Origin: Escherichia phage KW1E_UTAR
Sequence record: MZ506873
Length of the DNA stretch: 45,161 bases
Strand: one strand, 5' to 3'
Translations under genes and position numbers: made by a program
In this document: positions 1 through 45,161 of the stretch, piece by piece
Numbering within the stretch: position 1 is the first letter of the stretch
Layout of the letters: every line of letters starts with the position of its first letter
The notes under the pieces: model-generated
Databases searched by the model: none
Seen by the model: the letters and a program-made list of their open reading frames with translations, nothing else
What the model was told of the DNA's origin: nothing

Positions 1-152
1 GGGGATGCCTGAACATGCTGGAAGTGTCGGGCCGATACACTGGGGAGCGAGAAATCAGACTGGTGACTGTGGACCCTGACGACTGCGCGCTTTTCTCTGG
101 TGACGCCGCCGGGCGTCCGGCTTGGGGTATCGCCTGTTTAATTTATTCTTGA
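1..152 (+). CDS. DNA primase, C-terminal part (gene continues from 44425..45106 across the circular junction)
   Basis: Open frame runs in from the window end without a stop; stop TGA at 150-152; bases 1-55 duplicate 45107-45161. Confidence 0.6.
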   Translation, partial: GCLNMLEVSGRYTGEREIRLVTVDPDDCALFSGDAAGRPAWGIACLIYS

Positions 153-178
153 CGGCGAATAATGCCTTCGCCTATATT
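149..178 (+). promoter_or_regulatory. sigma70-like promoter candidate (TTGACG -35, about 18-nt spacer, TATATT -10) with AT-rich upstream tract
   Basis: Hexamers read directly; located upstream of the RBS-preceded ATG at 207. Confidence 0.35.
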
Positions 179-206
179 ACGCAGACCACATAACGGAGGA
201 TTCAAA

Positions 207-596
207 ATGTTACAGTCCAGAACAGTCACAGCCCGTAACGCCGGGGAATTGATTCGCACTATTTACGACAGCCTCGTCATTAGTCACGACGTCATTGTCA
301 GCACGAACGCGCCAGCAGTATCGGCGGTCATCGTGGACTCAATCGCATGTTATGCGCCTTTGGGCTTCAGCGTGACGAGGAACGACAAGTTCAGCCTGAA
401 CGCAGTGGCTAATTTCCTGGCTACGTCGCTGGAACAGAAGGGGCCGACGGCGAAGTTCGTCACCATCGCACCGAAGCACATCCAGATCGGAACGAAGCTT
501 CCTGTGTCCGTGACGCGTATTATCGTGGACGACGCGGCGGTGTTTCTGGGTGAAGTCATGGCGCTTATCGAAAATATGAAGGAAGACTCAAAATGA
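207..596 (+). CDS. hypothetical protein
   Basis: ORF-track frame 162..596; start chosen at ATG 207, 6 nt after GGAGGA (195-200). Confidence 0.55.
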   Translation: MLQSRTVTARNAGELIRTIYDSLVISHDVIVSTNAPAVSAVIVDSIACYAPLGFSVTRNDKFSLNAVANFLATSLEQKGPTAKFVTIAPKHIQIGTKLPVSVTRIIVDDAAVFLGEVMALIENMKEDSK

Positions 597-814
597 TCGC
601 CGACGAAATACACAAGATTGCGAAGGGAAGCCAGATCCTGAACAAAATGTTCACGGAAGCGATTATCAACGTCATGGACGGAATGTTCGAACAGCTTGAG
701 GAAGGCCGCCCTCCGCTGTATATCGAAGGGCTGAAAAACTGCGACCAGGAAGAAGTCATAACCTTCCTTTGCACTTACCACAAAATCAAAATGGAACAGG
801 AGCGAACCAAATGA
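593..814 (+). CDS. hypothetical protein
   Basis: 73-aa ORF with ATGA stop/start overlap to the upstream gene (translational coupling). Confidence 0.45.
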   Translation: MIADEIHKIAKGSQILNKMFTEAIINVMDGMFEQLEEGRPPLYIEGLKNCDQEEVITFLCTYHKIKMEQERTK

Positions 815-1539
815 AAGACGAACACGACAAGGTGACGATCGACTGCCTGGGTGCGGAACTTCCGAAGCGCTCAAGCCTGGTAATGGACGCGCTGAAGTCG
901 ATGAAACTGGAAGGCGTCGGCGATGCTGAAGCGCAGATCGGACAGCCTGAAGACGTCGTCAGCGGTCGCGCGTGGGCCGGGAGCAAGACGCCGGACCGGA
1001 AGCGCTCAAAGTGGGAAACTCCGCTGTGGATGGTTCAATATCTTGAGCTTCGCCAGAAGGCCCGTTTCGAAGTCGACGCGGCAGCCAGCGACAAGAATCA
1101 CAAGGCCCCTATCTGGTACACGGAAGAGACTGACGGCCTAAGCAAGGACTGGGGCGCTGACGGGAAGTTCATCTTCCTGAACCCGCCTTATGACGACATC
1201 ATTCCGTGGGTTGAGAAGGCGATCGAGCAGATTAAAGCCCATAAGCACATCACGATCCAGATCGTGCTTCCGAACGACAATTCAACGTACTGGTATCGCC
1301 TGGCGGCTATCAATGCCACGGAGGTCATAAACCTGATTCACGACGGCAAGAACTCTGGGCGGGTTGGGTTCATCGATCCTGACACCGGGAAGGCGGTGAA
1401 CAATAACAATAAGGGGACCCAAATATTCACGCTGACCGGGAAGGGGAAGATGTCGCGGACTGTTTACGTGTCACGCGTAGACATGGAACGCAAGGTCGAA
1501 TCAGACTATGAAAAGGCGTTCGGCGATGGCGCACAGTAA
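811..1539 (+). CDS. DNA N6-adenine methyltransferase, phage Dam-like
   Basis: NPPY (DPPY-type) catalytic motif in FLNPPYDD; start ATG 811 with AGGAG 8 nt upstream, overlapping the previous stop. Confidence 0.65.
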   Translation: MKDEHDKVTIDCLGAELPKRSSLVMDALKSMKLEGVGDAEAQIGQPEDVVSGRAWAGSKTPDRKRSKWETPLWMVQYLELRQKARFEVDAAASDKNHKAPIWYTEETDGLSKDWGADGKFIFLNPPYDDIIPWVEKAIEQIKAHKHITIQIVLPNDNSTYWYRLAAINATEVINLIHDGKNSGRVGFIDPDTGKAVNNNNKGTQIFTLTGKGKMSRTVYVSRVDMERKVESDYEKAFGDGAQ

Positions 1540-1801
1540 ACGCCAGGTATGGGAGGCGGCTAAGGCCGCCGAAATGGACGCATTCATCGGTGCCGTATCG
1601 AAGGCGTTCGGTAGCGACGCTATCGCGGAAGTGTCCATCACTGCTGGCGGGTATATAACCGCCACAAGCGACGACATGCTGGTCGAGCCTGAACGCGTGA
1701 ACATCTGCCCGATTGAAAATCGCATCAGGGACAGAATGGCGGATGTGTGGCGGATAAGAATATCCGCTATGCGTAATAATCCGCTTGTTGTTCCGAAGTG
1801 A
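1508..1801 (+). CDS. hypothetical protein
   Basis: 97-aa ORF overlapping the 3' end of the methyltransferase gene; start uncertain (1508 or 1526). Confidence 0.35.
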   Translation: MKRRSAMAHSKRQVWEAAKAAEMDAFIGAVSKAFGSDAIAEVSITAGGYITATSDDMLVEPERVNICPIENRIRDRMADVWRIRISAMRNNPLVVPK

Positions 1802-1816
1802 ATACGCTATATTACA

Positions 1817-1844
1817 AGGACCGAATAAATGGTCCTTTTTTATT
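1817..1844 (+). terminator. rho-independent terminator
   Basis: AGGACC-gaataaat-GGTCCT hairpin followed by TTTTTTATT. Confidence 0.6.
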
Positions 1845-1857
1845 GTCTGGAGAAAAT

Positions 1858-2520
1858 ATGTCATTCGCTCAATTTATACTGAAGAAGGTGGATAATGGTT
1901 CCGCCGCTGAAGCTGAAGTTCTGAAGCGTAGGAAGGCAGAAGGCCGGGCCGGGCTACCGAAGGCAGCGCCGAAGAAACGCGGACCTAAAGCGAAGTGGAC
2001 GCCGGAGCGCGACGAGCGACTTAAGAACCTGGCGCGCAGATATACCGGGCCGGAGATCGCCGAAAAGATGGGCCTGACTTACTGTTCCGTCAGGACTCGC
2101 GCTTCACGTATAGGCGTAAAGCTGATTGGTCATCGCGGCAAGTACCACGAATGGACTCATGAAGAAGTAGAGCTTGTCAAAATCATGAGGGAGAAGGGTT
2201 ACACGTCGGTTGAGATCGGGAAGGTCCTGAAGGTCAGCGATATCCAGGTTCGCGGCACAATCCACAGAATGAAACTTCCGGCGCTCAGGAAGAAGTGGTC
2301 GCTTGAAATGGAATACGCTGTCGCCGCTTACTACAAGGAGAAGGACAGCACGATCCTGGAGTTCGTTCTCAAGATCAAGAAGTCATCCCTACATTCACGA
2401 TATGGTCGACTATCTGCAATGCGTCGACTGTCTCACCTTCGCGGCCTGAAGAACGTCAAGGATCTGGTGGCTGAATACTGCGAAAAGAAAGGCATTGCAT
2501 TACCATCGCGTAATAGTTAA
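1858..2520 (+). CDS. DNA-binding protein with two tandem GcrA-like HTH repeats
   Basis: Repeats KWTPERDERLKNLARRYTGPEIAEKMGLTYCSVRTRASRIGVKL and EWTHEEVELVKIMREKGYTSVEIGKVLKVSDIQVRGTIHRMKL match the GcrA N-terminal pattern as I recall it; start ATG 1858 after GGAG. Confidence 0.5.
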   Translation: MSFAQFILKKVDNGSAAEAEVLKRRKAEGRAGLPKAAPKKRGPKAKWTPERDERLKNLARRYTGPEIAEKMGLTYCSVRTRASRIGVKLIGHRGKYHEWTHEEVELVKIMREKGYTSVEIGKVLKVSDIQVRGTIHRMKLPALRKKWSLEMEYAVAAYYKEKDSTILEFVLKIKKSSLHSRYGRLSAMRRLSHLRGLKNVKDLVAEYCEKKGIALPSRNS

Positions 2521-2553
2521 TAATCAATGTTCACAAACGAAAGAGGGTTCACC

Positions 2554-2904
2554 ATGCAACGCAAGAAATATAACTTCACACTGCCGCGCCACATCACCAG
2601 AAAGCAATGGCGCATAATCCACCGTGATATGAGAAACAAGCTTCGCGATCTAGGCGGCGACGGCGTAAAACTTATCAGCGAAAAATATGGGACTTGGGCC
2701 ATTTACACCGTGTCTAACCATTCGAAGATAAGCTTCTTCTGGGATCTTGCCAGTCACAAGGAACATGATCGCTCCTTCTTCGCGGCAGCCATTCGCGGAA
2801 ACACTCAGGGCCGAACCATTGATCGCGTATTCGGTACGGTCCTGGCGCTGAAAGACCCGGCACATCCGGCTAATAACCTTCCTCCTCTGGGGGGTGGCGA
2901 GTGA
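2554..2904 (+). CDS. hypothetical protein
   Basis: ORF-track frame 2527..2904; start chosen at ATG 2554, 7 nt after AGAGGG. Confidence 0.5.
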   Translation: MQRKKYNFTLPRHITRKQWRIIHRDMRNKLRDLGGDGVKLISEKYGTWAIYTVSNHSKISFFWDLASHKEHDRSFFAAAIRGNTQGRTIDRVFGTVLALKDPAHPANNLPPLGGGE

Positions 2905-3434
2905 AGCCGATCACCATCAACCTATCAGACGACGACATCGAATTCGCCTACTACCTTAATGGTAGGGAAGAGACATTCGCGAAGAGTTTAAGCCAGTGCA
3001 GCCCGGACAGTCGGGCTGTGGGAATACTGGGGGAAATGGCGGCGACTCACTTCCTTCGTGGAATGTACGGGACGAAGCGATCTGTCGTTCCTATGGGGCT
3101 GTCTGCCCGCGCTGGCGGCGGCCTTAACGCTTACGGAATGGGTGACATCATCACCGTGATGAACGGCTCGCCCTCCCACAGGACGAAGGAGGTTCACACG
3201 TTCGAAGTGAAGGCGCGCACCGCTGGTGCAGGTAAGGGAAACCTTGTTCGATGTGACAGCGCCGAACAGTATCAGGAGTCCGGCATTATGCGCGTCATCT
3301 TCGTGGACGTCGATGTCCAGCCTGATCGTGCAGTCTGCCAGATCGTCGGCTACCATCAGCCTGAAGACATCCTTGAATGGGACGTGGTCACAAATGGCAT
3401 GGGTCAGGAATGCTATATCATGCCCGTAATTTGA
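2901..3434 (+). CDS. hypothetical protein, possible PD-(D/E)XK (VRR-NUC-like) nuclease
   Basis: GTG start overlapping upstream stop; GMGDIIT...FEVK...SAEQ...RVIFV resembles a D...(E)xK nuclease core. Confidence 0.45.
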   Translation: MKPITINLSDDDIEFAYYLNGREETFAKSLSQCSPDSRAVGILGEMAATHFLRGMYGTKRSVVPMGLSARAGGGLNAYGMGDIITVMNGSPSHRTKEVHTFEVKARTAGAGKGNLVRCDSAEQYQESGIMRVIFVDVDVQPDRAVCQIVGYHQPEDILEWDVVTNGMGQECYIMPVI

Positions 3435-3459
3435 CCGACAAGATCCACGGCGTTACTAT

Positions 3460-3490
3460 TCCCCGGACTAACACTTCGGGGATTTTTTTT
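3460..3490 (+). terminator. rho-independent terminator
   Basis: TCCCCG-gactaacactt-CGGGGA hairpin followed by a T8 run. Confidence 0.55.
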
Positions 3491-3766
3491 ATGCATAAGA
3501 TGCTATGGGTCGCTATCGCTGGCCTGGTCGGGGCCATCATCGGGATGTTCCGTTCCAAGGCTGACACTCTCACACAGCGCGCTTCGTTCGTCCTGTTCGG
3601 ATTCGCCGCGTCAATCTTCCTGACTCCGCTGGCTGCCCGCTGGTTCGGTCTGGGTGACATTTACGAGGTCGGCGGCGCTGGCTTCATTATCGGCATGTTC
3701 TGGATTGCTATTCTGGACCGGGTGAAGCAAGCTATGACGGACGGTAAATTACCGGAGGTCAAATAA
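3491..3766 (+). CDS. putative holin (three predicted transmembrane segments)
   Basis: Small hydrophobic protein (MHKMLWVAIAGLVGAIIGMF...) immediately upstream of the endolysin cassette; no clear SD. Confidence 0.5.
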   Translation: MHKMLWVAIAGLVGAIIGMFRSKADTLTQRASFVLFGFAASIFLTPLAARWFGLGDIYEVGGAGFIIGMFWIAILDRVKQAMTDGKLPEVK

Positions 3767-4092
3767 TGCGTAACATTACCCTTACACAGTTCTACAGCGT
3801 GGACATGTTCTGGCTATCATACGTCGGGATCTTGTGCTTGCTGGTCTTCTTCATCGTGTCAGTGGTGAACGTGTATTCGCCATACTGCAAGGACACGGTG
3901 ATCGATCGTGTCCTGTACCTGGCGACGGCATTCATTAGCCTGGTAGGGCTTGAACAAGTCATCTTCAGCGATTACCCTGTGAACCTGACGACCAGCCTGA
4001 TCATCGTCTTCACACTTCGCCAGGCGAACAACATGGCAAAGAGAGTTATCAGGCATCACTGGCCCGAAATGGGGCGACGGTATCACTTCTAA
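3766..4092 (+). CDS. membrane protein, second holin/antiholin candidate
   Basis: Hydrophobic segments; ATG overlaps upstream TAA; GGAGGT 6 nt upstream. Confidence 0.45.
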   Translation: MRNITLTQFYSVDMFWLSYVGILCLLVFFIVSVVNVYSPYCKDTVIDRVLYLATAFISLVGLEQVIFSDYPVNLTTSLIIVFTLRQANNMAKRVIRHHWPEMGRRYHF

Positions 4093-4100
4093 CCGTTAAC

Positions 4101-4126
4101 GGGTCGCTTCGGCGGCCCTTTTCTTT
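4101..4126 (+). terminator. terminator-like hairpin (possible attenuator)
   Basis: GGGTCGC-ttcg-GCGGCCC stem with one G-U pair followed by TTTTCTTT, directly upstream of the endolysin start. Confidence 0.4.
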
Positions 4127-4141
4127 ATGAGGACTATCACA

Positions 4142-4636
4142 ATGATGAAGACCGGGAAGCGCGGCATCGCGCTGATGCATGGATTCGAAGACTGCCGCCT
4201 TCGTGCCTATCCAGATCCTAAGACTGGCGGCAAGCCGTACACGATCGGGTGGGGTAACACTCAATACGCTGATGGTCGCCCGGTAGGTCCGAACGACGTT
4301 ATCAGCCAGGCGCGCGCCGACGAAGAGTTCGTCTTCGACCTGATCACGTTCGAAACCATGATCGATAAGGCCGTGAAGGTTCCACTGACACAGAACCAGT
4401 TCGACGCGCTGGTCAGTATCGTCTACAACGTCGGCCCGGGCAGTAAGTACAAGTCCGGCATCCTGCGACTTAAGAACGGGCAGCCTTCGACGCTGTTACG
4501 CCTCCTGAACGCTGGGGACTACAAAGGGGCCGCTGACCAGTTCGACGTCTGGATCAGCAAAGGTTCGGCGGTTGAAAATGGTCTTCGTCGTCGCCGGGCA
4601 GCAGAAAAGGCCCTGTTCCTGGACAAGTCAGCATGA
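4142..4636 (+). CDS. endolysin, T4-type lysozyme (glycoside hydrolase family 24)
   Basis: E...D...T catalytic pattern in HGFEDCRLRAYPDPKTGGKPYTIGWG, comparable to T4 lysozyme; alternative start at 4127. Confidence 0.85.
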   Translation: MMKTGKRGIALMHGFEDCRLRAYPDPKTGGKPYTIGWGNTQYADGRPVGPNDVISQARADEEFVFDLITFETMIDKAVKVPLTQNQFDALVSIVYNVGPGSKYKSGILRLKNGQPSTLLRLLNAGDYKGAADQFDVWISKGSAVENGLRRRRAAEKALFLDKSA

Positions 4637-5115
4637 ACTGGCGAGTCGCCGCGATAGCTATGGTCTGTGCCGGGGCTTTCTTTCTGGGCGGTTACTGGAA
4701 GGGCCACCATGACGCCGACCAGTCCGCCACGGTTGAACGGCTAACCAATGAGCGCGACAGTATGGCCCGGACGATCGAGTCGTACCGGAACACCAACGAC
4801 AAATTGAGCGAGATCGCCAACAATGCAAAAGAGAAAGAAGAACGCGCGCGGACTGTGGCTTCTGCCCTTCGTCATGATGCTGACAGCTTGCGCGGACAGC
4901 TACAGGGCATCGTCGACGCTTATCGTCCCGGAACTACCAGCAGGGGCGCGCCAGCCAGCCAGGTCGTCGGTCTGCTTGCCGGACTGCTTGACGAAGCAAA
5001 CCGAACGTCAAACGAGCTATCAGAAGAGGCTGAACGATATCGTCGCGCCGGGGAGCAATGCGAATTAAGCTATGATGCCGTAAAACGCGCTCAAACGCTC
5101 TTAGAGAAGAGGTAA
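4633..5115 (+). CDS. Rz: i-spanin (Rz-like)
   Basis: N-terminal transmembrane segment, coiled-coil periplasmic domain, position directly after endolysin; ATGA overlap. Confidence 0.75.
   Translation: MNWRVAAIAMVCAGAFFLGGYWKGHHDADQSATVERLTNERDSMARTIESYRNTNDKLSEIANNAKEKEERARTVASALRHDADSLRGQLQGIVDAYRPGTTSRGAPASQVVGLLAGLLDEANRTSNELSEEAERYRRAGEQCELSYDAVKRAQTLLEKR
4823..5068 (+). CDS. Rz1: o-spanin (Rz1-like lipoprotein), embedded in the +1 frame of Rz
   Basis: Signal peptide with lipobox LTAC (LLPFVMMLTAC), short Pro-containing mature part, wholly inside the Rz gene. Confidence 0.7.
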   Translation: MQKRKKNARGLWLLPFVMMLTACADSYRASSTLIVPELPAGARQPARSSVCLPDCLTKQTERQTSYQKRLNDIVAPGSNAN

Positions 5116-5117
5116 AA

Positions 5118-5145
5118 GAAAGGCGACCGATAGGCCGCCTTTTTG
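5118..5145. terminator. bidirectional terminator between convergent gene blocks
   Basis: AAAGGCG-...-CGCCTTTTT hairpin flanked by A and T runs; between Rz (+) and the 5176..5940 gene (-). Confidence 0.5.
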
Positions 5146-5175
5146 ATTTAAACGTCACAGCTTCGCGCTGACGCT

Positions 5176-5940
5176 TCAGAATTCACGCTTAGGAGTGAAA
5201 TTAAAAGACATAACCTCACCGCCTAAATTAACAAGGCCGGAATGGTAAATCTTCCACCCTTCACCTTTTCCATCCACTTCGGACGGTCCAGAACCGTAGA
5301 TGATGCCTTCCATTTCTTCAGCGGATAACGCGGCGTAGCAGGTCAGGTCTGCCCGGCTGTCGATGGTCTTCGAGTCCTGTGCGCGCACCAGCTTCAGGCA
5401 CATAAGCAGGTCCCAGACGTCCATCGCGGTGAACTCCCGTCGCTTCAACGCGCTGAACATGGCAGCTACGCGGGCTGCGCTTCGTTCCTGTCCGTTGTCG
5501 TAACCTTCGCCGCGCTCGTTCAGCAGTTCAACGCCGTCCAGCAGGATCGCGCCAGCGGAACGCGGAAGACGTTCTTTGTCCATCTGATCCTGGGCGGCCT
5601 GATCCACGAACTTCGCGAAGTTATAGCGGGCCACTTCTGCGCGAGACATCGACTCACCAGTCCCGACAGCAAGATATTCACTGGCAGGGTACAGGCATTC
5701 AACCAGGCAATAGTCGACCTGGAATTCCACGCCAGGACAGTTAGGGTCTTCGATAATCCATTCGAACGTCACCAGCGTCTTGCCGTTGTGTTCTGTGGCG
5801 AAGCGTGGGATTACCAGCGCCTTTGATGGAGGTGTGTTTGTCTGATCAGGGCGTTCAAGGTCGCCGCGCGCAGGGTCATAGACGTGAATCATACCCAGCG
5901 TAGGCTTATACCCGTTGAACTTGTTGTTCATGTTAATCAT
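5176..5940 (-). CDS. hypothetical protein
   Basis: 254-aa ORF in leftward operon; the C-terminal half looks all-alpha, but no motif I can name confidently. Confidence 0.55.
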   Translation of the reverse strand: MINMNNKFNGYKPTLGMIHVYDPARGDLERPDQTNTPPSKALVIPRFATEHNGKTLVTFEWIIEDPNCPGVEFQVDYCLVECLYPASEYLAVGTGESMSRAEVARYNFAKFVDQAAQDQMDKERLPRSAGAILLDGVELLNERGEGYDNGQERSAARVAAMFSALKRREFTAMDVWDLLMCLKLVRAQDSKTIDSRADLTCYAALSAEEMEGIIYGSGPSEVDGKGEGWKIYHSGLVNLGGEVMSFNFTPKREF

Positions 5941-6193
5941 GCTGTGTCATCCTCATTTTTGCTATTTGACGGACCGCGATCTTGCGGTCGATGATTTTTA
6001 TCAGGTCGGCGTTTTCGACCTGCTGGTCGCGGTTAACGTTCGACGCGTTATTTCCTTTGATTCGCTCAAAGTAACGCCAGCGCCCACCCAGAATGTAGCG
6101 CCCAAATTCGCGACCGTTGAACGTTACGAACACTAAATCGTTGCGAGCGTGAAACGTTCCCGGCTTGTGCGCCCTCTTCCCGTTATATGCCAT
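5933..6193 (-). CDS. hypothetical protein
   Basis: 86-aa ORF in the same operon, overlapping neighbours by a few nt. Confidence 0.45.
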   Translation of the reverse strand: MAYNGKRAHKPGTFHARNDLVFVTFNGREFGRYILGGRWRYFERIKGNNASNVNRDQQVENADLIKIIDRKIAVRQIAKMRMTQHD

Positions 6194-6396
6194 TAGTAAA
6201 GCCTCAGTGTGAAGCCGTTCCGTTCCTTCGCCGTGTTGGGTCTGTTCGGGTCGACTTGTCGATAAACATGGATTGTGACCTTGTAGCCCATCTTCTGAGC
6301 GACAACCAGGACCGCGAAGTCGAAGCTGAACACCAGTGCCGTGATCACGATAAGCTTCACGACCTTCCTGACTACAGCGCTGATATTACGCTTCAC
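6193..6396 (-). CDS. small membrane protein
   Basis: 67 aa with hydrophobic stretch VVKLIVITALVFSFDFAVLVVA. Confidence 0.4.
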   Translation of the reverse strand: MKRNISAVVRKVVKLIVITALVFSFDFAVLVVAQKMGYKVTIHVYRQVDPNRPNTAKERNGFTLRLY

Positions 6397-6408
6397 GGAT
6401 AACCCCTG

Positions 6409-6954
6409 TCAACTTTTGTTTAGCGCGCGTTTCCTGCGCATGTTGTCCCGGTTCTTGCGGCGGCGTTCTGCTGCCTGTTCCGGCGTCTCGTTCTTCCGGC
6501 GTTCACGTTCGCGCTGGGCTGGCGTCATCACCTGGACACGTTCACCGTTCACAGTGACACGCGGAGGGATTAGCTCACCATCGATCGCCACGGTGTTCTG
6601 TGCGACAGCATATTCGACGTAATGCTGTGCAACATCACGGATGAACTGTGGCTGTGTACCATTAAGAAAGCGAATGATGTCAGAATATCCTATCAGGTCC
6701 AGCTTTTCGACCCGATCGTTTTCACCAGCATAAAGCGACCCTGACTTCGAACCATCGATCGCACTGAAGCGTACAACGTTCGCCCCGGTAAGCGAGCGAA
6801 CCACGCCTTTGCATCGAACGATTTTACCATCGCGAATAAACAGGTCGCCGTCCTGAAGCACCACGTGCCACGAAAGCAGTACGCCGGGACGGACCAGTAA
6901 CGCCAGGTTACGCGCTGCTGACATAACTGCCGATCTGTAGTGGAATGATGACAT
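6409..6954 (-). CDS. hypothetical protein with strongly basic C-terminal tail
   Basis: C-terminus RERERRKNETPEQAAERRRKNRDNMRRKRALNKS suggests nucleic-acid binding. Confidence 0.5.
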   Translation of the reverse strand: MSSFHYRSAVMSAARNLALLVRPGVLLSWHVVLQDGDLFIRDGKIVRCKGVVRSLTGANVVRFSAIDGSKSGSLYAGENDRVEKLDLIGYSDIIRFLNGTQPQFIRDVAQHYVEYAVAQNTVAIDGELIPPRVTVNGERVQVMTPAQRERERRKNETPEQAAERRRKNRDNMRRKRALNKS

Positions 6955-6955
6955 G

Positions 6956-7441
6956 TTAGTATTCCTGCCAGTTGTAATTCTCAGCTTCAGGGGTTACACC
7001 GCCAACCACCGTGTTGGGTGCACTAATTACTCTCTCTTCTGGCGTCATGTGCCCTGTCTGGGGGAGTATCACACCATGACGGATAAGGGTGTCCTGAAGG
7101 TCTTCAACGCGCTCAATGGCGAGGCGCAGACGCGATAGCTGATATCCCTTGCGACGAACCCAGTCAGCCATTGCGACCTTCTGGTCAAGACGCCAGGCGC
7201 TGACATGCGCGTCCTTCTTCGTCTTGCGCGCCCGGTTCCATCCCTTCGTCTTCAGGCAGTGATCGATCAATCCCTGGTCGACTACCGGGTTCTTGTCCCA
7301 GTCCCACGGAAGGCTTATGTGATAGACGAAGTGTTCTGTCTCTTTGATGACGACACGGCGTTCAGCGAACAGAGCGGAAGCACCATCCCCGCCGCGATTC
7401 CAGTCGCGATAGCGGTACACGTACACGTTTTTATCAATCAT
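6956..7441 (-). CDS. hypothetical protein
   Basis: 161-aa ORF, operon context. Confidence 0.5.
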   Translation of the reverse strand: MIDKNVYVYRYRDWNRGGDGASALFAERRVVIKETEHFVYHISLPWDWDKNPVVDQGLIDHCLKTKGWNRARKTKKDAHVSAWRLDQKVAMADWVRRKGYQLSRLRLAIERVEDLQDTLIRHGVILPQTGHMTPEERVISAPNTVVGGVTPEAENYNWQEY

Positions 7442-7803
7442 TTCGAACCCTCCACGCGGGATCTTGAGTAAAGAAAACCTTCAGCCATATAAACAGCGGT
7501 ACGGGTGGCGGCTGTCCGCTTATACACGTCGCCGGAATCCCCCTTCGCGACCACTCCGTCAGTGATATGCTTGAACTCTTCGCCCGTCATGCCGTTAAGG
7601 TGAGCCGTAACGCCTAACAGACAGGCCACAGCCAGCGCGTCGCGTGACTTCGGTAACATGTTCGGCGTGTCGCGGGCCACGGTGTCGTGGCAATACTGGA
7701 ATGCGGCTTCGTCCGGCATCTTTTCGGCAGCGCCGACGGTCCCAACATAACAGCTACCAACGACACAGGCAGCGGCGATAGCAATGGCAGTGATGCGTTT
7801 CAT
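7438..7803 (-). CDS. putative lipoprotein or secreted protein
   Basis: N-terminal signal peptide MKRITAIAIAAACVVGSC with lipobox-like VGSC. Confidence 0.55.
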   Translation of the reverse strand: MKRITAIAIAAACVVGSCYVGTVGAAEKMPDEAAFQYCHDTVARDTPNMLPKSRDALAVACLLGVTAHLNGMTGEEFKHITDGVVAKGDSGDVYKRTAATRTAVYMAEGFLYSRSRVEGSK

Positions 7804-7821
7804 GTCTTTATTCCTTATCGG

Positions 7822-8592
7822 TTACAGAGTCCAGCGACCAGTGTTATTGACCATCATGTCGTGTGCGCCGACTCGCTTGTTCATCTTGAACACGTATACG
7901 CGGTCAAGCGTCCCTTCCTGCCCGTAGCAGATGTTAGCCACCTGCTTCTTAACCTGCTTGCTGAAGTATGCCGCGTCAGTCGATTCGCGGATGACGTCGA
8001 CCGTTCTGGTTGAGCAGTCGATCGAGACAGCGACAGAACCTTCGAGCGACATACGGGACGCGTCTACCGGGTAAGACGGGACCACTTCAGCCTGGGCCGG
8101 GCTGACCAGTGAAGAGAAGACCAGCGCAGCACCAGCGAACGCCAGGCCGATTTTGTGCGACAGGCTGTTCCGACGGGCCAGTGTTTGAGTGATGGCCTGA
8201 TCCTGGGCGGATTTTTTAGTCATCATTCTGGCGCGGAAGTCACGACAGAAATCAGAATCATCGTCACGAAGTGAAGCGTAGCCAGCATCATTATCAATCG
8301 CGTCATTCATGCGCAGCGCTTCAGCGTGGTAAGCGTCCATCTGTTCTGACACGCGAAGGGCAGCTTCAGCACAATAAATAACAGTGCTCAGGTGGTTAAA
8401 GAAGTCACGACCAGAACGACGCTTCAGAACATTCTCAACGTTGAACAGGATGTCCGCTGGCAGTTCGTTAGACAGTTCACACAGGATTACGCGAAGGTCT
8501 GATTTACTCTCTTTCAGCTTCAGACCAGCGGCGCGCAGTTCGTAAACGCGGGTCATAATTTTCAGTGCAGAGCGGATAGCGATAGAGTTCAT
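7822..8592 (-). CDS. membrane-anchored protein (cytoplasmic N-domain, one transmembrane segment, periplasmic C-domain)
   Basis: Internal hydrophobic segment IGLAFAGAALVFSSLVSPAQA around residue 160. Confidence 0.55.
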   Translation of the reverse strand: MNSIAIRSALKIMTRVYELRAAGLKLKESKSDLRVILCELSNELPADILFNVENVLKRRSGRDFFNHLSTVIYCAEAALRVSEQMDAYHAEALRMNDAIDNDAGYASLRDDDSDFCRDFRARMMTKKSAQDQAITQTLARRNSLSHKIGLAFAGAALVFSSLVSPAQAEVVPSYPVDASRMSLEGSVAVSIDCSTRTVDVIRESTDAAYFSKQVKKQVANICYGQEGTLDRVYVFKMNKRVGAHDMMVNNTGRWTL

Positions 8593-8643
8593 TTTCGTGT
8601 TCCTTTGGATTTTGGCGGAACGTTGTGTCCCGCCTTGAGATAC

Positions 8644-8671
8644 ATATTACAGGAAGCGAATATTACGTCAA
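8644..8671 (-). promoter_or_regulatory. sigma70-like promoter (TTGACG-N16-TAATAT) on the minus strand
   Basis: Minus strand reads TTGACGtaatattcgcttcctgTAATAT, upstream of the 7822..8592 gene. Confidence 0.4.
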
Positions 8672-9000
8672 GAAGATATTTCGACTTTAATCGCAAAAAC
8701 TTCAACCGGGTCCGGCCCGAAGTGAGGATGTGTGATGGTCTTCACAGTGTAGCCACGGTAAGCGACATCGATCCGGCGACTGGCATCACCGCGCGGCGGG
8801 TAGCCCAGCGTAATGACCAGGCGGTCATATTTCCGACCCTCCAGGCGCTTCCTCCAGTACGGCGTGACAAGGCGATACTCTTCCACCTTCTCACCGCTTA
8901 CCATCTGGTCGAAGTAGACCTTCTTCACTGCTAACTGAAGCGTTACCATAGCCGTTTCACTCCTTCCTTCGCCATTTGCCATTCCATGTGATTGGCGCAC
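8668..9000 (-). CDS. ASCH/DUF3850-like domain protein (tentative)
   Basis: LAVKKVYFDQMVSGEKVEEYRL...VITLGY pattern resembles ASCH-type PUA-like domains; start may be the internal ATG at 8948. Confidence 0.45.
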   Translation of the reverse strand: MRQSHGMANGEGRSETAMVTLQLAVKKVYFDQMVSGEKVEEYRLVTPYWRKRLEGRKYDRLVITLGYPPRGDASRRIDVAYRGYTVKTITHPHFGPDPVEVFAIKVEISS

Positions 9001-9311
9001 TCTTCCATACAGAACTCTTCGATTAGGTCGTCGTCACCTTCGCTGTCGATGCGCATAAGCGCGTGTTCTGGAAGCATACCCCATCCGCTGCCGCTCTTTA
9101 TTTTGTCGCCGCTCGGATGCCTGGCGTTAAGGTCGCCAATCACCAACCAGGAAAAAGCCCCGTCTGTTCTCTTTGGCTTGAACTGGTACACTCCGCCGTC
9201 CGGCGCTTCGACAAGGCTGTCCTTATCGTGCCGACTCTGACAGCGCACCGTCTTGCCTGTGTGTGGTCCTTTGATGACCATCGCAAGGCATCCTGGGACT
9301 AATGGTTTCAT
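8943..9311 (-). CDS. hypothetical protein
   Basis: 122-aa ORF, operon context. Confidence 0.45.
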   Translation of the reverse strand: MKPLVPGCLAMVIKGPHTGKTVRCQSRHDKDSLVEAPDGGVYQFKPKRTDGAFSWLVIGDLNARHPSGDKIKSGSGWGMLPEHALMRIDSEGDDDLIEEFCMEECANHMEWQMAKEGVKRLW

Positions 9312-9346
9312 GTTGGTCCTTATGGCCCCATCTGGGCCGTGGTGGG

Positions 9347-10774
9347 TTATTCGTCTAACAGTGGATTGTTAGCCATTATCTTATAGTCGATGTACATCTG
9401 AACGGCGTTTTCGCCACGCCCTTCGGTCCGCTCAACGATGTGGTGGGCCTTGACCAGCGCGGACAGCGCGCTAATGACAGACCCGCGTGGCATCCCGGTG
9501 ATCTCCGTCACCATGCGGCGCGCTGCTGATACAGATTCGCGGCCCTTCAGTTCGGCGCAGAACACGCGATACACCTCTTTCTGGTTATCGGTCCAGCGGT
9601 GACGGGTTCGACGCTCTTCCGGCGTTTCCTGCTTCTCTTCCTTCTGACCGACCACTTCGGCGGAGTTATCCAGGATGTACGTCATGAACGGTGATTTGTT
9701 CACTCCGGGGATCTCCGTCGGCATGTCTTCCAGCTTGATCGTGAACTGGGATTCGTACTCGTCAAGCAACGCCTTCTCTTCGGCCTTCGGGACCGACAGC
9801 GTCGGGCGACCACACAGTCGAAGCGTGGCATTGAACCCGCCGCCGCGCTGCTTGTCCGGGGTCAACATGACACCGTCGCCGTCCTTCTCACGGCGAAGAG
9901 ACCACGTCTTCCACATCGCGCCCTTCGCCGCGCCACCGCCTCGCGAATCCATCTTGCCGTCACCGGACAGGCTGGCCTTCGTCGGGTGGGACAGGAAAAG
10001 CCCGGCAGCCCCGATCGATTTGCAGAACAGCAGAGAGTTCACGCTAATGGCTTGCTGGTCATCGTTGCTGTTCTCTTCCAGCGACGAACCGTTCGACCGG
10101 ATGCAATGGGTCATGAGCGCGGCCTTAGTGTCGAACACCACCAGCTTGATCGGCTCACCAGCGGCCCAGTCATACAGCGTATTGATGTGGTTCGTCAGCG
10201 CTTCGCCTGGGCGGATGCCTTCCTTCGTCTTAACGAACGCCATAAGGTTCGGGAAGTTCGCAGTCACATAGACGCGGTCCTGAAGCTGGACGTCTTCAGC
10301 CAGTTCGATAGCGCGCAGCATAGCGCGGAATCCTTCCGGGTCCTCTGAATACACCACGACCCGCCCAGGCACCACGCGGAACGCTCCGAGGAAGTGACCT
10401 ATCTGTGTGTCGGCGATGCAAGCGGCGAGGCGCGCCACCACTGTCGACTTCCCTGTCCCTGGCCCGGCGACCAGCTCATTGATGGTGTTCGAATACAGCA
10501 TGTGCTCCACCACGACGTCGGGGACGCGGCGATCGGACACCTTCTTCTTCGTCCCGGTCAGTAGGTCCAGCTTGCGCTGAAGGTCGGGAACAGAATCGTT
10601 CTCTTTGGCGTGGAACGCGTCCATGTCCCGATAGACTTCGGCCCACTCTTCCGGCGTCAGTTCGACCTGAAAATCGTCGTCTGTCTCACTTGTCGGAACG
10701 ACCATTTCGACAGGCATGTTCTGGTTGTCTTGCGACGTCGGTTCGACACCGCCGCCATTCTCTAAGTTATCCAC
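9347..10774 (-). CDS. AAA/RecA-like ATPase with C-terminal winged-helix domain (possible replication initiator, helicase or regulator)
   Basis: Walker A GPGTGKST, Walker B-like LVVFDT, C-terminal HTH-like segment; GTG start with AGAGGG upstream. Confidence 0.7.
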   Translation of the reverse strand: MDNLENGGGVEPTSQDNQNMPVEMVVPTSETDDDFQVELTPEEWAEVYRDMDAFHAKENDSVPDLQRKLDLLTGTKKKVSDRRVPDVVVEHMLYSNTINELVAGPGTGKSTVVARLAACIADTQIGHFLGAFRVVPGRVVVYSEDPEGFRAMLRAIELAEDVQLQDRVYVTANFPNLMAFVKTKEGIRPGEALTNHINTLYDWAAGEPIKLVVFDTKAALMTHCIRSNGSSLEENSNDDQQAISVNSLLFCKSIGAAGLFLSHPTKASLSGDGKMDSRGGGAAKGAMWKTWSLRREKDGDGVMLTPDKQRGGGFNATLRLCGRPTLSVPKAEEKALLDEYESQFTIKLEDMPTEIPGVNKSPFMTYILDNSAEVVGQKEEKQETPEERRTRHRWTDNQKEVYRVFCAELKGRESVSAARRMVTEITGMPRGSVISALSALVKAHHIVERTEGRGENAVQMYIDYKIMANNPLLDE

Positions 10775-10825
10775 AGATTTTGACCCTCTCTTGACTGAAC
10801 ATTTTGTCGCGACTGTCTCGCTTTC

Positions 10826-11121
10826 TTAAGACAATACAGCATAGACGCGGCGCGCGCAACGTTCCGACGTCTAAAACATGCATATTACGACCTCACTATC
10901 AGTATGTTGTTTAACCACAGTAAGACAAAAATCCCAAAAGTGGCCCGATATCAATGACTTACGCGTGTCTTAACTTTCCGCCCCCTAATAAATAAAAACA
11001 AGTAAGACAAAACACCTCACGCGTACACTTAACTACTATATATTCCACCCTTGAGGGGTGGATATATATTAGTAGTGTGTAATAAGTGCATCTTGAGGAA
11101 AACAGACAGTCTTGTCTTAAC
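10826..11121. repeat. Cluster of five TAAGACA/TGTCTTA iteron-like repeats in an AT-rich divergent intergenic region
   Basis: TAAGACA at 10827, 10921, 11003; reverse complement at 10966, 11113; palindrome CCACCCttgagGGGTGG at 11045-11061. Confidence 0.6.
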
Positions 11122-11152
11122 TGTTCGACAAAGTAGAATCATACCTCAGTCG

Positions 11153-11161
11153 TGATATAAT
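11153..11161 (+). promoter_or_regulatory. extended -10 promoter element (TGaTATAAT)
   Basis: Perfect TATAAT at 11156-11161 preceded by TG at 11153-11154; about 22 nt upstream of the ATG at 11184. Confidence 0.4.
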
Positions 11162-11183
11162 GAACGCCACAGGAGGACGCAAC

Positions 11184-11696
11184 ATGTCAGACGAAATTAA
11201 ACACGTAACGAAGCGCGGAGTCGGAAGGCAGTTAACCTACACTGACGACGTGCCTGAACGCCTCACAGACTTCTTCGACCGTGATGTGGATGAATTCATC
11301 GTCCATAACTTCACGACCGCTGAGAAGTCGAACTATCGCGTCAAGCCCATCCCTACACTGGCAGGGTTCTGTCGCGAACTGGGTATCGCACCGTCAACGC
11401 TGCACAGATGGATGTCCGTCGAATCGCAACTGACACAGGAGCAGCGCGATGAATTGTGCAATGCTTACTCACGCGCCCGCACGCTACAGGAAAATATCGT
11501 CACCCAGATCGGCATGATGACTAATGGCACGTTCGCCGCTTTCATGCTGAAATGTAACTTCGGATGGCGTGACAACACGGAAGTGAAGACCGACGAGAAC
11601 GTGAAGCCTATCCGTGTCAAGATCGTCAGCGAACGACCTGTCGATGTAGACATCCAGACCACAGAACAGAAACCGATCGAGTGGGGTGATGACTGA
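11184..11696 (+). CDS. terminase small subunit-like HTH protein (tentative)
   Basis: VKPIPTLAGFCRELGIAPSTLHRWM HTH pattern resembles TerS families; start ATG 11184 with AGGAGG 7 nt upstream. Confidence 0.5.
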   Translation: MSDEIKHVTKRGVGRQLTYTDDVPERLTDFFDRDVDEFIVHNFTTAEKSNYRVKPIPTLAGFCRELGIAPSTLHRWMSVESQLTQEQRDELCNAYSRARTLQENIVTQIGMMTNGTFAAFMLKCNFGWRDNTEVKTDENVKPIRVKIVSERPVDVDIQTTEQKPIEWGDD

Positions 11697-11788
11697 TGCG
11701 CTGGCTTAAGATGGCGTTCATGCTGTGGTCAGGCTTCGCTACCGGGTTCACATTACGCATACTAATCAACTGGGGATTCAACCTATGA
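11696..11788 (+). CDS. 30-aa hydrophobic micro-protein (MRWLKMAFMLWSGFATGFTLRILINWGFNL)
   Basis: Not in ORF track (under 60 aa); ATGA overlaps with both flanking genes imply translational coupling. Confidence 0.35.
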   Translation: MRWLKMAFMLWSGFATGFTLRILINWGFNL

Positions 11789-12240
11789 CCACCGCAAAGA
11801 AGTTAACCAAAGCACAGAAGGCTGACCTGGCTGTCAGCGAAACGAAGGCACTGTCCGGTCATCACGTAGCCCTGGCTGGCGGTACGCTGATCGGAGCTTC
11901 GATCTCTGTCGATCCAGACGCGCAGATCAAGTCCGAGATCCTTAACGGGATCGACCAGGCGCAGCAGCGCGCGACCGAAGAGTTCGAAGCGGAAGTTCTC
12001 CACATCCTGGAAGGCGTCAGTCGTGGGGCGGTAGCCACCATCACCGGGGACCTGAAGCGCGGCTTCCTCCGTGACCGCCACAACAATGACCATCCGAACA
12101 AGCTGGTCGTGGCGCTGGTGGAACACGGCCTTCTCGATCCTGGCTGGTATCGCGGCGTCATGATCCCCACATCGATCTACCATCTGCGCATCACCGATGC
12201 CGGGCGCGACTACCTGGCTGGCGTGAAGGCTGACGGCTGA
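11785..12240 (+). CDS. hypothetical protein
   Basis: ORF-track frame 11725..12240; start chosen at ATG 11785 overlapping the micro-ORF stop. Confidence 0.5.
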   Translation: MTTAKKLTKAQKADLAVSETKALSGHHVALAGGTLIGASISVDPDAQIKSEILNGIDQAQQRATEEFEAEVLHILEGVSRGAVATITGDLKRGFLRDRHNNDHPNKLVVALVEHGLLDPGWYRGVMIPTSIYHLRITDAGRDYLAGVKADG

Positions 12241-12260
12241 CGCGACGCGAGAAGAAAACA

Positions 12261-12284
12261 GGCTGCCTCTGGGTGGCCTTTTTT
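12261..12284 (+). terminator. terminator candidate
   Basis: GGCTGCC-tctg-GGTGGCC stem with two G-U pairs followed by TTTTTT. Confidence 0.45.
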
Positions 12285-12322
12285 GCGCCTGAAATATATT
12301 ACGCGAAAGTAATCGATAGTGC

Positions 12323-12351
12323 TTGCAGTGGTGATAGCTATGTCGTAATAT
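12323..12351 (+). promoter_or_regulatory. sigma70-like promoter (TTGCAG-N17-TAATAT)
   Basis: Hexamers and 17-nt spacer read directly; upstream of the gene at 12389. Confidence 0.5.
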
Positions 12352-12388
12352 GTATTCAACGAAACGAAACAACCAAAGGAAAACGAAA

Positions 12389-12655
12389 ATGACCACAGCA
12401 GAACGCATTGCCAAAGTTTGGAACGCAAGCCGTAACGAAGACCTGAACGCTATCGCAGCGCTGGAAATCGTCATCAACACTTCGTTCGGCGCTGGCAAGT
12501 CAAGCCTGTCAGACATCGCACGAATCAGCATTCACAACATGGAAGTGACCTATCTGGACGGCTCCATCCTGACCGTTCTGGACCATTCAGCGGCGTGTGA
12601 AGTTGGGCTTACTGAATTCAGCTACGCATTCAAGGCGCAGGCTAAAGCCTGTTAA
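12389..12655 (+). CDS. hypothetical protein
   Basis: ORF-track frame 12350..12655; start chosen at ATG 12389 after AAAGGAAAA. Confidence 0.5.
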   Translation: MTTAERIAKVWNASRNEDLNAIAALEIVINTSFGAGKSSLSDIARISIHNMEVTYLDGSILTVLDHSAACEVGLTEFSYAFKAQAKAC

Positions 12656-12696
12656 TCACCACCCGGCCCTTCGGGGCCACTACTGAGGGCATCAAT

Positions 12697-12960
12697 ATGA
12701 CCACTATCGCGCAAGCTATAGACCGCGCCACTGACGAAGGCGTCACCGTTTACAACGACGTCATGATCCCGTCAAAGAAGGGCCACGCCCCTGACACTCT
12801 GACCTTCATAGTTCGCAAGGGTAACAAGTCAGTCATGTGCACCCGACAGAAGGGGACGCTGAACGTCTGGACCATCACTGGCTTCGGCATCACTCCGCGC
12901 ACTCACACCGGGCGCGGGTTCACCATCATGGTCGCTATCGATCTGGTTCTGGGGGTCTGA
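12697..12960 (+). CDS. hypothetical protein
   Basis: 87-aa ORF with GAGGG upstream. Confidence 0.5.
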   Translation: MTTIAQAIDRATDEGVTVYNDVMIPSKKGHAPDTLTFIVRKGNKSVMCTRQKGTLNVWTITGFGITPRTHTGRGFTIMVAIDLVLGV

Positions 12961-12961
12961 C

Positions 12962-13288
12962 ATGTTTAAATTACTGAAATGCAAGATCGACGCAGAGCGG
13001 GCGCTTGTGTCCGCCGCTATCACCGACGCGCTGGAAGCTGTACGCGAAGCCGAAGCGCAGGGCATCACCGTAACCGAAGCCAGCCCGGTAGACTGTGGCT
13101 TCGACTACGTGGTCCTTGAGTTCTTCGTGTACGGATGCAAGCCAGGCGGGAACCGTCGCCGACTGGGTGCGATTCAGGACCGCCCCGGCTCCATGCTGTG
13201 GCGCATCCACGGACGTCAGGGAGCCTACTCACTGGCAGACATCATCCGCCGCATGACGAACGGCATCATCGAAGGGTCAGCACTATGA
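12962..13288 (+). CDS. hypothetical protein
   Basis: 108-aa ORF tightly packed after the previous gene. Confidence 0.5.
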   Translation: MFKLLKCKIDAERALVSAAITDALEAVREAEAQGITVTEASPVDCGFDYVVLEFFVYGCKPGGNRRRLGAIQDRPGSMLWRIHGRQGAYSLADIIRRMTNGIIEGSAL

Positions 13289-13521
13289 ACACAGTACAGG
13301 CGAAGTCATTAGCGAAAAGCAAACAGATGGAGGTTACGGCAGACCACACCCTGAACGGGAAGACATACTTCGTGGTGATTGATACCACCAATGACGAGGC
13401 GGTGATTGTAAACCGAGCCAGTCGCGTATGGTGGCGGCCTGAAGGGGCTATCGCTAACCATCTTCGTGGGGTGGCTATCGAAGTGGCTGTTTGCTCGTTA
13501 TTATGCCGCCGTAATAAATAA
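13285..13521 (+). CDS. hypothetical protein
   Basis: Start ATG 13285 in ATGA overlap with upstream stop (ORF-track frame 13135..13521). Confidence 0.45.
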   Translation: MNTVQAKSLAKSKQMEVTADHTLNGKTYFVVIDTTNDEAVIVNRASRVWWRPEGAIANHLRGVAIEVAVCSLLCRRNK

Positions 13522-13524
13522 TCC

Positions 13525-13552
13525 TTGACGCGTCATTCGTGGCGCGTAATAC
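13525..13552 (+). promoter_or_regulatory. sigma70-like promoter (TTGACG-N16-TAATAC), copy A of a duplicated 42-bp element
   Basis: Shares an identical 21-mer and ATTCGTGG spacer core with the element at 20806-20847. Confidence 0.5.
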
Positions 13553-13582
13553 TGTCCAGACACCAACCAATGAGGCCACAAC

Positions 13583-13915
13583 ATGATAAGCATGACCAAA
13601 ATTAAGCTTAACAACCACAATGGATACTCTTCTCTGAAGGACTACCCGTTCCCGGTTGTCGTGAAAGTGATCAACGAGCGAAGCGCAGCGTATTGCATCA
13701 ACGATGACGGCGGACTGATTGAAGTGTCATGTGACGAACTCGTCAAGGCAGCGCCTGAATGGGATGCTCCTTCATGGTTCGAAGGCGAGACAATCCACTT
13801 TTCACGAGGTGGCTGGTTCGATCCTGGAGAGAGGGCAGGCTGGAGTCCGATCGACGACAACCCGTTCGCGCACTGGAACGCCCTGAAGTCATCCCGTCCC
13901 GTGGGTGCGCTATGA
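13583..13915 (+). CDS. hypothetical protein
   Basis: 110-aa ORF with TGAGG upstream. Confidence 0.5.
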   Translation: MISMTKIKLNNHNGYSSLKDYPFPVVVKVINERSAAYCINDDGGLIEVSCDELVKAAPEWDAPSWFEGETIHFSRGGWFDPGERAGWSPIDDNPFAHWNALKSSRPVGAL

Positions 13916-14100
13916 GAAGAGTACGTGTCGCAAACTGCCCGGAGTGCGGGCAGATTGTACCGCTTGATCGGGCTAAGCCTCGCACGCGTCGCGATGGTCA
14001 GGTCCTCATTCAGCGCCTGGCGTTCACCGCGTGCGTCAACTGCTACCGCGTATTCAACAATGACAATGTTGAATCGTGGCTGACTAAACTGGGGGAATAG
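13912..14100 (+). CDS. small zinc-ribbon protein (CxxC...CxxC)
   Basis: MRRVRVANCPECGQ...CVNCYRVF; ATGA overlap with upstream gene. Confidence 0.45.
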   Translation: MRRVRVANCPECGQIVPLDRAKPRTRRDGQVLIQRLAFTACVNCYRVFNNDNVESWLTKLGE

Positions 14101-14370
14101 ATGATTCGAAAATCCGTATTAGACGACATGGACACAGACGCGGCGCTTCAGGCGCTGCTGTCACTGTCTGAGCGAAAGGCTATCAGTCAGACTGACCTGG
14201 CTGAAGGCGTGAAGCACATCATGCGCCGGGCGGCGTTCAGCGTCTTCCAGCTTCATCGCCTACAGTCCGGGCTGGACATGCCTGACGTCATGCCGTCATC
14301 GATCGAACTGGTCATCAAAGACCTGGCGCTTAACCAGGCAATCAAAAACCTGAATGAGTTACACCAATGA
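14101..14370 (+). CDS. hypothetical protein
   Basis: 89-aa ORF starting 1 nt after the upstream stop. Confidence 0.45.
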   Translation: MIRKSVLDDMDTDAALQALLSLSERKAISQTDLAEGVKHIMRRAAFSVFQLHRLQSGLDMPDVMPSSIELVIKDLALNQAIKNLNELHQ

Positions 14371-14873
14371 AGAAGCACCTGTCCGAAGCATTAACCAAAC
14401 TAGTTAGCGGGTACGAATGCCGCACCTATGGCAGCATCAAAGCGGAAGCTGTAGCGCTTGAGCAGTTAAAGATCGACCTTCACGGTCAGCTTAAGTTCTG
14501 CTATCACCATCTTACAGCGGACGCTCGCGGGTTCATCGATCGGGCCGGGAGCGCAAGCACCATGCATTACGCGTTAACGTGTATCACTGCCGCCGCTGCC
14601 GGACTGCTGACGTCTTACGAGATCGACAGGCAGATGAACGAGTCCATCATGTCGAACGTGACAGCGCAGGTGGACAGCCTGGCGATGAAGGCCACGACCA
14701 GACACGTCGGCCTACTGGATGGGCTGGCACAGCTTCAGCGCTACGACATCGAAGAGAAGAGCGGGAACCCGTTCGCCTCATACCGTTGCATTGAGGAAGA
14801 CGAGTTCGGCGACTATCTGAAGCGGGAAGATGTGATTCGTCTTCTGGGCGGGAACCCTGAAGAGTACCCGTAA
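14367..14873 (+). CDS. hypothetical protein
   Basis: 168-aa ORF, ATGA overlap. Confidence 0.5.
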   Translation: MKKHLSEALTKLVSGYECRTYGSIKAEAVALEQLKIDLHGQLKFCYHHLTADARGFIDRAGSASTMHYALTCITAAAAGLLTSYEIDRQMNESIMSNVTAQVDSLAMKATTRHVGLLDGLAQLQRYDIEEKSGNPFASYRCIEEDEFGDYLKREDVIRLLGGNPEEYP

Positions 14874-14940
14874 AATAATACTTGCGCCGGGCGTAATAGT
14901 CCGGCATTATTACGACTCACACAACAAAGGAGTGAATGAC

Positions 14941-15237
14941 ATGGCAAGAACGAAGGCTTTATCCGTACTCACGAACGCGCAGGTCTACACGTTGCGCCGC
15001 CTGGCCTCTGGTCGGTCGTACATGTGTCAGGGCAACGGGAAGCGAGCATTCGAGCGCCGCAAGGAATACCGCGTAGGCTTCGACGATGTGAACGCGCCGT
15101 CAATCCCGCCACTGATTCGGAAGGGACTCGCCAGGATTGACCCGCGCTACACCAACCCGAACCCGACCAGCTATTACCCGGTAGTTCTGACCGTGGAAGG
15201 CGTCAAGGCAGCAAAAGAGGCGGTGATTAATGATTAA
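14941..15237 (+). CDS. hypothetical protein
   Basis: ORF-track frame 14932..15237; start chosen at ATG 14941 after AGGAG. Confidence 0.5.
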   Translation: MARTKALSVLTNAQVYTLRRLASGRSYMCQGNGKRAFERRKEYRVGFDDVNAPSIPPLIRKGLARIDPRYTNPNPTSYYPVVLTVEGVKAAKEAVIND

Positions 15238-15949
15238 GCGCATGGTCATCTGGTCACTGTTCGACGGCTCCGGCTACGCGGTGAAGGACTACGCTGAAGC
15301 GGGCCACATCTGCTTTTGTGTCAACGCGGACGATGCCGACCACGGCGACTACACCAACCTGAACGCCAGGATCGAACACCACAACATTCACTACGTGAAC
15401 CGCTGGATCGACAAGGAGTTCTTTGACGACGCGGTCGCCGGGCTTATCCCTGAACTGGGTAAGCCGGACCTTATCCTTGCGTTTCCTCCGTGTACTGACC
15501 TGGCGAACAGCGGGTCACGATCATGGGCGAAGAAGCGCGAAGCGAACCCTGACTTCCAGATCGAGGCGGCACTGACTGCCCGAATCGCTGCCAATCTGGG
15601 GAATTACTTCCAGGTTCCGTGGATGGTAGAGAACCCGGCTGGCATGTTAAGCACTCTCTGGCGCAAGCCGGACGTGTACGTCGAGCCGTGGCACTTTGGG
15701 CGCTACCTGCCTGAAGGCGATGTCCATCCACACTTCCCGGAGTACATCAAAGCGCGCGACGCGTACCCGAAGAAGACGGGCCTTTGGTTCGGTCAGGGGT
15801 TCGTCATGCCACTGGCGAAGCCTGTCCCTATCGGTAAGGGGCTGTCCACTCAGTACAAGAAGTTAGGCGGCAAGTCCACGAAGACGAAGGTTATCCGTTC
15901 ACTCACTCCGCGCGGACTGGCGCGGGCAATCTATGAGGCAAACAAGTGA
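15230..15949 (+). CDS. DNA cytosine-5 methyltransferase-like protein, short and non-canonical
   Basis: Motif I-like LFDGSGY, motif IV-like DLILAFPPCTD (PPC-T instead of PCQ), motif VI-like ENP; 239 aa, no room for a typical target-recognition domain. Confidence 0.5.
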   Translation: MIKRMVIWSLFDGSGYAVKDYAEAGHICFCVNADDADHGDYTNLNARIEHHNIHYVNRWIDKEFFDDAVAGLIPELGKPDLILAFPPCTDLANSGSRSWAKKREANPDFQIEAALTARIAANLGNYFQVPWMVENPAGMLSTLWRKPDVYVEPWHFGRYLPEGDVHPHFPEYIKARDAYPKKTGLWFGQGFVMPLAKPVPIGKGLSTQYKKLGGKSTKTKVIRSLTPRGLARAIYEANK

Positions 15950-16299
15950 AGAAGATCGTCATCGCGCTATCACTGGCGCTGTTAACGTCAACGGCAGCGA
16001 ACGCCGTGGTAATCACTAAACCGCGCGACTACACGCCGGAAAACTCCGGCGCTCTGAACGCGCAAGCAGTAAACATCACTCCGGGGAAGAAGATCGGCTT
16101 CGTCACCTGTGGAGGGAATAACTTCGGCGGCGCTGGCTCGCTGGGGTGCAAGGACTACCAGGCCAAAGACAAACCCACTATTCCGTGGACCGCTTACCCT
16201 GGCTATAGACTGGGCGCAGCTATTCCGGCATCATATCGCGTGACCGGAATCAGCTTCGACAGTTACAACCATTCCGCAACTATCTACTTTGAATATTAA
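15946..16299 (+). CDS. secreted/periplasmic protein with cleavable signal peptide
   Basis: MKKIVIALSLALLTSTAANA signal peptide, two Cys in mature part; GTG start overlapping upstream stop. Confidence 0.55.
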   Translation: MKKIVIALSLALLTSTAANAVVITKPRDYTPENSGALNAQAVNITPGKKIGFVTCGGNNFGGAGSLGCKDYQAKDKPTIPWTAYPGYRLGAAIPASYRVTGISFDSYNHSATIYFEY

Positions 16300-16307
16300 G
16301 GGGCATC

Positions 16308-16514
16308 ATGTTAACGATTATTCTGTGGGTTCTCGGCGCTGTACTCACCTGGCGACTGTGTAGTCGCGACAGCACCACGCCGGAAGGCATCATGAAGTTC
16401 GCGCTGGGAATCCCTGAGCGAATCGCGGCTTCGGCGTTCTGGCCTGTCTGTGCTGCATACGTACTCTATGACGCGGTCATGGAGTGGATCGAAGAACGAC
16501 GCAATCGCCCGTAA
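16308..16514 (+). CDS. small membrane protein
   Basis: 68 aa, hydrophobic N-terminus MLTIILWVLGAVLTW. Confidence 0.45.
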   Translation: MLTIILWVLGAVLTWRLCSRDSTTPEGIMKFALGIPERIAASAFWPVCAAYVLYDAVMEWIEERRNRP

Positions 16515-16633
16515 TGGCGAAGCTGAAGTCCTGGGCGGTCAGGCATAAGTCGGGCCGCATATTGTTCATCACCAACAGCAAGCGGACCGCAATGAACCGC
16601 CTGTCGATGGGCTGGAAGGTAACGAGACAATGA
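16514..16633 (+). CDS. 39-aa basic micro-protein (tentative)
   Basis: Hand-translated MAKLKSWAVRHKSGRILFITNSKRTAMNRLSMGWKVTRQ; coupled by TAATG and ATGA overlaps. Confidence 0.3.
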   Translation: MAKLKSWAVRHKSGRILFITNSKRTAMNRLSMGWKVTRQ

Positions 16634-16803
16634 AGGCTCTGTTCTGGATCGTGGTTTTCGGTCTACTGTTCTTAATGGCTGGCCTTGAGTCAAACAGTCG
16701 CCGTGAACGTTGCGAAGTCGACATGGCAAAGCAGCTACACAGCGAAGCCATTTATCAGCATGGTGAATGTATTGTGAAAGGATGGGGCAAGGTTCGACTA
16801 TAG
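16630..16803 (+). CDS. 57-aa small membrane protein (tentative)
   Basis: Hand-translated MKALFWIVVFGLLFLMAGLE...; ATGA overlap with upstream micro-ORF. Confidence 0.35.
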   Translation: MKALFWIVVFGLLFLMAGLESNSRRERCEVDMAKQLHSEAIYQHGECIVKGWGKVRL

Positions 16804-16823
16804 CCACCAACCTGTAATAGAAT

Positions 16824-16856
16824 GGCCCCATTGATTTAACCTCATGGGGCCTTTTT
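16824..16856 (+). terminator. rho-independent terminator directly upstream of the terminase large subunit gene
   Basis: GGCCCCA-...-TGGGGCC hairpin followed by TTTTT; terminase ATG follows at 16858. Confidence 0.55.
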
Positions 16857-16857
16857 C

Positions 16858-18207
16858 ATGTCCACAGTTTCAGACCTGTCCTCATTCACAGAACTGACCC
16901 TTACGCCGCCACAGTGGGAATTCCTACAGCTTGACTGTAAACATCCGGCATTCGTCGCCGGGTTCGGTACTGGCAAATCCCAGACCCTTGCAGTGTCAGC
17001 AGTCATCGACTCATGCGAAGGCGGGGCCGACTCCCTCGTCGCTATCCTGGAACCAACCTTCGACCTGTGCCGCACGATCGCCGTCCCCCGCGTCCAGCAG
17101 ATCCTGTCTGAACTGGGAATCCGATCGAAGTACAACAAGAGCGACAACACGATCTACACGTCACACGGCGGGGTGGGTGACTTCCTGTTCCGCTCAATGG
17201 ATAACCCTTCCCGACTGGTAGGCTGGGAAGCGTACAGCGCACATCTTGACGAACTGGACACCCTGAAGAAGAAGGACGCAAAAAGCGTATGGCTGGCGAT
17301 GATCGGGCGTACCCGACAGACCGTTCGGGAAGTCAGCCTGATGGACTGGCTGCCGACCACACGACCAGCCAACCGCGTCGCCGCTTACTGTACGCCTGAA
17401 GGGTTTAACTTCCTCTATGGGCGATGGGCGAAGGACAAGGACCGCGCGCGTGATGCTGGCTACGGCATGATCCAGGCTGCGTCCATGTCTAACCCGTTCC
17501 TTCCGCCTGGCTACCTGGACAGCTTGCGAGCCAGTTATGACCCGCAACGCTTCCAGGCGTACGCTGAAGGCAGATTCGTCAACCTGAACGGCGGGTCCAT
17601 CTATCACAAGTTCGATCGCAAGCTGAACGGGTGCGACACGACAATCCAACCGGGCGAACCGCTGACCATCGGGCAGGACTTCAACGTCGGCAAAATGGCC
17701 ACTGTTATCTACGTGGACCGCTGGGGGGATGATGGTCTGGAGGAACTCCACGCCGTCGCGGAAATCAAAGACGGAGTAGACACACCGGACGTGATCGAGA
17801 AGTTAACGGCAGCCTATCCGGGCCACGAATTGAACCTGTACCCGGACGCCAGCGGACAGAACACTTCATCGAAGTCCGCTTCCGTGTCAGACGTCGGCCT
17901 GTTCGAAGAGGCTGGCTTCCTGGTGCATGTCCACGGCTCTAACCCACGCGTCAAGGACCGCGTTATCAGCATGAACACCATGATCTGTGACATGAATGGA
18001 CGCCGTCGCCTGAAGGTGAACGAAAAAGCCTGTCCGACGTTTGCAGACTGTCTGGAGCAACAGATCTACGCGGAGAACGGGGAGCCGGACAAGAAGGGGG
18101 GCAAGGACCATATGAACGATGCTGGCGGCTATCCTGTAGTTTATCGCTTCCCTATTATCCGTGATAAGATGGACGCCTCTGACATGACTATCAGATTCGC
18201 ACGATAA
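16858..18207 (+). CDS. terL: terminase large subunit
   Basis: Walker A-like VAGFGTGKSQT near N-terminus, Walker B-like HLDELD, about 450 aa, directly upstream of portal. Confidence 0.85.
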   Translation: MSTVSDLSSFTELTLTPPQWEFLQLDCKHPAFVAGFGTGKSQTLAVSAVIDSCEGGADSLVAILEPTFDLCRTIAVPRVQQILSELGIRSKYNKSDNTIYTSHGGVGDFLFRSMDNPSRLVGWEAYSAHLDELDTLKKKDAKSVWLAMIGRTRQTVREVSLMDWLPTTRPANRVAAYCTPEGFNFLYGRWAKDKDRARDAGYGMIQAASMSNPFLPPGYLDSLRASYDPQRFQAYAEGRFVNLNGGSIYHKFDRKLNGCDTTIQPGEPLTIGQDFNVGKMATVIYVDRWGDDGLEELHAVAEIKDGVDTPDVIEKLTAAYPGHELNLYPDASGQNTSSKSASVSDVGLFEEAGFLVHVHGSNPRVKDRVISMNTMICDMNGRRRLKVNEKACPTFADCLEQQIYAENGEPDKKGGKDHMNDAGGYPVVYRFPIIRDKMDASDMTIRFAR

Positions 18208-18221
18208 GGAGACAGACCATA

Positions 18222-19691
18222 ATGGCTGAAAATATGAACGTGGACACGAAGCACCCGCTATACACGGAATTCCACCCAGAATACAAACTGGTGGCTGACT
18301 GTGTGGCGGGCGAGCGTCGCATCAAGGCGGGGACCACGCTTTACCTTCCGCGCGTGTCCTCATGGGAAGACCAGCGCTACCTGAATTATATGCTTCGCGC
18401 CCGCTTCATGAACGGGACCGGGCGAACCCTGTCGGCCCTTATCGGTATCGCGATGGAGAAGCCGCTCGGAATCAACATGGACACGCAATTCGACTACCTG
18501 CGCGAAGACAGTGACGGGAAGGGCAAGTCCATCACCCAGCTTTTCCGTGATGCCCTAAGCCAGAACCTTCAGAAAGGGCGCGGCGGGATCCTGCTGGACA
18601 ACACGGCAATCAATGACGGCGAATACATGATCGGCGAGCGCACGATCGCCCAGAACTCAAAGGAACGCTGGGTCCTTCGCCACTTCGACGCGACGCACAT
18701 CATCAACTGGCGCACAGTCAACGGCAAGCTGTCCCTTCTGGTCCTGAAGTACCACGAAGAGATCGAGACAGAGGGCTTCGAGCATGAGCCGATCACCATC
18801 TGGCTGGAGTACCGCATGAAGGGCGGTCGATGCTACGGGCGAATCTGGAAGTCACCGCCAGGCGTCACCACTCCGACGGCTGTGGTAATGGGTACTGGCG
18901 AAGCGGAAACGGACCTGATCCCGCTGTCAATTAAGGGTAAGGCCCTAGATCATATCCCGTTCGCCTGGTACGGTTCGGAGAACAATGACGAGATCCCGGA
19001 CACGCCGCCTCTGGCTGACCTTGCGCGCCTGAACGTGGGCCACTATCAGGCCGACGCCGATATCGCTGAATCAGCATTCCAGGCCGGGCAACCTACAATC
19101 ACCATTTCCGGGCTGTCGGAAGCATGGGCGAAGAACTTCATGAAGAAGGGCGTGGAAGTGGGTTCGACGGAAGCCGTACTTCTGCCAGCTAACGCAAAAA
19201 TGGAGATCGTCCAGGCGAAGGAAACCACGGCATCTACAAAGCGCCAGGAAGCGCTGGAAACTCAGATGGCTAAGATGGGTGCGAAGTTCATCGAACGCGG
19301 CGCAGGGAACCGCACAGCGACCCAGGCGAGCGACGAAGCGCAGACGGACAATTCCATCCTGTCGCAATGCGTCGGGAACGTCGAAGCAGCTATCAACCTG
19401 GCTATGTCTTGGGTGGGCGCTGGCGAGATCACCGCGAACAAACGCTTCGTTGCCATTCAGGTAGACAGTCAGGCTCTGGTGGCTATGATGTCGGCAGTTC
19501 AGGCGAACCTGATGACCATCGAAGACTTCGTCCGCTGGCAGCAGCAGATCGGCCTTGCAGACCCGAACGCGACCGTCGAACAGATCGTCACCCAATTACG
19601 GAACCAGGTTATCGACCTGCCGGACAGTGACTTCACCGACGTGACCGACAAGGACGCGAAGACCACAACCGAAGAGGATGACGCGGAATAA
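18222..19691 (+). CDS. portal protein
   Basis: 489 aa immediately after terminase large subunit; strong RBS AAGGAG; acidic C-terminus. Confidence 0.75.
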   Translation: MAENMNVDTKHPLYTEFHPEYKLVADCVAGERRIKAGTTLYLPRVSSWEDQRYLNYMLRARFMNGTGRTLSALIGIAMEKPLGINMDTQFDYLREDSDGKGKSITQLFRDALSQNLQKGRGGILLDNTAINDGEYMIGERTIAQNSKERWVLRHFDATHIINWRTVNGKLSLLVLKYHEEIETEGFEHEPITIWLEYRMKGGRCYGRIWKSPPGVTTPTAVVMGTGEAETDLIPLSIKGKALDHIPFAWYGSENNDEIPDTPPLADLARLNVGHYQADADIAESAFQAGQPTITISGLSEAWAKNFMKKGVEVGSTEAVLLPANAKMEIVQAKETTASTKRQEALETQMAKMGAKFIERGAGNRTATQASDEAQTDNSILSQCVGNVEAAINLAMSWVGAGEITANKRFVAIQVDSQALVAMMSAVQANLMTIEDFVRWQQQIGLADPNATVEQIVTQLRNQVIDLPDSDFTDVTDKDAKTTTEEDDAE

Positions 19692-20809
19692 TGGCGAAAT
19701 CAGTCAATCAACGACTGGCAGACGAGGCGGTTAAACACCGCCTTTATCTGGCCCGTTACGGAACCGGGACCGCGCGCAAGATGCAAGCGGCGATGAAAAA
19801 GGCCGAACTGGAAATCAGTGTCCAGCTATTCCGCGCGCTTGAACAGGTTCAGCCCACAGCGATGAACTGGAACCAGCGCCACCTGGCGCAGATCAAGAAG
19901 TCCATCCAGAAGACCGTGTTCAGCGTATACGAACAGGTCTTCGGTCAGCTTAACGCAGACCTGAAGGAGCTAGTCCAGTATGAAGCGAAATATCAGGCGG
20001 CGAATCTCGCGTCAGCGATCCCTCTGGAGGCTCAACCGTTCGTGAACATCCAGTCGACGACGTGGTCACAGGTCTGGGCGTCAGCCACGGCGAAGCCATT
20101 CCAGGGCGCTCTTCTGAAGGAGTGGGCCGACCGTCTGCCGGAAGCGCTGGTCAACAAGATCGGTAACGCTGTCCAGCAGGGCGTGTTACTGGGCGAAAGC
20201 TACACCGATATCATCAAGCGCGTGAAGGGAACGAAGCAAGCAGGGTATGAAGACGGCGTCGTCGGGCGTCAGCGCAAGGGCGATCTGGCTAACCTGGTGA
20301 AGACCGCCGTGAACCATGTCACCGCTGAAGCGCGTGAAGAAACAGCGAAGGTGAACGAGGACATCATCCGGGCGCGGGAATGGCTATCCACTCTGGACAC
20401 GCACACATCGCCGATGTGCATCATTCGCGATCGCCTGATGTACACCGCTGGCAGCAAGCCGAAGCCAATCGGACACAGCATTCCATACGGGGCTGGACCT
20501 GGGAGGCTTCACTTCTGCTGTCGCTCCACTGAAACGTGGGTCATCAAGTCGTGGGAAGAGTTGGGTATTCCAATGAAGGAGCTGTCACCGGGTACGCGCG
20601 CCAGCATGAACGGGCAGGTCCCGGCAAACATGACCTATTCGAAGTGGCTGGCCCGACAGGACTACTCCACACAGGAGCAAGTATTGGGCGTGACCCGCGC
20701 GCAGATGCTACGCGACGGCAAGATCGACGTCCCTGATCTGTTCGGTGATAAGGGCGAATGGCTGACTCTGAAGCAACTGGCGGAATTAGACAGGATTACA
20801 GATTCGTAA
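19691..20809 (+). CDS. head morphogenesis protein (Mu F / SPP1 gp7-like)
   Basis: Position after portal; HTSPMCIIRD resembles the conserved Cys motif of MuF-like proteins. Confidence 0.7.
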   Translation: MAKSVNQRLADEAVKHRLYLARYGTGTARKMQAAMKKAELEISVQLFRALEQVQPTAMNWNQRHLAQIKKSIQKTVFSVYEQVFGQLNADLKELVQYEAKYQAANLASAIPLEAQPFVNIQSTTWSQVWASATAKPFQGALLKEWADRLPEALVNKIGNAVQQGVLLGESYTDIIKRVKGTKQAGYEDGVVGRQRKGDLANLVKTAVNHVTAEAREETAKVNEDIIRAREWLSTLDTHTSPMCIIRDRLMYTAGSKPKPIGHSIPYGAGPGRLHFCCRSTETWVIKSWEELGIPMKELSPGTRASMNGQVPANMTYSKWLARQDYSTQEQVLGVTRAQMLRDGKIDVPDLFGDKGEWLTLKQLAELDRITDS

Positions 20810-20819
20810 TAAATAATCC

Positions 20820-20847
20820 TTGACGTTGTATTCGTGGTAAGTAATAA
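20820..20847 (+). promoter_or_regulatory. sigma70-like promoter (TTGACG-N16-TAATAA), copy B of the duplicated 42-bp element
   Basis: 34 of 42 nt identical to 13511-13552, including the 21-mer CGTAATAAATAATCCTTGACG. Confidence 0.5.
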
Positions 20848-20879
20848 TCCCTCCCAGACATCAACCGGAGGGATTTTTT
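20848..20879 (+). terminator. hairpin plus T6 (terminator or attenuator) that sequesters the SD of the downstream gene
   Basis: TCCCTCC-cagacatcaacc-GGAGGGA then TTTTTT then ATG 20880; the 3' arm contains the GGAGGG RBS. Confidence 0.45.
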
Positions 20880-21110
20880 ATGGAGCGTAACGAGCGGTTA
20901 GCCCGCGAAGCCGTCATCATGCTGGAAAAGGAAGCTATGAACCTGCTTACCAACTTCCGCCAGGCCATACCGAAGCTGGGCGCGCAAGGCGGTGATCAGG
21001 GTGATAGTGACTGGGCTGACGTCAAGCTGTGCGAAATGGCAATGAACCGCATTGTCCGCGATCTGCGCTACATCATTCAACGTAACAACTGGTTAATCAA
21101 AGGTGAATAA
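20880..21110 (+). CDS. hypothetical protein
   Basis: 76-aa ORF downstream of the promoter/hairpin. Confidence 0.5.
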   Translation: MERNERLAREAVIMLEKEAMNLLTNFRQAIPKLGAQGGDQGDSDWADVKLCEMAMNRIVRDLRYIIQRNNWLIKGE

Positions 21111-21111
21111 C

Positions 21112-22134
21112 ATGGAACTTCAGAATCAATTCGGCATCAACGAACTAAACGTCATCGGCGCATACGCTAACTACAACGCCGCGCTGAACATCAACGTCGC
21201 AAGCTTCAACGTTCACGACGTCGCGGCAGCGGTCCAGATCGCACTTCAGGCCGACGGACTTCGCCAGCAGGTCGGCGAATCGGTGGAAGCTATCGAGAAG
21301 GTAACGCGCGATCATGCCGCTGAAGTTAACGGTATGCAGGAGAAGCTAACCGACGCAGAGATTCGCGTTAAGGAAGCTCGAAATGACACTCGCAAGGCCG
21401 AAGCGTACAGCGAGGAACTCAGCAAAGAACTGAACTCACTGCGCGAAAACCTGGCGTCCATGACAGAATTGAAGGTTAAGTTCAGTCTACTGTCATCCAC
21501 GCACTTCGAGAACGTTGAGTTCATTCGCGGACTGCTGAACATTGGCGAAGAAGTAGGTGACGAACAGTTCCGCGAAGTGGCGAAGGGCATCGTCGACGGC
21601 CTCAAGACGAGCGAGCAGAACCGGACGAAGGCCGCCATCTACTGGTACGACGCATTGCAGAAGGTTCACGAAGCTGTCGGCGGCGATGAAGTAATCGACT
21701 CTGATGGGCTGGGCGATGACGACTTCGTCAACACACTGCGCGATCATGTGGCATCACTTCGCAGTGCGGCAGAAAGCAAGCGCGACGACACGGCGATGAT
21801 CACCCTGAAGACCATCCTGAATATTCTGGATATCGATGTCGGATATCAGACCGAAAACATGCTGGAAATGGTTCGCGGTATCAAAGAGCGATCTGACAGA
21901 TACAACGCTCAAGAATGCGAATGGAAGCGCAACTATAACGAACTGTGCAACGCGCTGGGCGTAGACAGCGTAATTCATGCTGACGTCATAGACGAGGCGA
22001 AGAAGGATGTCGAGAGGCACAAGAAGCAGGAGAACTATCAGCGCAAATATAACGAACTGAAGGGCGCTTGTGGTCTTGCTGGAATGGTTCATGATGTAGC
22101 CGTTCGAATGGCTACTGAAAACCCGGTACGCTAA
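21112..22134 (+). CDS. coiled-coil protein of unknown function
   Basis: 340 aa, heptad-rich and Glu/Lys-rich; start chosen at ATG 21112 after AAAGGTGA (track GTG 21103). Confidence 0.55.
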   Translation: MELQNQFGINELNVIGAYANYNAALNINVASFNVHDVAAAVQIALQADGLRQQVGESVEAIEKVTRDHAAEVNGMQEKLTDAEIRVKEARNDTRKAEAYSEELSKELNSLRENLASMTELKVKFSLLSSTHFENVEFIRGLLNIGEEVGDEQFREVAKGIVDGLKTSEQNRTKAAIYWYDALQKVHEAVGGDEVIDSDGLGDDDFVNTLRDHVASLRSAAESKRDDTAMITLKTILNILDIDVGYQTENMLEMVRGIKERSDRYNAQECEWKRNYNELCNALGVDSVIHADVIDEAKKDVERHKKQENYQRKYNELKGACGLAGMVHDVAVRMATENPVR

Positions 22135-22152
22135 CAGATCTACCAATATTTG

Positions 22153-22180
22153 ACGCCTCCTTCTGGGGGCGTTATTATTT
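22153..22180 (+). terminator. terminator candidate
   Basis: ACGCCTCC-ttct-GGGGGCGT stem with one G-U pair followed by TATTATTT. Confidence 0.4.
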
Positions 22181-22373
22181 CCACGCATCCCGAACCCGAC
22201 AAGGTGGCATTTATGGACGAGTGCTTCCGGGGTGCATTCATTAGCGTCTTGACCCGGTGAAAAAAGCACTGGTTCGTACGGGACGACGCAGCCAGCAGGA
22301 CGCTAATGAATAGGGGTTAGGCTCCTGTTAATCGTGGTTAGGCCACAAAAACTGACATTCACAAGGTGAACCG

Positions 22374-23075
22374 ATGAAACTGACTAAGGCACAATGGGAA
22401 GCGTTACCGGACGGGCTTAAGGCTCTGTATAAGGCGACGGGCGAAGACACTTATGAACCGACGTTCATCACGGCAGAAGATCACGAACAGTCGATCACTG
22501 GCCTGAAGAAGAAAAACGAAGAACTGATCGGCAAAGATAAGGCGTCACGCGAAGCAGCAGCAGCGGCGGAAGCTGAACGTCTGCGCATCGAAGAAGAAGC
22601 CAACCGCAAAAACGGTAATGTGGAAGCGCTGGACGCATCCTGGAAGAAGAAGTTCGAAGAGCAAGAAAACCAGTTTAAGACTGAACTTGCTGGTCGCGAC
22701 GCGTTTATCACTAAGACTCTGGTGGACGCGAAGGCTTCAGAACTGGCTTCTACTCTGGGTCGCGACTCTGCCGCTGTATTACTGCCGCACATCAAGCCAC
22801 GCCTGTCTGTGGAGAAGGGCGAAGACGGAAGTTATTCGACCCGCATCCTGGATAAGGACGGCAAACCATCGGCGCTGACCTTTGAGGAACTGGAAAAGGA
22901 ATTCCGAAGCGATAAGGCATTCGCTGGCGTTATCACAGAACCATCCAGTTCAGGACTGGGCGGGGGCCTTCGTGATACCGGAACGCCATCAAAGGACGCA
23001 GGTAAGGACCTCATGGGAAGCCTGTCAGGTAACAGCAACATGTTAGCCGAAGCGATGAAGCTTGCGGCAGACTAA
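22374..23075 (+). CDS. scaffolding protein (tentative)
   Basis: Ala/Glu/Lys-rich alpha-helical protein immediately upstream of the major capsid gene. Confidence 0.6.
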   Translation: MKLTKAQWEALPDGLKALYKATGEDTYEPTFITAEDHEQSITGLKKKNEELIGKDKASREAAAAAEAERLRIEEEANRKNGNVEALDASWKKKFEEQENQFKTELAGRDAFITKTLVDAKASELASTLGRDSAAVLLPHIKPRLSVEKGEDGSYSTRILDKDGKPSALTFEELEKEFRSDKAFAGVITEPSSSGLGGGLRDTGTPSKDAGKDLMGSLSGNSNMLAEAMKLAAD

Positions 23076-23132
23076 CCAATCCGATAATATTAGCGGGTCT
23101 TAAATGTGGCCCGCTTAACAGGAGTTAACAGC

Positions 23133-24269
23133 ATGTCATTAACCGTATTGCAGTCAAAAGTTCAGACCGTAGCGACTCAGCTACTGGCAAACCAGCTTAA
23201 CGTGTGGAACGCCGCTTCAGGCGGTACGCTCGTTATGGGTTCAAACGTCCAGATCAATGACCTGGTGGAAACTCTTTCATGGGGCCTGATTGACGGTCTT
23301 GTGTCCGAGCGCAACGCGTTCGCCGCTCCGGGTACTCCGGCAGACCAGAAGGTCATGGCTCAAATGCTGGCTAACACCGTCAAGCTGGACGGCAAAGTCG
23401 GCCCTCTGGTCATCACCTCCGGCATGTTGGCGAAGCTGAATACTTCCATGCAGCAGATCGCGGCAGTGGTAGCTACCCAGGCAGCGCAGGGCATGATCGC
23501 CAGCTTCGTCGGTACTTCAGCGAAGGCACTGAAAGCGGCTATCAAGTCCGGCGCTTACCCTGGCGTTGTGACCGTTCAGCCAGCTAACGTGGCAACTGGT
23601 CGCATTCCGGTGGGCGCTAAGTTCCCAACCCTGATCGACCTGACCCTGGCGACCGTTCCGTTCGGCGATCGTGCTTCAGACATTCGCGCGTGGCTGATGT
23701 CCGGCGCTCAGTATACCTACTTCCAGGCATACGACGTTCTGACCAACCCGACCGAACTGTTCACCATCGACAAAGTACGCATCATGCAGGATGCATCTGG
23801 TCGCATGTTCATCGTTACCGATCAGGGTGATCTGGGTGATGATATCCTGGGTCTGACTCAGGGCGCGGCAATCCTGAACGCTGGCGCGCTGTCTATGGCT
23901 GGCGGTACTGTTCTGGGTGAAGAGAACATCAAGAACGTTCTTCAGGGCGAATTCTCTTATGACCTGGCTATCAAAGGTTATAAGCTGAAGTCATCCGCGA
24001 CCGCTAAGGCTGGTTCCGCTTCCTTCAACATCGCCGACGTGACCAACTCCGCTAACTGGGAGAAGATCGCGAACGCTGGCGTCGATAACGCTCCGGCATC
24101 CTTCGACGGCGCTGTCACTGACATCGTTGGCGGCGGCAAAGGTGGCTCCACTGGTGTGCTGACCCAGCAGGACGCACAGGCACAGATTCCAGTGGATGTG
24201 AAGAACTCCGCTGGTGTCATCCTGACGCTGACCGCTACAGAGGCCCCGGCTACTGGTGGCGGCGCTTAA
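23133..24269 (+). CDS. major capsid protein
   Basis: Position after scaffold, strong RBS AGGAG, followed by a strong terminator; start chosen at ATG 23133 (track 23106). Confidence 0.8.
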   Translation: MSLTVLQSKVQTVATQLLANQLNVWNAASGGTLVMGSNVQINDLVETLSWGLIDGLVSERNAFAAPGTPADQKVMAQMLANTVKLDGKVGPLVITSGMLAKLNTSMQQIAAVVATQAAQGMIASFVGTSAKALKAAIKSGAYPGVVTVQPANVATGRIPVGAKFPTLIDLTLATVPFGDRASDIRAWLMSGAQYTYFQAYDVLTNPTELFTIDKVRIMQDASGRMFIVTDQGDLGDDILGLTQGAAILNAGALSMAGGTVLGEENIKNVLQGEFSYDLAIKGYKLKSSATAKAGSASFNIADVTNSANWEKIANAGVDNAPASFDGAVTDIVGGGKGGSTGVLTQQDAQAQIPVDVKNSAGVILTLTATEAPATGGGA

Positions 24270-24288
24270 TAGCATCGTGCAAAATATA

Positions 24289-24310
24289 AACCCGCTTCGG
24301 CGGGTTTTTT
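24289..24310 (+). terminator. rho-independent terminator after the major capsid gene
   Basis: AACCCGC-ttcg-GCGGGTT hairpin followed by TTTTTT. Confidence 0.7.
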
Positions 24311-24346
24311 GCTATTATCGGGACGTAATTTAACGGAGGGTTAAGC

Positions 24347-24793
24347 ATGATCGGAACTATACCGGAATTAATCGTCTACGCCTCAGCGCGCGGACAGTCG
24401 ATCGAAGACACCGAAGGCGGCGTCGCGCTCGTCAAGGCTAACGACTATCTTTCTGGCCTGTGCTGGATTGGCTCCCCTGTCGACGAAGACCAGGATGACC
24501 CGTTCCCTCGCATCATCAAAGGTCAGCAGGTGGAAACGCCGAAGAAAGTCATCACGGCAGCCTACCGCCTGGCTATGGCATCGGCTGAAGGGGTTGAGCT
24601 TGAGCAGATCACGGAAGGCGGCGCGCAGGTAATCGAAGAGCGTGTCGAAGGAGCTATCACGATGAAGTACGCGGAAGCGACCATCGGCAGCGCTGCCAGC
24701 TTCCCCTGGCTTGAATCACTGGTCGGCACCTGGGTGGATGACTCTTGTGGTCAGAACTCTCTGGCTTGCAACGTATCGGTGAGAAGGGGTTAA
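24347..24793 (+). CDS. head-tail connector (adaptor) protein, tentative
   Basis: 148 aa, first gene after capsid; RBS GGAGGG. Confidence 0.5.
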   Translation: MIGTIPELIVYASARGQSIEDTEGGVALVKANDYLSGLCWIGSPVDEDQDDPFPRIIKGQQVETPKKVITAAYRLAMASAEGVELEQITEGGAQVIEERVEGAITMKYAEATIGSAASFPWLESLVGTWVDDSCGQNSLACNVSVRRG

Positions 24794-24795
24794 TC

Positions 24796-25158
24796 GTGGC
24801 TATCAACTACACAGCGTTAACGCGACGAATCCGCAAGCTGCTTAAGGCAAACGGCAAGCCTTACAACATTACCCGGAAGGGGCTTGTATACCGCAACAAC
24901 GACGGCGACGAAATCAAAGAGGATGACCGCGTCTATAGTTCGATCGGGATCCTGACGTCGTTCAGTCTGTACGAGCGCGCTGGGTCAACTGTGGAAGCTG
25001 GAGACATGAAGTTCATCTGTGTGATTCCGCCCACGGAAGTAATGGCGATTGGCGACGTGGTGGACATTAACGGGACCATGTGGCGAGTAGAGGACCCGCG
25101 CGCAGTACGTCCGAACGGTTCAGATATGTGCTATCTGGCACAGGTCCGCCTGTTATGA
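24796..25158 (+). CDS. head-tail joining / head closure protein, tentative
   Basis: GTG start 6 nt after AAGGGG (ORF-track frame 24745..25158); position. Confidence 0.45.
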   Translation: MAINYTALTRRIRKLLKANGKPYNITRKGLVYRNNDGDEIKEDDRVYSSIGILTSFSLYERAGSTVEAGDMKFICVIPPTEVMAIGDVVDINGTMWRVEDPRAVRPNGSDMCYLAQVRLL

Positions 25159-25760
25159 TGGGGCCTATGCCGCGCTCAAAGTTCGGCCTTGCCGTCCGGC
25201 AGTGGGCCGAACAGGTTGAGGAACGACAGGAGGAAGTGACACGCATCGCGATCTTTAAAGTGTTTGCGCGAATCGTGGAACGCTCCCCAGTCGGGAACCC
25301 TGATCTGTGGAAGGTGAACACTGACGCGGCGGCCTATAACCGGGCCGTCATTCAGCACAATGACACGCTACGTCAGGACCCGGACAATATCAGCAAGAAC
25401 GGAAGACTGAAGCCGGGCCGCAAGGTTCATGACTCAATGGACATCAAGAAGCCTGATGGTTACACAGGCGGACGATTCAGGGGGAACTGGCAGATCGGGT
25501 TAGACACCCTGCCTACAGAAGAGACTGGCAGGATCGACAAGACCGGGTCGCGTACCCTGAACGCCGGAATGTCAGTTCTTGAACAGTTCAGAGTGGGGCA
25601 GGTTCAGACGATCTACATCGCGAATAACGTTCCGTATGCTATCCCGCTGGAGTACGGGCATTCAAAACAGGCCCCGAACGGAATGGTCAGGCTGTCAGTG
25701 ATGGAATTCACTGACGCAATGGAAGAGGCGCTTCGTGAAGCGAAGAAGGTGACAACATGA
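25155..25760 (+). CDS. neck / tail completion protein, tentative
   Basis: Start ATG 25155 in ATGA overlap (track 25080); position between head-tail and tail genes. Confidence 0.45.
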   Translation: MMGPMPRSKFGLAVRQWAEQVEERQEEVTRIAIFKVFARIVERSPVGNPDLWKVNTDAAAYNRAVIQHNDTLRQDPDNISKNGRLKPGRKVHDSMDIKKPDGYTGGRFRGNWQIGLDTLPTEETGRIDKTGSRTLNAGMSVLEQFRVGQVQTIYIANNVPYAIPLEYGHSKQAPNGMVRLSVMEFTDAMEEALREAKKVTT

Positions 25761-26194
25761 CAGAAGTGGAAATCGACAAGGCGCTAGGCGTGATCCTGTC
25801 GAGCGTGGTTAGTGGCTACGGCTGGCGCGTGGCATGGGACAATCAGCATTTCCAGCCAAAGAATGAGACTTATGTTAAGCCGTCATTCATGCCAGCGACT
25901 ACCTGGGCAGCGTCGCTACAGAACAGAGGACGCATCTACCGGGGGATCTACCAGGTTCTTATCATCGCTCCTTCTGGAGAGGGAAGCCAGGGCGCAAGAG
26001 CGCGCGCTGAAGAGATTGTCGCGGCTTTTGAGGCTGCGGCATTGCCTGACGGCGAAGCGATGGTCAGCGGCCTCCGTGTTAATGCTGACGGCGATGAAGT
26101 ATACTTGACCGGGCCGGGAACCATCGGCGCTGGATTTAATACTGACTATGGATATAATATTCCGATTACCCTGAACTACAGGGCAGACAGTTAA
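25757..26194 (+). CDS. tail terminator protein, tentative
   Basis: 145 aa directly upstream of the major tail protein; ATGA overlap. Confidence 0.45.
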   Translation: MTEVEIDKALGVILSSVVSGYGWRVAWDNQHFQPKNETYVKPSFMPATTWAASLQNRGRIYRGIYQVLIIAPSGEGSQGARARAEEIVAAFEAAALPDGEAMVSGLRVNADGDEVYLTGPGTIGAGFNTDYGYNIPITLNYRADS

Positions 26195-26211
26195 CCACAG
26201 GAGAGACACAG

Positions 26212-26880
26212 ATGGGTTATCAATTACCGAACGGTTCTACCGTCATGCAGTCAAAGACGCTGTCAGCGCCAGCGAACATCACCGATATCAGCAACGCAGT
26301 AGAACCGGTTGTCACCCTGGCGGCGGCAATTACTGGGCTGGTTCCTGGTGAATACGTGCTGATTAACTCAGCGTGGACGGAGTTCGACAACGGCGTTTTC
26401 AAGGTGAAGGCCGTTGACGGTACTGACGTTACGCTTGAGGCGGCGAACAGCACGGACACCACGGACACGGACATCTTCCCCGCTGGCGCTGGCACTGGCA
26501 CTATGCGCCGCGTAGTTGAATGGGTCCCTCTGCCGTACATCACCGACGTGAACACCGCTGGCGGCGATCAGCAGAACACCAGCTTCCAGCCTCTTCAGCT
26601 TGACCGCGCGATCACGCTGAACACGTTCAAGAACGGCTTCACCCAGACCTTCACGATCACGCATGATTCATCTGATGCGATTCGTCCAGATCTGGAAGCG
26701 GCTGACCGTTCACAGGAAGTTGTGGCGGTTAAGTTCTACAACCCGCGCGCCAAAGAAAACCGTATGTACGGTGCACAGGTATCGTTCTCAAAGATCCCGG
26801 TAACGCAGCCTAACCAGGTTGAAACGTGTGCCGTGACTTACTCGCTTCAGTCCGATATGCGCTTCTACAAAGACGCGTAA
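26212..26880 (+). CDS. major tail protein
   Basis: 222 aa upstream of G/GT chaperones and tape measure; strong RBS; followed by strong terminator. Confidence 0.65.
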   Translation: MGYQLPNGSTVMQSKTLSAPANITDISNAVEPVVTLAAAITGLVPGEYVLINSAWTEFDNGVFKVKAVDGTDVTLEAANSTDTTDTDIFPAGAGTGTMRRVVEWVPLPYITDVNTAGGDQQNTSFQPLQLDRAITLNTFKNGFTQTFTITHDSSDAIRPDLEAADRSQEVVAVKFYNPRAKENRMYGAQVSFSKIPVTQPNQVETCAVTYSLQSDMRFYKDA

Positions 26881-26914
26881 CAGTGACGAAGTAGTCACGC
26901 GATGATAAGATAAT

Positions 26915-26941
26915 GACCGCCGCTTCAGGCGGTCTTTTTTT
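26915..26941 (+). terminator. rho-independent terminator after the major tail gene
   Basis: GACCGCC-gcttca-GGCGGTC hairpin followed by T7. Confidence 0.7.
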
Positions 26942-26961
26942 ACCTACAGGAGAACCAACCT

Positions 26962-27333
26962 ATGTCCGCAATTTTCAGCCTGGTCCCGAACAAGACATTC
27001 GACCACACTATCAACATTCCACGCGCCGGGTACGATGACGCGAAGCTGAAGATGACGTTCAACCATCACTCACTTCGCGACCTGAAGGCAGAACAGAAGA
27101 CCTTCGCCGAAGCTTACGAGAAGGTCAGCAAGATTAAGGACGAAGAGAAGCGCGACGACGAAGGCCGCAAGCTTCAGGTTAAGTTCCTTCAATGGCTGGC
27201 TTCTGGGTGGGAAGTGGCTGACGAATTCAATGAAGCGAACATCCTGACCATGCTGGAGAACTACCCTCGATCCTTCGACGCCATTACTACACAGTATCAG
27301 GCTGAATTGTGGTGCATCCGTTCAAAGGGTTAA
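26962..27333 (+). CDS. tail assembly chaperone (lambda G-like)
   Basis: Acidic 123-aa protein immediately upstream of tape measure; slippery heptamer at its 3' end. Confidence 0.7.
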   Translation: MSAIFSLVPNKTFDHTINIPRAGYDDAKLKMTFNHHSLRDLKAEQKTFAEAYEKVSKIKDEEKRDDEGRKLQVKFLQWLASGWEVADEFNEANILTMLENYPRSFDAITTQYQAELWCIRSKG

Positions 27334-27647
27334 GGGCTGCCGCTGACGGACTCTATCTTCCGGCCCCGCCGCAAACAATGATCGAAATGTTCGGCGGGAG
27401 CGCAGAAGACTACCTTCCCACTGTGGAGGTGGAACCAGCAATTCAGAAGGAATTCGCGCTGTTTGCTGATCTTGATACACAGTGGAATGTCTCATTCGCT
27501 GGCCCGGTAGGGCTGAAGTATGAGGTGGTGAAGGAACTGGCTGAACTGTACGACCTGACATTCGATCGTCTGCTTCTGGATGATATCAGAGTTATGGAGT
27601 CGGCAGCCCTACAGCGAATGAGAACCACGGCACAAGAAAGGGGTTAA
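27324..27647 (+). CDS. tail assembly chaperone GT, -1 frameshift extension
   Basis: -1 frame ORF (track 27309..27647) overlaps the G gene 3' end; slippery A_AAG_GGT at 27324-27330 precedes the G stop. Confidence 0.55.
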   Translation, partial: KGLRAAADGLYLPAPPQTMIEMFGGSAEDYLPTVEVEPAIQKEFALFADLDTQWNVSFAGPVGLKYEVVKELAELYDLTFDRLLLDDIRVMESAALQRMRTTAQERG

Positions 27648-27648
27648 C

Positions 27649-30234
27649 ATGGCAGACAATACCGAACGCCTAGTCATCGAAGCTGACGTCGGCGGCCTTG
27701 GGAAGGCTGGCGAAGCGCTGGATGAATTCGCGCAAAAGGCCGACGGCGCTGGTGAAGCGGCTGAAACGGCATCGAAGAAGACAAAGACCCTACAGGACGT
27801 CTTCGGAGGGGTGGCAACCCCGATCGACGATACCGGGAAGGCGCTGACTGGCCTGAAGGAAAACTATAAGGACCTGACCATTTCACAGGGGCAATATACC
27901 GCCTCTATGCGAATGCTCCCCGCCCAGATGACGGACATCGTCACTCAGTTGGCGGGCGGTCAGAACCCGTTCCTGATTATGATTCAACAGGGCGGACAGA
28001 TTAAGGACAGTTTTGGCGGCCTGTCGAACACGTTCAAGATCCTGAAGGCATCCATCACGCCTATGACTGTGGCGCTCGGTGCGGCTGCCACTGCTATCGG
28101 TCTGATGGGCGCGGCGGCGTACAAGTCCGGCGAACAGTTCGATCGCGTAGCGGAGTCCATTATTTTTATGGGCGGCGCTGGGTTCAAGTCCATGAACGAG
28201 CTAAACCGCGTCGCCAGTGAAGTAGCCGACAAGACCGGAACTTCCCTGTCCAGCGTGGTCGATACCCTGACCGACCTGAACAACAAGGGCGGCATGACGG
28301 CTGACCAGATGAAGACGGCGGCGACAGCTATCGAAATGATGGGTAAGGCCGGGCGCGACACGAACCAGGCGATGTCCGACTTCGCGAAGATCGCGAAGGA
28401 CCCGATCAAGGGAATGGCAGACCTTAACGAACAGTATGGCTTCGTCACCGAAGCTCAAGCGAAATACATCATCGGGCTGAAGGCGTCGAAGGGTGAAGAG
28501 GCAGCCAGTACCGAAGCGATTCGCCTGTTCAGCGACGCAATGCAACAACGCTCTGAAGAGGTCATCGCGGCGACTGATAACATCGGTCAGTTCTGGATTA
28601 GCACGAAGAAGGTCGCGTCCGACCAGTTCGGGCAGATGGGAATCACCATCCGCGCCTGGGGCAACCAGGTGATCGATATCTTCAACATGGTGAAGACCGC
28701 TGTTCAATACTTCTTCTCGTCACTGTCAGACCTTGACGCGAAATTCACCGGGGCGATTATCGACAGCGTCACGGAGATCGCCAACAAGATCCCAGGCGGC
28801 GACAAACTGGTCGACATGACTGGCCTGGCTGAATGGGGCGAGAAGGTAAAACAGCGCGGAGTAGAAGCCCGGAAAGAGCTTGAGATCCAGTCGAAGGAAT
28901 ATAACAAGCTTCTTGCTAAAGTCTCAGACCCGAACGCGCAAGCGAAGTATGAGGCTGAAGCCCGCAACAATTCCAACGTGAAAGCGTCCGGCACAGACGA
29001 GAAATCGCGCCGCGCAGTCAGCGACATGGCGAAGGAATCAGAGAAGAAGGCGAAGGCTGAACGCGTGTCTGTGGACATGGGTGACAGACTGCTTGAACAG
29101 TACCAGGCTCAATCCCTGGCGCTTGAGGCACAGATTAACGTGCTGAAGAACAGAACCGCCTTCCAGAACGACATGTCGCAGCAGATGAAGGACTATCAGC
29201 TTCTTCAGGCGAAGATTAACATCCTGGAGAAGATCAGCAGCGACGAGAAAGGCCGGGCGCTGACGAAACAGGAACAGCAACTTCTGGCACAGAAGGAGTC
29301 CGTCCTTGCGGCAGCGAAGCAGGTCGGCGAACAGGGTGAAGTGGTCCGCCAGCTTCAGAAACAGGCGCAGATCTCCGATGAACTGGCGCGCTCTCATAAC
29401 GACATCAACACGCAGGTCGAAGCTATCGCCGCTGGGTGGGGCAAGTCAGCCACGGACGCTGAACGTCTGCTTCAGCTTCAGACACGCGCGGCAGCACTCC
29501 GCGACAAGGGAGCCACGGACGACCAGATCGCCGTTGACGCGGCGGACATGGAAAAACTGTGGGCCGCTCAGGACAAGAAGCGCGGCGACTGGGTCGGCGG
29601 CCTGAAGTCAGGCATGGAAGAGTTCGCGACGTCGGCGACCGATTACGCCAGCATTGCATCTGATGCCGTATCGAAAGCGTTCGGCGGCATGTCTTCAGCG
29701 CTGGATGACTTCGTCATGACCGGGCGCTTGTCCATGAAGTCATTCACTGTGGACATGCTGAAGATGATTGTCCAGATCATCAACAAGTGGCTTATCCTGA
29801 AGGCTATTCAGGGGATCGGGTCCGCCGTCGGCGGTTCGTTCGGTGACTTCACTGCTGGCCTGTCAGCGTCGCCTGTAAGCGCTATGGCGGCCCCTGCGCT
29901 TGCTGGTGGTGTAATGACCCTCGCTTCGTTCGATAGCGGCTCACAGGAGCGCACAGCGGCCCCTGTGTCGACGTTCGCTTCTAACGTTGTGCCTGAACCG
30001 CAAATCAAGTCCGCTGGAGGCGTGGCGAACCAGTCGGCAGGTGGCGGAGGTGGGACGCAGATCGCACAGATTAACGTCAGCGTTCAGGACGGCAAGGCGT
30101 CAGCCACGACATCGGACGGCGGGGCGGTTGGCAGGGCTTACGCGGCGGTGATTAACGACAGCGTCAACGCCGGGATTGAACGAGCTATCGCGCCTGGTGG
30201 TCGTATCTTTATGGCGCGCAACGGTCGCGGCTGA
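27649..30234 (+). CDS. tail tape measure protein
   Basis: 861 aa, alpha-helical and Ala/Gln-rich, Gly-rich C-terminus, after G/GT. Confidence 0.85.
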   Translation: MADNTERLVIEADVGGLGKAGEALDEFAQKADGAGEAAETASKKTKTLQDVFGGVATPIDDTGKALTGLKENYKDLTISQGQYTASMRMLPAQMTDIVTQLAGGQNPFLIMIQQGGQIKDSFGGLSNTFKILKASITPMTVALGAAATAIGLMGAAAYKSGEQFDRVAESIIFMGGAGFKSMNELNRVASEVADKTGTSLSSVVDTLTDLNNKGGMTADQMKTAATAIEMMGKAGRDTNQAMSDFAKIAKDPIKGMADLNEQYGFVTEAQAKYIIGLKASKGEEAASTEAIRLFSDAMQQRSEEVIAATDNIGQFWISTKKVASDQFGQMGITIRAWGNQVIDIFNMVKTAVQYFFSSLSDLDAKFTGAIIDSVTEIANKIPGGDKLVDMTGLAEWGEKVKQRGVEARKELEIQSKEYNKLLAKVSDPNAQAKYEAEARNNSNVKASGTDEKSRRAVSDMAKESEKKAKAERVSVDMGDRLLEQYQAQSLALEAQINVLKNRTAFQNDMSQQMKDYQLLQAKINILEKISSDEKGRALTKQEQQLLAQKESVLAAAKQVGEQGEVVRQLQKQAQISDELARSHNDINTQVEAIAAGWGKSATDAERLLQLQTRAAALRDKGATDDQIAVDAADMEKLWAAQDKKRGDWVGGLKSGMEEFATSATDYASIASDAVSKAFGGMSSALDDFVMTGRLSMKSFTVDMLKMIVQIINKWLILKAIQGIGSAVGGSFGDFTAGLSASPVSAMAAPALAGGVMTLASFDSGSQERTAAPVSTFASNVVPEPQIKSAGGVANQSAGGGGGTQIAQINVSVQDGKASATTSDGGAVGRAYAAVINDSVNAGIERAIAPGGRIFMARNGRG

Positions 30235-30241
30235 TAGACTT

Positions 30242-30269
30242 AAGCCTTCACATTGTGGAGGCTTTTTTT
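30242..30269 (+). terminator. terminator/attenuator between tape measure and tail tip genes
   Basis: 10-bp stem AAGCCTTCAC-att-GTGGAGGCTT followed by T7, ending at the ATG of the next gene. Confidence 0.5.
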
Positions 30270-30623
30270 ATGGCAATTGATAAATGGAAGTGGGCCGTCC
30301 AGGTCCAGAATGGCGGCGGCGGAATCCAGTATCAGGATCGCCAGCGGACCGCCCAGTTCGGTGACGGTTACGCGCAGAACACGCCGGAAGGGATGAACCC
30401 TATTTCGCTAATCATTCAGGTGGTCTACACCGGGACCACAGCGAACGCGAAGGAAGTCCGTGACTTCATGAACGCGCACAAGACCAAACCATTCACTTAC
30501 GCGCCTCCTGGTGGCGTTCTGGGGCTGTACAACGTCCAGAAGGATAGCGTCCGCTACCAACCACTAAGCCGCAACGTCGCCACTGTGACGTGTACCTTTG
30601 AAACCAACTACGGATTTTATTAA
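30270..30623 (+). CDS. minor tail protein (lambda M-like)
   Basis: About 117 aa, first gene after tape measure, followed by L/K/I/J-like genes; track GTG start at 30255 lies inside the hairpin. Confidence 0.65.
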   Translation: MAIDKWKWAVQVQNGGGGIQYQDRQRTAQFGDGYAQNTPEGMNPISLIIQVVYTGTTANAKEVRDFMNAHKTKPFTYAPPGGVLGLYNVQKDSVRYQPLSRNVATVTCTFETNYGFY

Positions 30624-31372
30624 TGGCTAAGATTATCGACGAAGCGATCAGGCCGGACCCTTCCGGCAAAATCATCCTGGTAGAGGTCGACGGGACCGCG
30701 TTCGGGTCTGAGATCCTGCGCTTCCATTACTGCCCGATCCCGCACTCACCAGCGGAAATCATCGCGGCAAACGGCGACGCGTCGAAGCTGGCCCCGAAAT
30801 CAATCTGGTGGAATGGGTTAGAATTCGGGCTGTGGCCTTTCCAGGTGGAAAATATCGTACTGACAACCGAACAGCAGGAAGAGCCGAAGTTGTCCGTCGC
30901 CAACCTGAACGGCGTCGTCGGGTCGATGTGCGAAACGTTCGAAGACATGGTCGGCGCGAAGGTCAGGGTCATCCAGACTTATACCCGCTTCCTGGACGCG
31001 CGGAACTTCCCCGGAGGCAACCCGGAAGCGTCACCGTCTGAAGCGTACATCCAGACCTACTTCATAGATCGCAAGGACTACCTTGACGACGAGATCGCCA
31101 GCTTCGTTCTGACCAACCCGGCAGACTTCCAGGGGCTGACCATCCCTACCCGCACGATCACCGCATTCTGTCAGTGGCAAGCGCGCGGCCTGTACCGGAA
31201 AGACCCTTGCAACTACGCCGGGACCAAATACTTCGACGAGAAGGGTAATCCGGTATCAGACCCAGCACTAGACAAGTGCGGCGGCTGCCTTCAGGACTGT
31301 AAAAAGCGCTTCGGCGATGACGCGGTTCTTCCATTCGGCGGCTTCCCGGCAGCACAGCTAATTAACAGGTAA
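30623..31372 (+). CDS. minor tail protein (lambda L-like)
   Basis: Position and C-terminal Cys cluster CGGCLQDC typical of gpL-like proteins. Confidence 0.75.
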   Translation: MAKIIDEAIRPDPSGKIILVEVDGTAFGSEILRFHYCPIPHSPAEIIAANGDASKLAPKSIWWNGLEFGLWPFQVENIVLTTEQQEEPKLSVANLNGVVGSMCETFEDMVGAKVRVIQTYTRFLDARNFPGGNPEASPSEAYIQTYFIDRKDYLDDEIASFVLTNPADFQGLTIPTRTITAFCQWQARGLYRKDPCNYAGTKYFDEKGNPVSDPALDKCGGCLQDCKKRFGDDAVLPFGGFPAAQLINR

Positions 31373-31376
31373 CGAC

Positions 31377-32114
31377 ATGAAAATCACAAAGACCAATCTG
31401 GACCAGTTCATCAAACTGGCAAAAGAGAAAGCGCCACAGGAAGCGGTGGGCTTCATCGTCATGAAGGGACGGAAACAGGTGTTCATTCCTGGGCGGAACA
31501 TCGCAGACAACCCCACGGAGTTCTTCGCGATCGACCCTGACGACTACGTCGCGGCGGAACAGGAAGGCGACATCGTGGTGATCCTCCATTCCCACACCGG
31601 GGAACACGCCACGGCGATGATGTCAGACTTCGACATGTCCAGCCTGATCATGGAAGAAATCACCTTCGGGATCTACAGCGTGACGTCCGGCGAATATCTG
31701 GAACACGAACCAGTTAACCAGTCGCTTGTGGGCCGCTTCTTCTGCCTTGGCGCTACAGACTGTTATGGCCTTGTCATGGCATGGCACAAGCAGCAGGGGA
31801 TCGACCTGCTGGACTTCCGCGTTCCGTATGCATGGTGGGAGCGCGGCGAACAGCTTTTCACGAAGGAGAACTTCGAGCGGGCCGGGTTCGTGGAGTCCGA
31901 TCTTGTGCCCGGCGCGATGGTGGTCATGGAAGTGGCGGCTTCCGTCCCTAACCATTGCGGCATCATGATCGACGAAGACCAGCTTCTTCACCATCTACCG
32001 AAATCACTGTCAAACCGCGTAGGCTTCCACGGCTCCTATTTCCACGATAAAATGGTCTACGTGGTCAGACATAAAGACCTTCCACCTCCGGGAGAACTAA
32101 AACCGTGGCATTGA
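31377..32114 (+). CDS. tail assembly protein (lambda K-like)
   Basis: HSHTGEHATAMMSDFD metalloprotease-like motif and Cys/His hydrolase-like C-terminal half; position. Confidence 0.75.
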   Translation: MKITKTNLDQFIKLAKEKAPQEAVGFIVMKGRKQVFIPGRNIADNPTEFFAIDPDDYVAAEQEGDIVVILHSHTGEHATAMMSDFDMSSLIMEEITFGIYSVTSGEYLEHEPVNQSLVGRFFCLGATDCYGLVMAWHKQQGIDLLDFRVPYAWWERGEQLFTKENFERAGFVESDLVPGAMVVMEVAASVPNHCGIMIDEDQLLHHLPKSLSNRVGFHGSYFHDKMVYVVRHKDLPPPGELKPWH

Positions 32115-32695
32115 AAACGATTCGACTATATGGACGACTGGGCGCGCTCTTTGGGCGCGTTCATCGCCTCCACATCGAAACCTGTTCCGAAGCTATCCGG
32201 GCGCTGTGCGTGACCGTTGACGGCTTCGAACAGTACCTTCGCGACAGTAAGAGCATGGGGATCAGGTTCGCGTGTTTTAAGGGGAAACGTAATGTCGGCG
32301 TGGACCAGTTAGCGCTGGGCTTGGGCGAAGAGGATTTTCGCATCGCGCCAGTTCTGGCAGGTGCGAAGAAGGGCGGCGTATTCCAGACCATTTTGGGCGC
32401 TGTCATGGTCGTGGCTGGCATCGTGGCGACGTTTATCCCCGGTGCACAGGCGGCGGCCCCTTACCTTATCGCTGGCGGGATCTCCACTATGGCTGGCGGC
32501 GTAATCCAGCTATTGACGCCACAACCGCCTGGAATGAGCCAGCGGCAGGATGCGGATAATAAGCCGTCATACGCGTTCGGGCAGCCAGTGAACACCACGG
32601 CTCAGGGGAACCCAGTCGGCATCCTCTGGGGGGAGCGTGAAATCGGCGGCGCTGTAATTGGCGCGGGCATTATTGCAAACGAAGTGAGGAACTAA
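32105..32695 (+). CDS. tail assembly protein (lambda I-like)
   Basis: Position between K-like and J-like genes; Gly/Ala-rich hydrophobic C-terminal region. Confidence 0.7.
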   Translation: MALKTIRLYGRLGALFGRVHRLHIETCSEAIRALCVTVDGFEQYLRDSKSMGIRFACFKGKRNVGVDQLALGLGEEDFRIAPVLAGAKKGGVFQTILGAVMVVAGIVATFIPGAQAAAPYLIAGGISTMAGGVIQLLTPQPPGMSQRQDADNKPSYAFGQPVNTTAQGNPVGILWGEREIGGAVIGAGIIANEVRN

Positions 32696-35600
32696 TGGAC
32701 CAGCCTGACAACATGAAGATCATCGAAAAGGCTACCGGGAAAGTAGTGCGCGGCGCGAAGGGTGGTGGCGGAAGCGTTCACACGCCAAAGGAAGACCCGG
32801 ACAGCCTGACAAGCCTGGCTGTCGTTCGTATGCTTCTGGCCCTTGGGGAAGGTGAGTTCGAATCGTTCGGCACTGATGACCTGAAGAAGCGCGTCATGCT
32901 GAACGGTACGCCGATCATGAACGCTGACGGGACCTATAACTTCAATGACGTCGTGATCGACTACCGCCCAGGAACATCTGGTCAATCCCACATTGCCGGG
33001 ATGCCAGCGGTCGAGTCTGAAACGGGTGTCGGCGTGGACCTGAAGGCCACGAACGAATGGACCCAGGCCCTGACAAACACGTCAATCGACGCTGTTCGCG
33101 TTCGAATCGGATTCCCCACCCTTCTACAGCAGAAGTCAAACGGGGACCGTGTAGGCTCGCGCATCGACTACACGATCTTTATCCGCAACCTGTCCGGCGG
33201 TGAGCTGTGGAAGAAGGACTTCAGCGCGATCGGCAAGACTACAACGCTGTATGAACGCGACCATCGAATCGACCTTCCACCATCACAGACAGGGTGGATT
33301 GTGGCTGTGCGACGTAACACGGCAGATAGCACAGACAGCAACCTGGTTAACCCGACTAAAATCCAGGCTTACACAGAGATCGTGGACCTTAAGCTGTCCT
33401 ACCCTAACACCGCGCTTTTGTACGTGGAGTTTAACGCGAAGCTTTTCCAGTCCATCCCGAAAGTGTCCATTAAGGCGAAGGGCCGCAAAATCCGCGTACC
33501 TCAGAACTATGACCCGATCACGCGGACGTATAACGGTTCGTGGGACGGCTCGTTCAAGTGGGCGTGGAGCAATAACCCGGCGTGGGTCTTCTTCGACTGC
33601 GCAACGGAACCGCGCTTCGCTCTGGGTAATAAGATTAACGCGTCCATGCTGGATAAGTGGGAACTGTACCGCATCGCGCAGCGTTGCGATCAGCTTGTCC
33701 CAGACGGTCGTGGCGGAGAGGAACCGCGCTACCTGTGCGACGTCTATATCCAGGGGCGTGAACAAGCCTGGACCGTCCTGAAGGACCTGGCGGCTATCTT
33801 CGCCGGAATGACGTTCTGGGGTGGCGGAATGCTGAACGTGCTTTCCGATCGTCCTGGCGATGTTAAGCAGGTGCTTACCCGCGCAAACGTGGTGAACGGT
33901 AAATTCCAGCGCCACGGCGGAAGCGGGCGAAACCGTCGCAGCGTGGCTAACGTGTCATGGGATGACCCGGCGAACCATTACCAGACGAACGTGGCTGTCA
34001 CGCCTATGATTGAGCTTGTGAACCGCTACGGATGGACTGAACCACTGGAACTGTCGGCGATCGGCTGTACTCGCTTGGGCGAAGCGCAGCGTCGCGGCAA
34101 GAACGCGCTTATCACCAACGTGACCGACGGGACCACGGACTTCAGCATCGGCATGGAAGGGATCGAATTTATGCCGGGCGACATCATCGGCATCGCCGAC
34201 GATACCTTCAGCGGCGGACAGTTCGGCGGACGTGTCGTTCGCGCAAATGGAGCGCGCTCTGTCATCCTCGATCGACCAGTGAACGAAGTTACGAAGGCGA
34301 ACGACTGGATCCTGTTCCGACAGGCCACAGACCCGGACGTTTCCCGCTTCCAGATCGCGTCCATTTCTGCTGACCGGAAGACCATCACCGTGACGACTGA
34401 CATCCTGAAAGGCGTAAACCCGTTCACGCCGTGGGTCGTCGACACTCAGGCGATCGCCATTACCCAGCATCGCGTGATCTCCGTTACCTGGAACGAGCAG
34501 GACAACACGTTCGACTGTGTGGTTCTGAAACATGACCCGTCAAAATATGACGCGGTTGACTTGGGCGCTCACCTGGATGACAGGCCGACCACCCTGATCC
34601 CGCCGGGATTCATGGAAGTGCCGAAGAACATCCAGATCACCAGTTACGAAATGCTCGTTCAGGGTACGCGTCAAACCGTCCTGCGAACCACTTGGGACAA
34701 GGTGAAGGGCGCGGTGGTGTACGATGCTCAGTGGCGTCGCGACAATAACGACTGGATTAACGTTCCGTCCACGTCCACAGAAGGATTCGAGGTTCAAGGG
34801 ATCTTCTCTGGCGATTACTGGGTTCGCGTTCGTGCGACAAACAGTTCTGGCGTGTCATCCCCGTGGGGGGAGGCAGTCAAGACCGGAATCACTGGTCGCG
34901 AAGGTGCTGTTCCTGTTCCGCAAGGTCTGAAGGCTACCAGTCAGAACTGGGGCATCAAATGGAACTGGCTAGCAGGTCGACAGGCTGACACGTCTGACAT
35001 CGCGTTCACCGAACTGGAACACTCAGTCAAGGGACTGTCCGGCTATGGCCCGTTCACGCTCCTGACGACCGTGGCCTTCCCTGCTGACTCGTTCGTTCAG
35101 GATGGTCTTGCCTTCGGTCAGTATATCCGCGTCCGCGCGCGTTACGTTGACCGCTTGGGGAATAAGTCAGACTGGTCGGCAGTGGTTGAGGGTAACGCTA
35201 ACGAAGACGCTGGCGACTACCTAGCTGGAATTACCGACGACCTGCTGACGTCGGAAGACGGCAAGGAGTTAATGAACCAGATTAACACCATGCCGGAAGC
35301 GGTCTATGAATCCATGCTGACCGACTATAAGACCCTTCTGGACGTGAAGGCTGGGGAAGGTAATCAGGTCGCCAGAATCCAAATCGCCTACAACGTGGCA
35401 GTGGAAGCGAACGAGGCAGTCGCGCAGCTTGAAACGCTGGTGGGTTCACGTATCGACGACGCTGAAGCGGCTATTCACACACTACAGACCGCCCAGGCAT
35501 CAATTGAGCAGTCATTCGCGCAGTATCAGCAGACGGTTAGCGCGAAATTCGGTGACGTTCAGGCGTCATTCGATGAACAGGGCAACCTGATCGACGCACA

Positions 35601-36252
35601 GGGGAATCGCATCACTCAGCAGGGCGTCAGAATTGACGATCAGGGCCGACTGATTGACGCGCAGGGTAACAGGATCGCGCAAGCTGAAGCGGCTATCAGC
35701 CAGAACCAGACGGCGATCGCGAACGCTAACCAGGCTCTTGCTACTTACAAGACTCAGGTGGCGGCCCAGTTTAACCAGCAGTCGGCAGCGATTGAGCAGA
35801 AGATGACGTCTCAGTTCACGGCGACAGGCGGTTCAGCGATCTACAGCCTGAAGGCTGGCGTGACCTATAACGGCGTTTACTATGACGCTGGTATGACGCT
35901 GTCAACCATCGCCAACGGCTCAGGAGTGAAGACCCGCGTAGCGTTCAAGGCTGACCAGTTTATCATCGCACACCCTACAACTGGCGGCCTGTTCGCGGCG
36001 TTCGCCGTGGTGGGGAACGATGTGTTCATTGATACGGCACGAATCAGGGCGGCGTCCATTTCGTTCGCACAGATCTCCGACACGCTTCAGTCGTCGAACT
36101 TTGCGTCCGGTCAGAACGGGTGGAGACTGCTGAAGAACGGCACGTTCGAAATTAACAGCGCCAGCGGTAACGGTCGCCTGTTAATCCAAAATAACCAGAT
36201 CCTTGTTTACGATGCATCTGGTCGCCTTCGTGTTCGTTTTGGTCTGTGGTAA
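32695..36252 (+). CDS. central tail fibre / host specificity protein (lambda J-like)
   Basis: 1185 aa; conserved J-like block NPAWVFFDCATEPRFALGNKI...RIAQRCDQLVPDGRGGEEPRY; position. Confidence 0.85.
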   Translation: MDQPDNMKIIEKATGKVVRGAKGGGGSVHTPKEDPDSLTSLAVVRMLLALGEGEFESFGTDDLKKRVMLNGTPIMNADGTYNFNDVVIDYRPGTSGQSHIAGMPAVESETGVGVDLKATNEWTQALTNTSIDAVRVRIGFPTLLQQKSNGDRVGSRIDYTIFIRNLSGGELWKKDFSAIGKTTTLYERDHRIDLPPSQTGWIVAVRRNTADSTDSNLVNPTKIQAYTEIVDLKLSYPNTALLYVEFNAKLFQSIPKVSIKAKGRKIRVPQNYDPITRTYNGSWDGSFKWAWSNNPAWVFFDCATEPRFALGNKINASMLDKWELYRIAQRCDQLVPDGRGGEEPRYLCDVYIQGREQAWTVLKDLAAIFAGMTFWGGGMLNVLSDRPGDVKQVLTRANVVNGKFQRHGGSGRNRRSVANVSWDDPANHYQTNVAVTPMIELVNRYGWTEPLELSAIGCTRLGEAQRRGKNALITNVTDGTTDFSIGMEGIEFMPGDIIGIADDTFSGGQFGGRVVRANGARSVILDRPVNEVTKANDWILFRQATDPDVSRFQIASISADRKTITVTTDILKGVNPFTPWVVDTQAIAITQHRVISVTWNEQDNTFDCVVLKHDPSKYDAVDLGAHLDDRPTTLIPPGFMEVPKNIQITSYEMLVQGTRQTVLRTTWDKVKGAVVYDAQWRRDNNDWINVPSTSTEGFEVQGIFSGDYWVRVRATNSSGVSSPWGEAVKTGITGREGAVPVPQGLKATSQNWGIKWNWLAGRQADTSDIAFTELEHSVKGLSGYGPFTLLTTVAFPADSFVQDGLAFGQYIRVRARYVDRLGNKSDWSAVVEGNANEDAGDYLAGITDDLLTSEDGKELMNQINTMPEAVYESMLTDYKTLLDVKAGEGNQVARIQIAYNVAVEANEAVAQLETLVGSRIDDAEAAIHTLQTAQASIEQSFAQYQQTVSAKFGDVQASFDEQGNLIDAQGNRITQQGVRIDDQGRLIDAQGNRIAQAEAAISQNQTAIANANQALATYKTQVAAQFNQQSAAIEQKMTSQFTATGGSAIYSLKAGVTYNGVYYDAGMTLSTIANGSGVKTRVAFKADQFIIAHPTTGGLFAAFAVVGNDVFIDTARIRAASISFAQISDTLQSSNFASGQNGWRLLKNGTFEINSASGNGRLLIQNNQILVYDASGRLRVRFGLW

Positions 36253-36256
36253 TATC

Positions 36257-36278
36257 AGCCCCTTCGGGGGCTTTTTTA
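36257..36278 (+). terminator. rho-independent terminator after the J-like gene
   Basis: AGCCCC-ttcg-GGGGCT hairpin followed by TTTTTT. Confidence 0.65.
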
Positions 36279-36290
36279 TTGGGGGTTATC

Positions 36291-36605
36291 ATGCCGCAAG
36301 GCTTGCAAGCTTGGGACGCGTCAGGGCGTATTGTGGTGGACCTGGGGGACTATTCGACAAGGTTCATCAGGTCACTGACTGTCAACCTACCAGCCAATCA
36401 GGTCGCCGTTAATGTGGCGGTGGCTGGCGTTACCGACACCGGACACTTCGCCGTAATCACGAAGGGAAACGAGTCGATCGTGTCTGGTCTGCTTATGACG
36501 TCGTTAACTGCCGTAACGAGGAACGGCGGGGTCTGGGTTATTGCCCTTGACGGGGCGCTGACTCTTGCCCGATCTGTAGTGGTCGACATTTACGCGTTTA
36601 CATAA
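36291..36605 (+). CDS. hypothetical protein, paralogue of the next gene (tail-associated?)
   Basis: N-terminus MPQGLQAWDASGRIVVD matches MSGFQVWNEAGALTID of the 36615 gene. Confidence 0.45.
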   Translation: MPQGLQAWDASGRIVVDLGDYSTRFIRSLTVNLPANQVAVNVAVAGVTDTGHFAVITKGNESIVSGLLMTSLTAVTRNGGVWVIALDGALTLARSVVVDIYAFT

Positions 36606-36614
36606 GGAGGGGGT

Positions 36615-37253
36615 ATGTCAGGTTTTCAGGTATGGAATGAGGCTGGCGCTCTGACCATTGATTCAGATAACAGGCACACGATCGTGACCGCTCAATCGAC
36701 GCCAGGGCTAACTGACGTCGGGGCATATGGCGGGGCCACGCCATTCGGAGACTGGAAGGAGTTAGGATATTTGACCCCGGCAGCGATGCCAGTCCAGAAC
36801 AATTTATACTGGGTCAGGCTCAACACTAACGCGTGGTGCTTCCCTGGCGCGTGGATGTTTAAGCCTGGAACATTCCAGATCATCACGACGTCAAGAACTC
36901 AAGCGCTTACTTCTGGAATTCTTGACGTTTATAATTCTGCTGGTGGCCTGATCTGGTCGGCTGTATCAGCCCAGAACATGCCACGAACAAGGCAGATTGT
37001 TTCCATCACTTCCGCCGCCGACAATGCTGTAGCAAGCGTGACGCCTGGGTTCAGTCCGTGGTTCCTTATGGGGGCCTGTCCGGGTAACTACTCATACGAC
37101 GGCGAAACGACTGGGTATTCAGGTTTAATTTTTAGATGGACGGGAACCCAGTTACAATATGCATGGGTTAGAAAGAACCAGAAGACATTCGCGGAAACGT
37201 TCGGCGGAAGAGGCGGATTAAGAATTCCACTGGCTGAATTCCCTGGGAGGTAG
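36615..37253 (+). CDS. hypothetical protein, paralogue of the previous gene (tail-associated?)
   Basis: Strong RBS AAGGAGGGGG; shared N-terminal motif with the 36291 gene. Confidence 0.55.
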   Translation: MSGFQVWNEAGALTIDSDNRHTIVTAQSTPGLTDVGAYGGATPFGDWKELGYLTPAAMPVQNNLYWVRLNTNAWCFPGAWMFKPGTFQIITTSRTQALTSGILDVYNSAGGLIWSAVSAQNMPRTRQIVSITSAADNAVASVTPGFSPWFLMGACPGNYSYDGETTGYSGLIFRWTGTQLQYAWVRKNQKTFAETFGGRGGLRIPLAEFPGR

Positions 37254-37259
37254 ATCAGC

Positions 37260-39110
37260 ATGGCACAAGGCACAATCAAAGTAACAAACGGTAGCGTCGA
37301 CGTTGTCGGGACCGGGACGGCATTCACCAGCATGAAGGCTGGCAGCTTCCTAACGTTCGTCCTGACTGGCGTGGCGTACACTGTAGCGATCGACAGCATT
37401 CAAAGCGCCACAGCGCTGAAGCTGGCGGTCAAGTTCGACGGACCGACTACCAGCGGCGTGGCGTTCAATGAATCACCTGTCGGCTCTATGGCGCTGGCGA
37501 CGATGGGCGTCACCGTTCAGGCCCAGAAAGCGCTTCGCATGATGATCGCCGACCAAACGAACTGGCGAGAAGTGTTCAGCAATAAGCAGACCATCACTGT
37601 AACCCTCCCAGACGGAACGCAGTATTCCGGCTATTCTTGGGGCTACATTAGCGACCTGCTGAAGGAAATTAACATCCCGGCGCTGGAGGGCATTCGCGAC
37701 CAGACGATCGCGGCTCGCAACCAGGCGCAGACCTACGCGACTAACGCTTCGAACTCAGCGACGTCAGCAAACACGGCGAACACTGGCGCACAGGCGGCGA
37801 AGACGGCAGCAGAGACAGCCAGGACAGGGGCACAGACGGCGCAGCAGGGAGCGGCAGCCTCAGCCACCACAGCAGGGGCAGCGGCTACCACAGCCACCAA
37901 TAAAGCCACAGAAGCCACTAACCAGGCGGCGCTGGCGAAGCAGTACGCCGACAGCGTCAACCCGGCTAACCTGCTGGCGAAGGCGAACAACCTGTCAGAC
38001 GTGCCGGACAAGGCCGCAGCAAGAACAAACTTGCAGATCAACAGATTCAACCAGGACTCAGCGACAGAAACAAGAGTGCTTTCTGGTGATGGTTCTCAGG
38101 CAGTGATTGTTTCAAATAGTGCGGCGTGGGGTGTTTATAAATTTGGATCTGGATGGATTCCGCTTGGGGTTGGTCAAGGTGGAACTGGATCTACATCGGC
38201 GGCTGGAGCGAGATCCAATCTTGGGGCCATTGGTGTTGGAGAGTATGGCTGGGGTGCTAACTCTATTCCAACGTGGGACCTTAGCGGGAACGTTGCTGCT
38301 GGGCTTTACAATACAGGGATTAACAATAGCGTATGGGGTAGCACTGGGGGATTAACACTTCATATGCCTCAGGGTGGAAATTGGGGTTTTGATATCTGCG
38401 TTCCTGCTGGTGGTCAGCCTGGGCTTGCTGTTAGAACCTATAACGGATCTGGTGCTGGTCTTAACTTTGTTAAGATGATGCACGCGCAGACCGGATCGAA
38501 TGCTGTTATCACGACAAACGCAAACTCAATTCAGGAGCCGGGATTGAGTAATGGTATTGTTCAGCACACAGCATCAAACAACATGCCAACCACTGCAACA
38601 AACAACTATAACTATTTGCAAGTTATTAGCAGGGGGCTTGGTGACAATGCGGCGTGGCAGCAATTCGCCCTGCCTTACGCAACGCAAACGGACGCTGGGA
38701 GGATGTTCTTTAGGGGGTGGAACACAAACACATTCTCACCATGGAAAGAGATATCAACAGTTCCTGTGTCCGATGAAAGACTAAAGGATGTAAAGGGTAA
38801 TCTTAATGTTGAGTGTTCACTCGATAACATAAACAGAATGGAGTTCAAGATCTTCAAGTACCTTAACGACTCCCCTGAAAGATCTGCGCGGCGTGGATTA
38901 ATCTCGCAACAGATAAGATGGATTGATCGTGAGTACGTGAAGGAAATCGGCGGTTATTATCATCTTGACGAGACTCCGCTAATGCTTGACGGTCTTGCGG
39001 CAATCAAGGCACTTCGCGCCCGCGACGTTGAAAATAAGGGGCGGATCGAAAAACTGGAAAGTGATATTGAAGAGTTAAAATTGCTGCTTGCTTCCATGGC
39101 GGCTAAATAA
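37260..39110 (+). CDS. tail fibre protein with C-terminal intramolecular chaperone (peptidase S74-like) domain
   Basis: Ala/Thr/Gln-rich repeat shaft, Gly-rich distal domain, C-terminal SDERLK...coiled-coil module starting at about 38769. Confidence 0.8.
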   Translation: MAQGTIKVTNGSVDVVGTGTAFTSMKAGSFLTFVLTGVAYTVAIDSIQSATALKLAVKFDGPTTSGVAFNESPVGSMALATMGVTVQAQKALRMMIADQTNWREVFSNKQTITVTLPDGTQYSGYSWGYISDLLKEINIPALEGIRDQTIAARNQAQTYATNASNSATSANTANTGAQAAKTAAETARTGAQTAQQGAAASATTAGAAATTATNKATEATNQAALAKQYADSVNPANLLAKANNLSDVPDKAAARTNLQINRFNQDSATETRVLSGDGSQAVIVSNSAAWGVYKFGSGWIPLGVGQGGTGSTSAAGARSNLGAIGVGEYGWGANSIPTWDLSGNVAAGLYNTGINNSVWGSTGGLTLHMPQGGNWGFDICVPAGGQPGLAVRTYNGSGAGLNFVKMMHAQTGSNAVITTNANSIQEPGLSNGIVQHTASNNMPTTATNNYNYLQVISRGLGDNAAWQQFALPYATQTDAGRMFFRGWNTNTFSPWKEISTVPVSDERLKDVKGNLNVECSLDNINRMEFKIFKYLNDSPERSARRGLISQQIRWIDREYVKEIGGYYHLDETPLMLDGLAAIKALRARDVENKGRIEKLESDIEELKLLLASMAAK

Positions 39111-39139
39111 AAAAAGGGGCCGAAAGGCCCCTATTTTTT
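39109..39139. terminator. bidirectional rho-independent terminator
   Basis: A7-AGGGGCC-gaaa-GGCCCCT-ATTTTTT between convergent tail fibre (+) and replication-block (-) transcription. Confidence 0.65.
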
Positions 39140-39238
39140 ACCGCTCTTTCTGTGCTTCCATTCCGCCCAGAACACGAATCCCATTCCAACGAAGTACGCC
39201 GCGAACAGCCACGCCGTAACAATCAAGAACGGCTTCAT
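39131..39238 (-). CDS. 35-aa hydrophobic micro-protein (MKPFLIVTAWLFAAYFVGMGFVFWAEWKHRKSGKK)
   Basis: Hand-translated; ATGA overlap with the stop of the HTH gene; stop codon inside the terminator hairpin. Confidence 0.35.
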   Translation of the reverse strand: MKPFLIVTAWLFAAYFVGMGFVFWAEWKHRKSGKK

Positions 39239-39432
39239 TCAGTCACCGTGATCACGTCATGCCACTGGCAACCCAGGACGCCGGACAGCTTCAGGCAAGT
39301 CTCAGGTGTAGGGACTTCCTTGCCAGCTTCATACTGGCTAATGCGCGGCTGGCTTACGCCGGACTGGATGGACAGCGCGCGCTGTGACAGACCAGCTTTT
39401 TCGCGCAGCTCTTTAATGTTAGTGGTGATCAT
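39235..39432 (-). CDS. XRE-family HTH transcriptional regulator (Cro/CI-like)
   Basis: LREKAGLSQRALSIQSGVSQPRISQYEAG is a classic XRE helix-turn-helix. Confidence 0.7.
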   Translation of the reverse strand: MITTNIKELREKAGLSQRALSIQSGVSQPRISQYEAGKEVPTPETCLKLSGVLGCQWHDVITVTE

Positions 39433-39467
39433 TGTCTCTTTCCTCTTCCGTAATTTGTGAGGGCCAT

Positions 39468-39496
39468 ATTATCACGGCCCCGTCATTATTGTCTAA
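39468..39496 (-). promoter_or_regulatory. sigma70-like promoter (TTAGAC-N17-GATAAT) for the HTH gene, overlapped by a short GC-clamped inverted repeat
   Basis: Minus strand reads TTAGACaataatgacggggccgtGATAAT; GGGCC...GGCCC at 39461-39480. Confidence 0.4.
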
Positions 39497-39502
39497 CCGT
39501 TA

Positions 39503-39976
39503 TCAGAACGGGATATCATCGTCGAACCCGCTGGTCTGCTGCTGACGCTGTGGAGCTTGCTGCTGTGGCTGTCGCTGTGGCTGCTGTGTCTGCTGGCGTG
39601 GCTGTGAAGGCTGCTGTGGTTCACCCCATCCGCCGCCCTGTGGCGTCTTCTGACCAAAGAGAAGTTTAGGATCTACCATTTCAAGGGTGATATAGGTCTG
39701 CCCGTTATTACCTTCACGCTGATCGATGTTAAGCGCCTCAGACTGGATGGACACGATCTTACCCTTCACCAGGATGTCGTCATAAAAGGCGATCGCCGCC
39801 GGGGTCTTCGCGAACAGGGTGGCCTTATAGTTCGTGTAAACGCGTTCGTTATTCTGTCGGCGATCCTTGAACGATTCGGACATGTCCACGCCGTACATAA
39901 CATACGTACCGTTATTGTTGCTTCCTTCCTTGCGGAACACGTCGCGGCGAATCTCGCCTGTGATAATGTGTGGCAT
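39503..39976 (-). CDS. ssb: single-stranded DNA-binding protein
   Basis: Gln/Pro-rich linker and acidic C-terminal tip DDDIPF typical of SSB. Confidence 0.85.
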   Translation of the reverse strand: MPHIITGEIRRDVFRKEGSNNNGTYVMYGVDMSESFKDRRQNNERVYTNYKATLFAKTPAAIAFYDDILVKGKIVSIQSEALNIDQREGNNGQTYITLEMVDPKLLFGQKTPQGGGWGEPQQPSQPRQQTQQPQRQPQQQAPQRQQQTSGFDDDIPF

Positions 39977-40021
39977 AACGTTAAATCCTTAATATGCGGC
40001 CCGCTGTGGGCCGCTAATAGT

Positions 40022-40720
40022 TTAGAAGTCCCCGAACTCGCCTTCTTGCGCTTGAGCGTCCTGTGGCGGTTCTGGCTGGATATTTTCGCCTGTTTCCGCC
40101 TGAACCACAACCGCGCGCCCTTTCCTGGCGTTCCCACGGTCGTCTGGGTTGAACTTAACCGTCCCGGCGTTTTCCAGTTCGACCTTGCGCTTCGTGTAGG
40201 CGTCGCGAAGGATCTGGAGCGATGCCCGATCATTCGCGAATCGTTCGGTGATCTCTCTGGACATGCCGTTCAGCGCGCCGATGTCAGGGGCTTCCATCAT
40301 TTCACGCTTCCAGTCTGACGCGGTCTTGATAGCCTTCACGCCGTCGTCGTCTGTCGCGTTCAGGTCGAAGATCGACATCTTCGCATAGCGCCGGGCGTAT
40401 GTGTTCGTGGAGCCGAACCCTTGAGCGTCGTTTTTAGCCAGCGGGATCTGTGTCTCAAAGGTCATGGACTGGCCTGATTCGACGTGTATCAGGATGGTTT
40501 CCAGGATCAGGATATCCTTCGATTGATACTCTTTGTGAATCGGGCATTGAATCAGTACCAGCCCGGCTTCGGTAAGCGCTGGGTTAATGGCTTCAGCTAC
40601 CGCCGTCAGGTCGGCGTAAGTGCTTCGCGTATTGTTCTTGTTCTTTACTGGGTCGACGACCAGGCGGCGACACTCAGCGAACGCCTTCAGCACTTTGTCG
40701 GATGGGGTGGATAAAATCAA
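40022..40720 (-). CDS. ERF-family single-strand annealing protein
   Basis: TYADLTAVAEAINPALTEAGLVLIQ pattern resembles ERF; start chosen at TTG 40720, 7 nt after AAGGAG (track start 40759 lacks an RBS). Confidence 0.65.
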   Translation of the reverse strand: MILSTPSDKVLKAFAECRRLVVDPVKNKNNTRSTYADLTAVAEAINPALTEAGLVLIQCPIHKEYQSKDILILETILIHVESGQSMTFETQIPLAKNDAQGFGSTNTYARRYAKMSIFDLNATDDDGVKAIKTASDWKREMMEAPDIGALNGMSREITERFANDRASLQILRDAYTKRKVELENAGTVKFNPDDRGNARKGRAVVVQAETGENIQPEPPQDAQAQEGEFGDF

Positions 40721-40744
40721 TTTTAAACTCCTTCTGTTTTGGTG

Positions 40745-40770
40745 GGCGTAATATACCAATATATTACGCC
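40745..40770. promoter_or_regulatory. perfect 11-bp inverted repeat with 4-bp spacer (GGCGTAATATA ccaa TATATTACGCC) in the ERF leader
   Basis: Read directly; lies between exonuclease and ERF genes on the transcribed minus strand. Confidence 0.5.
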
Positions 40771-40780
40771 TGACACAATA

Positions 40781-41851
40781 TTATTTAGCTGTTTCCAGAT
40801 CTTCCCAAAGGTGCTTAAACTCACGTTCAACGTAGAACGGAGGGTCAAGATCGATCGGGTTCCCACCGCCGTATGTCGTCCAGTGGTCGTTATCCTTCGC
40901 GAACTTGTACATCGCCAGCGCCTGGCGAAGCGCCGCTGTACCGATAAGCAGGGTCTTGCGCGTCATGCGGAACTCTTCAGGGATGAACGGCGCGTCCTTT
41001 TCCTGCGCCAGCAGAACGACGCCTTTCGGGTTACGTCCCCACACTGCCCGGAACGCGTGGAACTGAAGCGCCATTTTCATATGGTAGCCCAGATCGAACG
41101 CCTTCCGGCGGAACTTGTCCGTCTGACATGAATCAGTCGTCTTGTAGTCCCAGATCTCACCGTCATCTGTCAGGCGGTCCCAGCGGACCTTAACCTTTAC
41201 GCCGAACAGTTCGAAGAAGACAGACACTTCAGACTTACCGCCGTGAATGACGCGGTGATACTGTGGGTTATTCAGGATGACTTCGCGCATCCTCATACAC
41301 TTGTCGAAGTCCTCCGCCGGGACCTGTACGCGTTCACCTGCTTCTTCCTTCGCAGCCTTCTCGACCTCATGCCAGAAGACAGGCATCACTTCATCACCGC
41401 CGTTTTCCTGGGAGGAAATGACAGCCTGACGGATTGTTTCCGCCAGCGCTGCAGGATCACTATTTGAGCGCCCGGCAAGTCCGCGCTCTTTGGCCCATCG
41501 TTGCATGGCAGCCACAGACGTCAGTGGCGCGAAGGTGACATTCCCTTCGTCGTCGCGGGTCGTGTAGTCCTCAGGGCAAGGCATACGGAAGAACTCAGCG
41601 TCGAAGCGATCAGGTTCAAGCATCATGGCGTGTGACGTGGTCCCAAAGACCAGCGCCTTCGACTTCTGCTTCTTCTCTTCGCTGTCCTCATAGCGCCATT
41701 TTGCCAAGCATAGCTGGTACATCTTCCATAATGAAGTCCCGCTTATATGGTCTTCGTCCTTGTGGTAGTCTTCGTTGCTCAGTTCGTCAGCGTAGAAGAT
41801 GATCGGCTGATATGGCTCCGGCGCTACTTGATCGATAATCTGGTCTGTCAT
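40781..41851 (-). CDS. recombination exonuclease, PD-(D/E)XK superfamily
   Basis: VRWDRLTDDGEIWDYKTT resembles a D...(D/E)xK core; sits beside ERF and SSB; start chosen at ATG 41851 after GAGGAAA (track 41911). Confidence 0.65.
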   Translation of the reverse strand: MTDQIIDQVAPEPYQPIIFYADELSNEDYHKDEDHISGTSLWKMYQLCLAKWRYEDSEEKKQKSKALVFGTTSHAMMLEPDRFDAEFFRMPCPEDYTTRDDEGNVTFAPLTSVAAMQRWAKERGLAGRSNSDPAALAETIRQAVISSQENGGDEVMPVFWHEVEKAAKEEAGERVQVPAEDFDKCMRMREVILNNPQYHRVIHGGKSEVSVFFELFGVKVKVRWDRLTDDGEIWDYKTTDSCQTDKFRRKAFDLGYHMKMALQFHAFRAVWGRNPKGVVLLAQEKDAPFIPEEFRMTRKTLLIGTAALRQALAMYKFAKDNDHWTTYGGGNPIDLDPPFYVEREFKHLWEDLETAK

Positions 41852-41871
41852 GTTATGTTTCCTCTGCAAAT

Positions 41872-41898
41872 AAAAAAAGGGGCCTTCTATCCGGCCCC
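41872..41898 (-). terminator. minus-strand hairpin plus U7 (internal terminator or attenuator)
   Basis: Minus strand reads GGGGCC-ggatagaa-GGCCCC followed by TTTTTTT, between the VRR-NUC-like and exonuclease genes. Confidence 0.45.
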
Positions 41899-41907
41899 TG
41901 TAATATC

Positions 41908-42378
41908 TCATTCTGTGATTACGCCGTCAAGATACCAGCGCATAAAAATCATAAAACTTTTCCATCCATAGCAGACGACGCCGAACCCTCCGCCTTTTAT
42001 GGACTTCACCAGCCATTCAGATTGTTCTTCGCTTACCGCCGAAGCTAGTGTCTTCGTGGCCCGCTTTAACTCCACAGCGGCGAACCCGAACCGCCCACAG
42101 TGGGACCTGTGATTCACCTGGATGTCACTCGCTCCCTTCTCAAGTCCCATCTGGCGAAGCTGGCTTCTGTACTGCGCCGGAAGGTCTGCCGACTCGTTCA
42201 CGATGTGGCAGATAGCGACGTCCTTCCAGTGCTTCCGCCAGTGGCTAGCGCAGTCGATTTGGTGTAGCTTTTCGACGCGCTTGTCGGTCTTGTCCATGCT
42301 GTAAAGTTCGCAATATCCAGCGGGGTTCATGGACAGCGCCAGCGGGATCCTGTTCTTGTCAGATATCAAACGATTCAT
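41908..42378 (-). CDS. VRR-NUC-like nuclease (tentative)
   Basis: GASDIQV...FAAVELKRA...SEEQSEW...GGGFGVVCYG resembles VRR-NUC; follows the helicase with a 20-nt overlap. Confidence 0.5.
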   Translation of the reverse strand: MNRLISDKNRIPLALSMNPAGYCELYSMDKTDKRVEKLHQIDCASHWRKHWKDVAICHIVNESADLPAQYRSQLRQMGLEKGASDIQVNHRSHCGRFGFAAVELKRATKTLASAVSEEQSEWLVKSIKGGGFGVVCYGWKSFMIFMRWYLDGVITE

Positions 42379-44350
42379 CTACAAATACCTTTCTTGTAAT
42401 AACGTCTTTACGACCATTTTCCACCTTTCTGTGGGTCACTTTTACCGGTGCCATAAATTTATGGATGTGGCCCATTAATGCCTTTGCGTCCCTGATCTTC
42501 GACAGCGCGGCTCGCTCTTTCGGGTCCAGGACGTGCTTGTTAATGCCATTGTTGCGCCAGTGCATCCTTGCCCCTGGGTTCGTACTGGCGGGCCAGAATA
42601 TTTCCCACGCTCTGAAGGTGGCTTCGCCCTGGTTCCCGATGTCATAGCAGAACGCCAGGCCAGCGCCGTCCTTCGTCGGCTCGATCTTGAACCCACGGAC
42701 GTTGACGAAGTCGTCCTGTGTGTAGTTCTTCCGGTCAAGCTGCTTGTTAGGGTCAATAAGGCGCGCGCCACATCCACGACAGAACCGCGCGACAATGTCG
42801 TTCTCCACGCCACATCCGGCCTGAATGAATTCACCGCGATCGCCGTGAACGTCTTCGCACACGCGGGACTTCCAGAAGTATTCACAGCGCGCTTCGCTGC
42901 CGTCCGGCTGGGTAATCATGTTCGAACAGCGGCGGGCGTGTTCGCCGTTCTGGTGTCCACAGTCCGGGCAGTGCTTATATGACGCGTCACGGACGTCTTT
43001 CACGTACTGGTATTGCTCAAGCATCGGTGAGAAGTAAAGTTCAGCAAGGCAGTCCATAGCCCCGGCGTAGTCCAGAACCAGGTTGTTAATCTTCACGATA
43101 CCCAGTTCGACGTGGTAGTCCTTCAGTTTGCGCATACCGCGCCCGATAAGCTGGGTGATTAGCGTCAAGCTGCCAATCCTGCGAAGGATGACTATCGTGT
43201 CCCACGGCGGAACGTTCACACCAGTGGTAAGACAACCCACCTGGAATATGAACTTCAGCTTCCCGTCATAAGCCTCTTTCAGCATCCGGCGGCGATCTGC
43301 TTTTGAGGTCTTATCTGTCACGATGCCGTATGACACGCCAGGCGGAAGCGCTGCCGCCGCTTCCTGGCAGTGTTTTTGCCCGGCACACGTAACCAGTACA
43401 CAGTTGCGGTTCTTCGTCTTCTCTACCACATCCAGCATGATCTTCTGTGTCATGCTGCCCTGCGCAAGTATGCGCTTCTGCATTTCGTTTAGCTGCGCGT
43501 CGCTGAAGTCACCAGCCCCGTCATTGCCGTCACTTTCGAACCCTTCCAGATCGTAGGTCATTTCCTCTTCGATGGTCCCGAAGTCAGTCGGAACTACCGC
43601 GCCGAAGTCGACCAGATATTCCGTGGAAATATCCACGATGACCTTACGCCAGAATCCTGGCGTCGACATGTCCGTGTTCACGATCGGCTGTATGCCACGA
43701 TAGTCTGTTCCGGTGTACCCGATGACGACTAGCGGCTTCCCGTACTTTTCCATGCATCGGCGCTGTAGTTCACGGATGATAAGGGTGTAGCCTTTGCGTC
43801 CGGCATCAATCATCTTTTCAAGCGTGTCTTCTGGGTGGTAAGCCCGGCCCTTCTTCTGGACCATAGTTTCCTGTGAGTCGACCAGGTCGTCGACGTCGAC
43901 ATGGTGGCATTCATCGATCGCCAGTATGCGCGGGACGTAGTCCTTCAGTCGCTTGTTCAACGCATTAACGACGGTCCCTTCCGACCCGACAATGACAGGG
44001 TAAAACGTGGACTTTCGACCCAGCGACGCGCAGAAGATGGAGTTCTCTACGCCGAAGTTGAGCATTTCGGCGGCGTCCTGTTCGACGATCTCACCCTGGC
44101 GTGAAAGAACCATCATTCCCCAGTTAATCTTTCGAGCGCGGCGCGCCAGCAGTGAAATCAGCGTGGTCTTACCTGCTGACACGGCAGCCTTGATAATGAA
44201 CGGGGCCTGATAGCCGTTTATCTCTTTCGATGTCTCGTTATGCGTGGCCCACTGGTATGAATACGGTTCGTATGGGGTCACGCCTACGCCAGCCTTCAGG
44301 CGTGACAGGTCCATGTCTGCAATCTGTTCAGTAATAGACTTTACCAACAT
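42359..44350 (-). CDS. superfamily-2 DNA helicase (DEAH-like) with C-terminal zinc ribbons
   Basis: Walker A AAVSAGKTT, DECH box LAIDECHHVD, CPDCGH...CRGCGARL zinc-ribbon-like motifs. Confidence 0.8.
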   Translation of the reverse strand: MLVKSITEQIADMDLSRLKAGVGVTPYEPYSYQWATHNETSKEINGYQAPFIIKAAVSAGKTTLISLLARRARKINWGMMVLSRQGEIVEQDAAEMLNFGVENSIFCASLGRKSTFYPVIVGSEGTVVNALNKRLKDYVPRILAIDECHHVDVDDLVDSQETMVQKKGRAYHPEDTLEKMIDAGRKGYTLIIRELQRRCMEKYGKPLVVIGYTGTDYRGIQPIVNTDMSTPGFWRKVIVDISTEYLVDFGAVVPTDFGTIEEEMTYDLEGFESDGNDGAGDFSDAQLNEMQKRILAQGSMTQKIMLDVVEKTKNRNCVLVTCAGQKHCQEAAAALPPGVSYGIVTDKTSKADRRRMLKEAYDGKLKFIFQVGCLTTGVNVPPWDTIVILRRIGSLTLITQLIGRGMRKLKDYHVELGIVKINNLVLDYAGAMDCLAELYFSPMLEQYQYVKDVRDASYKHCPDCGHQNGEHARRCSNMITQPDGSEARCEYFWKSRVCEDVHGDRGEFIQAGCGVENDIVARFCRGCGARLIDPNKQLDRKNYTQDDFVNVRGFKIEPTKDGAGLAFCYDIGNQGEATFRAWEIFWPASTNPGARMHWRNNGINKHVLDPKERAALSKIRDAKALMGHIHKFMAPVKVTHRKVENGRKDVITRKVFVDESFDI

Positions 44351-44424
44351 GTTTTTTGTCCTTGCGTTAATGAATGTTCGGTCGTATTCTGTGCCCGTAA
44401 TATTGATATGTCAAGGGGTATAAA

Positions 44425-45161
44425 GTGGCTAGTTACGATAAAACTGAAGTCCTTCAGGCAATGCTGACCAGGTGGCCTTCGGCCCTTGCGGAGCTGTGCG
44501 GATGGTCTGCTGATACGTTCAATGAACGGAAGCATTCATCATGCCCGGTCTGTGGTGGGCGGGACCGCTTCAGATGGGGGCATAAGAAGCCGAAGCAGCG
44601 CGACGAAGGGTTCGCATGGTGCAACCAGTGCGGAAGTCACGATGGGATATGGTGGTTCAGTAAGGCGCGAAATCAGTCGTTCGCTGAAGCCATTAACGAT
44701 CTGGGTGAATGGATAGGCGGTATGTCCGTCCAGCAGTTCGACAACGTCGCGAAGAAGGCGAAGGCGATGTCGAAGACGGTGGAGCGTCCGACGGTCCGCA
44801 TAAGCCACGAACAGGCCGAAGAACTGCTATCCCGCCCAGCGAAGGAAGGGTTCATCTATCTGCCGTGTCACGAAGTGGTCGACGGCGACATTCAGGCGCG
44901 CCCGGTCAACGTTGCGCGGGTAGGTAAGGACTTCAGCGTAACATTCGCCGCTGGTCGTGCATTCCCTGATTCACCGACCACGTTCACCTGGGGAAGCGTG
45001 ACGCCAATCAACCGGAAGCTGGACGGGTCGCCTGTCTACATGATCGAGGATCTCGATCTTGGCCTTGAGATAGCGGAGCGACACGACCGCGAAGTGTGGA
45101 TCGCGTGGGGATGCCTGAACATGCTGGAAGTGTCGGGCCGATACACTGGGGAGCGAGAAAT
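44425..45161 (+). CDS. DNA primase (zinc-binding N-terminus plus TOPRIM-like region), N-terminal part
   Basis: CPVCGGRDRFRW...WCNQCGSHDG zinc motif; YMIEDLDLGLEIAE acidic TOPRIM-like block; GTG start at 44425 after AAGGGG; no stop before window end. Confidence 0.7.
   Translation, partial: MASYDKTEVLQAMLTRWPSALAELCGWSADTFNERKHSSCPVCGGRDRFRWGHKKPKQRDEGFAWCNQCGSHDGIWWFSKARNQSFAEAINDLGEWIGGMSVQQFDNVAKKAKAMSKTVERPTVRISHEQAEELLSRPAKEGFIYLPCHEVVDGDIQARPVNVARVGKDFSVTFAAGRAFPDSPTTFTWGSVTPINRKLDGSPVYMIEDLDLGLEIAERHDREVWIAWGCLNMLEVSGRYTGERE
45107..45161. repeat. 55-bp exact duplicate of positions 1-55 (circular closure overlap)
   Basis: Read directly: GGGGATGCCTGAACATGCTGGAAGTGTCGGGCCGATACACTGGGGAGCGAGAAAT at both ends. 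Confidence 0.9.

Follow-up and report, generated by a model that had tools for sequence, protein, structure and literature searches.

The window analysed here is a stretch of 45,161 nucleotides from Escherichia phage KW1E_UTAR (sequence record MZ506873), and the locus of interest is the junction between the gene of the small terminase (TerS) and a gene for a 151-residue protein. A micro-ORF of 30 codons, which appears to be unannotated in KW1E_UTAR, lies in the slot that opens at the TerS stop codon. The features of the locus are the following:

11184..11696, + strand: small terminase (TerS) gene, matching Pfam GP3_package (E=1.7e-7) and PHROG 3064, terminase (E=1e-22).
11683..11690, + strand: Shine-Dalgarno-like (SD) sequence GGGGTGAT within the last TerS codons, which would serve the micro-ORF; anti-SD duplex -8.4 kcal/mol.
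11695..11822, + strand: recombination tract of ~126 bp, comprising the cassette together with the TGA stop and the ~12 initial codons of the gene for the 151-residue protein.
11696..11788, + strand: micro-ORF, called allele b, with ATG at 11696-11698, 30 sense codons and TGA at 11786-11788; product MRWLKMAFMLWSGFATGFTLRILINWGFNL, from the sequence and the ORF list.
11720..11758, + strand: putative small-xxx-small packing motif M-L-W-S-G-F-A-T-G-F-T-L-R (codons 9-21), with the core GFATG at 11732-11746.
11772..11776, + strand: weak SD, GGGGA, for the gene of the 151-residue protein, inside the 3' end of the micro-ORF (-5.5 kcal/mol).
11785..12240, + strand: downstream gene for a 151-residue protein, with a conserved N-terminus; presumably translationally chained to the micro-ORF.
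12260..12279, + strand: terminator-like hairpin and T-run 3' of the downstream gene, from a consensus scan only, with a count not above that in shuffles.

The nearest relatives of KW1E_UTAR in GenBank are the Klebsiella phages vB_KM5a1-KLB22 (~90% identity) and KLB16 (~78%), both of which have been placed in 'Ca. Mavericviridae' (PMC11845039). A literature search on KW1E_UTAR itself returned nothing.

We begin with the gene that precedes the slot. The TerS frame is open from 11160, and while the ATG at that position has no SD, the one at 11184 has a GGAGG SD of -10.3 kcal/mol. On the basis of the SD energies, and of the matching annotation in KLB22, ATG 11184 is the more likely start. The C-terminus of the protein, ...EWGDD*, is invariant (W-G-D-D is constant in the alignment), and its codons form the SD for whichever gene comes next.

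The ORF that a preliminary description had placed at 11696-11788 is indeed present, running from ATG to TGA and encoding the peptide listed above. Its SD, GGGGUGAU at 11683-11690, is good and ends 5 nt 5' of the ATG (7 nt from the paired core). With the ATG at 11696 and this SD, it is a short ORF (at most 50 codons) with a credible start and ribosome-binding site. The description had also reported ATGA overlaps on both sides. This is correct for the downstream junction, where the ATG of the next gene at 11785 overlaps the micro-ORF stop TGA 11786-88 in a true ATGA. The upstream junction, however, is TGATG, in which the TerS-like stop TGA at 11694-11696 shares only one base with the ATG of the micro-ORF. 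A fusion of TerS and the peptide by frameshifting can be discarded from a reading of the sequence, since the micro-ORF frame is stopped at 11690-92 and a slippery site is absent. On the opposite strand there is a 51-residue ORF with a TTG start at 11626-11781, which cannot exist in the relatives with an empty slot.

The overlaps had been considered a strong sign of a gene, a weight that they turn out not to carry. For an insert of 89 nt, the probability of having the right length class (1/3) together with an open frame over 29 codons (~0.25) is ~0.08, and because of this the overlaps are not decisive alone; stop/start overlaps are the norm in genomes of the KW1E_UTAR type. One reading of the locus makes direct use of these facts, namely that the open frame merely passes ribosomes from terS to the gene for the 151-residue protein, the peptide being functionless and its hydrophobicity a result of composition. 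Overlaps on both sides are what such a relay needs, an open frame of the correct length would arise by chance with the probability just given, and the downstream SD is weak, so that coupling may matter. What decides the matter is the comparison with relatives, and it is because of this comparison that the micro-ORF stands out beyond chance.

The start of the downstream gene bears on how the slot is delimited. Its N-terminal sequence MTTAKKLTK is kept in relatives with or without the micro-ORF, and for this reason ATG 11785 is the real start. An alternative start at GTG 11725 was considered and rejected, since the conserved MTTAKKLTK begins at ATG 11785. Each cassette allele supplies its own SD for this gene, and in the phages with an empty slot the equivalent of the sequence at 11683-11690 serves it directly. 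The 151-residue protein has no match in Pfam, PHROG, NCBIfam or PADLOC, and its AlphaFold2 model (pLDDT 74.6) gave only non-significant, MarR-like matches in a fold search, and thus no functional clue. The hairpin at 12260..12279 is a possible end of a transcription unit composed of terS, the micro-ORF and this gene.

To compare the slot across relatives, junctions were gathered from GenBank phages, IMG/VR, metagenomes and Logan/ENA assemblies, and every junction was read. The position immediately after the terS stop proved to be polymorphic, holding one of several peptide alleles, a non-coding spacer or nothing at all. When it is empty, the terS stop directly overlaps the ATG of the gene for the 151-residue protein. 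This is the case in KLB22, in an IMG/VR contig and in five further contigs (L022, L023, L026, L029 and L030), and the empty junction TAATGACC is listed for KLB22, L003, L022, L023, L026, L029 and L030; in the flanks, the identity to carriers reaches 99%. The KLB22 junction reads TGATGACC and is 89 nt shorter than that of the carrier.

Allele b is found in KW1E_UTAR and in two assembled contigs, L035 and L036. Allele c (31 aa, MSAWTIAALVVGAFALGMAVMVLIVCNCMKG) occurs on 5 contigs, and allele d (30 aa, MDAWTVAALMVGAFALGMAVMVLIICNKVM) in L027 and L028; the latter has been called as a gene on 7 contigs. Allele e, of 37 residues, is an unannotated ORF of KLB16 (PP197198, 6198-6308, minus strand). 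Another contig, L033, holds a 43-residue CxxC...CxxC mini-protein in the slot, and non-coding spacers of 62-64 nt (L031, L032 and L037-41) or 3 nt (L034) are also found. In phages with identical TerS, the slot contains two other hydrophobic peptides or nothing (KLB22). In the Webervirus-like relatives, a promoter-like TTGACA and a hairpin follow terS.

The same arrangement is present in Serratia phages. Phage Susuwatari has an 86-nt insert with an annotated 29-residue hydrophobic peptide and with TGATG and ATGA junctions. The insert is missing from its sisters Smarc2 and ChibiTotoro, whose flanks are 91-95% identical. All six coding fillers (b, c, d, e, the Susuwatari peptide and the zinc-ribbon ORF) start at a T[AG]ATG junction and are open to the next start; the non-coding fillers have no junction ATG.

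Conservation of the frame in related phages had been proposed as a check: the frame is kept in the more distant L035 and L036, but KLB22, the closest relative in GenBank, does not have the ORF. A test based on absence in relatives could therefore be misleading here, as the slot of KLB22 is empty and yet more distant relatives retain the ORF.

We now turn to the substitutions within the alleles. Between the window and L035/L036, allele b differs by five substitutions, four synonymous and one replacement, R21H (pS 0.214, pN 0.015, Fisher p=0.006). In the two alternative frames, both of which contain stops, these five substitutions would replace 4 and 3 residues. Of the 27 codons that can be compared between alleles c and d, 13 differ, nine of them only synonymously and four by conservative replacements (S/D, I/V, V/M and V/I), which corresponds to a dN/dS of 0.12 (p=3.5e-4). 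It is important to keep in mind that these tests involve few substitutions, 5 for allele b and ~15 for the c/d pair. A more distant comparison is provided by KLB16, whose 37-residue ORF aligns to the window peptide with a Smith-Waterman z of 6.0 (p=2e-4, from composition-preserving shuffles). The identities of b and e at the three codon positions are 0.35/0.80/0.25, that is, 80% at the second position, with a nucleotide identity of 47% in the core. Judged from these alignments, the KLB16 ORF is a diverged homologue of the micro-ORF.

The substitution patterns indicate that the reading frame is under purifying selection in the relatives, and they speak for a product that is translated and whose sequence is of consequence. 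The earlier proposal of a translated, coupled gene thus finds good, if indirect, support in the synonymous bias of L035/L036, the KLB16 homologue, the dN/dS of the c/d pair and the strong SD, and we consider it likely that the micro-ORF is translated and under selection. For a frame that only relays ribosomes, in contrast, the amino acids would be unconstrained, yet synonymous changes dominate in both comparisons (4:1 in allele b), and the motif is retained between b and e despite their low nucleotide identity. Moreover, the empty junction already couples terS perfectly to the next gene, to which an insert adds nothing. Five of the six independent ORF fillers are hydrophobic helices, and three of these lie above all 128 control ORFs. 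It is true that a zinc-ribbon ORF, which is not hydrophobic, and non-coding spacers can occupy the slot as well, and that the hydrophobicity of allele b is marginal (see below). With all points considered, the relay without a functional peptide is rather improbable.

The relatives also reveal how the cassette moves. The tract in the window is 92-96% identical to that of L035, a member of the KLB16 lineage, while the surrounding flanks are 45-85% identical by sliding identity, with the alignment switching at ~11690-95 and ~11817-23. The flanks of L035 are themselves 95-100% identical to KLB16, and the sequence becomes window-like inside the tract. Because the high identity is confined to the stop, the cassette and the following ~12 codons, the tract is a short patch of homologous recombination. 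Three groups of flank haplotypes can be distinguished, with the slot states b/d/empty, empty/c and b/e; each has at least two states, and gain, loss or replacement must therefore have occurred repeatedly. A carrier (L019) and the non-carrier KLB22 are 98-99% identical in the flanks.

These observations show that the slot at the terS stop is a hot spot at which micro-genes are gained, lost and swapped by short-tract homologous recombination, the arms being the conserved 3' end of terS, TGGGGNGAYGAYTRR, and the conserved 5' end of the next gene, ATGACNACNGCNAARAAR. The cassette is dispensable, being missing from KLB22, the IMG/VR contig and the five further contigs, and the Serratia phages have the same presence/absence pattern independently. 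Site-specific insertion with a target-site duplication was also considered and could be dismissed, since the ends of the cassette share only the ATG and L035 displays ordinary homologous exchange. An assembly artefact is excluded as the source of the insert because L035 and L036, two independent SRA assemblies, carry the same cassette. The 88-nt insert gave no blastn match to E. coli genomes or to GenBank phages, and therefore it was not captured from known host or phage sequence. The GC content of the slot is 0.50, compared to 0.53-0.58 in the flanks.

Another option is that the insert is a non-coding DNA or RNA element, such as a packaging-related site, an attenuator or a processing site, in which the ORF is incidental. 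The 62-64-nt non-coding spacers of some relatives would be in line with this, as would the TTGACA and hairpin of the Webervirus-like ones. However, Rfam gave no match to the slot at E<=1 on either strand, neither a promoter nor a terminator consensus lies in it, no promoter-like site was found in it or opposite it, and its predicted fold is not more stable than shuffles (z=+1.17); because of this, such an element is unlikely. In addition, the substitution pattern is codon-phased, and the b, c/d, e and Susuwatari inserts share no nucleotide similarity, yet all of them encode helices. Taken together, a non-coding element is by far the least probable of the readings considered.

Searches for further members of the family were made with several methods. 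With tblastn against 50,697 GenBank phages, the 30-residue peptide found nothing at E<=10 and the KLB16 peptide only itself. In Pfam, PHROGs, NCBIfam and PADLOC there was nothing significant for the micro-peptide. A phmmer search of 1.84 billion representatives yielded just two proteins, both long and repetitive (594 and 723 aa, with 4-6 short stretches each), which we regard as spurious. Of the slot peptides, exact-sequence look-up recovered allele d (7 contigs) and the Susuwatari peptide alone; neither allele b nor the 151- and 171-residue products of the window are among the called genes. Scans of IMG/VR with back-translated motifs gave 0 matches for the b motif and 0 for the c/d motif, and a looser b/e motif gave at least 120 matches in GTDB genomes, in unrelated bacteria, which were dismissed as chance.

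As to the product, the AlphaFold2 prediction, made in single-sequence mode, is a single unbroken helix from residue 2 to residue 29 (pLDDT 91). The basic residues R2 and K5 are close to the N-terminus, which suggests an N-in topology, and W3 and W26 are 23 positions apart, a spacing that fits two membrane interfaces. The hydrophobicity of allele b is less clear-cut. The best 19-residue Kyte-Doolittle mean is 1.46 (below the usual 1.6), the Hessa sum is +2.45 kcal/mol, and there is an arginine, R21, in the putative span, at which L035 has a histidine. Among same-size ATG ORFs in the window, 7% are at least as hydrophobic on the Kyte-Doolittle scale and 3% on the Hessa scale, and the b and KLB16 peptides are in the top 2-7% of the 128 controls. 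The c, d and Susuwatari peptides, which are the three above all of the controls, are clearly transmembrane by prediction (Kyte-Doolittle 2.65-2.76, Hessa -2.6 to -3.3). The designation as a single-pass membrane peptide is accordingly plausible on the side of the predicted helix and of its flanking residues, but qualified by the marginal hydrophobicity of this allele; we consider membrane integration of allele b to be probable.

The helix carries the pattern ΦΦxxGFxxGFxx-polar, represented by M9 L10 xx G13 F14 xx G17 F18 xx R21 in the window and by VVxxGFxxGFxxS in KLB16, with W[ST]GF[AS]xGFT common to the two peptides. In shorter form, as [GA]FxxG, the motif recurs in each of the six peptides (6/6), with a frequency of 1.5-5.6% per peptide in shuffles; it should be added that the motif was noticed post hoc and that GxxxG is common in membrane helices. 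At most five residues lie outside the helix, and any activity of the peptide would therefore have to lie within the bilayer.

The reading that we favor, with a probability of roughly 0.6, is that the micro-ORF is genuine and translated: an accessory gene, not essential to the phage, whose product is an inner-membrane micro-protein made of a single helix. Ribosomes ending terS at TGA 11694-96 would start again at ATG 11696, or new ribosomes would bind at the GGGGUGAU SD, and those ending the micro-ORF at TGA 11786-88 would re-initiate on ATG 11785. The peptide would in this way be made together with TerS, and the coupling chain from terS to the gene for the 151-residue protein would stay intact. 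The product would be a helix of ~28 residues, likely N-in/C-out, with R2 and K5 inside and W3 and W26 at the interfaces. Its small-xxx-small face (G13xxxG17 in MLxxGFxxGFxxR) could, by analogy, pack on another transmembrane helix, that of a second peptide molecule or of a membrane protein from the host or the phage, which would have its activity modulated in this way. Such a manner of action would resemble that of MgtR, AcrZ and BPV E5. A point against it is that, judged from the charge distributions, the b/e and c/d peptides may insert in opposite orientations, which is a poor fit with a single shared target. The turnover of the dispensable gene by short-tract recombination is a step that can be followed directly in the relatives, unlike expression, insertion and packing, which are proposed here. 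This turnover fits a niche-specific or conditional role, for example in phage-phage competition, superinfection exclusion, counter-defence or lysis timing.

Packing with a partner helix is put forward tentatively, and an alternative mode of action has to be weighed against it. A functional peptide could instead act as an oligomeric pore or depolariser, of the kind of a type-I toxin, a viroporin or a holin-like protein, excluding superinfecting phages or tuning lysis through a lower proton-motive force. In size and composition the peptide is like TisB, Ibs, Ldr and Fst, its extramembrane tails are very short, and its mean Eisenberg hydrophobicity of 0.58 with a low moment corresponds to the old 'multimeric membrane' class; alleles c and d are also rich in small residues with a glycine-zipper-like spacing. 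On the other hand, the slot scans reveal no antisense RNA, own promoter or long leader typical of type-I toxin loci, and the charged C-terminal domain typical of holins is missing. The ORF also lies outside the lysis cassette, the holin, endolysin and spanins of KLB22 being annotated elsewhere, in a separate cluster, and a 1:1 coupling to TerS expression would be risky for a toxin. We judge a pore unlikely, and less probable than packing with a partner helix.

A more far-reaching possibility is that the terS-stop junction is a dedicated 'micro-cassette' site, here and independently in the Serratia phages, at which interchangeable GxxxG-helix peptides of ~30 residues circulate by ~130-bp recombination tracts. 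They would set the specificity in conflicts between phages or with host defences, and the alleles would differ in the membrane protein, of the host or of a rival phage, whose transmembrane domain they bind. This proposal is speculative and on balance doubtful, but if it is true, the micro-cassette peptides would be bacterial-virus counterparts of papillomavirus E5 and of the 'traptamers'.

Independently of the mode of action, the locus carries a lesson for annotation. Genes of this size sit at or below the cut-offs of gene callers, and the micro-ORF, whose KLB16 homologue is unannotated, nevertheless bears marks of selection and of frequent horizontal exchange. It would be worthwhile to check 'gaps' of 60-120 nt that open with a stop/start overlap for ORFs. 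A conserved gene end, here the terS codons for ...EWGDD* that double as an SD, can act as a recombination arm and thereby create a hot spot of accessory-gene turnover. If confirmed, the micro-ORF would add a family to the poorly charted micro-proteins of phages, and the near-isogenic phages with allele b, c, d, e or none would constitute a natural experiment on what a bare transmembrane helix does in infection.

Finally, the micro-ORF can be compared with known systems. Close in arrangement is SUSUWATARI_00350 (URC22416.1), the 29-residue protein of Serratia phage vB_SmaM-Susuwatari, which is similar in slot, TGATG/ATGA junctions, size, single hydrophobic helix, GFxxG and patchy presence in sister phages. 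The two peptides have no significant sequence similarity (p=0.12), however, and the right neighbour in Susuwatari is a 50-residue membrane protein, followed by terL. The KLB16 ORF shares with the window peptide the slot, W[ST]GF[AS]xGFT and a basic N-terminus, but it is 7 residues longer, has ~30% of the window residues identical (9/30) and ends 4 nt before the next start, without overlap.

Several classes of small membrane proteins that might come to mind differ from the peptide in defining properties. Type I toxins such as TisB, IbsC, LdrD and Fst are small hydrophobic peptides that form independent units with an antisense RNA, while here the slot has neither an Rfam match nor a promoter and the start is coupled to terS. 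Membrane proteins encoded between terS and terL are known in T7, namely the spanins gp18.5/18.7. An i-spanin combines an N-terminal transmembrane domain with a long periplasmic coiled coil, and an o-spanin has a lipobox cysteine, but the micro-peptide has 30 residues in total, no periplasmic coiled coil and, in allele b, no lipobox cysteine. Holins and pinholins belong to the lysis cassette, have 60-150 residues and end in a charged C-terminal tail; the micro-peptide, with its 30 residues, ends in the uncharged NWGFNL.

More similar in kind are MgtR (30 aa), MgtS (31 aa), AcrZ (49 aa) and KdpF (29 aa), single-helix peptides, most of ~30 residues, that act by helix-helix contact with a larger membrane protein. 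No sequence relationship to them was found, and the micro-ORF, unlike them, is phage-borne; in NCBIfam the window peptide has no match, and the KLB16 allele matches only MgtS, with E=0.15 and 12.2 bits against a cut-off of 35. The dimerisation motif of glycophorin A is LIxxGVxxGVxxT, a mid-helix GxxxG with bulky or beta-branched residues around it, and alleles b and e, which read [ML][LV]xxGFxxGFxx[R/H/S], have the same GxxxG spacing, a likeness of sequence pattern alone and one noticed post hoc. A viral micro-protein that is little more than a transmembrane helix is the E5 protein of bovine papillomavirus, a eukaryotic virus; the 'traptamers' are a further comparison of this kind.

As a genetic element, the cassette resembles the phage morons, the accessory genes inserted between conserved genes of lambdoid/HK97 phages, in that it lies between two conserved genes, is precisely absent from close relatives and is dispensable. 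It differs from them in having no promoter or terminator of its own in the slot and no compositional anomaly, in relying on translational coupling and in being far smaller. The class of phage micro-membrane proteins is known, but the sequence family of the micro-ORF is new to it, and its cassette-like pattern in the population is unusually clear.

The slot directly after the terS stop, which in the window holds the 30-codon hydrophobic micro-ORF (11696-11788, +), also takes other kinds of micro-gene, since in the relative contig L033 (Logan SRR10023924, 178-310) it is filled by a 43-aa CxxC...CxxC zinc-ribbon-like ORF, MTILKCVACGHEHVSADRTEARGVSYTMCPICRCGGYTKKKVKP, with the junctions TAATG and ATGA. 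In another contig, L034 (Logan SRR18080420), the post-terS junction at 1702-1722 reads GACGACTAACCTATG. This is the remnant expected if a cassette of the b type (allele b being the micro-ORF of the window) were deleted between ...GACGACT and AACCTATG..., and the junction may be a deletion scar, as judged from a match of only 5 nt. The Webervirus-like Klebsiella phages (L007 and L011-L018) have no ORF in the spacer between terS and the next gene; instead, a TTGACA...TATA-like promoter motif is conserved there, some 15-95 nt past the terS stop, with a GGGGCCGGGCAATCCTGCCCC hairpin after it.

The downstream neighbour of the micro-ORF encodes a 151-aa protein (11785-12240, +), whose distribution is limited to the KW1E_UTAR phage group. 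AlphaFold2 predicts a confident C-terminal alpha/beta domain (pLDDT ca 90 at residues 70-120), and structure comparison gave no significant match, only weak MarR/MexR-like ones (E ca 0.5). Two consensus matches, of types whose counts in the window are not above those in shuffles, flank the genes:

11112-11139, +, promoter-like site 5' of terS
12260-12279, +, terminator-like hairpin with T-run, directly 3' of the 151-aa gene

From these sequence signals, terS, the micro-ORF and the 151-aa gene are suggested to form a three-gene unit.

Another short island is found at ca 12364-12447, at the start of a 101-aa ORF (12350-12655). Here the window is 93-95% identical to L035, a contig with allele b in flanks like those of Klebsiella phage KLB16, while KLB16 itself reaches only ca 40-58%. 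By its sequence, the island may be a further mosaic patch.

The window also contains another small hydrophobic ORF of 35 aa, MKPFLIVTAWLFAAYFVGMGFVFWAEWKHRKSGKK:

39131-39238, -, 35-aa hydrophobic ORF, in ATGA overlap with the stop of the HTH regulator gene
39235-39432, -, HTH regulator gene, 65 aa

Judged by position and size, the counterpart of the 35-aa ORF in Klebsiella phage KLB22 appears to be MVRL049. The name given there, 'copper-transporting ATPase', seems to be an erroneous label for what is no more than a transmembrane helix.

We finally turn to the interval of ca 5.2 kb between terS (11184-11696, +) and terL (16858-18207, +). With the KLB22 annotation as a guide, it would hold roughly 16 small genes, including by analogy:

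15230-15949, putative C5-cytosine methylase
15946-16299, 16308-16514 and 16630-16803, three putative small signal-peptide or membrane proteins, immediately 5' of terL

In the Serratia and Webervirus-like relatives, terS and terL lie side by side or close to it.

Follow-up and report, generated by a model that had tools for sequence, protein, structure and literature searches.

A probable family of sigma-70 promoter cassettes, in part fused to predicted stem-loops, at gene junctions of the T1-like Escherichia phage KW1E_UTAR

The genome of Escherichia phage KW1E_UTAR carries repeated intergenic elements that probably form a family of sigma-70 promoter cassettes—some of them fused to a stem-loop or terminator—located at gene junctions and heading fast-changing genes, as judged by sequence comparison among relatives. 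The analyzed stretch of DNA, hereafter the window, comprises 45,161 nucleotides (record MZ506873). Its first 55 nt are identical to its last 55 nt and, hence, it represents a complete genome, assembled as a circle of 45,106 bp. The phage is a T1-like siphovirus (Ca. Mavericviridae) with a GC content of 55% and approximately 6% non-coding sequence. An integrase was not seen in the window genome, and the phage is apparently virulent. To our knowledge, phages of this kind encode no RNA polymerase.

The window is collinear with two phages of Klebsiella sp. M5a1: KLB22, the closest relative, which is in culture and has all of the cassettes, at approximately 90% nucleotide identity and KLB16 at approximately 78%. 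This group consists of T1-like siphoviruses of the proposed family 'Ca. Mavericviridae' (PMC11845039). An IMG/VR scan for the pattern common to both copies of the repeat, TTGACG-N4-ATTCGTGG-N4-TAATA, yielded one related contig, IMGVR_UViG_3300029257_000010, which serves as the fourth genome; the looser pattern TTGACG-N4-ATTCG-N7-TAATA recovered all three sites on this contig. In metagenome contigs, the exact 24-base pattern gave no match and a 17-base pattern gave 55 unrelated singletons, approximately the chance number, and the exact-pattern scan of genome contigs gave no match. No relatives beyond the four-genome set were found in the IMG/VR, metagenome, and genome-contig scans. Rfam gave no match in the whole window, and Pfam and PHROGs returned nothing informative for ten flanking ORFs.

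The repeat and its two copies

The 21-mer CGTAATAAATAATCCTTGACG occurs exactly at 13510-13530 and 20805-20825. A third site with up to three mismatches is not found in the window, and no match arose in 100 dinucleotide-preserving shuffles of the sequence, which bears out the preliminary description of the repeat as exact and beyond chance. The 42-mers of the two copies differ at seven positions and are, hence, identical at 35 of 42 (83%), one more than the 34 counted there; the spacer sequence ATTCGTGG followed by the TAATA of the -10 box is common to both copies, as had been described. In a MAFFT alignment, the similarity extends over approximately 85 nt with a 3-nt indel: from an ATTA motif as the upstream limit, via CCAGACAYCAACC, to the Shine–Dalgarno (SD) sequence. 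In terms of the flanking genes, it runs from the upstream stop codon to the downstream SD. The part of this similarity past the -10 box up to the SD had been overlooked, as had a diverged paralogue at 22135-22178. Directly upstream of the -35 hexamer, both copies feature the A/T tract TAATAAATAAT, which also holds the stop codons of the upstream genes and of which TAAATAA is invariant in six sequences. A coding constraint behind the identity of the 21-mers was rejected since the two copies overlap the reading frames of the upstream genes in different registers (R-N-K-stop versus D-S-stop).

The features of copy 1 are the following:

13500..13585, + strand: cassette copy 1, from the end of the ORF 13285-13521 to the ATG at 13583
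13512-13524, + strand: A/T tract with the stop codon
13525-13530, + strand: -35 hexamer TTGACG
13528-13547, + strand: spacer hairpin ACGCGTCA-TTCG-TGGCGCGT, predicted fold
13535-13539, + strand: ATTCG
13547-13553, + strand: -10 hexamer TAATAC/AATACT
~13558-13560, + strand: predicted transcription start, with a C/A-rich leader downstream
13572-13575, + strand: SD GAGG

Copy 1 lies in a variable small-gene block between the small and large terminase genes, with the ORF 13285-13521 upstream and the ORF 13583-13915 downstream. The stop codon of the upstream ORF is the third TAA (13519-13521). The spacer is predicted to fold into an 8-bp hairpin, ACGCGUCA-UUCG-UGGCGCGU, of -11.6 kcal/mol (z -2.4), with TTCG as the loop and the A of ATTCG as the closing base of the 5' arm. 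This hairpin lacks a U-tract and, hence, is not a canonical terminator. All four genomes agree at every position of the 29-nt core TTGACGCGTCATTCGTGGCGCGTAATACT, which extends from the -35 hexamer to the -10 region. The window and KLB22 cease to be similar at 13596, 13 nt past the start of the downstream ORF, and are similar again from 13862 on. With KLB16, blastn finds nothing similar to the window over 13293-14711, yet the core of copy 1 is identical. The window, KLB22, and the IMG/VR contig share the upstream ORF at 95-98% identity, whereas KLB16 has an unrelated one in its place. The downstream ORF has only distant similarity among the window, KLB22, and KLB16, its counterpart in the IMG/VR contig encodes an unrelated 85-aa protein, and no tblastn match to it was found in 50,697 phage records. 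Copy 1 is, thus, a 100%-conserved island whose flanks are replaced or highly diverged among relatives. Both this siting of the cassettes at mosaic boundaries and their stem-loop and terminator components had been overlooked in the earlier reading.

Copy 2 and the insert that follows it feature:

20795..20882, + strand: cassette copy 2, between the head-morphogenesis gene (19691-20809) and a 76-aa ORF (20880-21110)
20807-20809, + strand: stop codon TAA of the head-morphogenesis gene, inside the A/T tract
20820-20825, + strand: -35 hexamer TTGACG
20830-20834, + strand: ATTCG
20842-20848, + strand: -10 hexamer TAATAA/AATAAT
20846-20854 and 20867-20875, + strand: arms of a predicted 9-bp hairpin, then T6 (20874-20879)
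~20855-20856, + strand: predicted transcription start, just 3' of the 5' arm of the hairpin
20867-20872, + strand: SD GGAGGG, inside the 3' arm of the hairpin
20880, + strand: ATG
20880..22134, + strand: two-ORFan insert (76 aa, 343 aa), between the head-morphogenesis and scaffold genes

The predicted promoter of copy 2 matches the consensus at 10 of 12 positions. Its spacer has no stable stem; the predicted terminator-like hairpin, with a centroid energy of -13.2 kcal/mol, overlaps the -10 box and contains the SD. The corresponding copy of KLB16 reads ATTCGGCA in place of ATTCGTGG. Copy 2 heads a lineage-specific insert of two ORFans with its own predicted terminator (22151-22174) at the end, so that the insert is bracketed by copy 2 and the terminator/promoter at 22150. 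The ORFans have no informative Pfam or PHROG match. The 343-aa ORFan is found only in KLB22 (83% amino acid identity) and KLB16 (50%), and the head-morphogenesis protein next to the insert is identical at 98% and 89%, respectively. The insert is absent from phage JVSB2, a Serratia phage, and two Klebsiella (Webervirus-type) relatives, all of which have the scaffold gene directly next to the head-morphogenesis gene. At this position, Pectobacterium phage Ymer carries another insert, which is preceded by a near-perfect TTGACA-N16-TATAAT. Within the three closest genomes, no mosaic breakpoint coincides with copy 2.

Further members of the family

The pattern TTGACG-N16-TAATA, with up to one mismatch, occurs at three sites in the window compared with 0.39 expected. 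TTGACG-N4-ATTCG finds the same three sites (0.03 expected), and the full pattern TTGACG-N4-ATTCG-N7-TAATA occurs exactly three times: at 13525+, 20820+, and 8671-. The genome-wide search for this motif with ATTCG in the spacer, suggested in the preliminary description, hence returns three sites, above expectation. The next-best window sites of an nhmmer profile of the cassettes are 22145-22189 (E = 0.0036) and, both on the minus strand, 6423-6383 (E = 0.0085) and 8674-8644 (E = 0.16); all three are promoter-like gene junctions. The sites beyond copies 1 and 2 are:

8590..8690, - strand: third strict member, in the leftward operon downstream of repA
8671-8666, - strand: -35 hexamer TTGACG, containing the TGA stop (8670-8668) of the ORF 8668-9000
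8661-8657, - strand: ATTCG
8649-8644, - strand: -10 hexamer TAATAT, N16 after TTGACG
8634-8614, - strand: predicted 8-bp leader hairpin; ATG at 8592
22135..22178, + strand: diverged paralogue, third copy of the repeat family D1 (62%); closes the two-ORF insert 20880-22134
22150-22155, + strand: -35 hexamer TTGACG
22151-22174, + strand: predicted 10-bp terminator hairpin that fills the spacer
22173-22178, + strand: -10 hexamer TATTAT
6383..6412, - strand: promoter-like site TTGACA-N18-TAATAT, consensus 10/12, nhmmer E = 0.0085
141..209, + strand: looser relative with A/T tract and leader CAGACCACATAAC; ATG at 207
149-154, + strand: -35 hexamer TTGACG, containing the TGA stop (150-152) of the primase gene
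154-159 / 167-172, + strand: inverted repeat GGCGAA / TTCGCC with N7 between, in an 18-nt spacer
173-178, + strand: -10 hexamer TATATT
41878..41930, - strand: TTGACG (41930-41925)-N17-GATATT (41907-41902)

The site at 8671(-) has no stable stem in its spacer. KLB16 preserves its predicted leader hairpin, where one pair has changed in a compensatory manner and two further changes affect one side only. The hairpin of 22150 is predicted at -17.4 kcal/mol (z -4.1) with a TTCT loop; this site is both promoter-like, at 10 of 12 positions, and the top terminator hit in the scans. Its sequence is identical in KLB22 and KLB16, and 21 of 29 positions are identical to the core of copy 1 in a hand alignment. 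At 6412(-), the -35 hexamer holds the TGA stop of the ORF 6409-6954, and the orthologue in KLB16 reads TTGACA-N4-ATTCC-N7-TAATAT. The stem-loop at 149 (-8.1 kcal/mol, z -2.3) has a conserved stem and a variable loop in three genomes. The preliminary description had listed similar TTGACG promoters at 149-178 and 8644-8671(-): both are present as described, but the former was rejected as a strict member on account of its 18-nt spacer, its -10 hexamer TATATT, and the lack of a top-strand ATTCG. At 41930(-), the -10 hexamer directly abuts a predicted terminator hairpin (41899-41878) followed by T7, seemingly the same design of a promoter fused to a terminator.

The family, hence, comprises at least five related sites—13525+, 20820+, 8671-, 22150+, and 6412-—most of them fused to a predicted stem-loop, with 149+ and 41930- as looser relatives. 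All members are located at gene junctions and have the same orientation as an SD and ATG that follow after 30-60 nt. Each strict site abuts the stop codon of its upstream gene, and at 149, 8671(-), and 6412(-) the TGA stop lies inside the TTGAC of the -35 hexamer. The earlier statement that each element starts at the upstream stop codon is, thus, approximately correct, with stop positions that vary, as by the third TAA in copy 1. Assignment of the elements as pac, cos, attP, or a mobile-element end was rejected: an integrase or transposase context is lacking, and the elements are co-oriented with genes and carry an SD and ATG.

Conservation footprint and alternative readings

The cassette sites match the sigma-70 consensus at 9-10 of 12 positions, and the hexamer arrangement TTGACG-N16/17-(T)AATAnT is found at 13525, 20820, and 8671-. 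The -10 hexamers are imperfect (AATACT, AATAAT, and TAATAT), and the spacer can be read as 16 or 17 nt. With the generally known consensus sequences of sigma-32, -38, -28, and -24, none of these alternative sigma factors fits. The footprint alignment comprises 12 sequences anchored on the -35 hexamer, i.e., three promoters in each of four genomes: the window, KLB22, KLB16, and the IMG/VR contig. Only TTGACG, ATTCG at spacer positions 5-9, and GTAATA are invariant in all 12 orthologous and paralogous sequences—thus including both hexamers—and all other positions, the bulk of spacer and flanks, vary; since only four related genomes are available, these statistics are thin and do not separate recent gene conversion from selection. 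The reading as a TTGACG-N16-TAATA promoter family, put forward in the preliminary description, appears well supported by this comparative evidence: hexamers invariant across four genomes and siting at gene junctions.

The same footprint weighs on two readings that do without a promoter. A neutral, functionless remnant of a recent duplication or gene conversion would explain why the two copies are far more alike in the window, KLB22, and the IMG/VR contig than in KLB16, which fits recent homogenization. However, both copies occupy orthologous positions in four genomes diverged to approximately 78% identity, the hexamers and ATTCG are precisely the parts spared by substitutions, and the core of copy 1 is 100% identical where its flanks have no detectable nucleotide similarity; this origin is, hence, extremely unlikely. 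A principal role as 3'-end signals for the genes upstream, as terminators or stabilizing stem-loops in A/T-rich surroundings whose hexamer matches are incidental, is also very unlikely. TTGACG and TAATA are invariant in copy 2 and 8671 even though no stem occupies their spacers, the hairpin of copy 1 has no U-tract, the 16-17-nt spacing of the hexamers is constant in every member and every genome, and the stems would place no constraint on the -35 hexamer, which is situated beyond them or at their margin. These observations are set against the start of the stem-loops 7-40 nt past the upstream stop codons, the two strong predicted intrinsic terminators at 22151-22174 and 41899-41878, and the frequent resemblance of A/T-rich, T-tract terminator regions to -10 boxes.

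A third alternative accepts the promoters as real and, in addition, assigns to ATTCG (approximately -25 to -21) the role of a site for a phage factor or modified RNA polymerase, which would make 8671-, 13525+, and 20820+ a temporal class. ATTCG holds the same register in 12 of 12 sequences with varying spacer bases around it, and TTGACG-N4-ATTCG occurs at three sites compared with 0.03 expected. The contrast is sharpest in the orthologues of copy 2: none of the five ATTCG positions varies, whereas nine of the 11 other spacer positions do, the first four spacer bases being TTGT, CTGT, ACTT, and AGCT. Small DNA-binding proteins are encoded, with the KLB22 annotations HTH regulator and 'DNA-binding protein'. 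Against this, the pentamer is just 5 bp long and common, with 102 copies in the window genome. No dyad or direct-repeat partner recurs across the three promoters: a second ATTCG lies 28 nt upstream in copy 2 (25 nt in KLB16), none accompanies copy 1, and at 8671(-) there is no more than an imperfect inverted CGAAAT. The dyad or direct-repeat symmetry and the promoter specificity of a spacer operator or transcription-factor site are, thus, not displayed. In copy 1, the pentamer is part of a hairpin arm and loop, possibly as a remnant of an ancestral stem-loop in common with 22150, and the three sites look paralogous, so that shared ancestry explains part of the identity. In addition, ATTCG is absent in this register from the promoters of JVSB2 (TTGACA-N2-ATTCG and TTGACG-N5-ATTCC) and Ymer (none with ATTCG), and, on the basis of these promoters, was rejected as a trait common to phages of the wider family. 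Taken with these points, a regulator site is unlikely. The preliminary suggestion of a regulator site in the spacer core is, hence, weakly supported: ATTCG alone is invariant across the four genomes, and the full ATTCGTGG varies.

The invariance of ATTCG in the two sites with a decayed stem, copy 2 and 8671, goes beyond both ordinary promoter biology and the stem-loop explanation; the pentamer may be left over from an ancestral stem-loop or reflect a constraint on the spacer. The furthest-reaching proposal is that TTGACG-N4-ATTCG-N6-GTAATA defines a distinct promoter class whose pentamer is read by a phage factor or modified host polymerase, with the cassettes acting also as linkers of the PeSL type described below, and this is decidedly unlikely. 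We know of no such temporal control element in T1-like or 'Mavericviridae' phages. If true, this proposal would give a first handle on temporal transcription control in these phages.

Proposed mode of action and comparison with known systems

Under the preferred reading as sigma-70 promoter cassettes, we infer promoter activity, start sites, termination, and a role in recombination from the sequence. The cassette consists, in order, of the stop codon in the A/T tract, the -35 hexamer TTGACG, a spacer of 16-17 nt, the -10 hexamer (G)TAATAnT, a C/A-rich leader, the SD, and the ATG. Host sigma-70 RNA polymerase would recognize both hexamers, and the A/T tract TAATAAATAAT (approximately -50 to -38) is probably an UP element. 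Transcription is predicted to start approximately 7 nt past the -10 box, at the A in CAGAC, giving an unstructured leader of 24-26 nt. In copy 1, 149, and 22150, the predicted stem-loop fills the spacer, whereas in copy 2 and 41930 the predicted terminator hairpin begins at the -10 box and the predicted start falls past or inside its 5' arm. Transcripts arriving from upstream would, in this manner, be terminated or attenuated and, in copy 2, would also have the SD sequestered; transcripts initiated at the cassette would escape both. For copy 2, the predicted start is 3' of the 5' arm of the hairpin, and, hence, its own transcripts could not fold the hairpin while read-through transcripts could. 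Each cassette would, thus, act as an insulated restart point. Since the cassettes are located at points of gene-content change, they probably serve also as short homologous linkers for module exchange between relatives. Recombination of copy 1 with copy 2 would delete the terminase and portal genes, so that such a linker role would be confined to exchange between genomes.

If active, the cassettes would provide a transcription map for the newly proposed and barely studied Ca. Mavericviridae, would constitute internal restart points within the block of packaging and head genes, with insulation by overlapping terminators, and would extend to a small siphovirus the idea that promoter/stem-loop cassettes are junctions for the swapping of ORFans. 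The cassettes of approximately 90 bp are, in addition, candidate compact strong promoters for Klebsiella and could offer natural 'safe' insertion points for phage engineering.

The closest analogue appears to be the PeSLs, the promoter-early stem-loop cassettes of T4-like myoviruses (Arbiol et al. 2010, PMC2839356; Comeau et al. 2014, PMC4122927), which were proposed as linkers for module exchange in these phages and for which recombination between cassettes, with mini-circles, counts as a further defining trait. Judged by the sequence, nearly all features in the published description of PeSLs are matched. Both are repeated intergenic cassettes of approximately 50-100 bp (PMC2839356, PMC4122927) with the upstream stop codon within an A/T-rich tract, a strong sigma-70-like promoter—predicted in the present case—and an SD and ATG at the 3' end. 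Both are also associated with ORFans and with breakpoints of insertion or replacement between close relatives, except for copy 2 among the three closest genomes. The cassettes would, hence, work like PeSLs but are not filed as members: they occur in a 45-kb T1-like siphovirus with 55% GC, whereas the hosts of PeSLs are T4-like myoviruses of 170-250 kb; they number approximately 5-7 compared with dozens; their stems are not of the GGGG...CCCC type; copy 2 and 8671 have no spacer stem and carry the invariant ATTCG; and two members are located in the structural (late) block, whereas PeSLs are found in early hyperplastic regions. Taken this way, the cassettes represent ordinary phage biology: their composite architecture is PeSL-like, which was unexpected for this phage group, and leaves one invariant unexplained.

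The segment 20805-22178 resembles, in addition, the morons of lambdoid phages (Hendrix/Juhala concept, discussed in PMC2839356): It is a gene block with its own predicted promoter and terminator, set between two genes that lie side by side in related phages. The likeness has two limits. The phage is apparently virulent, so that expression from a repressed prophage does not apply, and the flanking regulatory sequences are repeated in the genome, a property not required of classical morons.

E. coli-type sigma-70 promoters with UP elements are known, e.g., from rrnB P1 and the early promoters of phage T5. The cassettes share with them the extended -35 hexamer (tc)TTGAC, a spacer of 16-18 nt, a -10 hexamer TAnAnT, and an A/T tract at -38 to -50, and differ by the invariant mid-spacer pentamer, the spacer-embedded stem-loops, and the upstream stop codon inside the -35 hexamer at three sites. 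Coupled or overlapping promoter-terminator elements of bacteria (bioRxiv 10.64898/2026.08.19.745784) resemble the cassettes in that signals for initiation and termination, belonging to neighboring transcription units, are placed on one short DNA segment.

Circular closure and overlapping signals

The termini of the window carry an exact direct repeat of 55 nt (1-55 = 45107-45161). The genome is 45,106 bp, the window being its circularly closed assembly, and the primase ORF spans the circular junction and ends at 152. Coding and regulatory signals are packed to an extreme at three promoter-like sites, where the -35 hexamer TTGAC contains the upstream gene's TGA stop codon.

TGA stops within -35 hexamers
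150-152, plus strand
8670-8668, minus strand
6411-6409, minus strand

In the record of the collinear Klebsiella phage KLB22 (L001, 21655-21695; window 41851-41911), the exonuclease VIII CDS is annotated from a start upstream of an intrinsic terminator, which it encloses. This start is likely misannotated because the annotation of the second relative, KLB16, and the window sequence suggest that the true start lies downstream of the terminator.

Repeats between repA and the small terminase gene and at 39539-39619

Between the minus-strand repA and the small terminase gene, the heptamer TAAGACA/TGTCTTA occurs at least five times (10827-11127), in direct and inverted orientation. One of these copies overlaps a promoter-like element, TTGTCT-N16-TAGAAT, that lies ahead of the small terminase gene. 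This repeat-bearing region could serve as iterons/origin or as a pac region, or it could be an array of operators.

Features of the repA/small terminase interval
10827, 10921, 11003: TAAGACA/TGTCTTA copies
10966, 11113: the same repeat, inverted
11024-11081: imperfect 28-nt inverted repeat
about 11153-11161: extended -10 TGATATAAT

An additional set of repeats, imperfect, short, and CTGCTGTGG-like, is arranged in tandem at 39539-39619 within the minus-strand ORF 39503-39976, which by position corresponds to the SSB gene.

Further promoter- and terminator-like sites

Upstream of the large terminase ATG at 16858 lies a hairpin of terminator type, GGCCCCAT...ATGGGGCC followed by T5 (window 16794-16860), and no obvious SD is seen in this stretch. 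A -10-like TAGAAT (TCGACT-N18-TAGAAT) immediately adjoins the hairpin. This promoter-fused-to-terminator layout is also that of the intergenic cassette copy at 20795-20882 (copy 2) and of the minus-strand promoter-like site at 41930. A degenerate look-alike of the cassette occupies 14865-14945 in the order CGTAAAATAATAC-TTGCGC, hairpin GCCGG..CCGGC, TTATTAC, C/A-rich leader, SD, and ATG. This element may be a paralogue that has decayed and has a weak -35.

Of four symmetric G+C-rich hairpins, two follow a gene and two follow a junction.

Symmetric G+C-rich hairpins
24288-24307, 3' of the major capsid gene: terminator-like score on both strands, minus-strand tail T-poor
26915-26934, 3' of the major tail gene: terminator-like score on both strands, minus-strand tail T-poor
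39115-39132, after the tail fibre/recombination junction: terminator-like score on both strands
5119-5142, after the lysis/leftward-operon junction: terminator-like score on the minus strand only

An ORFan insert in the head gene cluster

The head gene cluster carries an insert at 20880-22134 that consists of two ORFans of 76 and 343 aa, the latter with a weak coiled-coil signal. They evolve much faster than their neighbours, with an amino acid identity to KLB22 of 83% versus 98%. As a guess, the insert may encode a decoration protein or carry an anti-defence gene.

Follow-up and report, generated by a model that had tools for sequence, protein, structure and literature searches.

The gene at positions 15230-15949 of the window, by which we mean the whole stretch of 45,161 nt analysed from Escherichia phage KW1E_UTAR (sequence record MZ506873), probably encodes an orphan DNA m5C methyltransferase that the phage would use to counter restriction. 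Its 239-aa product is a typical representative of a short-protein family that is very common in phages, and both the gene and its annotation as a methyltransferase are already public, the product being identical to GenBank QYA57201.1, listed as 'DNA cytosine methyltransferase' of the same phage. Structure prediction supports a C5-cytosine methyltransferase fold for this protein, in which the motifs of the class were located as follows:

15215..15220, + strand, Shine-Dalgarno-like AAGAGG, 9 nt 5' of the ATG at 15230, as read from the sequence
15230..15949, + strand, compact C5-cytosine methyltransferase-like gene, 239 aa, ATG start
15254..15274, + strand, motif I, SLFDGSG, residues 9-15, putative SAM-binding loop after strand 1 (conservation and DNMT3B alignment)
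15482..15499, + strand, motif IV, FPPCTD, residues 85-90, with the presumed nucleophile Cys88 (conservation and alignments)
15629..15637, + strand, putative motif VI, ENP, residues 134-136, at the end of strand 5, with Glu134 as the presumed proton donor to cytosine N3
15794..15892, + strand, segment between the motif VIII-like strand and motif IX, residues 189-221, stand-in for a target-recognition domain (TRD; secondary structure and conservation)
15893..15931, + strand, motif IX, IRSLTPRGLARAI, residues 222-234 (hhalign pairing with Dcm PRRLTPRECARLM)

The reading frame is not a chance one, since its product matched PHROG 757 ('DNA methyltransferase') at an E-value of 7.6e-80, with residues 2-239 aligned to profile positions 12-219 of 247, and its homologues form more than 1,250 clusters at 90% identity; 2,089 clusters were counted at 50% identity. 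The FDGSG, motif IV-like, and ENP stretches that the first-pass annotation had picked out are all present in the sequence. Motif I follows the F-x-G-x-G pattern (FDGSG, residues 11-15), with F, S, and G kept in close relatives; SLFDx(S/T)G, the form taken across the wider family, resembles the SLFDGIATG of DNMT3. Motif IV is contained in DLILAFPPCTDLANSG, which spans residues 80-95, and is centred on P87-C88 followed by Thr instead of Gln. Cys88 aligned with SPCNDL of DNMT3B and GFPCQP of Dcm, and the substitution of PPC-T for the usual PCQ, also remarked on in the earlier reading and visible at residues 85-90, has a precedent in the PC-N (PCNDL) of DNMT3. Regarding motif VI, E134-N135-P136 carries Pro in place of Val, and its predicted assignment relies on its place in the fold, with strand 131-135 present ahead of ENP in the AlphaFold2 model. 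Among 30 close relatives, F11, G13, S14, G15, P87, C88, T89, E134, N135, and P136 were invariant, while among 79 diverged representatives (31-55% identity) the invariant positions were C88, E134, P136, P153, Y179, W186, and P194, with N135 retained in 76 of the 79.

The first-pass annotation had described the protein as C5-methyltransferase-like and had proposed structure prediction and a PF00145 profile search as checks. The first of these bore the description out: the AlphaFold2 model, built with 30 homologues, was confident (pLDDT 91, pTM 0.90), and in the Foldseek comparison with the PDB the catalytic domains of DNMT3A/3B ranked first with an E-value of about 1e-6, so that the predicted structure is a SAM-dependent methyltransferase fold matching solved C5 methyltransferases, in which the catalytic Cys and Glu are conserved (Cys88 in 79/79 members). 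The outcome of the second was divided. The 239-aa protein itself gave no PF00145 match even at E-values up to 10 and thus missed the gathering threshold, and scans of Pfam and NCBIfam returned nothing for it; among the 30 relatives, PF00145 covered motifs I-IV in 14, an N-terminal part that includes motif I, and three of these scored above the gathering score, again over motifs I-IV only. Searches of PDB chains returned nothing relevant with the single sequence or with the broad family profile, while the close-relative profile gave a weak N-terminal match to DNMT3B (E 0.6), covering motif I (SLFDG...) and motif IV (SPCNDLS). A profile of the C-terminal half had no match among PDB chains, and that half is thus linked to methyltransferases by structure comparison and not by these sequence and profile searches. 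A further departure concerns strand 2, after which an Asp usually binds the SAM ribose. This Asp is found in 75 of the 79 wider-family representatives, where the window's subfamily has Asn32. The subfamily also carries an extra conserved segment, N-x-D-D-A-D-H-G-x-Y (residues 32-41, 15323..15352), with invariant D37-H38-G39-x-Y41, as well as an invariant H50 and an insertion of about eight residues; the region of Asn32 and D37-H38-G39-x-Y41 may provide an alternative cofactor contact.

The initial impression of an unusual, non-canonical enzyme was not supported by the survey of its distribution, because the same protein is already annotated as a DNA cytosine methyltransferase and its family occurs in about 3% of phage records (1,510/50,697). 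The hosts of these phages are mostly Escherichia, Klebsiella, and Salmonella, and the phages include Drexlerviridae (Webervirus, Warwickvirus), Kagunavirus, RB49, and other large myoviruses. Source annotations in the family include 'putative DNA cytosine C5 methyltransferase', 'Dcm', and 'Dcm-like C5 cytosine methyltransferase'. Nearly all full-length members measure 210-260 aa, so shortness characterises the family as a whole and does not result from truncation; with its 239 residues and the invariant C88, E134, P136, P153, Y179, W186, and P194, the window protein conforms to the family in both respects. The nearest genome in the phage collection, that of Klebsiella phage vB_KM5a1-KLB22 (90% nucleotide identity), has the same gene order and an orthologue annotated as 'C-5 cytosine DNA methylase'. 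KLB22, a siphovirus whose genome encodes a tape-measure protein and lambda-like tail-tip proteins, has been assigned to the proposed family 'Ca. Mavericviridae' (PMC11845039).

In one family member, a metagenomic protein of 563 aa (P0261), the compact C5-like module (residues 3 to ~250) is fused to a D12-class Dam methyltransferase (residues 303-546; PF02086, E 2.5e-48), and this fusion with an N6-adenine DNA methyltransferase ties the compact module to DNA methylation. Another member (P0246, 401 aa) has a long, low-complexity, acidic, and proline-rich N-terminal extension with a eukaryotic- or giant-virus-like look, from which the compact module may also exist outside bacteriophages. Homologues 45-53% identical to the window protein were also found in records labelled 'Campylobacter phage' (MG065650, MG065680, MG065685, MG065669) and 'Streptococcus phage MBBL140' (OR786094); these records, with genome sizes typical of coliphage groups, are probably mislabelled or contaminated.

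The compactness of the protein resides in its C-terminal part, where the earlier remark about insufficient length for a normal target-recognition domain proved accurate. About 34 residues separate motif IX (residue 222) from the motif VIII-like strand (183-188), compared with about 105 in E. coli Dcm, and no separate target-recognition domain, which in canonical enzymes usually comprises 80 residues or more, is present between the two motifs. The QxRxR signature of motif VIII is absent; strand 183-188 is preceded by the invariant Y179, K181, and T183 and contains the invariant W186. When hhalign was run against the single Dcm sequence, only motif IV and motif IX aligned, each with a weak E-value. 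For motif IX, IRSLTPRGLARAI paired with PRRLTPRECARLM of Dcm at 54% identity over 13 columns (E 0.05), and R223, P227, and G229 of this motif are at least 90% conserved. In Dcm, motif VIII (QHRER) is separated by about 105 residues from motif IX, and about 30 more residues lead on to motif X (QFGNSVVVPV). No counterpart of motif X (G-N-(S/A)-V), which helps SAM binding in canonical enzymes, exists in the window protein, whose chain ends five residues after the motif IX alignment. Two features account for the small size of the protein: a recognition region between motifs VIII and IX reduced to about 34 residues, and the lack of motif X.

Within this region, the model is less confident (pLDDT 75-81 in segment 189-221), and the least conserved stretch, at approximately residues 195-211, falls within the linker between motifs VIII and IX. 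The loop formed by these residues differs among the window protein, gp52 of Pantoea phage AAS23, and a Webervirus homologue, and from its variability it behaves as would be expected of a specificity loop. As a tentative idea, the family could represent the smallest natural C5-cytosine methyltransferase architecture, of about 230 aa, lacking motif X and equipped with a variable recognition loop of about 17 residues; such an enzyme could recognise DNA in a non-canonical manner, for instance by forming a DNMT3-like oligomer or through a very short or relaxed sequence specificity.

The analysis demonstrates the fold, the conservation of residues, the architecture, the distribution, and the independence of the adjoining genes; for this protein we infer catalytic activity, DNA as the substrate, and a role against restriction. 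In the proposed mechanism, the enzyme would flip the target cytosine out of the helix after replication, Cys88 of motif IV would attack C6, N3 would receive a proton from Glu134 of motif VI, and C5 would accept the methyl group from SAM; the resulting 5mC would shield the phage DNA against host restriction enzymes. The compact scaffold in which this would take place appears most like the small-TRD catalytic domain of DNMT3. A similar job for adenine would be performed by a separate enzyme of the phage:

769..1539, + strand, Dam-type N6-adenine DNA methyltransferase (PF05869, E 1.8e-38), the second orphan methyltransferase of the window

The start listed for this second reading frame is TTG, and the true start may be further downstream.

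Regarding the target sequence, a Dcm-like CCWGG site is a candidate only. The virion DNA of the Pantoea phage vB_PagS_AAS23, whose gp52 is a homologue, was reported as Dam- and Dcm-methylated from restriction digests (PMC8004638), with host Dcm as a possible confounder; BLASTP revealed no conserved domain in gp52, while HHpred linked it to a Shigella cytosine methyltransferase with 99.7% probability (PMC8004638). Likewise, DNA of the Webervirus KP36 is resistant to EcoRII, yet its authors found no cytosine methyltransferase gene (PMC3620542), and here too host Dcm may confound the result; RAD2, another Webervirus, encodes a homologue 46% identical to the window protein. In the literature on the PHROG 757 family, we found annotation statements and these two restriction-digest reports only, and no enzymology. 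The apparent specificity in AAS23 and Webervirus is not simply transferable, because the putative recognition loop differs from that of the window protein; for this reason, and given the confounding by host Dcm, we did not adopt CCWGG specificity from AAS23 or KP36. The window has kept 162 CCWGG and 269 GATC sites (observed/expected 0.85 and 1.06, respectively), an absence of depletion that is compatible with protection by methylation and is no proof of it. Other sites in the whole window deviate from expectation: CCCGGG and GGTACC are strongly depleted (1 observed versus 19 expected, and 0 versus 5.2, respectively), and AAGCTT occurs at about half of its expected count. The depletion of CCCGGG and GGTACC suggests avoidance of SmaI/KpnI-type sites, with other sites handled by methylation.

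Among the alternatives to an active DNA methyltransferase, the one that survives best, even though we consider it unlikely, is that the fold has been kept while the enzyme is weak or inactive and acts by binding, which might mean, for instance, that it sequesters SAM or occupies DNA or a host defence protein. The missing motif X, the unrecognisable motif VIII, and the Asn in place of the acidic residue after strand 2 would all fit such a protein, as would the report by Burke et al. that, in E. coli, phage C5-methyltransferases whose motifs VIII-X were disrupted showed weak or no activity (PMC8256090) and the finding of the BASEL study that there is no simple link between genes of this kind and resistance to restriction (PMC8594841). 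In contrast, all 79 diverged sequences retain the nucleophilic Cys and the motif VI Glu, a constancy that would be difficult to account for if there were no catalysis, P0261 joins the module to a Dam domain of the active type, and the DNA of AAS23 was reported as Dcm-methylated (PMC8004638). The possibility of an inactive methyltransferase fold, raised in the first-pass annotation, was accordingly graded as unlikely on the basis of the invariant catalytic residues.

It is improbable that the active enzyme modifies RNA, for instance a tRNA cytosine as in the DNMT2 branch of this same fold. The DNA enzymes DNMT3, CmoX, DNMT1, and M.HhaI scored higher in the comparison, the P0261 module is joined to a DNA adenine methyltransferase, the gene adjoins helicase and replication genes in other phages, and the restriction-digest reports point to DNA. 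Still less probable is the transfer of a group other than methyl (e.g., carboxymethyl, as by CmoX), or a role of 5mC as the first step of hypermodification; a hypermodification pathway was rejected, as partner enzymes for it are lacking.

The least credible of the alternatives does not concern the chemistry of the putative orphan DNA m5C methyltransferase. It supposes that the enzyme and the exported protein translationally coupled to it form a functional pair. The genes adjoining the methyltransferase gene are organised as follows:

14932..15237, + strand, upstream gene, 101 aa, PHROG 26489, stop at 15235-15237
15946..16299, + strand, exported protein gene, 117 aa, PHROG 8805, GTG start, with a signal peptide
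15946..16005, + strand, signal peptide of the exported protein, residues 1-20, predicted cleavage after ANA (site placed by the AxA rule)

The 117-aa product, which is a 'hypothetical protein' of KW1E_UTAR in GenBank, begins with a Sec-type signal peptide, MKKIVIALSLALLTSTAANA, followed by VV after the AxA site, and this pattern is kept in the 17 clusters of its homologues, as are two invariant Cys, a PGYRLG motif, and a C-terminal YFEY. Its AlphaFold2 model reached a pLDDT of only 65, and no significant fold match was obtained (best E 0.48). As described in the earlier reading, the signal-peptide gene is coupled to the methyltransferase gene by a GTG/TGA overlap: GTG at 15946-15948 and the TGA stop at 15947-15949 share the 4-nt sequence GTGA, with GAGG 7 nt upstream. 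This overlap and the occurrence of the same arrangement in KLB22 are what would speak for a functional pair. Immediately 3' of the exported-protein gene lies a gene encoding a hydrophobic, probably membrane protein of 68 aa (16308..16514, + strand). The N-terminal third of this protein (~26 residues) was weakly matched at the same gene position in relatives without the methyltransferase, and its KLB22 orthologue is annotated with a transmembrane and a signal-peptide domain.

The overlap is the norm of the operon and is not special to the downstream pair, since the start of the methyltransferase gene lies within the end of the upstream one, sharing 8 nt with it (ATGATTAA, 15230-15237), and further overlaps occur in the block (for example, 14101..14370 with 14367..14873). 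The partnership was checked on both strands at 80 IMG/VR loci encoding methyltransferase homologues. Homologues of the 117-aa, 101-aa, and 68-aa proteins were found within 3 kb at 0/80 loci, save for one weak match to the upstream gene in AAS23. The genes that follow the methyltransferase at these loci were diverse; among others, they encode a helicase-like protein of 474 aa, a protein of 107 aa, and a Cys-rich protein of 58 aa. Within the family, unrelated downstream genes commonly overlap the methyltransferase gene by 1, 4, or 8 nt. Conversely, on three contigs of related phages (L084-L086, of which L084 and L085 are ~45 kb and L086 is shorter), the homologue of the upstream gene is followed directly by those of the exported-protein gene and the 68-aa gene, with the large terminase 0.6 kb beyond the latter and no methyltransferase within the 5.5-6.3 kb read at each locus. 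From this arrangement, the methyltransferase gene corresponds to an insertion or a deletion between two otherwise adjacent genes, and we take it as an optional insertion within this lineage of phages. The exported-protein homologue also occurs alone in a Mu-like prophage, where a Gp11_C-type gene and GemA flank it (L087:3001-3573, Logan contig of SRR12398552), which indicates that this small protein moves between unrelated phage types. Each gene thus occurs without the other, and the odd secreted partner of the first-pass annotation turns out to be an incidental neighbour brought close by normal operon compaction; on these comparative loci, an operon partnership with the exported protein was rejected.

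When compared to known systems, the window protein shares with the TET-associated C5 methyltransferases of phages (Burke et al. 2021) and with CmoX of phage S-B43 a phage-encoded C5-methyltransferase fold, and these enzymes act post-replication; some clades of this group also have degenerate motifs VIII-X. In contrast to the window locus, where there is no such partner, their genes adjoin those of a dioxygenase, a glycosyltransferase, or a Cx-SAM synthase. Relative to the PF00145 enzymes such as E. coli Dcm and M.HhaI, the window protein remains below the Pfam threshold, has PC-T and not PCQ, lacks motif X and QxRxR, and has about 34 residues between motifs VIII and IX where Dcm has about 105. 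The catalytic domain of DNMT3A/DNMT3B is the best structural match at a sequence identity of only 17%; in DNMT3, motif X is still present, the length exceeds that of the phage protein by about 50 residues, and the enzyme acts in dimeric or tetrameric form together with regulatory domains. The closest counterparts are the proteins of PHROG 757, annotated in GenBank as 'DNA cytosine methyltransferase' in T1-like, Dhillonvirus, Kagunavirus, Webervirus, rV5-like, and RB49-like phages, which belong to the same family and have the same architecture. These relatives are similar in length (227-257 aa), while their genomic position and neighbouring genes, those of AAS23 included, differ from the window's. 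The best documented of them, gp52 (locus L069) of Pantoea phage vB_PagS_AAS23, is like the window protein an orphan enzyme accompanied by a Dam gene, and differs in the variable loop at approximately residues 195-211 (NSNPGWKS, against GLSTQYKK in the window protein); it is 55% identical to the window protein over its full length and has every conserved motif in common with it, among them N32, DHG, PPCTD, ENP, and IRSLTPRG.

Follow-up and report, generated by a model that had tools for sequence, protein, structure and literature searches.

The junction between the head-morphogenesis gene and the gene for a 76-aa protein in Escherichia phage KW1E_UTAR (sequence record MZ506873) probably overlaps a sigma-70 promoter, an intrinsic terminator and a ribosome-binding site (RBS) within 70 bp. 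We consider the element real and probably functional, and propose, with a probability of roughly 0.6, that it is a composite of promoter and terminator, resetting transcription ahead of the two-gene cassette that follows the head-morphogenesis gene. The anatomy of the element, its recurrence, its pattern of conservation and its folding energetics were observed in the 45,161-nt stretch of DNA that we analyzed (the ‘window’) and in sequences from related phages.

The window covers a nearly complete siphophage genome of ~45 kb, which is 89% identical to Klebsiella phage vB_KM5a1-KLB22 (KLB22) and ~77–80% identical to KLB16. Its gene order and content are T1-like, with exonuclease VIII, a recombinase, SSB, a helicase, a primase, a Dam methylase and a lysis cassette. 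Virulent T1-like siphoviruses rely entirely on host RNA polymerase. The local gene order is large terminase (16858), portal, head morphogenesis, 76-aa gene, 340-aa gene, scaffold (22374) and major head gene, the two genes downstream of the element being:

20880–21110, plus strand: 76-aa open reading frame (ORF), no PHROG match.
21112–22134, plus strand: 340-aa ORF, with a coil domain according to the KLB22 annotation, no PHROG match.

A single nucleotide separates the stop codon of the 76-aa gene from the start codon of the 340-aa gene, and the two are probably co-expressed. In related phages the head-morphogenesis gene adjoins the scaffold gene and both intervening genes are missing, so we regard the 76-aa and 340-aa genes as an inserted, moron-like cassette. 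Only seven clusters of the 76-aa protein are known, all within the same phage clade. A tblastn search of phage records with this protein returned KLB22 and KLB16 only, and viral-contig scans with the 76-aa and head-morphogenesis proteins returned only the source contig itself.

The upstream edge of the element is the TAA stop codon (20807–09) that ends the head-morphogenesis gene, and ATG 20880 is the earliest start codon of the 76-aa ORF. A stop codon, an AT-rich stretch, −35 and −10 hexamers, an overlapping stem-loop, a Shine–Dalgarno (SD) sequence and an ATG all fall inside 20807–20882. The parts are:

20807–20825, plus strand: front of the cassette, comprising TAATAA stop codon(s), an AT-rich linker and the −35 hexamer TTGACG (20820–25).
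20843–20848, plus strand: −10 hexamer AATAAT, 17 nt 3′ of the −35, unchanged in 9 of 9 versions including the divergent contig L012.
20846–20854, plus strand: hairpin 5′ arm AATCCCTCC, with the anti-SD core CCCTCC at 20849–54.
20855–20866, plus strand: 12-nt A/C-rich loop CAGACATCAACC, which holds the predicted start site C20855/A20856.
20867–20875, plus strand: hairpin 3′ arm GGAGGGATT, which carries the SD GGAGGG (20867–72) of the 76-aa gene.
20874–20879, plus strand: T6 run, with a predicted double role as terminator U-tract and SD–AUG spacer.

A promoter scan matched the hexamers (TTGACG-17-AATAAT) to consensus at 10 of 12 positions, and their near-consensus sequence and separation agree with the 16–18 bp spacing of sigma-70 promoters. 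The first-pass annotation had already recognized this promoter but set its −10 at 20842–47, one base away from the hexamer at 20843–48. It had read the region downstream as TCCCTCC, 12 nt, GGAGGGA, TTTTTT and ATG, a layout that proved exact to the base, with the core arms at 20848–54 and 20867–73 flanking the loop. Its assignment of the GGAGGG RBS of the 20880 gene to the 3′ arm, and of the complement to the 5′ arm, also stands. The stem extends further, to 9 bp (AATCCCTCC paired with GGAGGGATT; 5 G–C pairs), and the inverted repeat reaches 12 nt if one mismatch is allowed, in which case the −10 AATAAT pairs with the T-run (ATTTTT). The 5′ arm overlaps the −10 by 3 nt and fills the promoter discriminator. 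Counting 7–8 nt from the end of the −10, a standard −10 to +1 spacing, reaches the pyrimidine–purine step C20855/A20856, which would put the start site at about 20855–56, immediately past the 5′ arm. Another inverted repeat, at 20792–20820, was dropped from consideration as it is not conserved in KLB16.

Consistent with an intrinsic terminator, the hairpin has a G+C-rich stem followed directly by a U-tract, lies on the coding strand and is 3′ of a stop codon. The 40-nt hairpin has a minimum free energy of −13.2 kcal/mol (z = −3.46; equalled by 0 of 200 dinucleotide shuffles), and estimates for the element range from −12.7 to −13.2 kcal/mol; the wider 91-nt stretch is unexceptional (z = −1.66). 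Intrinsic terminator loops are typically 3–8 nt, a range that the 12-nt loop of this element exceeds; the loop of L012 is 7 nt. The long loop argues for only partial termination, which may be weak. Our terminator scan missed the hairpin because its loop limit was 8 nt. Rfam covariance models gave no match at the gathering threshold across the whole window, and a permissive scan found nothing relevant in 20700–22450 and no hit at E ≤ 1 in 20800–20900.

We observed a large difference in SD accessibility between the two predicted transcripts. The computed cost of opening the SD is 12.4–12.8 kcal/mol in read-through RNA and 1.5–5.4 kcal/mol in RNA starting at 20854–57. By these computations the long transcript hides the SD and AUG and the inner-promoter transcript leaves them accessible, in keeping with the earlier proposal that read-through RNA folds and masks the RBS while local RNA leaves it exposed. 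With 37 nt between it and the stem, the upstream stop codon is too distant for a terminating ribosome to open the stem.

The arrangement recurs within the genome. A scan for hairpins (stem of at least 6 bp, loop of 3–14 nt) followed by a T-run found 16 sites in the window. At 4 of the 16 a sigma-70-like −10 adjoins the 5′ arm, with gaps of 0, 0, −3 and +2 nt, and these four sites precede the holin, large terminase, 76-aa and exonuclease VIII genes. None of 100 simulated genomes contained an abutting site. Shuffling the 45 nt upstream flanks of the real hairpins gave an expectation of 0.11–0.12 abutting sites versus the 4 observed, a count that was reached in 0 of 5000 and 0 of 2000 shuffles in two runs. 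The promoter/hairpin layout is not due to chance. Beside the element itself (module B), the sister modules are:

3431–3490, plus strand: module A, before the holin gene (ATG 3491); TTGACC-17-TACTAT, then TCCCCGGA, 7 nt, TTCGGGGA and T8, with the SD GGGGA in the 3′ arm.
16794–16857, plus strand: module G, before the large terminase gene (ATG 16858); TCGACT-18-TAGAAT, then GGCCCCAT, 12 nt, ATGGGGCC and TTTTTC, with the SD GGGG in the 3′ arm.
41872–41930, minus strand: module D, before the exonuclease VIII gene (ATG 41851); TTGACG-17-(TGa)GATATT, 2 nt, AGGGGCC, 8 nt, GGCCCCT and T7.

The SD lies in the 3′ arm in three of the four modules (GGGGA, GGGG and GGAGGG); these three have no other SD-like element, and in them the T-run spaces the SD from the ATG. 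In module D the SD is separate and 3′ of the hairpin. Every module has its nominal start (7 nt beyond the −10) where the 5′ arm ends, so local transcripts would keep at most 2–3 weak stem pairs. The module hairpins have dG values of −11 to −15 kcal/mol. The computed SD opening cost in read-through RNA versus RNA from the predicted start is 12.1–12.4 versus 2.5–3.8 kcal/mol for the holin module and 11.0–11.5 versus 3.6–4.3 kcal/mol for the terminase module. The loops of the three modules with an SD in the arm are 7–12 nt, compared with mostly 3–6 nt in the plain terminators of the genome, and this greater length fits a loop that doubles as a 5′ leader. Arm sequences differ from module to module (CCCTCC, TCCCCGGA, GGCCCCAT and AGGGGCC) while the geometry is constant, a pattern that argues for RNA pairing over a common protein site. 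The recurrence of one layout at three other genes lends support to the logic proposed by the first-pass annotation.

The abutting layout is also enriched in KLB22 (three sites), KLB16 (four) and T1 (three, versus 0.16 expected), and two other siphophages have one site each. Module D in KLB16 shows a compensatory change from G–C to A–T. In T1 (L024), a TATAAT-like hexamer lies 0–2 nt before a terminator 5′ arm at 15092, 16106 and 28567, and also at 10545 and 14236. The T1 abutting terminators have a −35 at 16–17 nt and lie upstream of the major head gene and other late genes, with the SD placed after the U-tract. A further site in the window, module F (5966, plus strand), is antisense to a conserved minus-strand coding sequence.

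We identified a second copy of the front of the element elsewhere in the window:

13512–13585, plus strand: paralogous plain cassette with the shared stop, linker and −35, followed by ATTCGTGG, GTAATA and the leader CCAGACA.CAACC.

The shared front, TAATAAATAATCCTTGACG, occurs as two exact 19-nt copies, at 20807 and at 13512–13530, with 0.01 expected by chance. The loop of the element is homologous to the plain-promoter leader at 13525 (CCAGACAcCAACC). The 13512 copy has a 3-nt discriminator and a separate SD, and lacks the anti-SD arm and the T-run. To judge by this alignment, the element resembles the 13512 promoter cassette plus two additions, a C-rich anti-SD insertion and a T-run. The paralogue speaks both for a real promoter and for a start near CAGAC. 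The 13512 cassette is a natural hairpin-less control. The duplication is evidence for a repeated promoter cassette, which, like promoter-early stem-loop (PeSL) cassettes, could mediate recombination. Beyond this one paralogous pair, the modules share only consensus and geometry. The cassette at 13512–13585 sits upstream of a 110-aa ORF and has secondary BLAST matches in KLB22 and KLB16.

To examine conservation, we used contigs drawn from the seven clusters of the 76-aa protein, which yielded eight close versions of the element and one divergent version (L012, MN855782). In all eight close versions the −35, the −10 (AGTAATAAT), the 3′ arm and the T-run are unchanged. The spacer between the hexamers drifts at ~8 of 17 positions and varies in length from 17 to 18 nt (18 in L015), and this conservation of the −35 and −10 across a drifting spacer is a further point in favor of the proposed logic. 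The loop drifts at ~5 of 12 positions and also changes in length. The 5′ arm is more variable: it reads AATCaCTCC (C to A) in L006 and L007, seen in two sequencing runs, and has a T deleted in L011. These changes are uncompensated and shift the hairpin dG from −14.0 to −6.9 (L006/L007) and −9.7 kcal/mol (L011). The anti-SD arm is therefore less constrained than the promoter and the SD, a point that qualifies the interpretation in the first-pass annotation.

The divergent L012 reads TAA, TTGACT, 18 nt, AATAAT, t, GCCCTCC, 7 nt, GGAGGGC and T5. An inserted 49-aa membrane ORF starts with its ATG after a further 27 nt, which contain a separate SD. The basal pair of the L012 stem shows a double change from T–A to G–C that keeps the pairing, even though GGAGGG is not an RBS there. 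The record of stem upkeep is thus one compensatory double change (L012) versus two uncompensated disruptions (L006/L007 and L011). L012 also retains the terminase module, with a gap of 0, and a module at the far end of the cassette described below. Since L012 keeps promoter and hairpin in the absence of an RBS role, the conserved core is the promoter/terminator overlap. Masking of the RBS, one of two roles put forward earlier for the hairpin, does not hold as its conserved function; from these comparisons we conclude that it would be an add-on, an extra compaction in this clade. The 49-aa hydrophobic ORF in L012 (4856–5004) fits precisely between the conserved hairpin and the homologue of the 76-aa gene, whose start it overlaps (ATGA), and its position marks the cassette boundary as a site of gene gain.

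The module is absent after homologous head-morphogenesis genes in seven distant phages (of Aeromonas, Klebsiella (two), Pectobacterium, Pantoea, Serratia and Edwardsiella). One of these, Aeromonas phage pAEv1818 (L017), has at 1717–1740 the head-morphogenesis stop followed by ACCGCC-ACTC-GGCGGT-T7-ATG. This hairpin has no recognizable promoter or separate SD, and pAEv1818 is alone among the seven in having one.

The 3′ boundary of the two-gene cassette carries a related feature:

22150–22178, plus strand: module E, with a TTGACG −35, a 17-nt spacer and a TATTAT −10 (10 of 12 consensus matches).

The module E hairpin (22151–74; 10 pairs) lies wholly inside the 17-nt spacer, and the −10 doubles as its T-rich tail. 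This module is fully kept in all relatives, L012 included. Modules B and E thus flank two genes of unknown function that are missing in relatives.

We infer from these observations how the element might operate, including promoter firing, the start position, termination at the hairpin and the relevance of masking in vivo. The stretch between the −10 and +1 would serve as the 5′ arm of the terminator, and the loop would be the first 12 nt of the local transcript. RNA from the upstream terminase–portal–head genes would contain both arms, fold and partly terminate at about the start codon; RNA reading through would carry a buried RBS and be translationally silent. Local RNA, starting at about A20856, would lack the 5′ arm and would therefore neither be terminated nor have its RBS hidden. 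The net effect would be a reset of transcription, with expression of the downstream genes depending on the local promoter.

Several observations weigh against this composite reading. The 12-nt loop is outside the usual 3–8 nt, two stem variants are uncompensated, the L012 3′ arm is not an RBS and the module is missing at the same junction in more distant phages that have a homologous head-morphogenesis gene. Since the upstream and local promoters both look sigma-70-like, a T4-type temporal switch is not evident. A terminator 3′ of a promoter cannot shield it from occlusion by incoming polymerase, and the C-rich discriminator may weaken the promoter. Some of these points would fit a hairpin that is incidental or nearly inert, with a real promoter and RBS and a C-rich discriminator that complements a strong SD by chance. 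Termination would then be negligible, and read-through RNA would be translated through stem breathing or the helicase action of the ribosome. The atypical loop, the two natural variants that break the stem uncompensated and the unremarkable z-score of the 91-nt stretch are in its favor. We nonetheless consider an inert hairpin unlikely: four modules share one geometry with different arms, the T-run always follows the hairpin, L012 keeps its stem through a compensatory change despite having no SD role for it, and the paralogous leader at 13525 works without a C-rich arm or T-run, so those features look added. It is less likely still that the element is a terminator only, with promoter-like hexamers as by-products of the AT-rich stop region and A-tract and the 76-aa gene expressed from read-through RNA. 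AATAAT does pair with ATTTTT, and stop codons and A-tracts enrich −10-like hexamers 5′ of terminators (several of the T1 hexamers include a TAA stop). However, TTGACG at 17–18 nt is invariant in close relatives and persists as TTGACT at 18 nt in L012 while the spacer drifts; the front half duplicates, over 19 nt and without a mismatch, a promoter cassette from another intergenic region; flank shuffles predict 0.12 abutting sites against four observed; and read-through RNA would bury the SD.

Instead of insulating the two transcription units, the overlap might mainly couple them, negatively through occlusion of the promoter by upstream polymerase, as proposed for tufB–secE, or positively through recycling, in which polymerase freed at the T-run would start again at the promoter 30 bp away and so turn masked transcripts into translatable ones. 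Because the terminator sits at about +20, all polymerases that arrive from upstream pass over the promoter, and there are precedents both for promoter exclusion at terminator–promoter overlaps (PMC6735719) and for post-termination sliding and re-initiation (bioRxiv 10.1101/2023.02.10.528045; 10.64898/2026.02.12.705533). No sequence feature separates coupling from simple insulation, and coupling is compatible with the composite model; as the main function we regard it as rather improbable. A more specific version, in which the abutting modules of T1-like phages are dedicated ‘transcript reset’ devices that work with polymerase recycling, is similarly speculative, and we would not expect it to be correct. 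RNA could be released at the U-tract while the polymerase stays on the DNA and re-initiates 30 bp behind; each polymerase passage would then convert silent read-through RNA into fresh translatable RNA, and the tri-functional overlap (discriminator, terminator arm and anti-SD in one, with the U-tract as SD spacer) would have been selected for recycling. A DNA operator for a dimeric regulator overlapping +1 would account for an inverted repeat that sits over the start site. That reading is very improbable, and we rejected it because the arm sequences differ, being unrelated among the four modules; the arm spacing is 7–12 nt and variable even among orthologues, the T-run is on one side only, and compensatory changes keep the pairing and not the sequence. 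We also rejected a 5′-end stabilizer hairpin or promoter-proximal attenuator: the −10 abuts the stem, and the local transcript cannot include the 5′ arm.

The composite promoter/terminator reading has precedents for both of its parts, in the unmasking of T4 gene e and in PeSL cassettes. PeSLs are composite promoter–terminator cassettes of T4-like myoviruses (Arbiol et al. 2010, PMC2839356; Comeau et al. 2014, PMC4122927); they showed both promoter and terminator activity in reporters and flank variable genes of unknown function (PMC2839356). The element resembles them in its stop codon, AT-rich stretch, sigma-70-like −35/−10, overlapping stem-loop, SD and ATG, all within about 50–100 bp, in the presence of several copies per genome and in flanking genes of unknown function that are missing in related phages. 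Module E has the classic PeSL layout. Unlike PeSLs, the element is found in a T1-like siphovirus and not a T4-like myovirus, and its copies resemble one another only in one paralogous pair and in the promoter consensus. The stem-loop here also lies mostly 3′ of the −10 with the predicted start site inside it; the SD forms the 3′ arm, and the U-tract separates SD and AUG.

In T4, long transcripts of e (lysozyme), soc, 49 and I-TevI hide the RBS, and a late promoter lies in the 5′ strand of the helix; transcripts from that promoter lack the 5′ strand and are translated (PMC3014915). The unmasking logic is the same here, and module A likewise precedes a lysis gene, that for the holin. The inner promoter of T4 is gp55-dependent and late and provides an early/late switch, whereas both promoters here look sigma-70-type, and the T4 hairpins are not described as terminators with U-tracts (PMC3014915). 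The inner promoter of our element does not belong to a distinct temporal class as judged by motif, module G and the local promoter both being sigma-70-like, and we identified no phage sigma or late-promoter motif. The element brings these ideas together in a T1-like siphovirus, placing the SD within the stem and using the U-tract to space it from the AUG.

Three other systems offer partial parallels. Salmonella ribosomal and translation operons are linked by terminator–promoter overlaps (2019, PMC6735719). There too the terminator of one unit overlaps the next promoter and links the expression of both, but the operons are chromosomal, the proposed mechanism is promoter exclusion by polymerase load and RBS masking is not described. 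The T1 late region has been described as a series of terminator-bounded ‘transcriptons’ (Roberts et al. 2004, summarized in PMC11447400). The three −10-abutting terminators that our scan found in T1 resemble the modules described here; they differ in that the T1 SD follows the U-tract, outside the stem, and the part of PMC11447400 available to us does not describe an abutting geometry. Finally, the 76-aa and 340-aa genes recall the morons of lambdoid phages, which are discussed in PMC2839356, in being absent from relatives and in having their own predicted promoter (the element) and predicted terminator (module E). They differ in that the phage is of a virulent type, with no lysogenic expression context, and the cassette is co-oriented with the operon.

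If the composite reading is correct, T1-like siphoviruses would partition their late genes with compact units in which one hairpin serves as terminator, discriminator and RBS mask. The PeSL concept would then extend beyond T4-like phages, and unmasking of the gene e type beyond late-sigma promoters. Combined terminator–promoters and polymerase recycling are live questions (10.1101/2023.02.10.528045; 10.64898/2026.02.12.705533), for which the modules would provide natural templates of terminator–promoter coupling and recycling, with the 13512 paralogue as a built-in control. Standard annotation of terminators and promoters misses or mis-orders such overlapping elements.

We made three further observations in the window. 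The leader of the scaffold gene (22179–22373; ~195 nt) is conserved above the level of the flanking genes and has a shared fold of 56 pairs, with compensatory double changes at nine of them. One long helix (~22238–51 with 22296–309) is retained in the divergent L012. Two small hairpins have the same TTAGG loop, GGGG-TTAGG-CTCC and GTGG-TTAGG-CCAC, the latter reading GCGG..CCGC in L008, L014 and L012. The leader has no Rfam match, and KLB22 annotates a 36-aa ORF within this region. We regard it as a candidate for a new cis-regulatory RNA leader, which might bind a protein.

A 10-bp hairpin (AAGCCTTCAC-ATT-GTGGAGGCTT) with a T-run lies at 30242–30269, directly 5′ of the ATG at 30270 of the tail tip protein M gene. 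It buries an SD (GGAGG) at an opening cost of 10.7 kcal/mol, has no promoter and is conserved in KLB22 and KLB16. The tape-measure stop codon is only 7 nt before this stem, so a terminating ribosome could open it, an arrangement that suggests translational coupling.

On the minus strand, 40770–40745 is a perfect 11-bp palindrome (GGCGTAATATA-TTGG-TATATTACGCC) that lacks a T-run. It lies 10 nt 3′ of a promoter-like TTGGGA-17-AATAAT (40808–40780), at the end of the exonuclease VIII gene, and could be an operator or a 5′-end stabilizer hairpin.

What the first reader, a model, noticed from the sequence alone, without database searches (positions are those of the whole stretch)
36291..37253. Paralogous gene pair between the J-like gene and the tail fibre
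The two proteins (104 and 212 aa) share a conserved N-terminus (M-x-x-G-[LF]-Q-[AV]-W-[DN]-x-x-G-x-[IL]-[VT]-[VI]-D) and then diverge. They are not obviously lambda Lom, Stf or Tfa-like. They could be fibre-attachment or baseplate accessory proteins.
Basis: seen in the sequence. Interest (0 to 1): 0.4.

Follow-up and report, generated by a model that had tools for sequence, protein, structure and literature searches.

The report
Two-part receptor-binding module at tail tip
The two small genes after the J-like tail-tip gene are the phage's detachable receptor-binding module, a known kind of host-recognition cassette in T1-like phages, and they share only a short N-terminal hairpin, so they are not full paralogues.

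Summary
Two ORFs (36291-36605, 104 aa; 36615-37253, 212 aa) share an N-terminal motif. Pairwise BLAST is weak (E 0.019), but a 118-sequence profile of the small protein's family aligns to the large protein's family at P 1e-6 to 9e-8, over 16-17 residues only. Nothing else aligns, so "paralogous pair" overstates it.

The pair follows the J tip rather than the lateral fibre, also in Acinetobacter myo- and podoviruses.

Verdict: new member of a known kind; moderate-to-low interest. A speculative extra is a 1+2-domain pseudo-trimeric cap.

The parts
32695..36252 (+). J-like central tail fibre / tail-tip protein (1185 aa). It ends 18 aa after the Phage_Tail_Tip domain and has no lambda-type C-terminal receptor-binding domain.
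   Evidence: Pfam PF24801, PF13550 and PF09327 (aa 1032-1167), with no PF12421. Lambda J has PF09327 at 845-972 followed by PF12421 Ig_GpJ_C at 1001-1132.
36175..36249 (+). J C-terminal tip peptide (..GRLLIQNNQILVYDASGRLRVRFGLW), the proposed docking site for the g1/g2 module.
   Evidence: The same tip type ends the J proteins of HK639 and IsaakIselin and the giant tail proteins of Acinetobacter phages CRR8 and XC38, all of which carry g1/g2 homologues. Oekolampad J is 65% identical up to about 35 aa before the end, then switches to another tip type together with a DUF6453 RBP.
36257..36280 (+). Intrinsic-terminator-like hairpin (AGCCCC-TTCG-GGGGCT) plus T-run between J and g1.
   Evidence: Consensus scan. 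Phage T1 has an annotated terminator at the equivalent place. The fold z-score is only -1.3.
36291..36605 (+). g1, 104 aa (10.9 kDa): small beta-sandwich protein, orthologue of IsaakIselin RBP-2 (QXV80561).
36300..36341 (+). g1 N-terminal hairpin motif GLQAWDASGRIVVD (aa 4-17).
   Evidence: Most conserved block of the g1 family. It aligns to the g2 N-terminus.
36615..37253 (+). g2, 212 aa (23.0 kDa): all-beta protein, orthologue of IsaakIselin RBP-1 (QXV80560), the YncD/PqqU-class RBP.
36621..36662 (+). g2 N-terminal hairpin motif GFQVWNEAGALTID (aa 3-16).
   Evidence: hhalign probability 91-94% against the g1 family.
36915..36959 (+). Possible second, internal copy of the motif in g2 (aa 101-115, GILDVYNSAGGLIWS).
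   Evidence: It is among the most conserved blocks of the g2 family. hhalign P = 6e-4 to 2e-3 against the g1 and g2 N-termini. This is weak.
37260..39110 (+). Lateral tail fibre (616 aa) with a C-terminal S74 intramolecular chaperone. A neighbour of the module, not a conserved partner of it.
   Evidence: phrog_1980, E 1.5e-83; PF13884 at aa 504-554.
7822..8592 (-). ORF whose C-terminal ~95 aa are homologous to IsaakIselin SIP-1 (QXV80559), the putative periplasmic superinfection-exclusion protein aimed at PqqU. The real start is probably internal, before a Sec-type signal peptide.
   Evidence: tblastn 38% over 99 aa, E 3.7e-11. BLASTP 45% over 71 aa, E 5e-14. phrog_25729, E 7e-22, the same family as bas10_0024.

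Best explanation
g1 (104 aa) and g2 (212 aa) together form the phage's terminal receptor-binding module. Shown: the J-like protein lacks its own receptor-binding domain. g1 and g2 are full-length orthologues of IsaakIselin RBP-2 and RBP-1. The g2 model has the fold of a solved monomeric siphophage RBP. The pair travels with a particular J C-terminal tip peptide across very different phages. Inferred: g1 and g2 are made late, downstream of a leaky terminator. They assemble as a heterodimer that docks non-covalently on the trimeric J tip, probably through the conserved N-terminal hairpins. They then bind the extracellular face of a TonB-dependent outer-membrane transporter, most likely the Klebsiella orthologue of PqqU/YncD. 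This would give irreversible adsorption after the lateral fibre has made first contact with surface glycan. A SIP-1-like periplasmic protein encoded elsewhere (7822-8592, minus strand) would then block the same receptor in infected cells.
Confidence: 0.75

Rival explanations
1. Only g2 is the receptor-binding protein. g1 is an adaptor, cap or assembly chaperone that links g2 to the J trimer, or helps g2 fold, and does not touch the receptor.
For: AF2-multimer models for analogous pairs put the larger protein alone at the spike tip with better pLDDT and PAE (PMC12309495). LptD-type loci manage with a single RBP (DUF6453) and no g1-like gene. The g1 N-terminal ~35 residues are extremely conserved across about 120 clusters, as expected for a structural docking element.
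Against: The C-terminal half of g1 is hypervariable between clusters, which is typical of a specificity surface. The published IsaakIselin model has both proteins contacting PqqU. g1's fold resembles the distal, ligand-binding knobs of tailspikes and fibres.
Confidence: 0.15
2. The two proteins attach or assemble the downstream lateral tail fibre.
For: In this window, and in N15/HK639-type genomes, the pair sits directly upstream of a fibre gene.
Against: In T1 and IsaakIselin the lateral fibre gene is about 3 kb away and separated by recombination genes, while the pair stays beside J. In the Acinetobacter phages no fibre gene follows the pair. The fibre is swapped between this phage and KLB22 while g1 and g2 stay 97-98% identical. 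No similarity to Tfa-type or other fibre chaperones.
Confidence: 0.05
3. They are membrane-associated moron or superinfection-exclusion proteins, as the analogous T1/N15 genes are annotated ('outer membrane protein', 'membrane associated protein').
For: PHROG and GenBank labels for the analogous T1 pair, phrog_557 and phrog_425.
Against: No signal peptide, lipobox or transmembrane helix. The known exclusion proteins at these loci (Rtp45, Oekolampad bas18_0026, IsaakIselin bas10_0024) do have signal peptides. Low computed membrane affinity is reported for the analogues (PMC12309495). The predicted folds are soluble beta-sandwiches with RBP-like matches.
Confidence: 0.03

Closest known systems
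IsaakIselin (Bas10) RBP-1 (QXV80560) / RBP-2 (QXV80561) / SIP-1 (QXV80559): the PqqU(YncD)-type RBP locus of Drexlerviridae
   Same: Full-length orthologues: g2 50% and g1 43% identical. Same gene order (small gene, then large gene). Same position at the 3' end of a J-like gene that lacks its own RBD. Same J-tip peptide type. A SIP-1 homologue is also encoded.
   Different: Here the pair is co-directional with J and runs straight into the fibre gene, whereas in IsaakIselin it converges on J. The SIP-1 homologue is about 28 kb away instead of adjacent, and sits at the end of a longer ORF. The host is Klebsiella, and its receptor has not been tested.
Oekolampad (Bas18) / Rtp44 LptD-binding RBP, DUF6453 (PF20051), PDB 9RPT chain C
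   Different: No significant sequence similarity: hhalign gives P >= 0.0015 on a short motif only, and there is no Pfam hit. One polypeptide instead of two. Different J-tip peptide. Different receptor (LptD).
T1 gp32/gp31 (ST32/ST31), N15 gp22/gp23 and the HK022/HK97 homologues: the pair at FhuA-type loci
   Same: Same architecture (about 100 aa plus about 230 aa after J, preceded by a terminator). Similar N-terminal motif (MAYGISTWDANG), and a WDASGKLV motif inside the larger protein.
   Different: Different PHROG families (557 and 425). Only motif-level similarity (8 bits, not significant).
Lambda gpJ C-terminal receptor-binding domain (PF12421) and T5 pb5
   Same: Functional analogy: a distal element of the central fibre that binds an outer-membrane protein. 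Like pb5, the module is a separate polypeptide attached to the trimeric central fibre.
   Different: No sequence similarity. Lambda's RBD is covalently part of J. pb5 is a single 640-aa protein with a different fold.

Membership tests
PqqU/YncD-type RBP locus of T1-like siphophages (IsaakIselin RBP-1/RBP-2/SIP-1) | Large subunit >30% identical over >99% of its length to YncD-associated RBPs (criterion of 10.64898/2026.04.02.716166) | tested here: met
   g2 against bas10_0025: 50% identity, residues 1-211 of 212. 46% against IME347 and 42% against JohannLBurckhardt by tblastn.
PqqU/YncD-type RBP locus of T1-like siphophages (IsaakIselin RBP-1/RBP-2/SIP-1) | Small subunit homologous to RBP-2 and encoded immediately upstream of the large one | tested here: met
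   g1 against bas10_0026: 43% over 104 aa, E 1e-24. The two hit lists are mostly the same phages (g1 54 records, g2 58), and the genes are adjacent wherever both positions are listed or were fetched.
PqqU/YncD-type RBP locus of T1-like siphophages (IsaakIselin RBP-1/RBP-2/SIP-1) | Located at the 3' end of a gpJ homologue that has no receptor-binding domain of its own | tested here: met
   J ends 18 aa after PF09327 and has no PF12421. g1 starts 39 nt after the J stop codon.
PqqU/YncD-type RBP locus of T1-like siphophages (IsaakIselin RBP-1/RBP-2/SIP-1) | Cognate signal-peptide-bearing exclusion protein (SIP-1, phrog_25729) | tested here: met
   A homologue is present but not adjacent: window 7822-8592 (minus strand), phrog_25729 E 7e-22.
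PqqU/YncD-type RBP locus of T1-like siphophages (IsaakIselin RBP-1/RBP-2/SIP-1) | Infection depends on PqqU/YncD; PQQ blocks infection | not testable with these tools
   This needs host genetics. PqqU is reported in K. pneumoniae (PMC12124388), but my scan listed no Klebsiella locus among the best 80.
PqqU/YncD-type RBP locus of T1-like siphophages (IsaakIselin RBP-1/RBP-2/SIP-1) | g1 and g2 are virion components bound to the J tip | not testable with these tools
   Only indirect evidence: co-variation of the J-tip peptide with the module.
DUF6453 (PF20051) LptD-type RBP | Sequence match to the family profile | tested here: not met
   No Pfam hit at E <= 0.1. hhalign of g2 against a DUF6453 alignment gives probability 6%, P 0.006, over 35 columns.
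DUF6453 (PF20051) LptD-type RBP | Shared fold with the solved member (9RPT chain C) | tested here: met
Lambda Lom / Stf / Tfa | Pfam or NCBIfam profile match | tested here: not met
   No hits.
Superinfection-exclusion lipoproteins at RBP loci (Cor, Llp, Rtp45) | N-terminal signal peptide or lipobox | tested here: not met
   Mean hydropathy of the first 20 residues is -0.03 (g1) and -0.44 (g2), against 1.20 for bas10_0024. No lipobox.
Lambda gpJ C-terminal Ig-like RBD (PF12421) | Sequence or fold match of g1 to the lambda RBD, as proposed for analogous small proteins in PMC12309495 | tested here: not met
True paralogues (g1 and g2 descended from one gene) | Alignment over most of the shorter protein | tested here: not met
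   Only 16-17 columns align. The g1 profile finds no g2-like protein among 1.84e9 representatives.

The most novel reading that the evidence does not exclude
g1 and g2 together form a pseudo-threefold cap for the threefold J tip. The idea is a hairpin-led beta-sandwich unit of about 100 aa, present once in g1 and twice in g2 (motif at aa 3-16 and again at 101-115; 212 is about 2 x 104). That supplies three docking hairpins, one per J chain. The single-chain DUF6453 RBPs (311-321 aa, close to 104 + 212) would be the fused three-unit version. The J C-terminus (ILVYDASGRLRVRFG) carries a similar hairpin on which the three could stack. If true, this would unify RBP families currently described as unrelated, and it would explain how a monomer or heterodimer caps a trimer.
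Probability: 0.2. Interest if true: 0.6.

Novelty: new member of a known kind. Interest (0 to 1): 0.3.

Why it matters
The pair predicts what this Klebsiella phage uses as its terminal receptor: a TonB-dependent transporter, probably PqqU. It also marks the cassette to exchange if the host range is to be engineered, namely the J tip peptide plus g1 plus g2, with the SIP-1-like gene as the matching exclusion factor. The family is still labelled 'hypothetical' or mislabelled 'membrane protein' in most records, so correct assignment improves annotation of the phage records carrying g1/g2 (54 and 58 in this collection). It would extend to many more if the analogous pairs are counted: the J-tip type was found in 1,056 records, though I did not check those for a downstream pair. 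The shared N-terminal hairpin and the tip/module co-transfer into Acinetobacter myo- and podoviruses give concrete, testable handles on how separate RBPs dock on the trimeric central fibre. That docking has not been resolved structurally: the T1 tip structure lacks this region (PMC11945409).

Tried and rejected
1. Whole-protein paralogy. The g1 profile against 1.84e9 representatives and hhalign of the full families give nothing beyond the N-terminal 16-17 residues.

2. Internal repeats by sequence. A self-hhalign of DUF6453 finds none (P 0.83). In g2 it finds only an 11-residue motif (P 0.013). A three-source motif profile hits only one of the three sites in DUF6453 that I had picked by eye (216-229, P 0.003), and only the internal site of T1 ST31. 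The three-hairpin idea therefore stays speculative.

3. Co-linear fusion (g1 + g2 = DUF6453). The g2 N-terminus aligns to the third DUF6453 site rather than the second, which is not co-linear.

5. Solved structures by sequence. None for g2, and only chance-level hits for g1.

6. Pfam and NCBIfam give nothing for either protein. The family PF28254, precomputed for g2 homologues, is not in the local Pfam copy, so I do not know its name.

7. Foldseek of g1 against BFVD. It returns many small phage proteins and fibre or RBP tip domains, but no clear g2-family hit, so it could not test whether a g1-like domain sits inside g2.

8. Search for a Klebsiella PqqU orthologue. The scan is limited to exact peptide patterns and listed none among its best 80 loci.

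9. The long multi-stretch hits of the g1 profile (P0230, P0263, P0300) are low-complexity or repeat artefacts.

Full report
**What is there.** The window looks like a complete siphophage genome. It is 92% identical over this region to Klebsiella phage vB_KM5a1-KLB22, a 45.2-kb genome. A J-like central tail fibre gene (32695-36252, 1185 aa) is followed by five features:
- an intrinsic-terminator-like hairpin with a T-run (36257-36280);
- g1 (36291-36605, 104 aa);
- a 9-nt gap containing AAGGAGGGGG;
- g2 (36615-37253, 212 aa);
- a lateral tail fibre gene (37260-39110) with an S74 intramolecular chaperone.

KLB22 annotates the same ORFs as hypothetical proteins.

**Checking the observation.** The two N-termini are visibly alike: MPQGLQAWDASGRIVVD and MSGFQVWNEAGALTID.
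- Pairwise BLASTP aligns only 14 residues, E 0.019.
- Small family profiles give hhalign P 0.0011.
- I widened the g1 family using a search of 1.84 billion representative proteins. It returned 120 clusters, almost all 86-108 aa (sequences).
- The resulting 118-sequence profile aligns to the g2 family with probability 91-94% and P 1e-6 to 9e-8, over 16-17 columns only.
- In an HMM search of all six-frame segments from 8 loci (2,255 segments), the g2 N-terminus is the best hit that is not a g1 orthologue, E 6e-4.

The motif similarity is therefore real. The rest of the proteins cannot be aligned, and the g1 profile finds no g2-like protein anywhere. "Paralogous pair" is not established. What is established is a shared N-terminal hairpin. 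In both AF2 models this segment forms two short strands and has lower confidence than the core.

**What the pair is.**
- Both proteins fall in PHROG families of unknown function, phrog_7961 and phrog_4524.
- tblastn finds g2 in 58 phage records and g1 in 54. These are largely the same phages, and the two genes are adjacent wherever I checked.
- The hits include three coliphages with an experimentally determined terminal receptor: IsaakIselin/Bas10, JohannLBurckhardt/Bas11 and IME347. All three need YncD (PMC8594841, PMC6499177).
- The BASEL study defined the genes beside gpJ in Drexlerviridae, Dhillonvirus and Queuovirinae as "bona fide RBP loci", whose alleles match receptor specificity.
- A 2026 preprint confirms four sequence-unrelated RBP families at this locus (FhuA, BtuB, LptD, YncD), with accessory proteins.
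- YncD is now called PqqU, the TonB-dependent PQQ importer. In PMC12124388, AlphaFold2-multimer predicts that IsaakIselin RBP-1 (QXV80560, 217 aa) and RBP-2 (QXV80561, 101 aa) dimerise on the extracellular face of PqqU. It also places a third protein, SIP-1 (QXV80559), on the periplasmic face. PQQ blocks infection by IsaakIselin.
- g2 is 50% identical to RBP-1 over its full length, and g1 is 43% identical to RBP-2.
- A SIP-1 homologue is also encoded in the window, but far from the locus: 7822-8592 on the minus strand, phrog_25729, E 7e-22.

**Structure.**
- Foldseek against viral models finds many ~100-aa phage proteins and the tips of fibres and RBPs.
- Neither protein has a signal peptide or a transmembrane helix. 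This argues against the "outer membrane / membrane associated" labels carried by the analogous T1 and N15 genes.

**Why the partner is J and not the fibre.**
- The window's J carries PF24801, PF13550 and PF09327, and stops 18 residues after PF09327. Lambda J continues into the PF12421 receptor-binding domain.
- The pair stays next to the 3' end of the J-like gene in HK639, in IsaakIselin (convergent orientation) and, as an analogous pair, in T1 (ST32/ST31 after an annotated terminator). In T1 and IsaakIselin the lateral fibre gene lies about 3 kb away.
- The pair also follows giant tail proteins (more than 2,400 aa) in an Acinetobacter myovirus (CRR8) and in an N4-like podovirus (XC38). Those proteins are unrelated to J in their N-terminal part (CRR8 compared). 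Yet they end with the same tip peptide as the J proteins of HK639 and IsaakIselin (...ITVYDDNNxLRVRMGLW).
- Conversely, Oekolampad J is 65% identical to the window's J up to about 35 residues before the end. It then switches to a different tip (...GGGRVKVGTW), together with a DUF6453 RBP.
- The unit that moves is therefore the tip peptide plus g1 plus g2. That is what a physical tip-to-module interface would predict. It also agrees with the preprint's finding that the GpJ C-terminal tip is a specificity-associated feature.

**Mechanism proposed.**
- Shown: homology, fold, synteny, tip co-variation, absence of an RBD in J, presence of a SIP-1-like gene.
- Inferred: g1 and g2 assemble as a heterodimer on the trimeric J tip and bind a TonB-dependent transporter, probably the PqqU orthologue. 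This gives irreversible adsorption after the lateral fibre has bound surface glycan.
- The conserved N-terminal hairpins are the best candidates for the docking elements. Two observations support this. They are the most conserved blocks in both families, while the C-terminal half of g1 is hypervariable. And they resemble the J C-terminal hairpin (VYDASGRLRV against AWDASGRIVV), although that resemblance is not statistically significant on its own.

**A more speculative reading.** g2 carries a second copy of the motif at residues 101-115, among the most conserved blocks of its family. hhalign gives P 6e-4 to 2e-3. Also, 212 is about 2 x 104, and 104 + 212 is close to the 311-321 aa of single-chain DUF6453 RBPs. 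T1 ST31 has an internal WDASGKLV site as well. This suggests a 1+2-domain pseudo-trimeric cap. However, sequence self-comparison finds no domain-level repeats. A motif profile recovers only one of the three sites I saw by eye in DUF6453. The g2/DUF6453 alignment is not co-linear. I could not superpose the models. I put this reading at about 0.2.

**Comparison with what is known, and novelty.**
- The pair is a new member, in a Klebsiella phage, of the described PqqU/YncD-type RBP locus.
- Analogous "small Ig-like + hand-like" pairs have been discussed as missing RBPs for Dhillonvirus, Stx phages and a Pseudomonas podovirus (PMC12309495).
- No experimental structure or virion proteomics exists for the g1/g2 family. 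The T1 tail-tip cryo-EM structure does not resolve the J C-terminus or these proteins (PMC11945409).
- Three small points are not stated in the papers I read: the significant N-terminal hairpin shared by the two subunits, the tip + g1 + g2 cassette in Acinetobacter myo- and podoviruses, and the displaced SIP-1-like gene.

**Verdict.** Interest 0.3.

Noticed in passing
window 7822-8592 (-): A 256-aa ORF whose last ~95 residues are homologous to IsaakIselin SIP-1, the putative periplasmic, TonB-C-terminus-like superinfection-exclusion protein aimed at PqqU. An internal Sec-type signal peptide (..AGAALVFSSLVSPAQA/EV) suggests that the real gene starts at an internal Met. The gene lies about 28 kb from the RBP locus rather than next to it.
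   Followed up: partly
window 36196-36249 (J residues ~1168-1185); L005:6500-6597; L008:4500-4599: The J C-terminus (QILVYDASGRLRVRFGLW) resembles the g1 N-terminal hairpin. The same tip peptide ends the giant tail proteins of Acinetobacter myovirus CRR8 and N4-like podovirus XC38, each followed by g1/g2 homologues. This looks like a three-part cassette crossing phage morphotypes.
   Followed up: partly
window 36257-36280: A GC-rich hairpin plus T-run lies between the J stop codon and the g1 start. T1 has an annotated terminator at the same position. It may lower the dose of the tip module and fibre relative to J.
   Followed up: partly
window 37260-39110: Nucleotide similarity of the lateral tail fibre to KLB22 stops near 37582, and KLB22's fibre is 512 aa against 616 aa here. 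The distal fibre has been swapped while g1 and g2 stay 97-98% identical.
   Followed up: no
window 39115-39132: A perfect bidirectional terminator-like hairpin (AGGGGCC-GAAA-GGCCCCT) with T-runs on both strands sits between the rightward structural operon and the leftward recombination/replication genes.
   Followed up: no
P0290 (metagenomic protein, 242 aa): This ORF fuses a J C-terminal region to the start of a g1-like protein (..GVMVMPQGLQCWDSAGRIAVD..). It is either a frameshift or assembly error at the overlapping J/g1 junction seen in HK639, or a natural fusion.
   Followed up: no
P0326 (402 aa): A signal-peptide-bearing protein that looks like an M23-type peptidase by eye (no domain scan was run). 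It has two C-terminal ~95-aa repeats, each starting GAYIWDxNGNxVV, and both match the first half of the g1 profile. The hairpin-led domain may therefore exist outside phage tail tips and can occur in tandem.
   Followed up: no
L004:6729-7061 (IsaakIselin bas10_0024); L007:21622-21843 (Oekolampad bas18_0026): Exclusion-protein genes with signal peptides sit inside the RBP loci of these relatives. The window's RBP locus has no such third gene.
   Followed up: yes

Follow-up and report, generated by a model that had tools for sequence, protein, structure and literature searches.

The lateral (side) tail fibre gene of Escherichia phage KW1E_UTAR (sequence record MZ506873; 37260..39110, plus strand, an ORF of 616 codons) is chimeric with a probability that we put at roughly 85%. 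According to this reading, residues 1-255 of the fibre belong to the phage's own lineage, and residues ~258-616 are a cassette from a lower-GC pool of fibres of T1-like and T5-like enterobacterial siphoviruses. The cassette would have been gained by recombination and would carry three parts, namely a small linker unit, the rare receptor-binding core and the S74 chaperone.

The window analysed, which is the whole stretch of 45,161 nucleotides, represents a Dhillonvirus-like siphovirus of ~45 kb; its nearest relatives are phages of Klebsiella sp. M5a1. By megablast the phage matched KLB16 and KLB22 only; no publications on the KLB or M5a1 phages turned up in a literature search. KLB19, a T1-like phage of 52.6 kb, has the M5a1 host as well. 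The fibre gene lies 3′ of gpJ and of two small ORFs that form the ‘bona fide RBP’ locus (ORF map and Pfam), and is convergent with the genes for HTH, SSB, Erf and exonuclease proteins (gpJ domains and HTH by Pfam). KLB22, KLB16, L004 and L009 share this synteny. A single fibre gene is present, and no LtfA or LtfC homologue was found near it in the ORF and Pfam map. The N-terminus of the fibre matches PHROG 1980 ‘tail fiber protein’ at E 1e-45 as well as Dhillonvirus lateral tail fibres. By tblastn, 192 phage records, most of them Dhillonvirus, matched residues 1-155 or 1-265 with 50-61% identity; the fibre has the homologous N-terminal attachment region of the Dhillonvirus type. None of the four fibres searched had an NCBIfam match.

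Codon composition changes within the fibre gene

An earlier note on this DNA had claimed that the gene switches to AT-rich third positions at about 38070. The shift is real, but its true site is ~15-40 nt further upstream. Maximum likelihood places the GC3 change-point behind codon 266, at 38058 (2-log-likelihood support interval 38013-38070). GC3 is 0.718 over the first 266 codons and 0.431 over the last 350 codons, and the LLR of 25.7 was reached by 0 of 5000 permutations (largest 11.5). The GC3 profile proposed in the earlier note, in which a missing shift would have counted against an exchange, therefore shows a large and significant one. At the change-point neither GC1 nor GC2 shifts, which makes the effect synonymous. 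GC3s was 0.70 in the proximal fibre, 0.41 in the distal fibre and 0.67 in 17 other genes, and synonymous usage is altered for most amino acids in the distal fibre. The background GC3 is 0.687 ± 0.066 (327 windows of 100 codons), and 10 of the 12 windows with the lowest GC3 of the whole 45 kb are distal fibre.

All five AT-rich codons that had been named as prominent are enriched in the distal fibre compared to the background: GGT (19/44 versus 128/584), GTT (14/20 versus 98/500), GCT (11/32 versus 171/700), TTT (4/10 versus 29/253) and AAT (11/31 versus 63/334). CTT (16/29 Leu codons) and AGA (8/17 Arg codons) are also enriched distally. The low GC3 extends to the stop codon of the fibre gene, which agrees with the claim that the AT-rich usage continues through the C-terminal chaperone, and the downstream genes are back at 0.65-0.71. 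A candidate second change-point within the distal block (~residue 404) was not significant (LLR 5.97, permutation p = 0.10). Elsewhere in the window, another low-GC3 ORF (16466..16831, minus strand) had no family match and is probably spurious.

Boundaries and modules of the replaced block

Four sibling phages (L004, L009, KLB16 and KLB22) with flanks of 80-95% nucleotide identity were compared with the phage. Homology is lost at 38002-38036 in L004, L009 and KLB16 and already at 37582 in KLB22, which shares residues 1-108 only. It returns in all four siblings at 39102-39106, just 5′ of the stop codon and a common terminator. Since breakpoints with four siblings are present at both ends, the replaced block coincides with the AT-rich block. 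In base-level alignments the junctions are sharp, one on the ARTN codons and the other at the stop codon and terminator. The siblings are near-identical through the ...AARTN codons, and divergence is total from ~38031, again upstream of 38070. At the protein level, residues 1-255 show 77-100% identity to L009, L004 and KLB16 (90-100% to L009 and L004), whereas residues 256-616 compared with all four siblings are at noise level, with 23-50% identity over partial coverage. The five close genomes carry five different distal ends with at least four unrelated receptor-binding cores. All siblings have foreign distal ends too, so the distal end of the fibre is a hot-spot of recurrent exchange rather than the site of a one-off event.

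Module A (residues 1-255; 37260..38024, plus strand) is the resident virion-attachment N-terminus with an Ala/Thr/Gln-rich shaft. Its GC3 of 0.71 is at genome level, and its nucleotide identity is 91-94% to L004 and L009 and 79% to KLB16. The left crossover motif NLSDVPDKAAARTNL (residues 244-258; 37989..38033, plus strand), within which the divergence of the siblings begins, is present in 19 of the 132 retrieved fibre proteins, including that of the T1-like phage Henu7 (P0042). Module B (residues 256-328; 38025..38243, plus strand) is a small beta-rich unit with the C-terminal end GGTGSTSAAGARSNLG and a GC3 of 0.36. It is best matched by the T5-like fibre P0020 (51% amino acid identity), and the equivalent unit in the sibling L004 reaches only 43%. 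Module C (residues 329-503; 38244..38768, plus strand; GC3 0.46), the presumed receptor-binding core, shows 70% amino acid identity to the T5-like fibres P0020 and Eos88 and 67% to the T1-like fibre P0019. The intramolecular chaperone (Peptidase_S74 / ICA; residues 504-616; 38769..39107, plus strand; GC3 0.47) is 78% identical to P0019 and 71% to EP23. With different best relatives for B, C and the chaperone, the distal block is itself composite by ancestry. Comparing the two halves of the fibre separately, as had been suggested, thus yielded different closest relatives for each.

The core is rare. At full length it was found in two clusters only in an exhaustive HMMER search of 1.84 billion representative proteins; its profile had one distant match in IMG/VR (43% over half of the core), and no relatives were found in 185,579 GTDB species-representative genomes. 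No sequence match to the core was detected in the PDB, including the solved bullet domain of T5 pb1. Pyocin fibres gave weak profile matches only (6ct8, E 8.6e-5; 6cl6, E 0.004).

The C-terminal domain was confirmed as an S74 intramolecular chaperone by Pfam, by its Ser504/Lys509 dyad and by its fold. PF13884 matched with 23.7 bits (gathering cut-off 22; E 6.1e-5), aligning residues 504-554 with positions 1-51 of 58 of the profile. The dyad was read from the translation as S504-D-E-R-L-K509, with Ser504 encoded at 38769-38771 and Lys509 at 38784-38786. SDERLK had been expected at about 38769; residue 504 is encoded at exactly this position, and PF13884 begins there. The S-x4-K spacing is the same as that of Ser1264/Lys1269 in T5 pb1 (PMC4690869), and the Ser/Lys motif is kept in all SDERLK-type relatives. 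When the distal 361 residues were modelled as a monomer with AF2, the core had an unusable pLDDT of 26-46 and the chaperone part alone was interpreted (model residues ~250-361; pLDDT 72-93; helix at 316-360). Foldseek matched the chaperone model to 7dc3 (MyRF ICA) with an E-value of 1.2e-4, a probability of 1.0 and a TM (target) of 0.60-0.64; the rmsd was 2.8 Å over 122 columns. The chaperone is located within the fibre polypeptide and is not a separate gene. Judging from T5 pb1 and the endosialidase, it would drive trimerisation of the distal domain and then cleave itself at Ser504 using Lys509, thereby exposing the tip. By analogy, the tip is probably glycan-binding; it would bind a surface glycan (O-antigen or capsule) in reversible primary adsorption and in this way determine host range.

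On the right side, a terminator scan of both strands found a bidirectional intrinsic terminator, AGGGGCC-GAAA-GGCCCCT, at 39115..39132. The hairpin, preceded by an A-run and followed by a T-run, marks the right-hand border of the exchanged cassette. The same hairpin follows the fibre stop codon of the T1-like L006; there a G:C pair is A:T instead, a compensatory change that is consistent with a maintained hairpin. We propose that the left crossover took place in the conserved linker motif NLSDVxD..ARTNL and that the right crossover took place in a stretch comprising the final codons, the stop codon and the conserved bidirectional terminator. Crossovers at the linker motif and at the stop codon and terminator would make a complete self-folding distal end exchangeable in frame. 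A more far-reaching and rather doubtful idea is that the distal end is a portable cassette that moves among Dhillon-like, T1-like and T5-like siphoviruses via two conserved anchors and carries a rare core for an uncharacterised Klebsiella/Enterobacter glycan. The left anchor may be the NLSD..ARTNL linker motif, and the right one the stop codon with the bidirectional terminator. If the terminator acts as a recombination anchor across families, it would provide a definite rule by which fibres are swapped, both in nature and by engineering.

Low-GC relatives and the origin of the cassette

Modules B, C and the chaperone show 51-78% amino acid identity to fibres of T1-like and T5-like phages, with a range of 54-78% for the chaperone. 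The T5-like fibres P0020 and Eos88 align with residues 309/327-613 at 62-63%. L006 is T1-like, L008 carries the T5 hallmark genes pb9, pb4 and LtfC, and Eos is classified in Markadamsvirinae. Measured on loci of 9-21 kb rather than on whole genomes, the GC content is 0.466 for L006 and 0.419 for L008, compared to 0.552 here. The GC3 of the relatives' fibres is 0.43 (L006), 0.32 (L008) and 0.28 (Eos). As expected for horizontal acquisition, the compositional discontinuity coincides with the homology breakpoints and with incongruent nearest relatives. The suggestion that the receptor-binding end came from a lower-GC phage is therefore supported by where the breakpoints lie, by the incongruence of the relatives and by the lower GC of the carriers, as a statement about a gene pool and not about an identified source.

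A donor with near-identical sequence was not found: the best matches reached 70.8% nucleotide identity (846 nt) and 62-78% amino acid identity, and nothing closer was present in INPHARED, IMG/VR, the GTDB genomes or the protein searches of 5.8 billion clusters and 1.84 billion representatives. The distal half had no megablast match in 50,697 phage records, and the distal protein had chaperone-level matches only in IMG/VR, to EP23 and IME18. Because the best matches are only 62-70% identical in amino acids (core) and 70.8% in nucleotides, the transfer must be old or else have come from an unsampled phage. We infer the direction of transfer from composition alone. The distal GC3 of 0.43 equals that of the T1-like fibre and is well above that of T5-like fibres, so that the source is not assignable to one family; this value fits partial amelioration and a moderately low-GC donor alike.

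The searches also bear on an origin of the cassette from a bacterial chromosome, for example from an Enterobacter or Klebsiella prophage or tailocin encoding a ‘pyocin knob domain-containing S74 family peptidase’. In the initial protein search with residues 256-503 alone, the only named relatives were Enterobacter chromosomal proteins (15 remote matches, on contigs up to 5 Mb; the word index of this search let Eos88 escape), and the weak match to the R2 pyocin fibre 6ct8 lies just upstream of the chaperone. However, the Enterobacter proteins cover only ~residues 418-593 at 50% identity, compared to 67-70% at full length in T1-like and T5-like phages, and the species-representative genomes hold no relative of the core. 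Additionally, Enterobacter and Klebsiella chromosomes have ~55-57% GC and would not yield a GC3 of 0.43. We consider such an origin improbable.

It seems slightly less probable still that the distal end is a long-term resident whose AT-rich third positions are kept by selection, for example as slow or rare codons that aid co-translational folding and trimerisation. Some distal dip in GC3 is indeed seen in every fibre examined (among them KLB16, KLB22, L004 and, mildly, EP23), and SDERLK-type chaperones never exceed a GC3 of 0.50 in any carrier. Nevertheless, siblings with 91-95% identity in each flank carry unrelated sequence in between, which is incompatible with a resident block. The SDWNAK-type S74 chaperones of the siblings have a GC3 of 0.64-0.66, which speaks against selection for AT-rich codons, since the S74 fold does not itself force them. 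Moreover, the GC3 of homologous modules climbs with the GC content of the carrier genome (0.34 to 0.41 to 0.47-0.50), which points to drift and amelioration and not to a fixed optimum. An assembly artefact, in which a chimeric contig joins two co-occurring phages within a common fibre motif, is very unlikely. The junction does lie on a motif common to the fibre genes of different phages, a repeat where assemblers can switch, but the reading frame runs on unbroken, and a return to the original lineage at 39102 would require false joins at both junctions. Four independent siblings, including the isolate genomes KLB16 and KLB22, have identical cassette boundaries around different inserts, and total length and synteny fit a complete 45-kb genome. 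Acquisition from the lower-GC T1-like/T5-like fibre pool is thus the reading that we prefer.

Comparison with known fibre systems

The exchange described here would be a base-resolved example of a siphovirus changing its primary host-recognition specificity by an in-frame swap of a self-contained distal end. For swapping host range in Klebsiella phages, the junctions at ~38031 and 39102-39110 could be used directly as splice points. The result also warns annotators that fibre function is not transferable from the nearest genome relatives.

With the S74/ICA domains of K1F endosialidase, phi29 gp12 and the MyRF ICA, the chaperone shares the Pfam match, the Ser-x4-Lys spacing and the MyRF fold, and no differences were detected at these three levels. 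The long C-terminal helix of the model is consistent with the trimeric coiled coil of these domains. The best overall relative of core and chaperone is the T1-like (Drexlerviridae-type) fibre P0019 on L006, with 66% amino acid identity over residues 295-616 and 70.8% nucleotide identity over 38301-39141. Its stop codon is followed by the same terminator hairpin, and at 0.43 the GC3 of this fibre is no different from that of the distal part here. On the other hand, P0019 has another N-terminal anchor, a longer shaft (794 aa) and a different arrangement of neighbouring genes.

The T5-like distal fibre subunits (Eos gp88 and the metagenomic P0020) are collinear with the fibre from ~residue 309/327 to the end and share the SDERLK Ser/Lys start of the chaperone and linker motifs (GGTG...A[RK]xNLG). 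For T5 pb1, chaperone-assisted trimerisation and self-cleavage are established (PMC4690869). In contrast to the branched T5-like fibre encoded by two genes, the distal part is here fused to a Dhillon-type N-terminus in one gene; the fibre has a module in common with the LtfA/LtfB and LtfC architecture but is not a member of it. The distal GC3 of 0.43 also differs from the 0.28-0.32 of T5-like fibres.

The lateral fibre locus of Dhillonvirus (EP23, JLBYU60 and the BASEL phages KarlBarth and TheodorHerzl) occupies the same genome position, and its fibres have a homologous N-terminal region (50-62% amino acid identity) and a C-terminal S74 chaperone. The JLBYU60 fibre has been described with a carbohydrate-binding tip and an autocatalytic chaperone (PMC12309495). 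In Dhillonvirus, the similarity of lateral fibres collapses just past the 5′ end of the gene, and likewise in Drexlerviridae and Markadamsvirinae (PMC8594841). Unlike Dhillonvirus, the phage described here belongs to a Klebsiella-infecting sister group, its distal core is unrelated to any retrieved Dhillonvirus fibre, and its GC3 drop (0.72 to 0.43) is far stronger than that in EP23 (~0.70 to 0.56). A foreign, cleanly delimited outer 60% of the fibre gene is an ordinary and well-known route of host-range change, and the same pattern has already been described for the lateral fibres of Dhillonvirus, T1-like and T5-like phages. It is textbook knowledge that lateral fibres are mosaics whose N-termini are conserved, so the current understanding of these systems is unchanged.

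A compositional and homology break in the fibre gene

The lateral tail fibre ORF (37260..39110, plus strand, 616 codons) of this ~45-kb siphovirus genome changes its codon usage along its length, the finding lying in the 3′ 60% of the gene. In a sliding profile, the first 240 codons gave GC3 values of ~0.70-0.85 and those from codon 260 on gave 0.23-0.50, and GC1 and GC2 remained steady where GC3 falls. The maximum-likelihood GC3 change-point was located after codon 266 (38058, support interval 38013-38070), with GC3 of 0.718 before and 0.431 after it. The LLR of 25.7 was reached in none of 5000 permutations (maximum 11.5). Background GC3, determined from 327 windows of 100 codons in the other long ORFs, was 0.687 ± 0.066, and 10 of the 12 lowest-GC3 windows of the genome lie in the distal fibre. 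An earlier note had placed a switch to AT-rich usage at about 38070; the shift is significant and the position correct in substance, with the actual break a few tens of bases further upstream. All five codons that it named are enriched in the distal block compared to background: GGT (43% vs 22% of Gly codons), GTT (70% vs 20% of Val codons), GCT (34% vs 24%), TTT (40% vs 11%) and AAT (35% vs 19%). CTT and AGA are likewise enriched. Since the genes downstream have a GC3 of 0.65-0.71, the low-GC3 block stops at the gene end, and it includes, as the note had also proposed, the entire chaperone starting with SDERLK at residue 504 (38769).

Breakpoints of homology were determined with four phages of the same lineage. 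KLB22 and KLB16 are isolates; L004 and L009 are metagenomic contigs whose synteny is identical and whose J protein has 1185 aa. Moving rightwards, homology is lost at 37582 (KLB22), 38002 (L004), 38025 (KLB16) and 38036 (L009), and returns at 39102-39106 in all four. In base-level alignments the siblings are near-identical through the codons for NLSDVPDKAAARTN and fully divergent from ~38031; they reconverge at the last one or two codons, the stop codon and the terminator. Because the sibling breakpoints bracket the same stretch, the replaced segment coincides with the AT-rich one. The bidirectional terminator (AGGGGCC-GAAA-GGCCCCT, 39115-39132, both strands) is kept in all four siblings, and the cassette may use it as its anchor for recombination on the right. 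The same hairpin also follows the fibre stop codon on L006, an unrelated T1-like contig (~12390-12410), where the stem carries a compensatory change from G:C to A:T (GGAGCC...GGCTCC).

The distal fibre end differs in each sibling (L004 10001-11884; L009 10001-11944; the two isolates, loci L002 5001-6539 and L003 5001-6661). L004 and L009 have one chaperone type in common, SDWNAK, and KLB22 carries an SDINLK type with a GC3 of 0.44. The KLB16 fibre has no S74 chaperone; instead, a separate 78-aa ORF lies downstream of the gene.

Relatives of the modules and probable low-GC origin

The modules of the fibre have different relatives. Residues 1-108 (A1) are 94-100% identical in all four siblings and 62% in the Dhillonvirus EP23, vs 25-31% over partial coverage in T1-like and T5-like fibres. 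Residues 109-255 (A2) are 77-93% identical in three of the four siblings and 27-44% in other phages. Module B (256-328) is best matched by the T5-like fibre P0020 (51%), and module C, the presumed receptor-binding core (329-503), by P0020 and Eos gp88 (70%) and by the T1-like fibre P0019 (67%). The chaperone (504-616) is closest to P0019 (78%), followed by EP23 (71%), T1-like IME18 (67%) and T5-like phages (54%). Siblings match B, C and the chaperone only at noise level (23-50% over partial coverage). The two parts thus have separate closest relatives, the siblings proximally and T1-like and T5-like fibres distally. No protein in a database of 5.8 billion clusters spans the whole fibre; the best matches cover 40-53%. 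P0019 is carried by a 52-kb contig with the T1-like phages Ec_L1, NBD2 and KLB19 as nearest relatives. The P0020 phage is T5-like because homologues of pb9, pb4 and LtfC adjoin the gene, and Eos is classified in the Markadamsvirinae.

These carriers support the claim that the distal fibre came from lower-GC phages. GC, measured for the carriers on loci of 9-21 kb, is 0.466 for L006, which carries P0019, and 0.419 for L008, which carries P0020, and Eos, vs 0.552 for the window; their fibre GC3 is 0.43, 0.32 and 0.28, respectively. We infer the polarity of transfer from this composition. A low GC3 intrinsic to such domains is ruled out by the SDWNAK chaperones of L004 and L009, whose GC3 of 0.64-0.66 is the genome's own level. 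The GC3 of SDERLK chaperones is 0.34-0.36 in T5-like, 0.36-0.41 in T1-like and 0.47-0.50 in Dhillon-like genomes, a small sample that fits a module circulating mainly in low-GC phages and drifting to the composition of its current genome.

The core itself is rare. An exhaustive HMMER search of 1.84 billion representative proteins gave 7 matches at E ≤ 0.001, only P0020 and P0019 being full-length; in IMG/VR a single match, distant and partial, was found, and a scan of 185,579 species-representative genomes found no relative. Core relatives are so few and distant that no donor can be named, and the transfer was either old or from unsampled phages. The AF2 model of the core (pLDDT 26-46) is too low for a fold. 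Remote Enterobacter relatives named 'pyocin knob domain' by NCBI and weak pyocin-fibre profile matches are leads only.

Surroundings of the fibre locus

The structural module is 92.8% identical in nucleotide sequence to Klebsiella phage vB_KM5a1-KLB22 and ~80% to vB_KM5a1-KLB16, with no further extended match among the phage records searched. Upstream of the fibre ORF lie a lambda-J-like tip protein (Pfam FNIII-A_GpJ, Phage-tail_3, Phage_Tail_Tip) and then two small plus-strand ORFs (36246..36605 and 36615..37253; PHROG 7961 and 4524, function unknown; DUF8377 on sibling contigs); an HTH regulator and recombination genes are convergent on the opposite strand. Dhillonvirus-type phages have their lateral tail fibre gene in this position. 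Matches to residues 1-255 are PHROG 1980 'tail fiber protein' and lateral fibres in 192 phage records, the majority of them Dhillonvirus. Residues 1-70 (37260-37469) also align with the same residues of PDB 23gd_B ('Distal tail protein gp20', E 2.4e-5) and match PHROG 9922 'minor tail protein' and, in a profile search, an F2-pyocin side fibre (25ve), which suggests a common virion-attachment domain.

The two small ORFs are the counterparts of what has been discussed for Dhillonvirus as the 'bona fide RBP locus'; GC3 is slightly low (0.55) in the second of them. Within the gpJ gene (32695..36252), homology to KLB22 is missing for ~380 nt (35345-35722), with L004 and L009 continuous over this stretch; it forms a further, smaller patch of mosaicism in the host-recognition region. 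Directly past the terminator, a 35-aa hydrophobic ORF (MKPFLIVTAWLFAAYFVGMGFVFWAEWKHRKSGKK, 39131-39238, minus strand) is kept in the siblings and has no PHROG match; its KLB16 homologue is annotated as a transmembrane protein, and the label 'copper-transporting ATPase' of the KLB22 homologue is surely a mis-annotation. Elsewhere, 558 nt amid plus-strand genes (16300-16857) contain a sole ORF (16466..16831, minus strand, GC3 0.42, no PHROG match) that is probably spurious. The stretch may be non-coding, either regulatory or a genome end.

Chaperone, proposed exchange and known systems

The C-terminal 113 residues are an S74/ICA intramolecular chaperone. A Pfam Peptidase_S74 match above threshold starts at residue 504, the AF2 model is confident with a long terminal helix, Foldseek returned the MyRF ICA domain with probability 1.0, and a profile match to the C-terminus of the solved L-shaped tail fibre 8hqz_d (E 3.5e-12) agrees. 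The spacing of Ser504/Lys509 is that of the catalytic pair Ser1264/Lys1269 in T5 pb1 (PMC4690869). On the model of pb1 and endosialidase, the chaperone would nucleate trimer folding, then cleave at Ser504 and depart. The mature tip, ending at residue 503, would bind surface polysaccharide as a reversible primary receptor; O-antigen has been proposed as the target of the lateral fibres of these phage groups (PMC8594841).

Recombination probably occurred on the left at a short conserved motif in the linker, carried by 19 of 132 retrieved fibres, from several phage types, and on the right at the stop-plus-terminator region, which the T1-like contig L006 also has. Genes for an Erf-family annealase and an exonuclease (Pfam ERF and DUF3799 on sibling contigs) adjoin the fibre gene and, speculatively, could promote such short-homology exchange, as is familiar from Rad52-like phage recombinases.

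The phenomenon itself is not new. For Dhillonvirus, Maffei et al. described a loss of similarity shortly after the 5′ end of the lateral tail fibre gene, and they reported comparable diversity for this locus in Drexlerviridae and Markadamsvirinae (PMC8594841); fibres shared across families along with their chaperones are documented too (PMC10579305). The fibre studied here is an unrecorded chimera with a rare core module and a clear, well-delimited instance. It shares with Dhillonvirus-type phages the lateral-fibre locus and a homologous N-terminus. The EP23 fibre shows only a mild distal dip in GC3, so a break as strong as the present one is no general feature of the gene.
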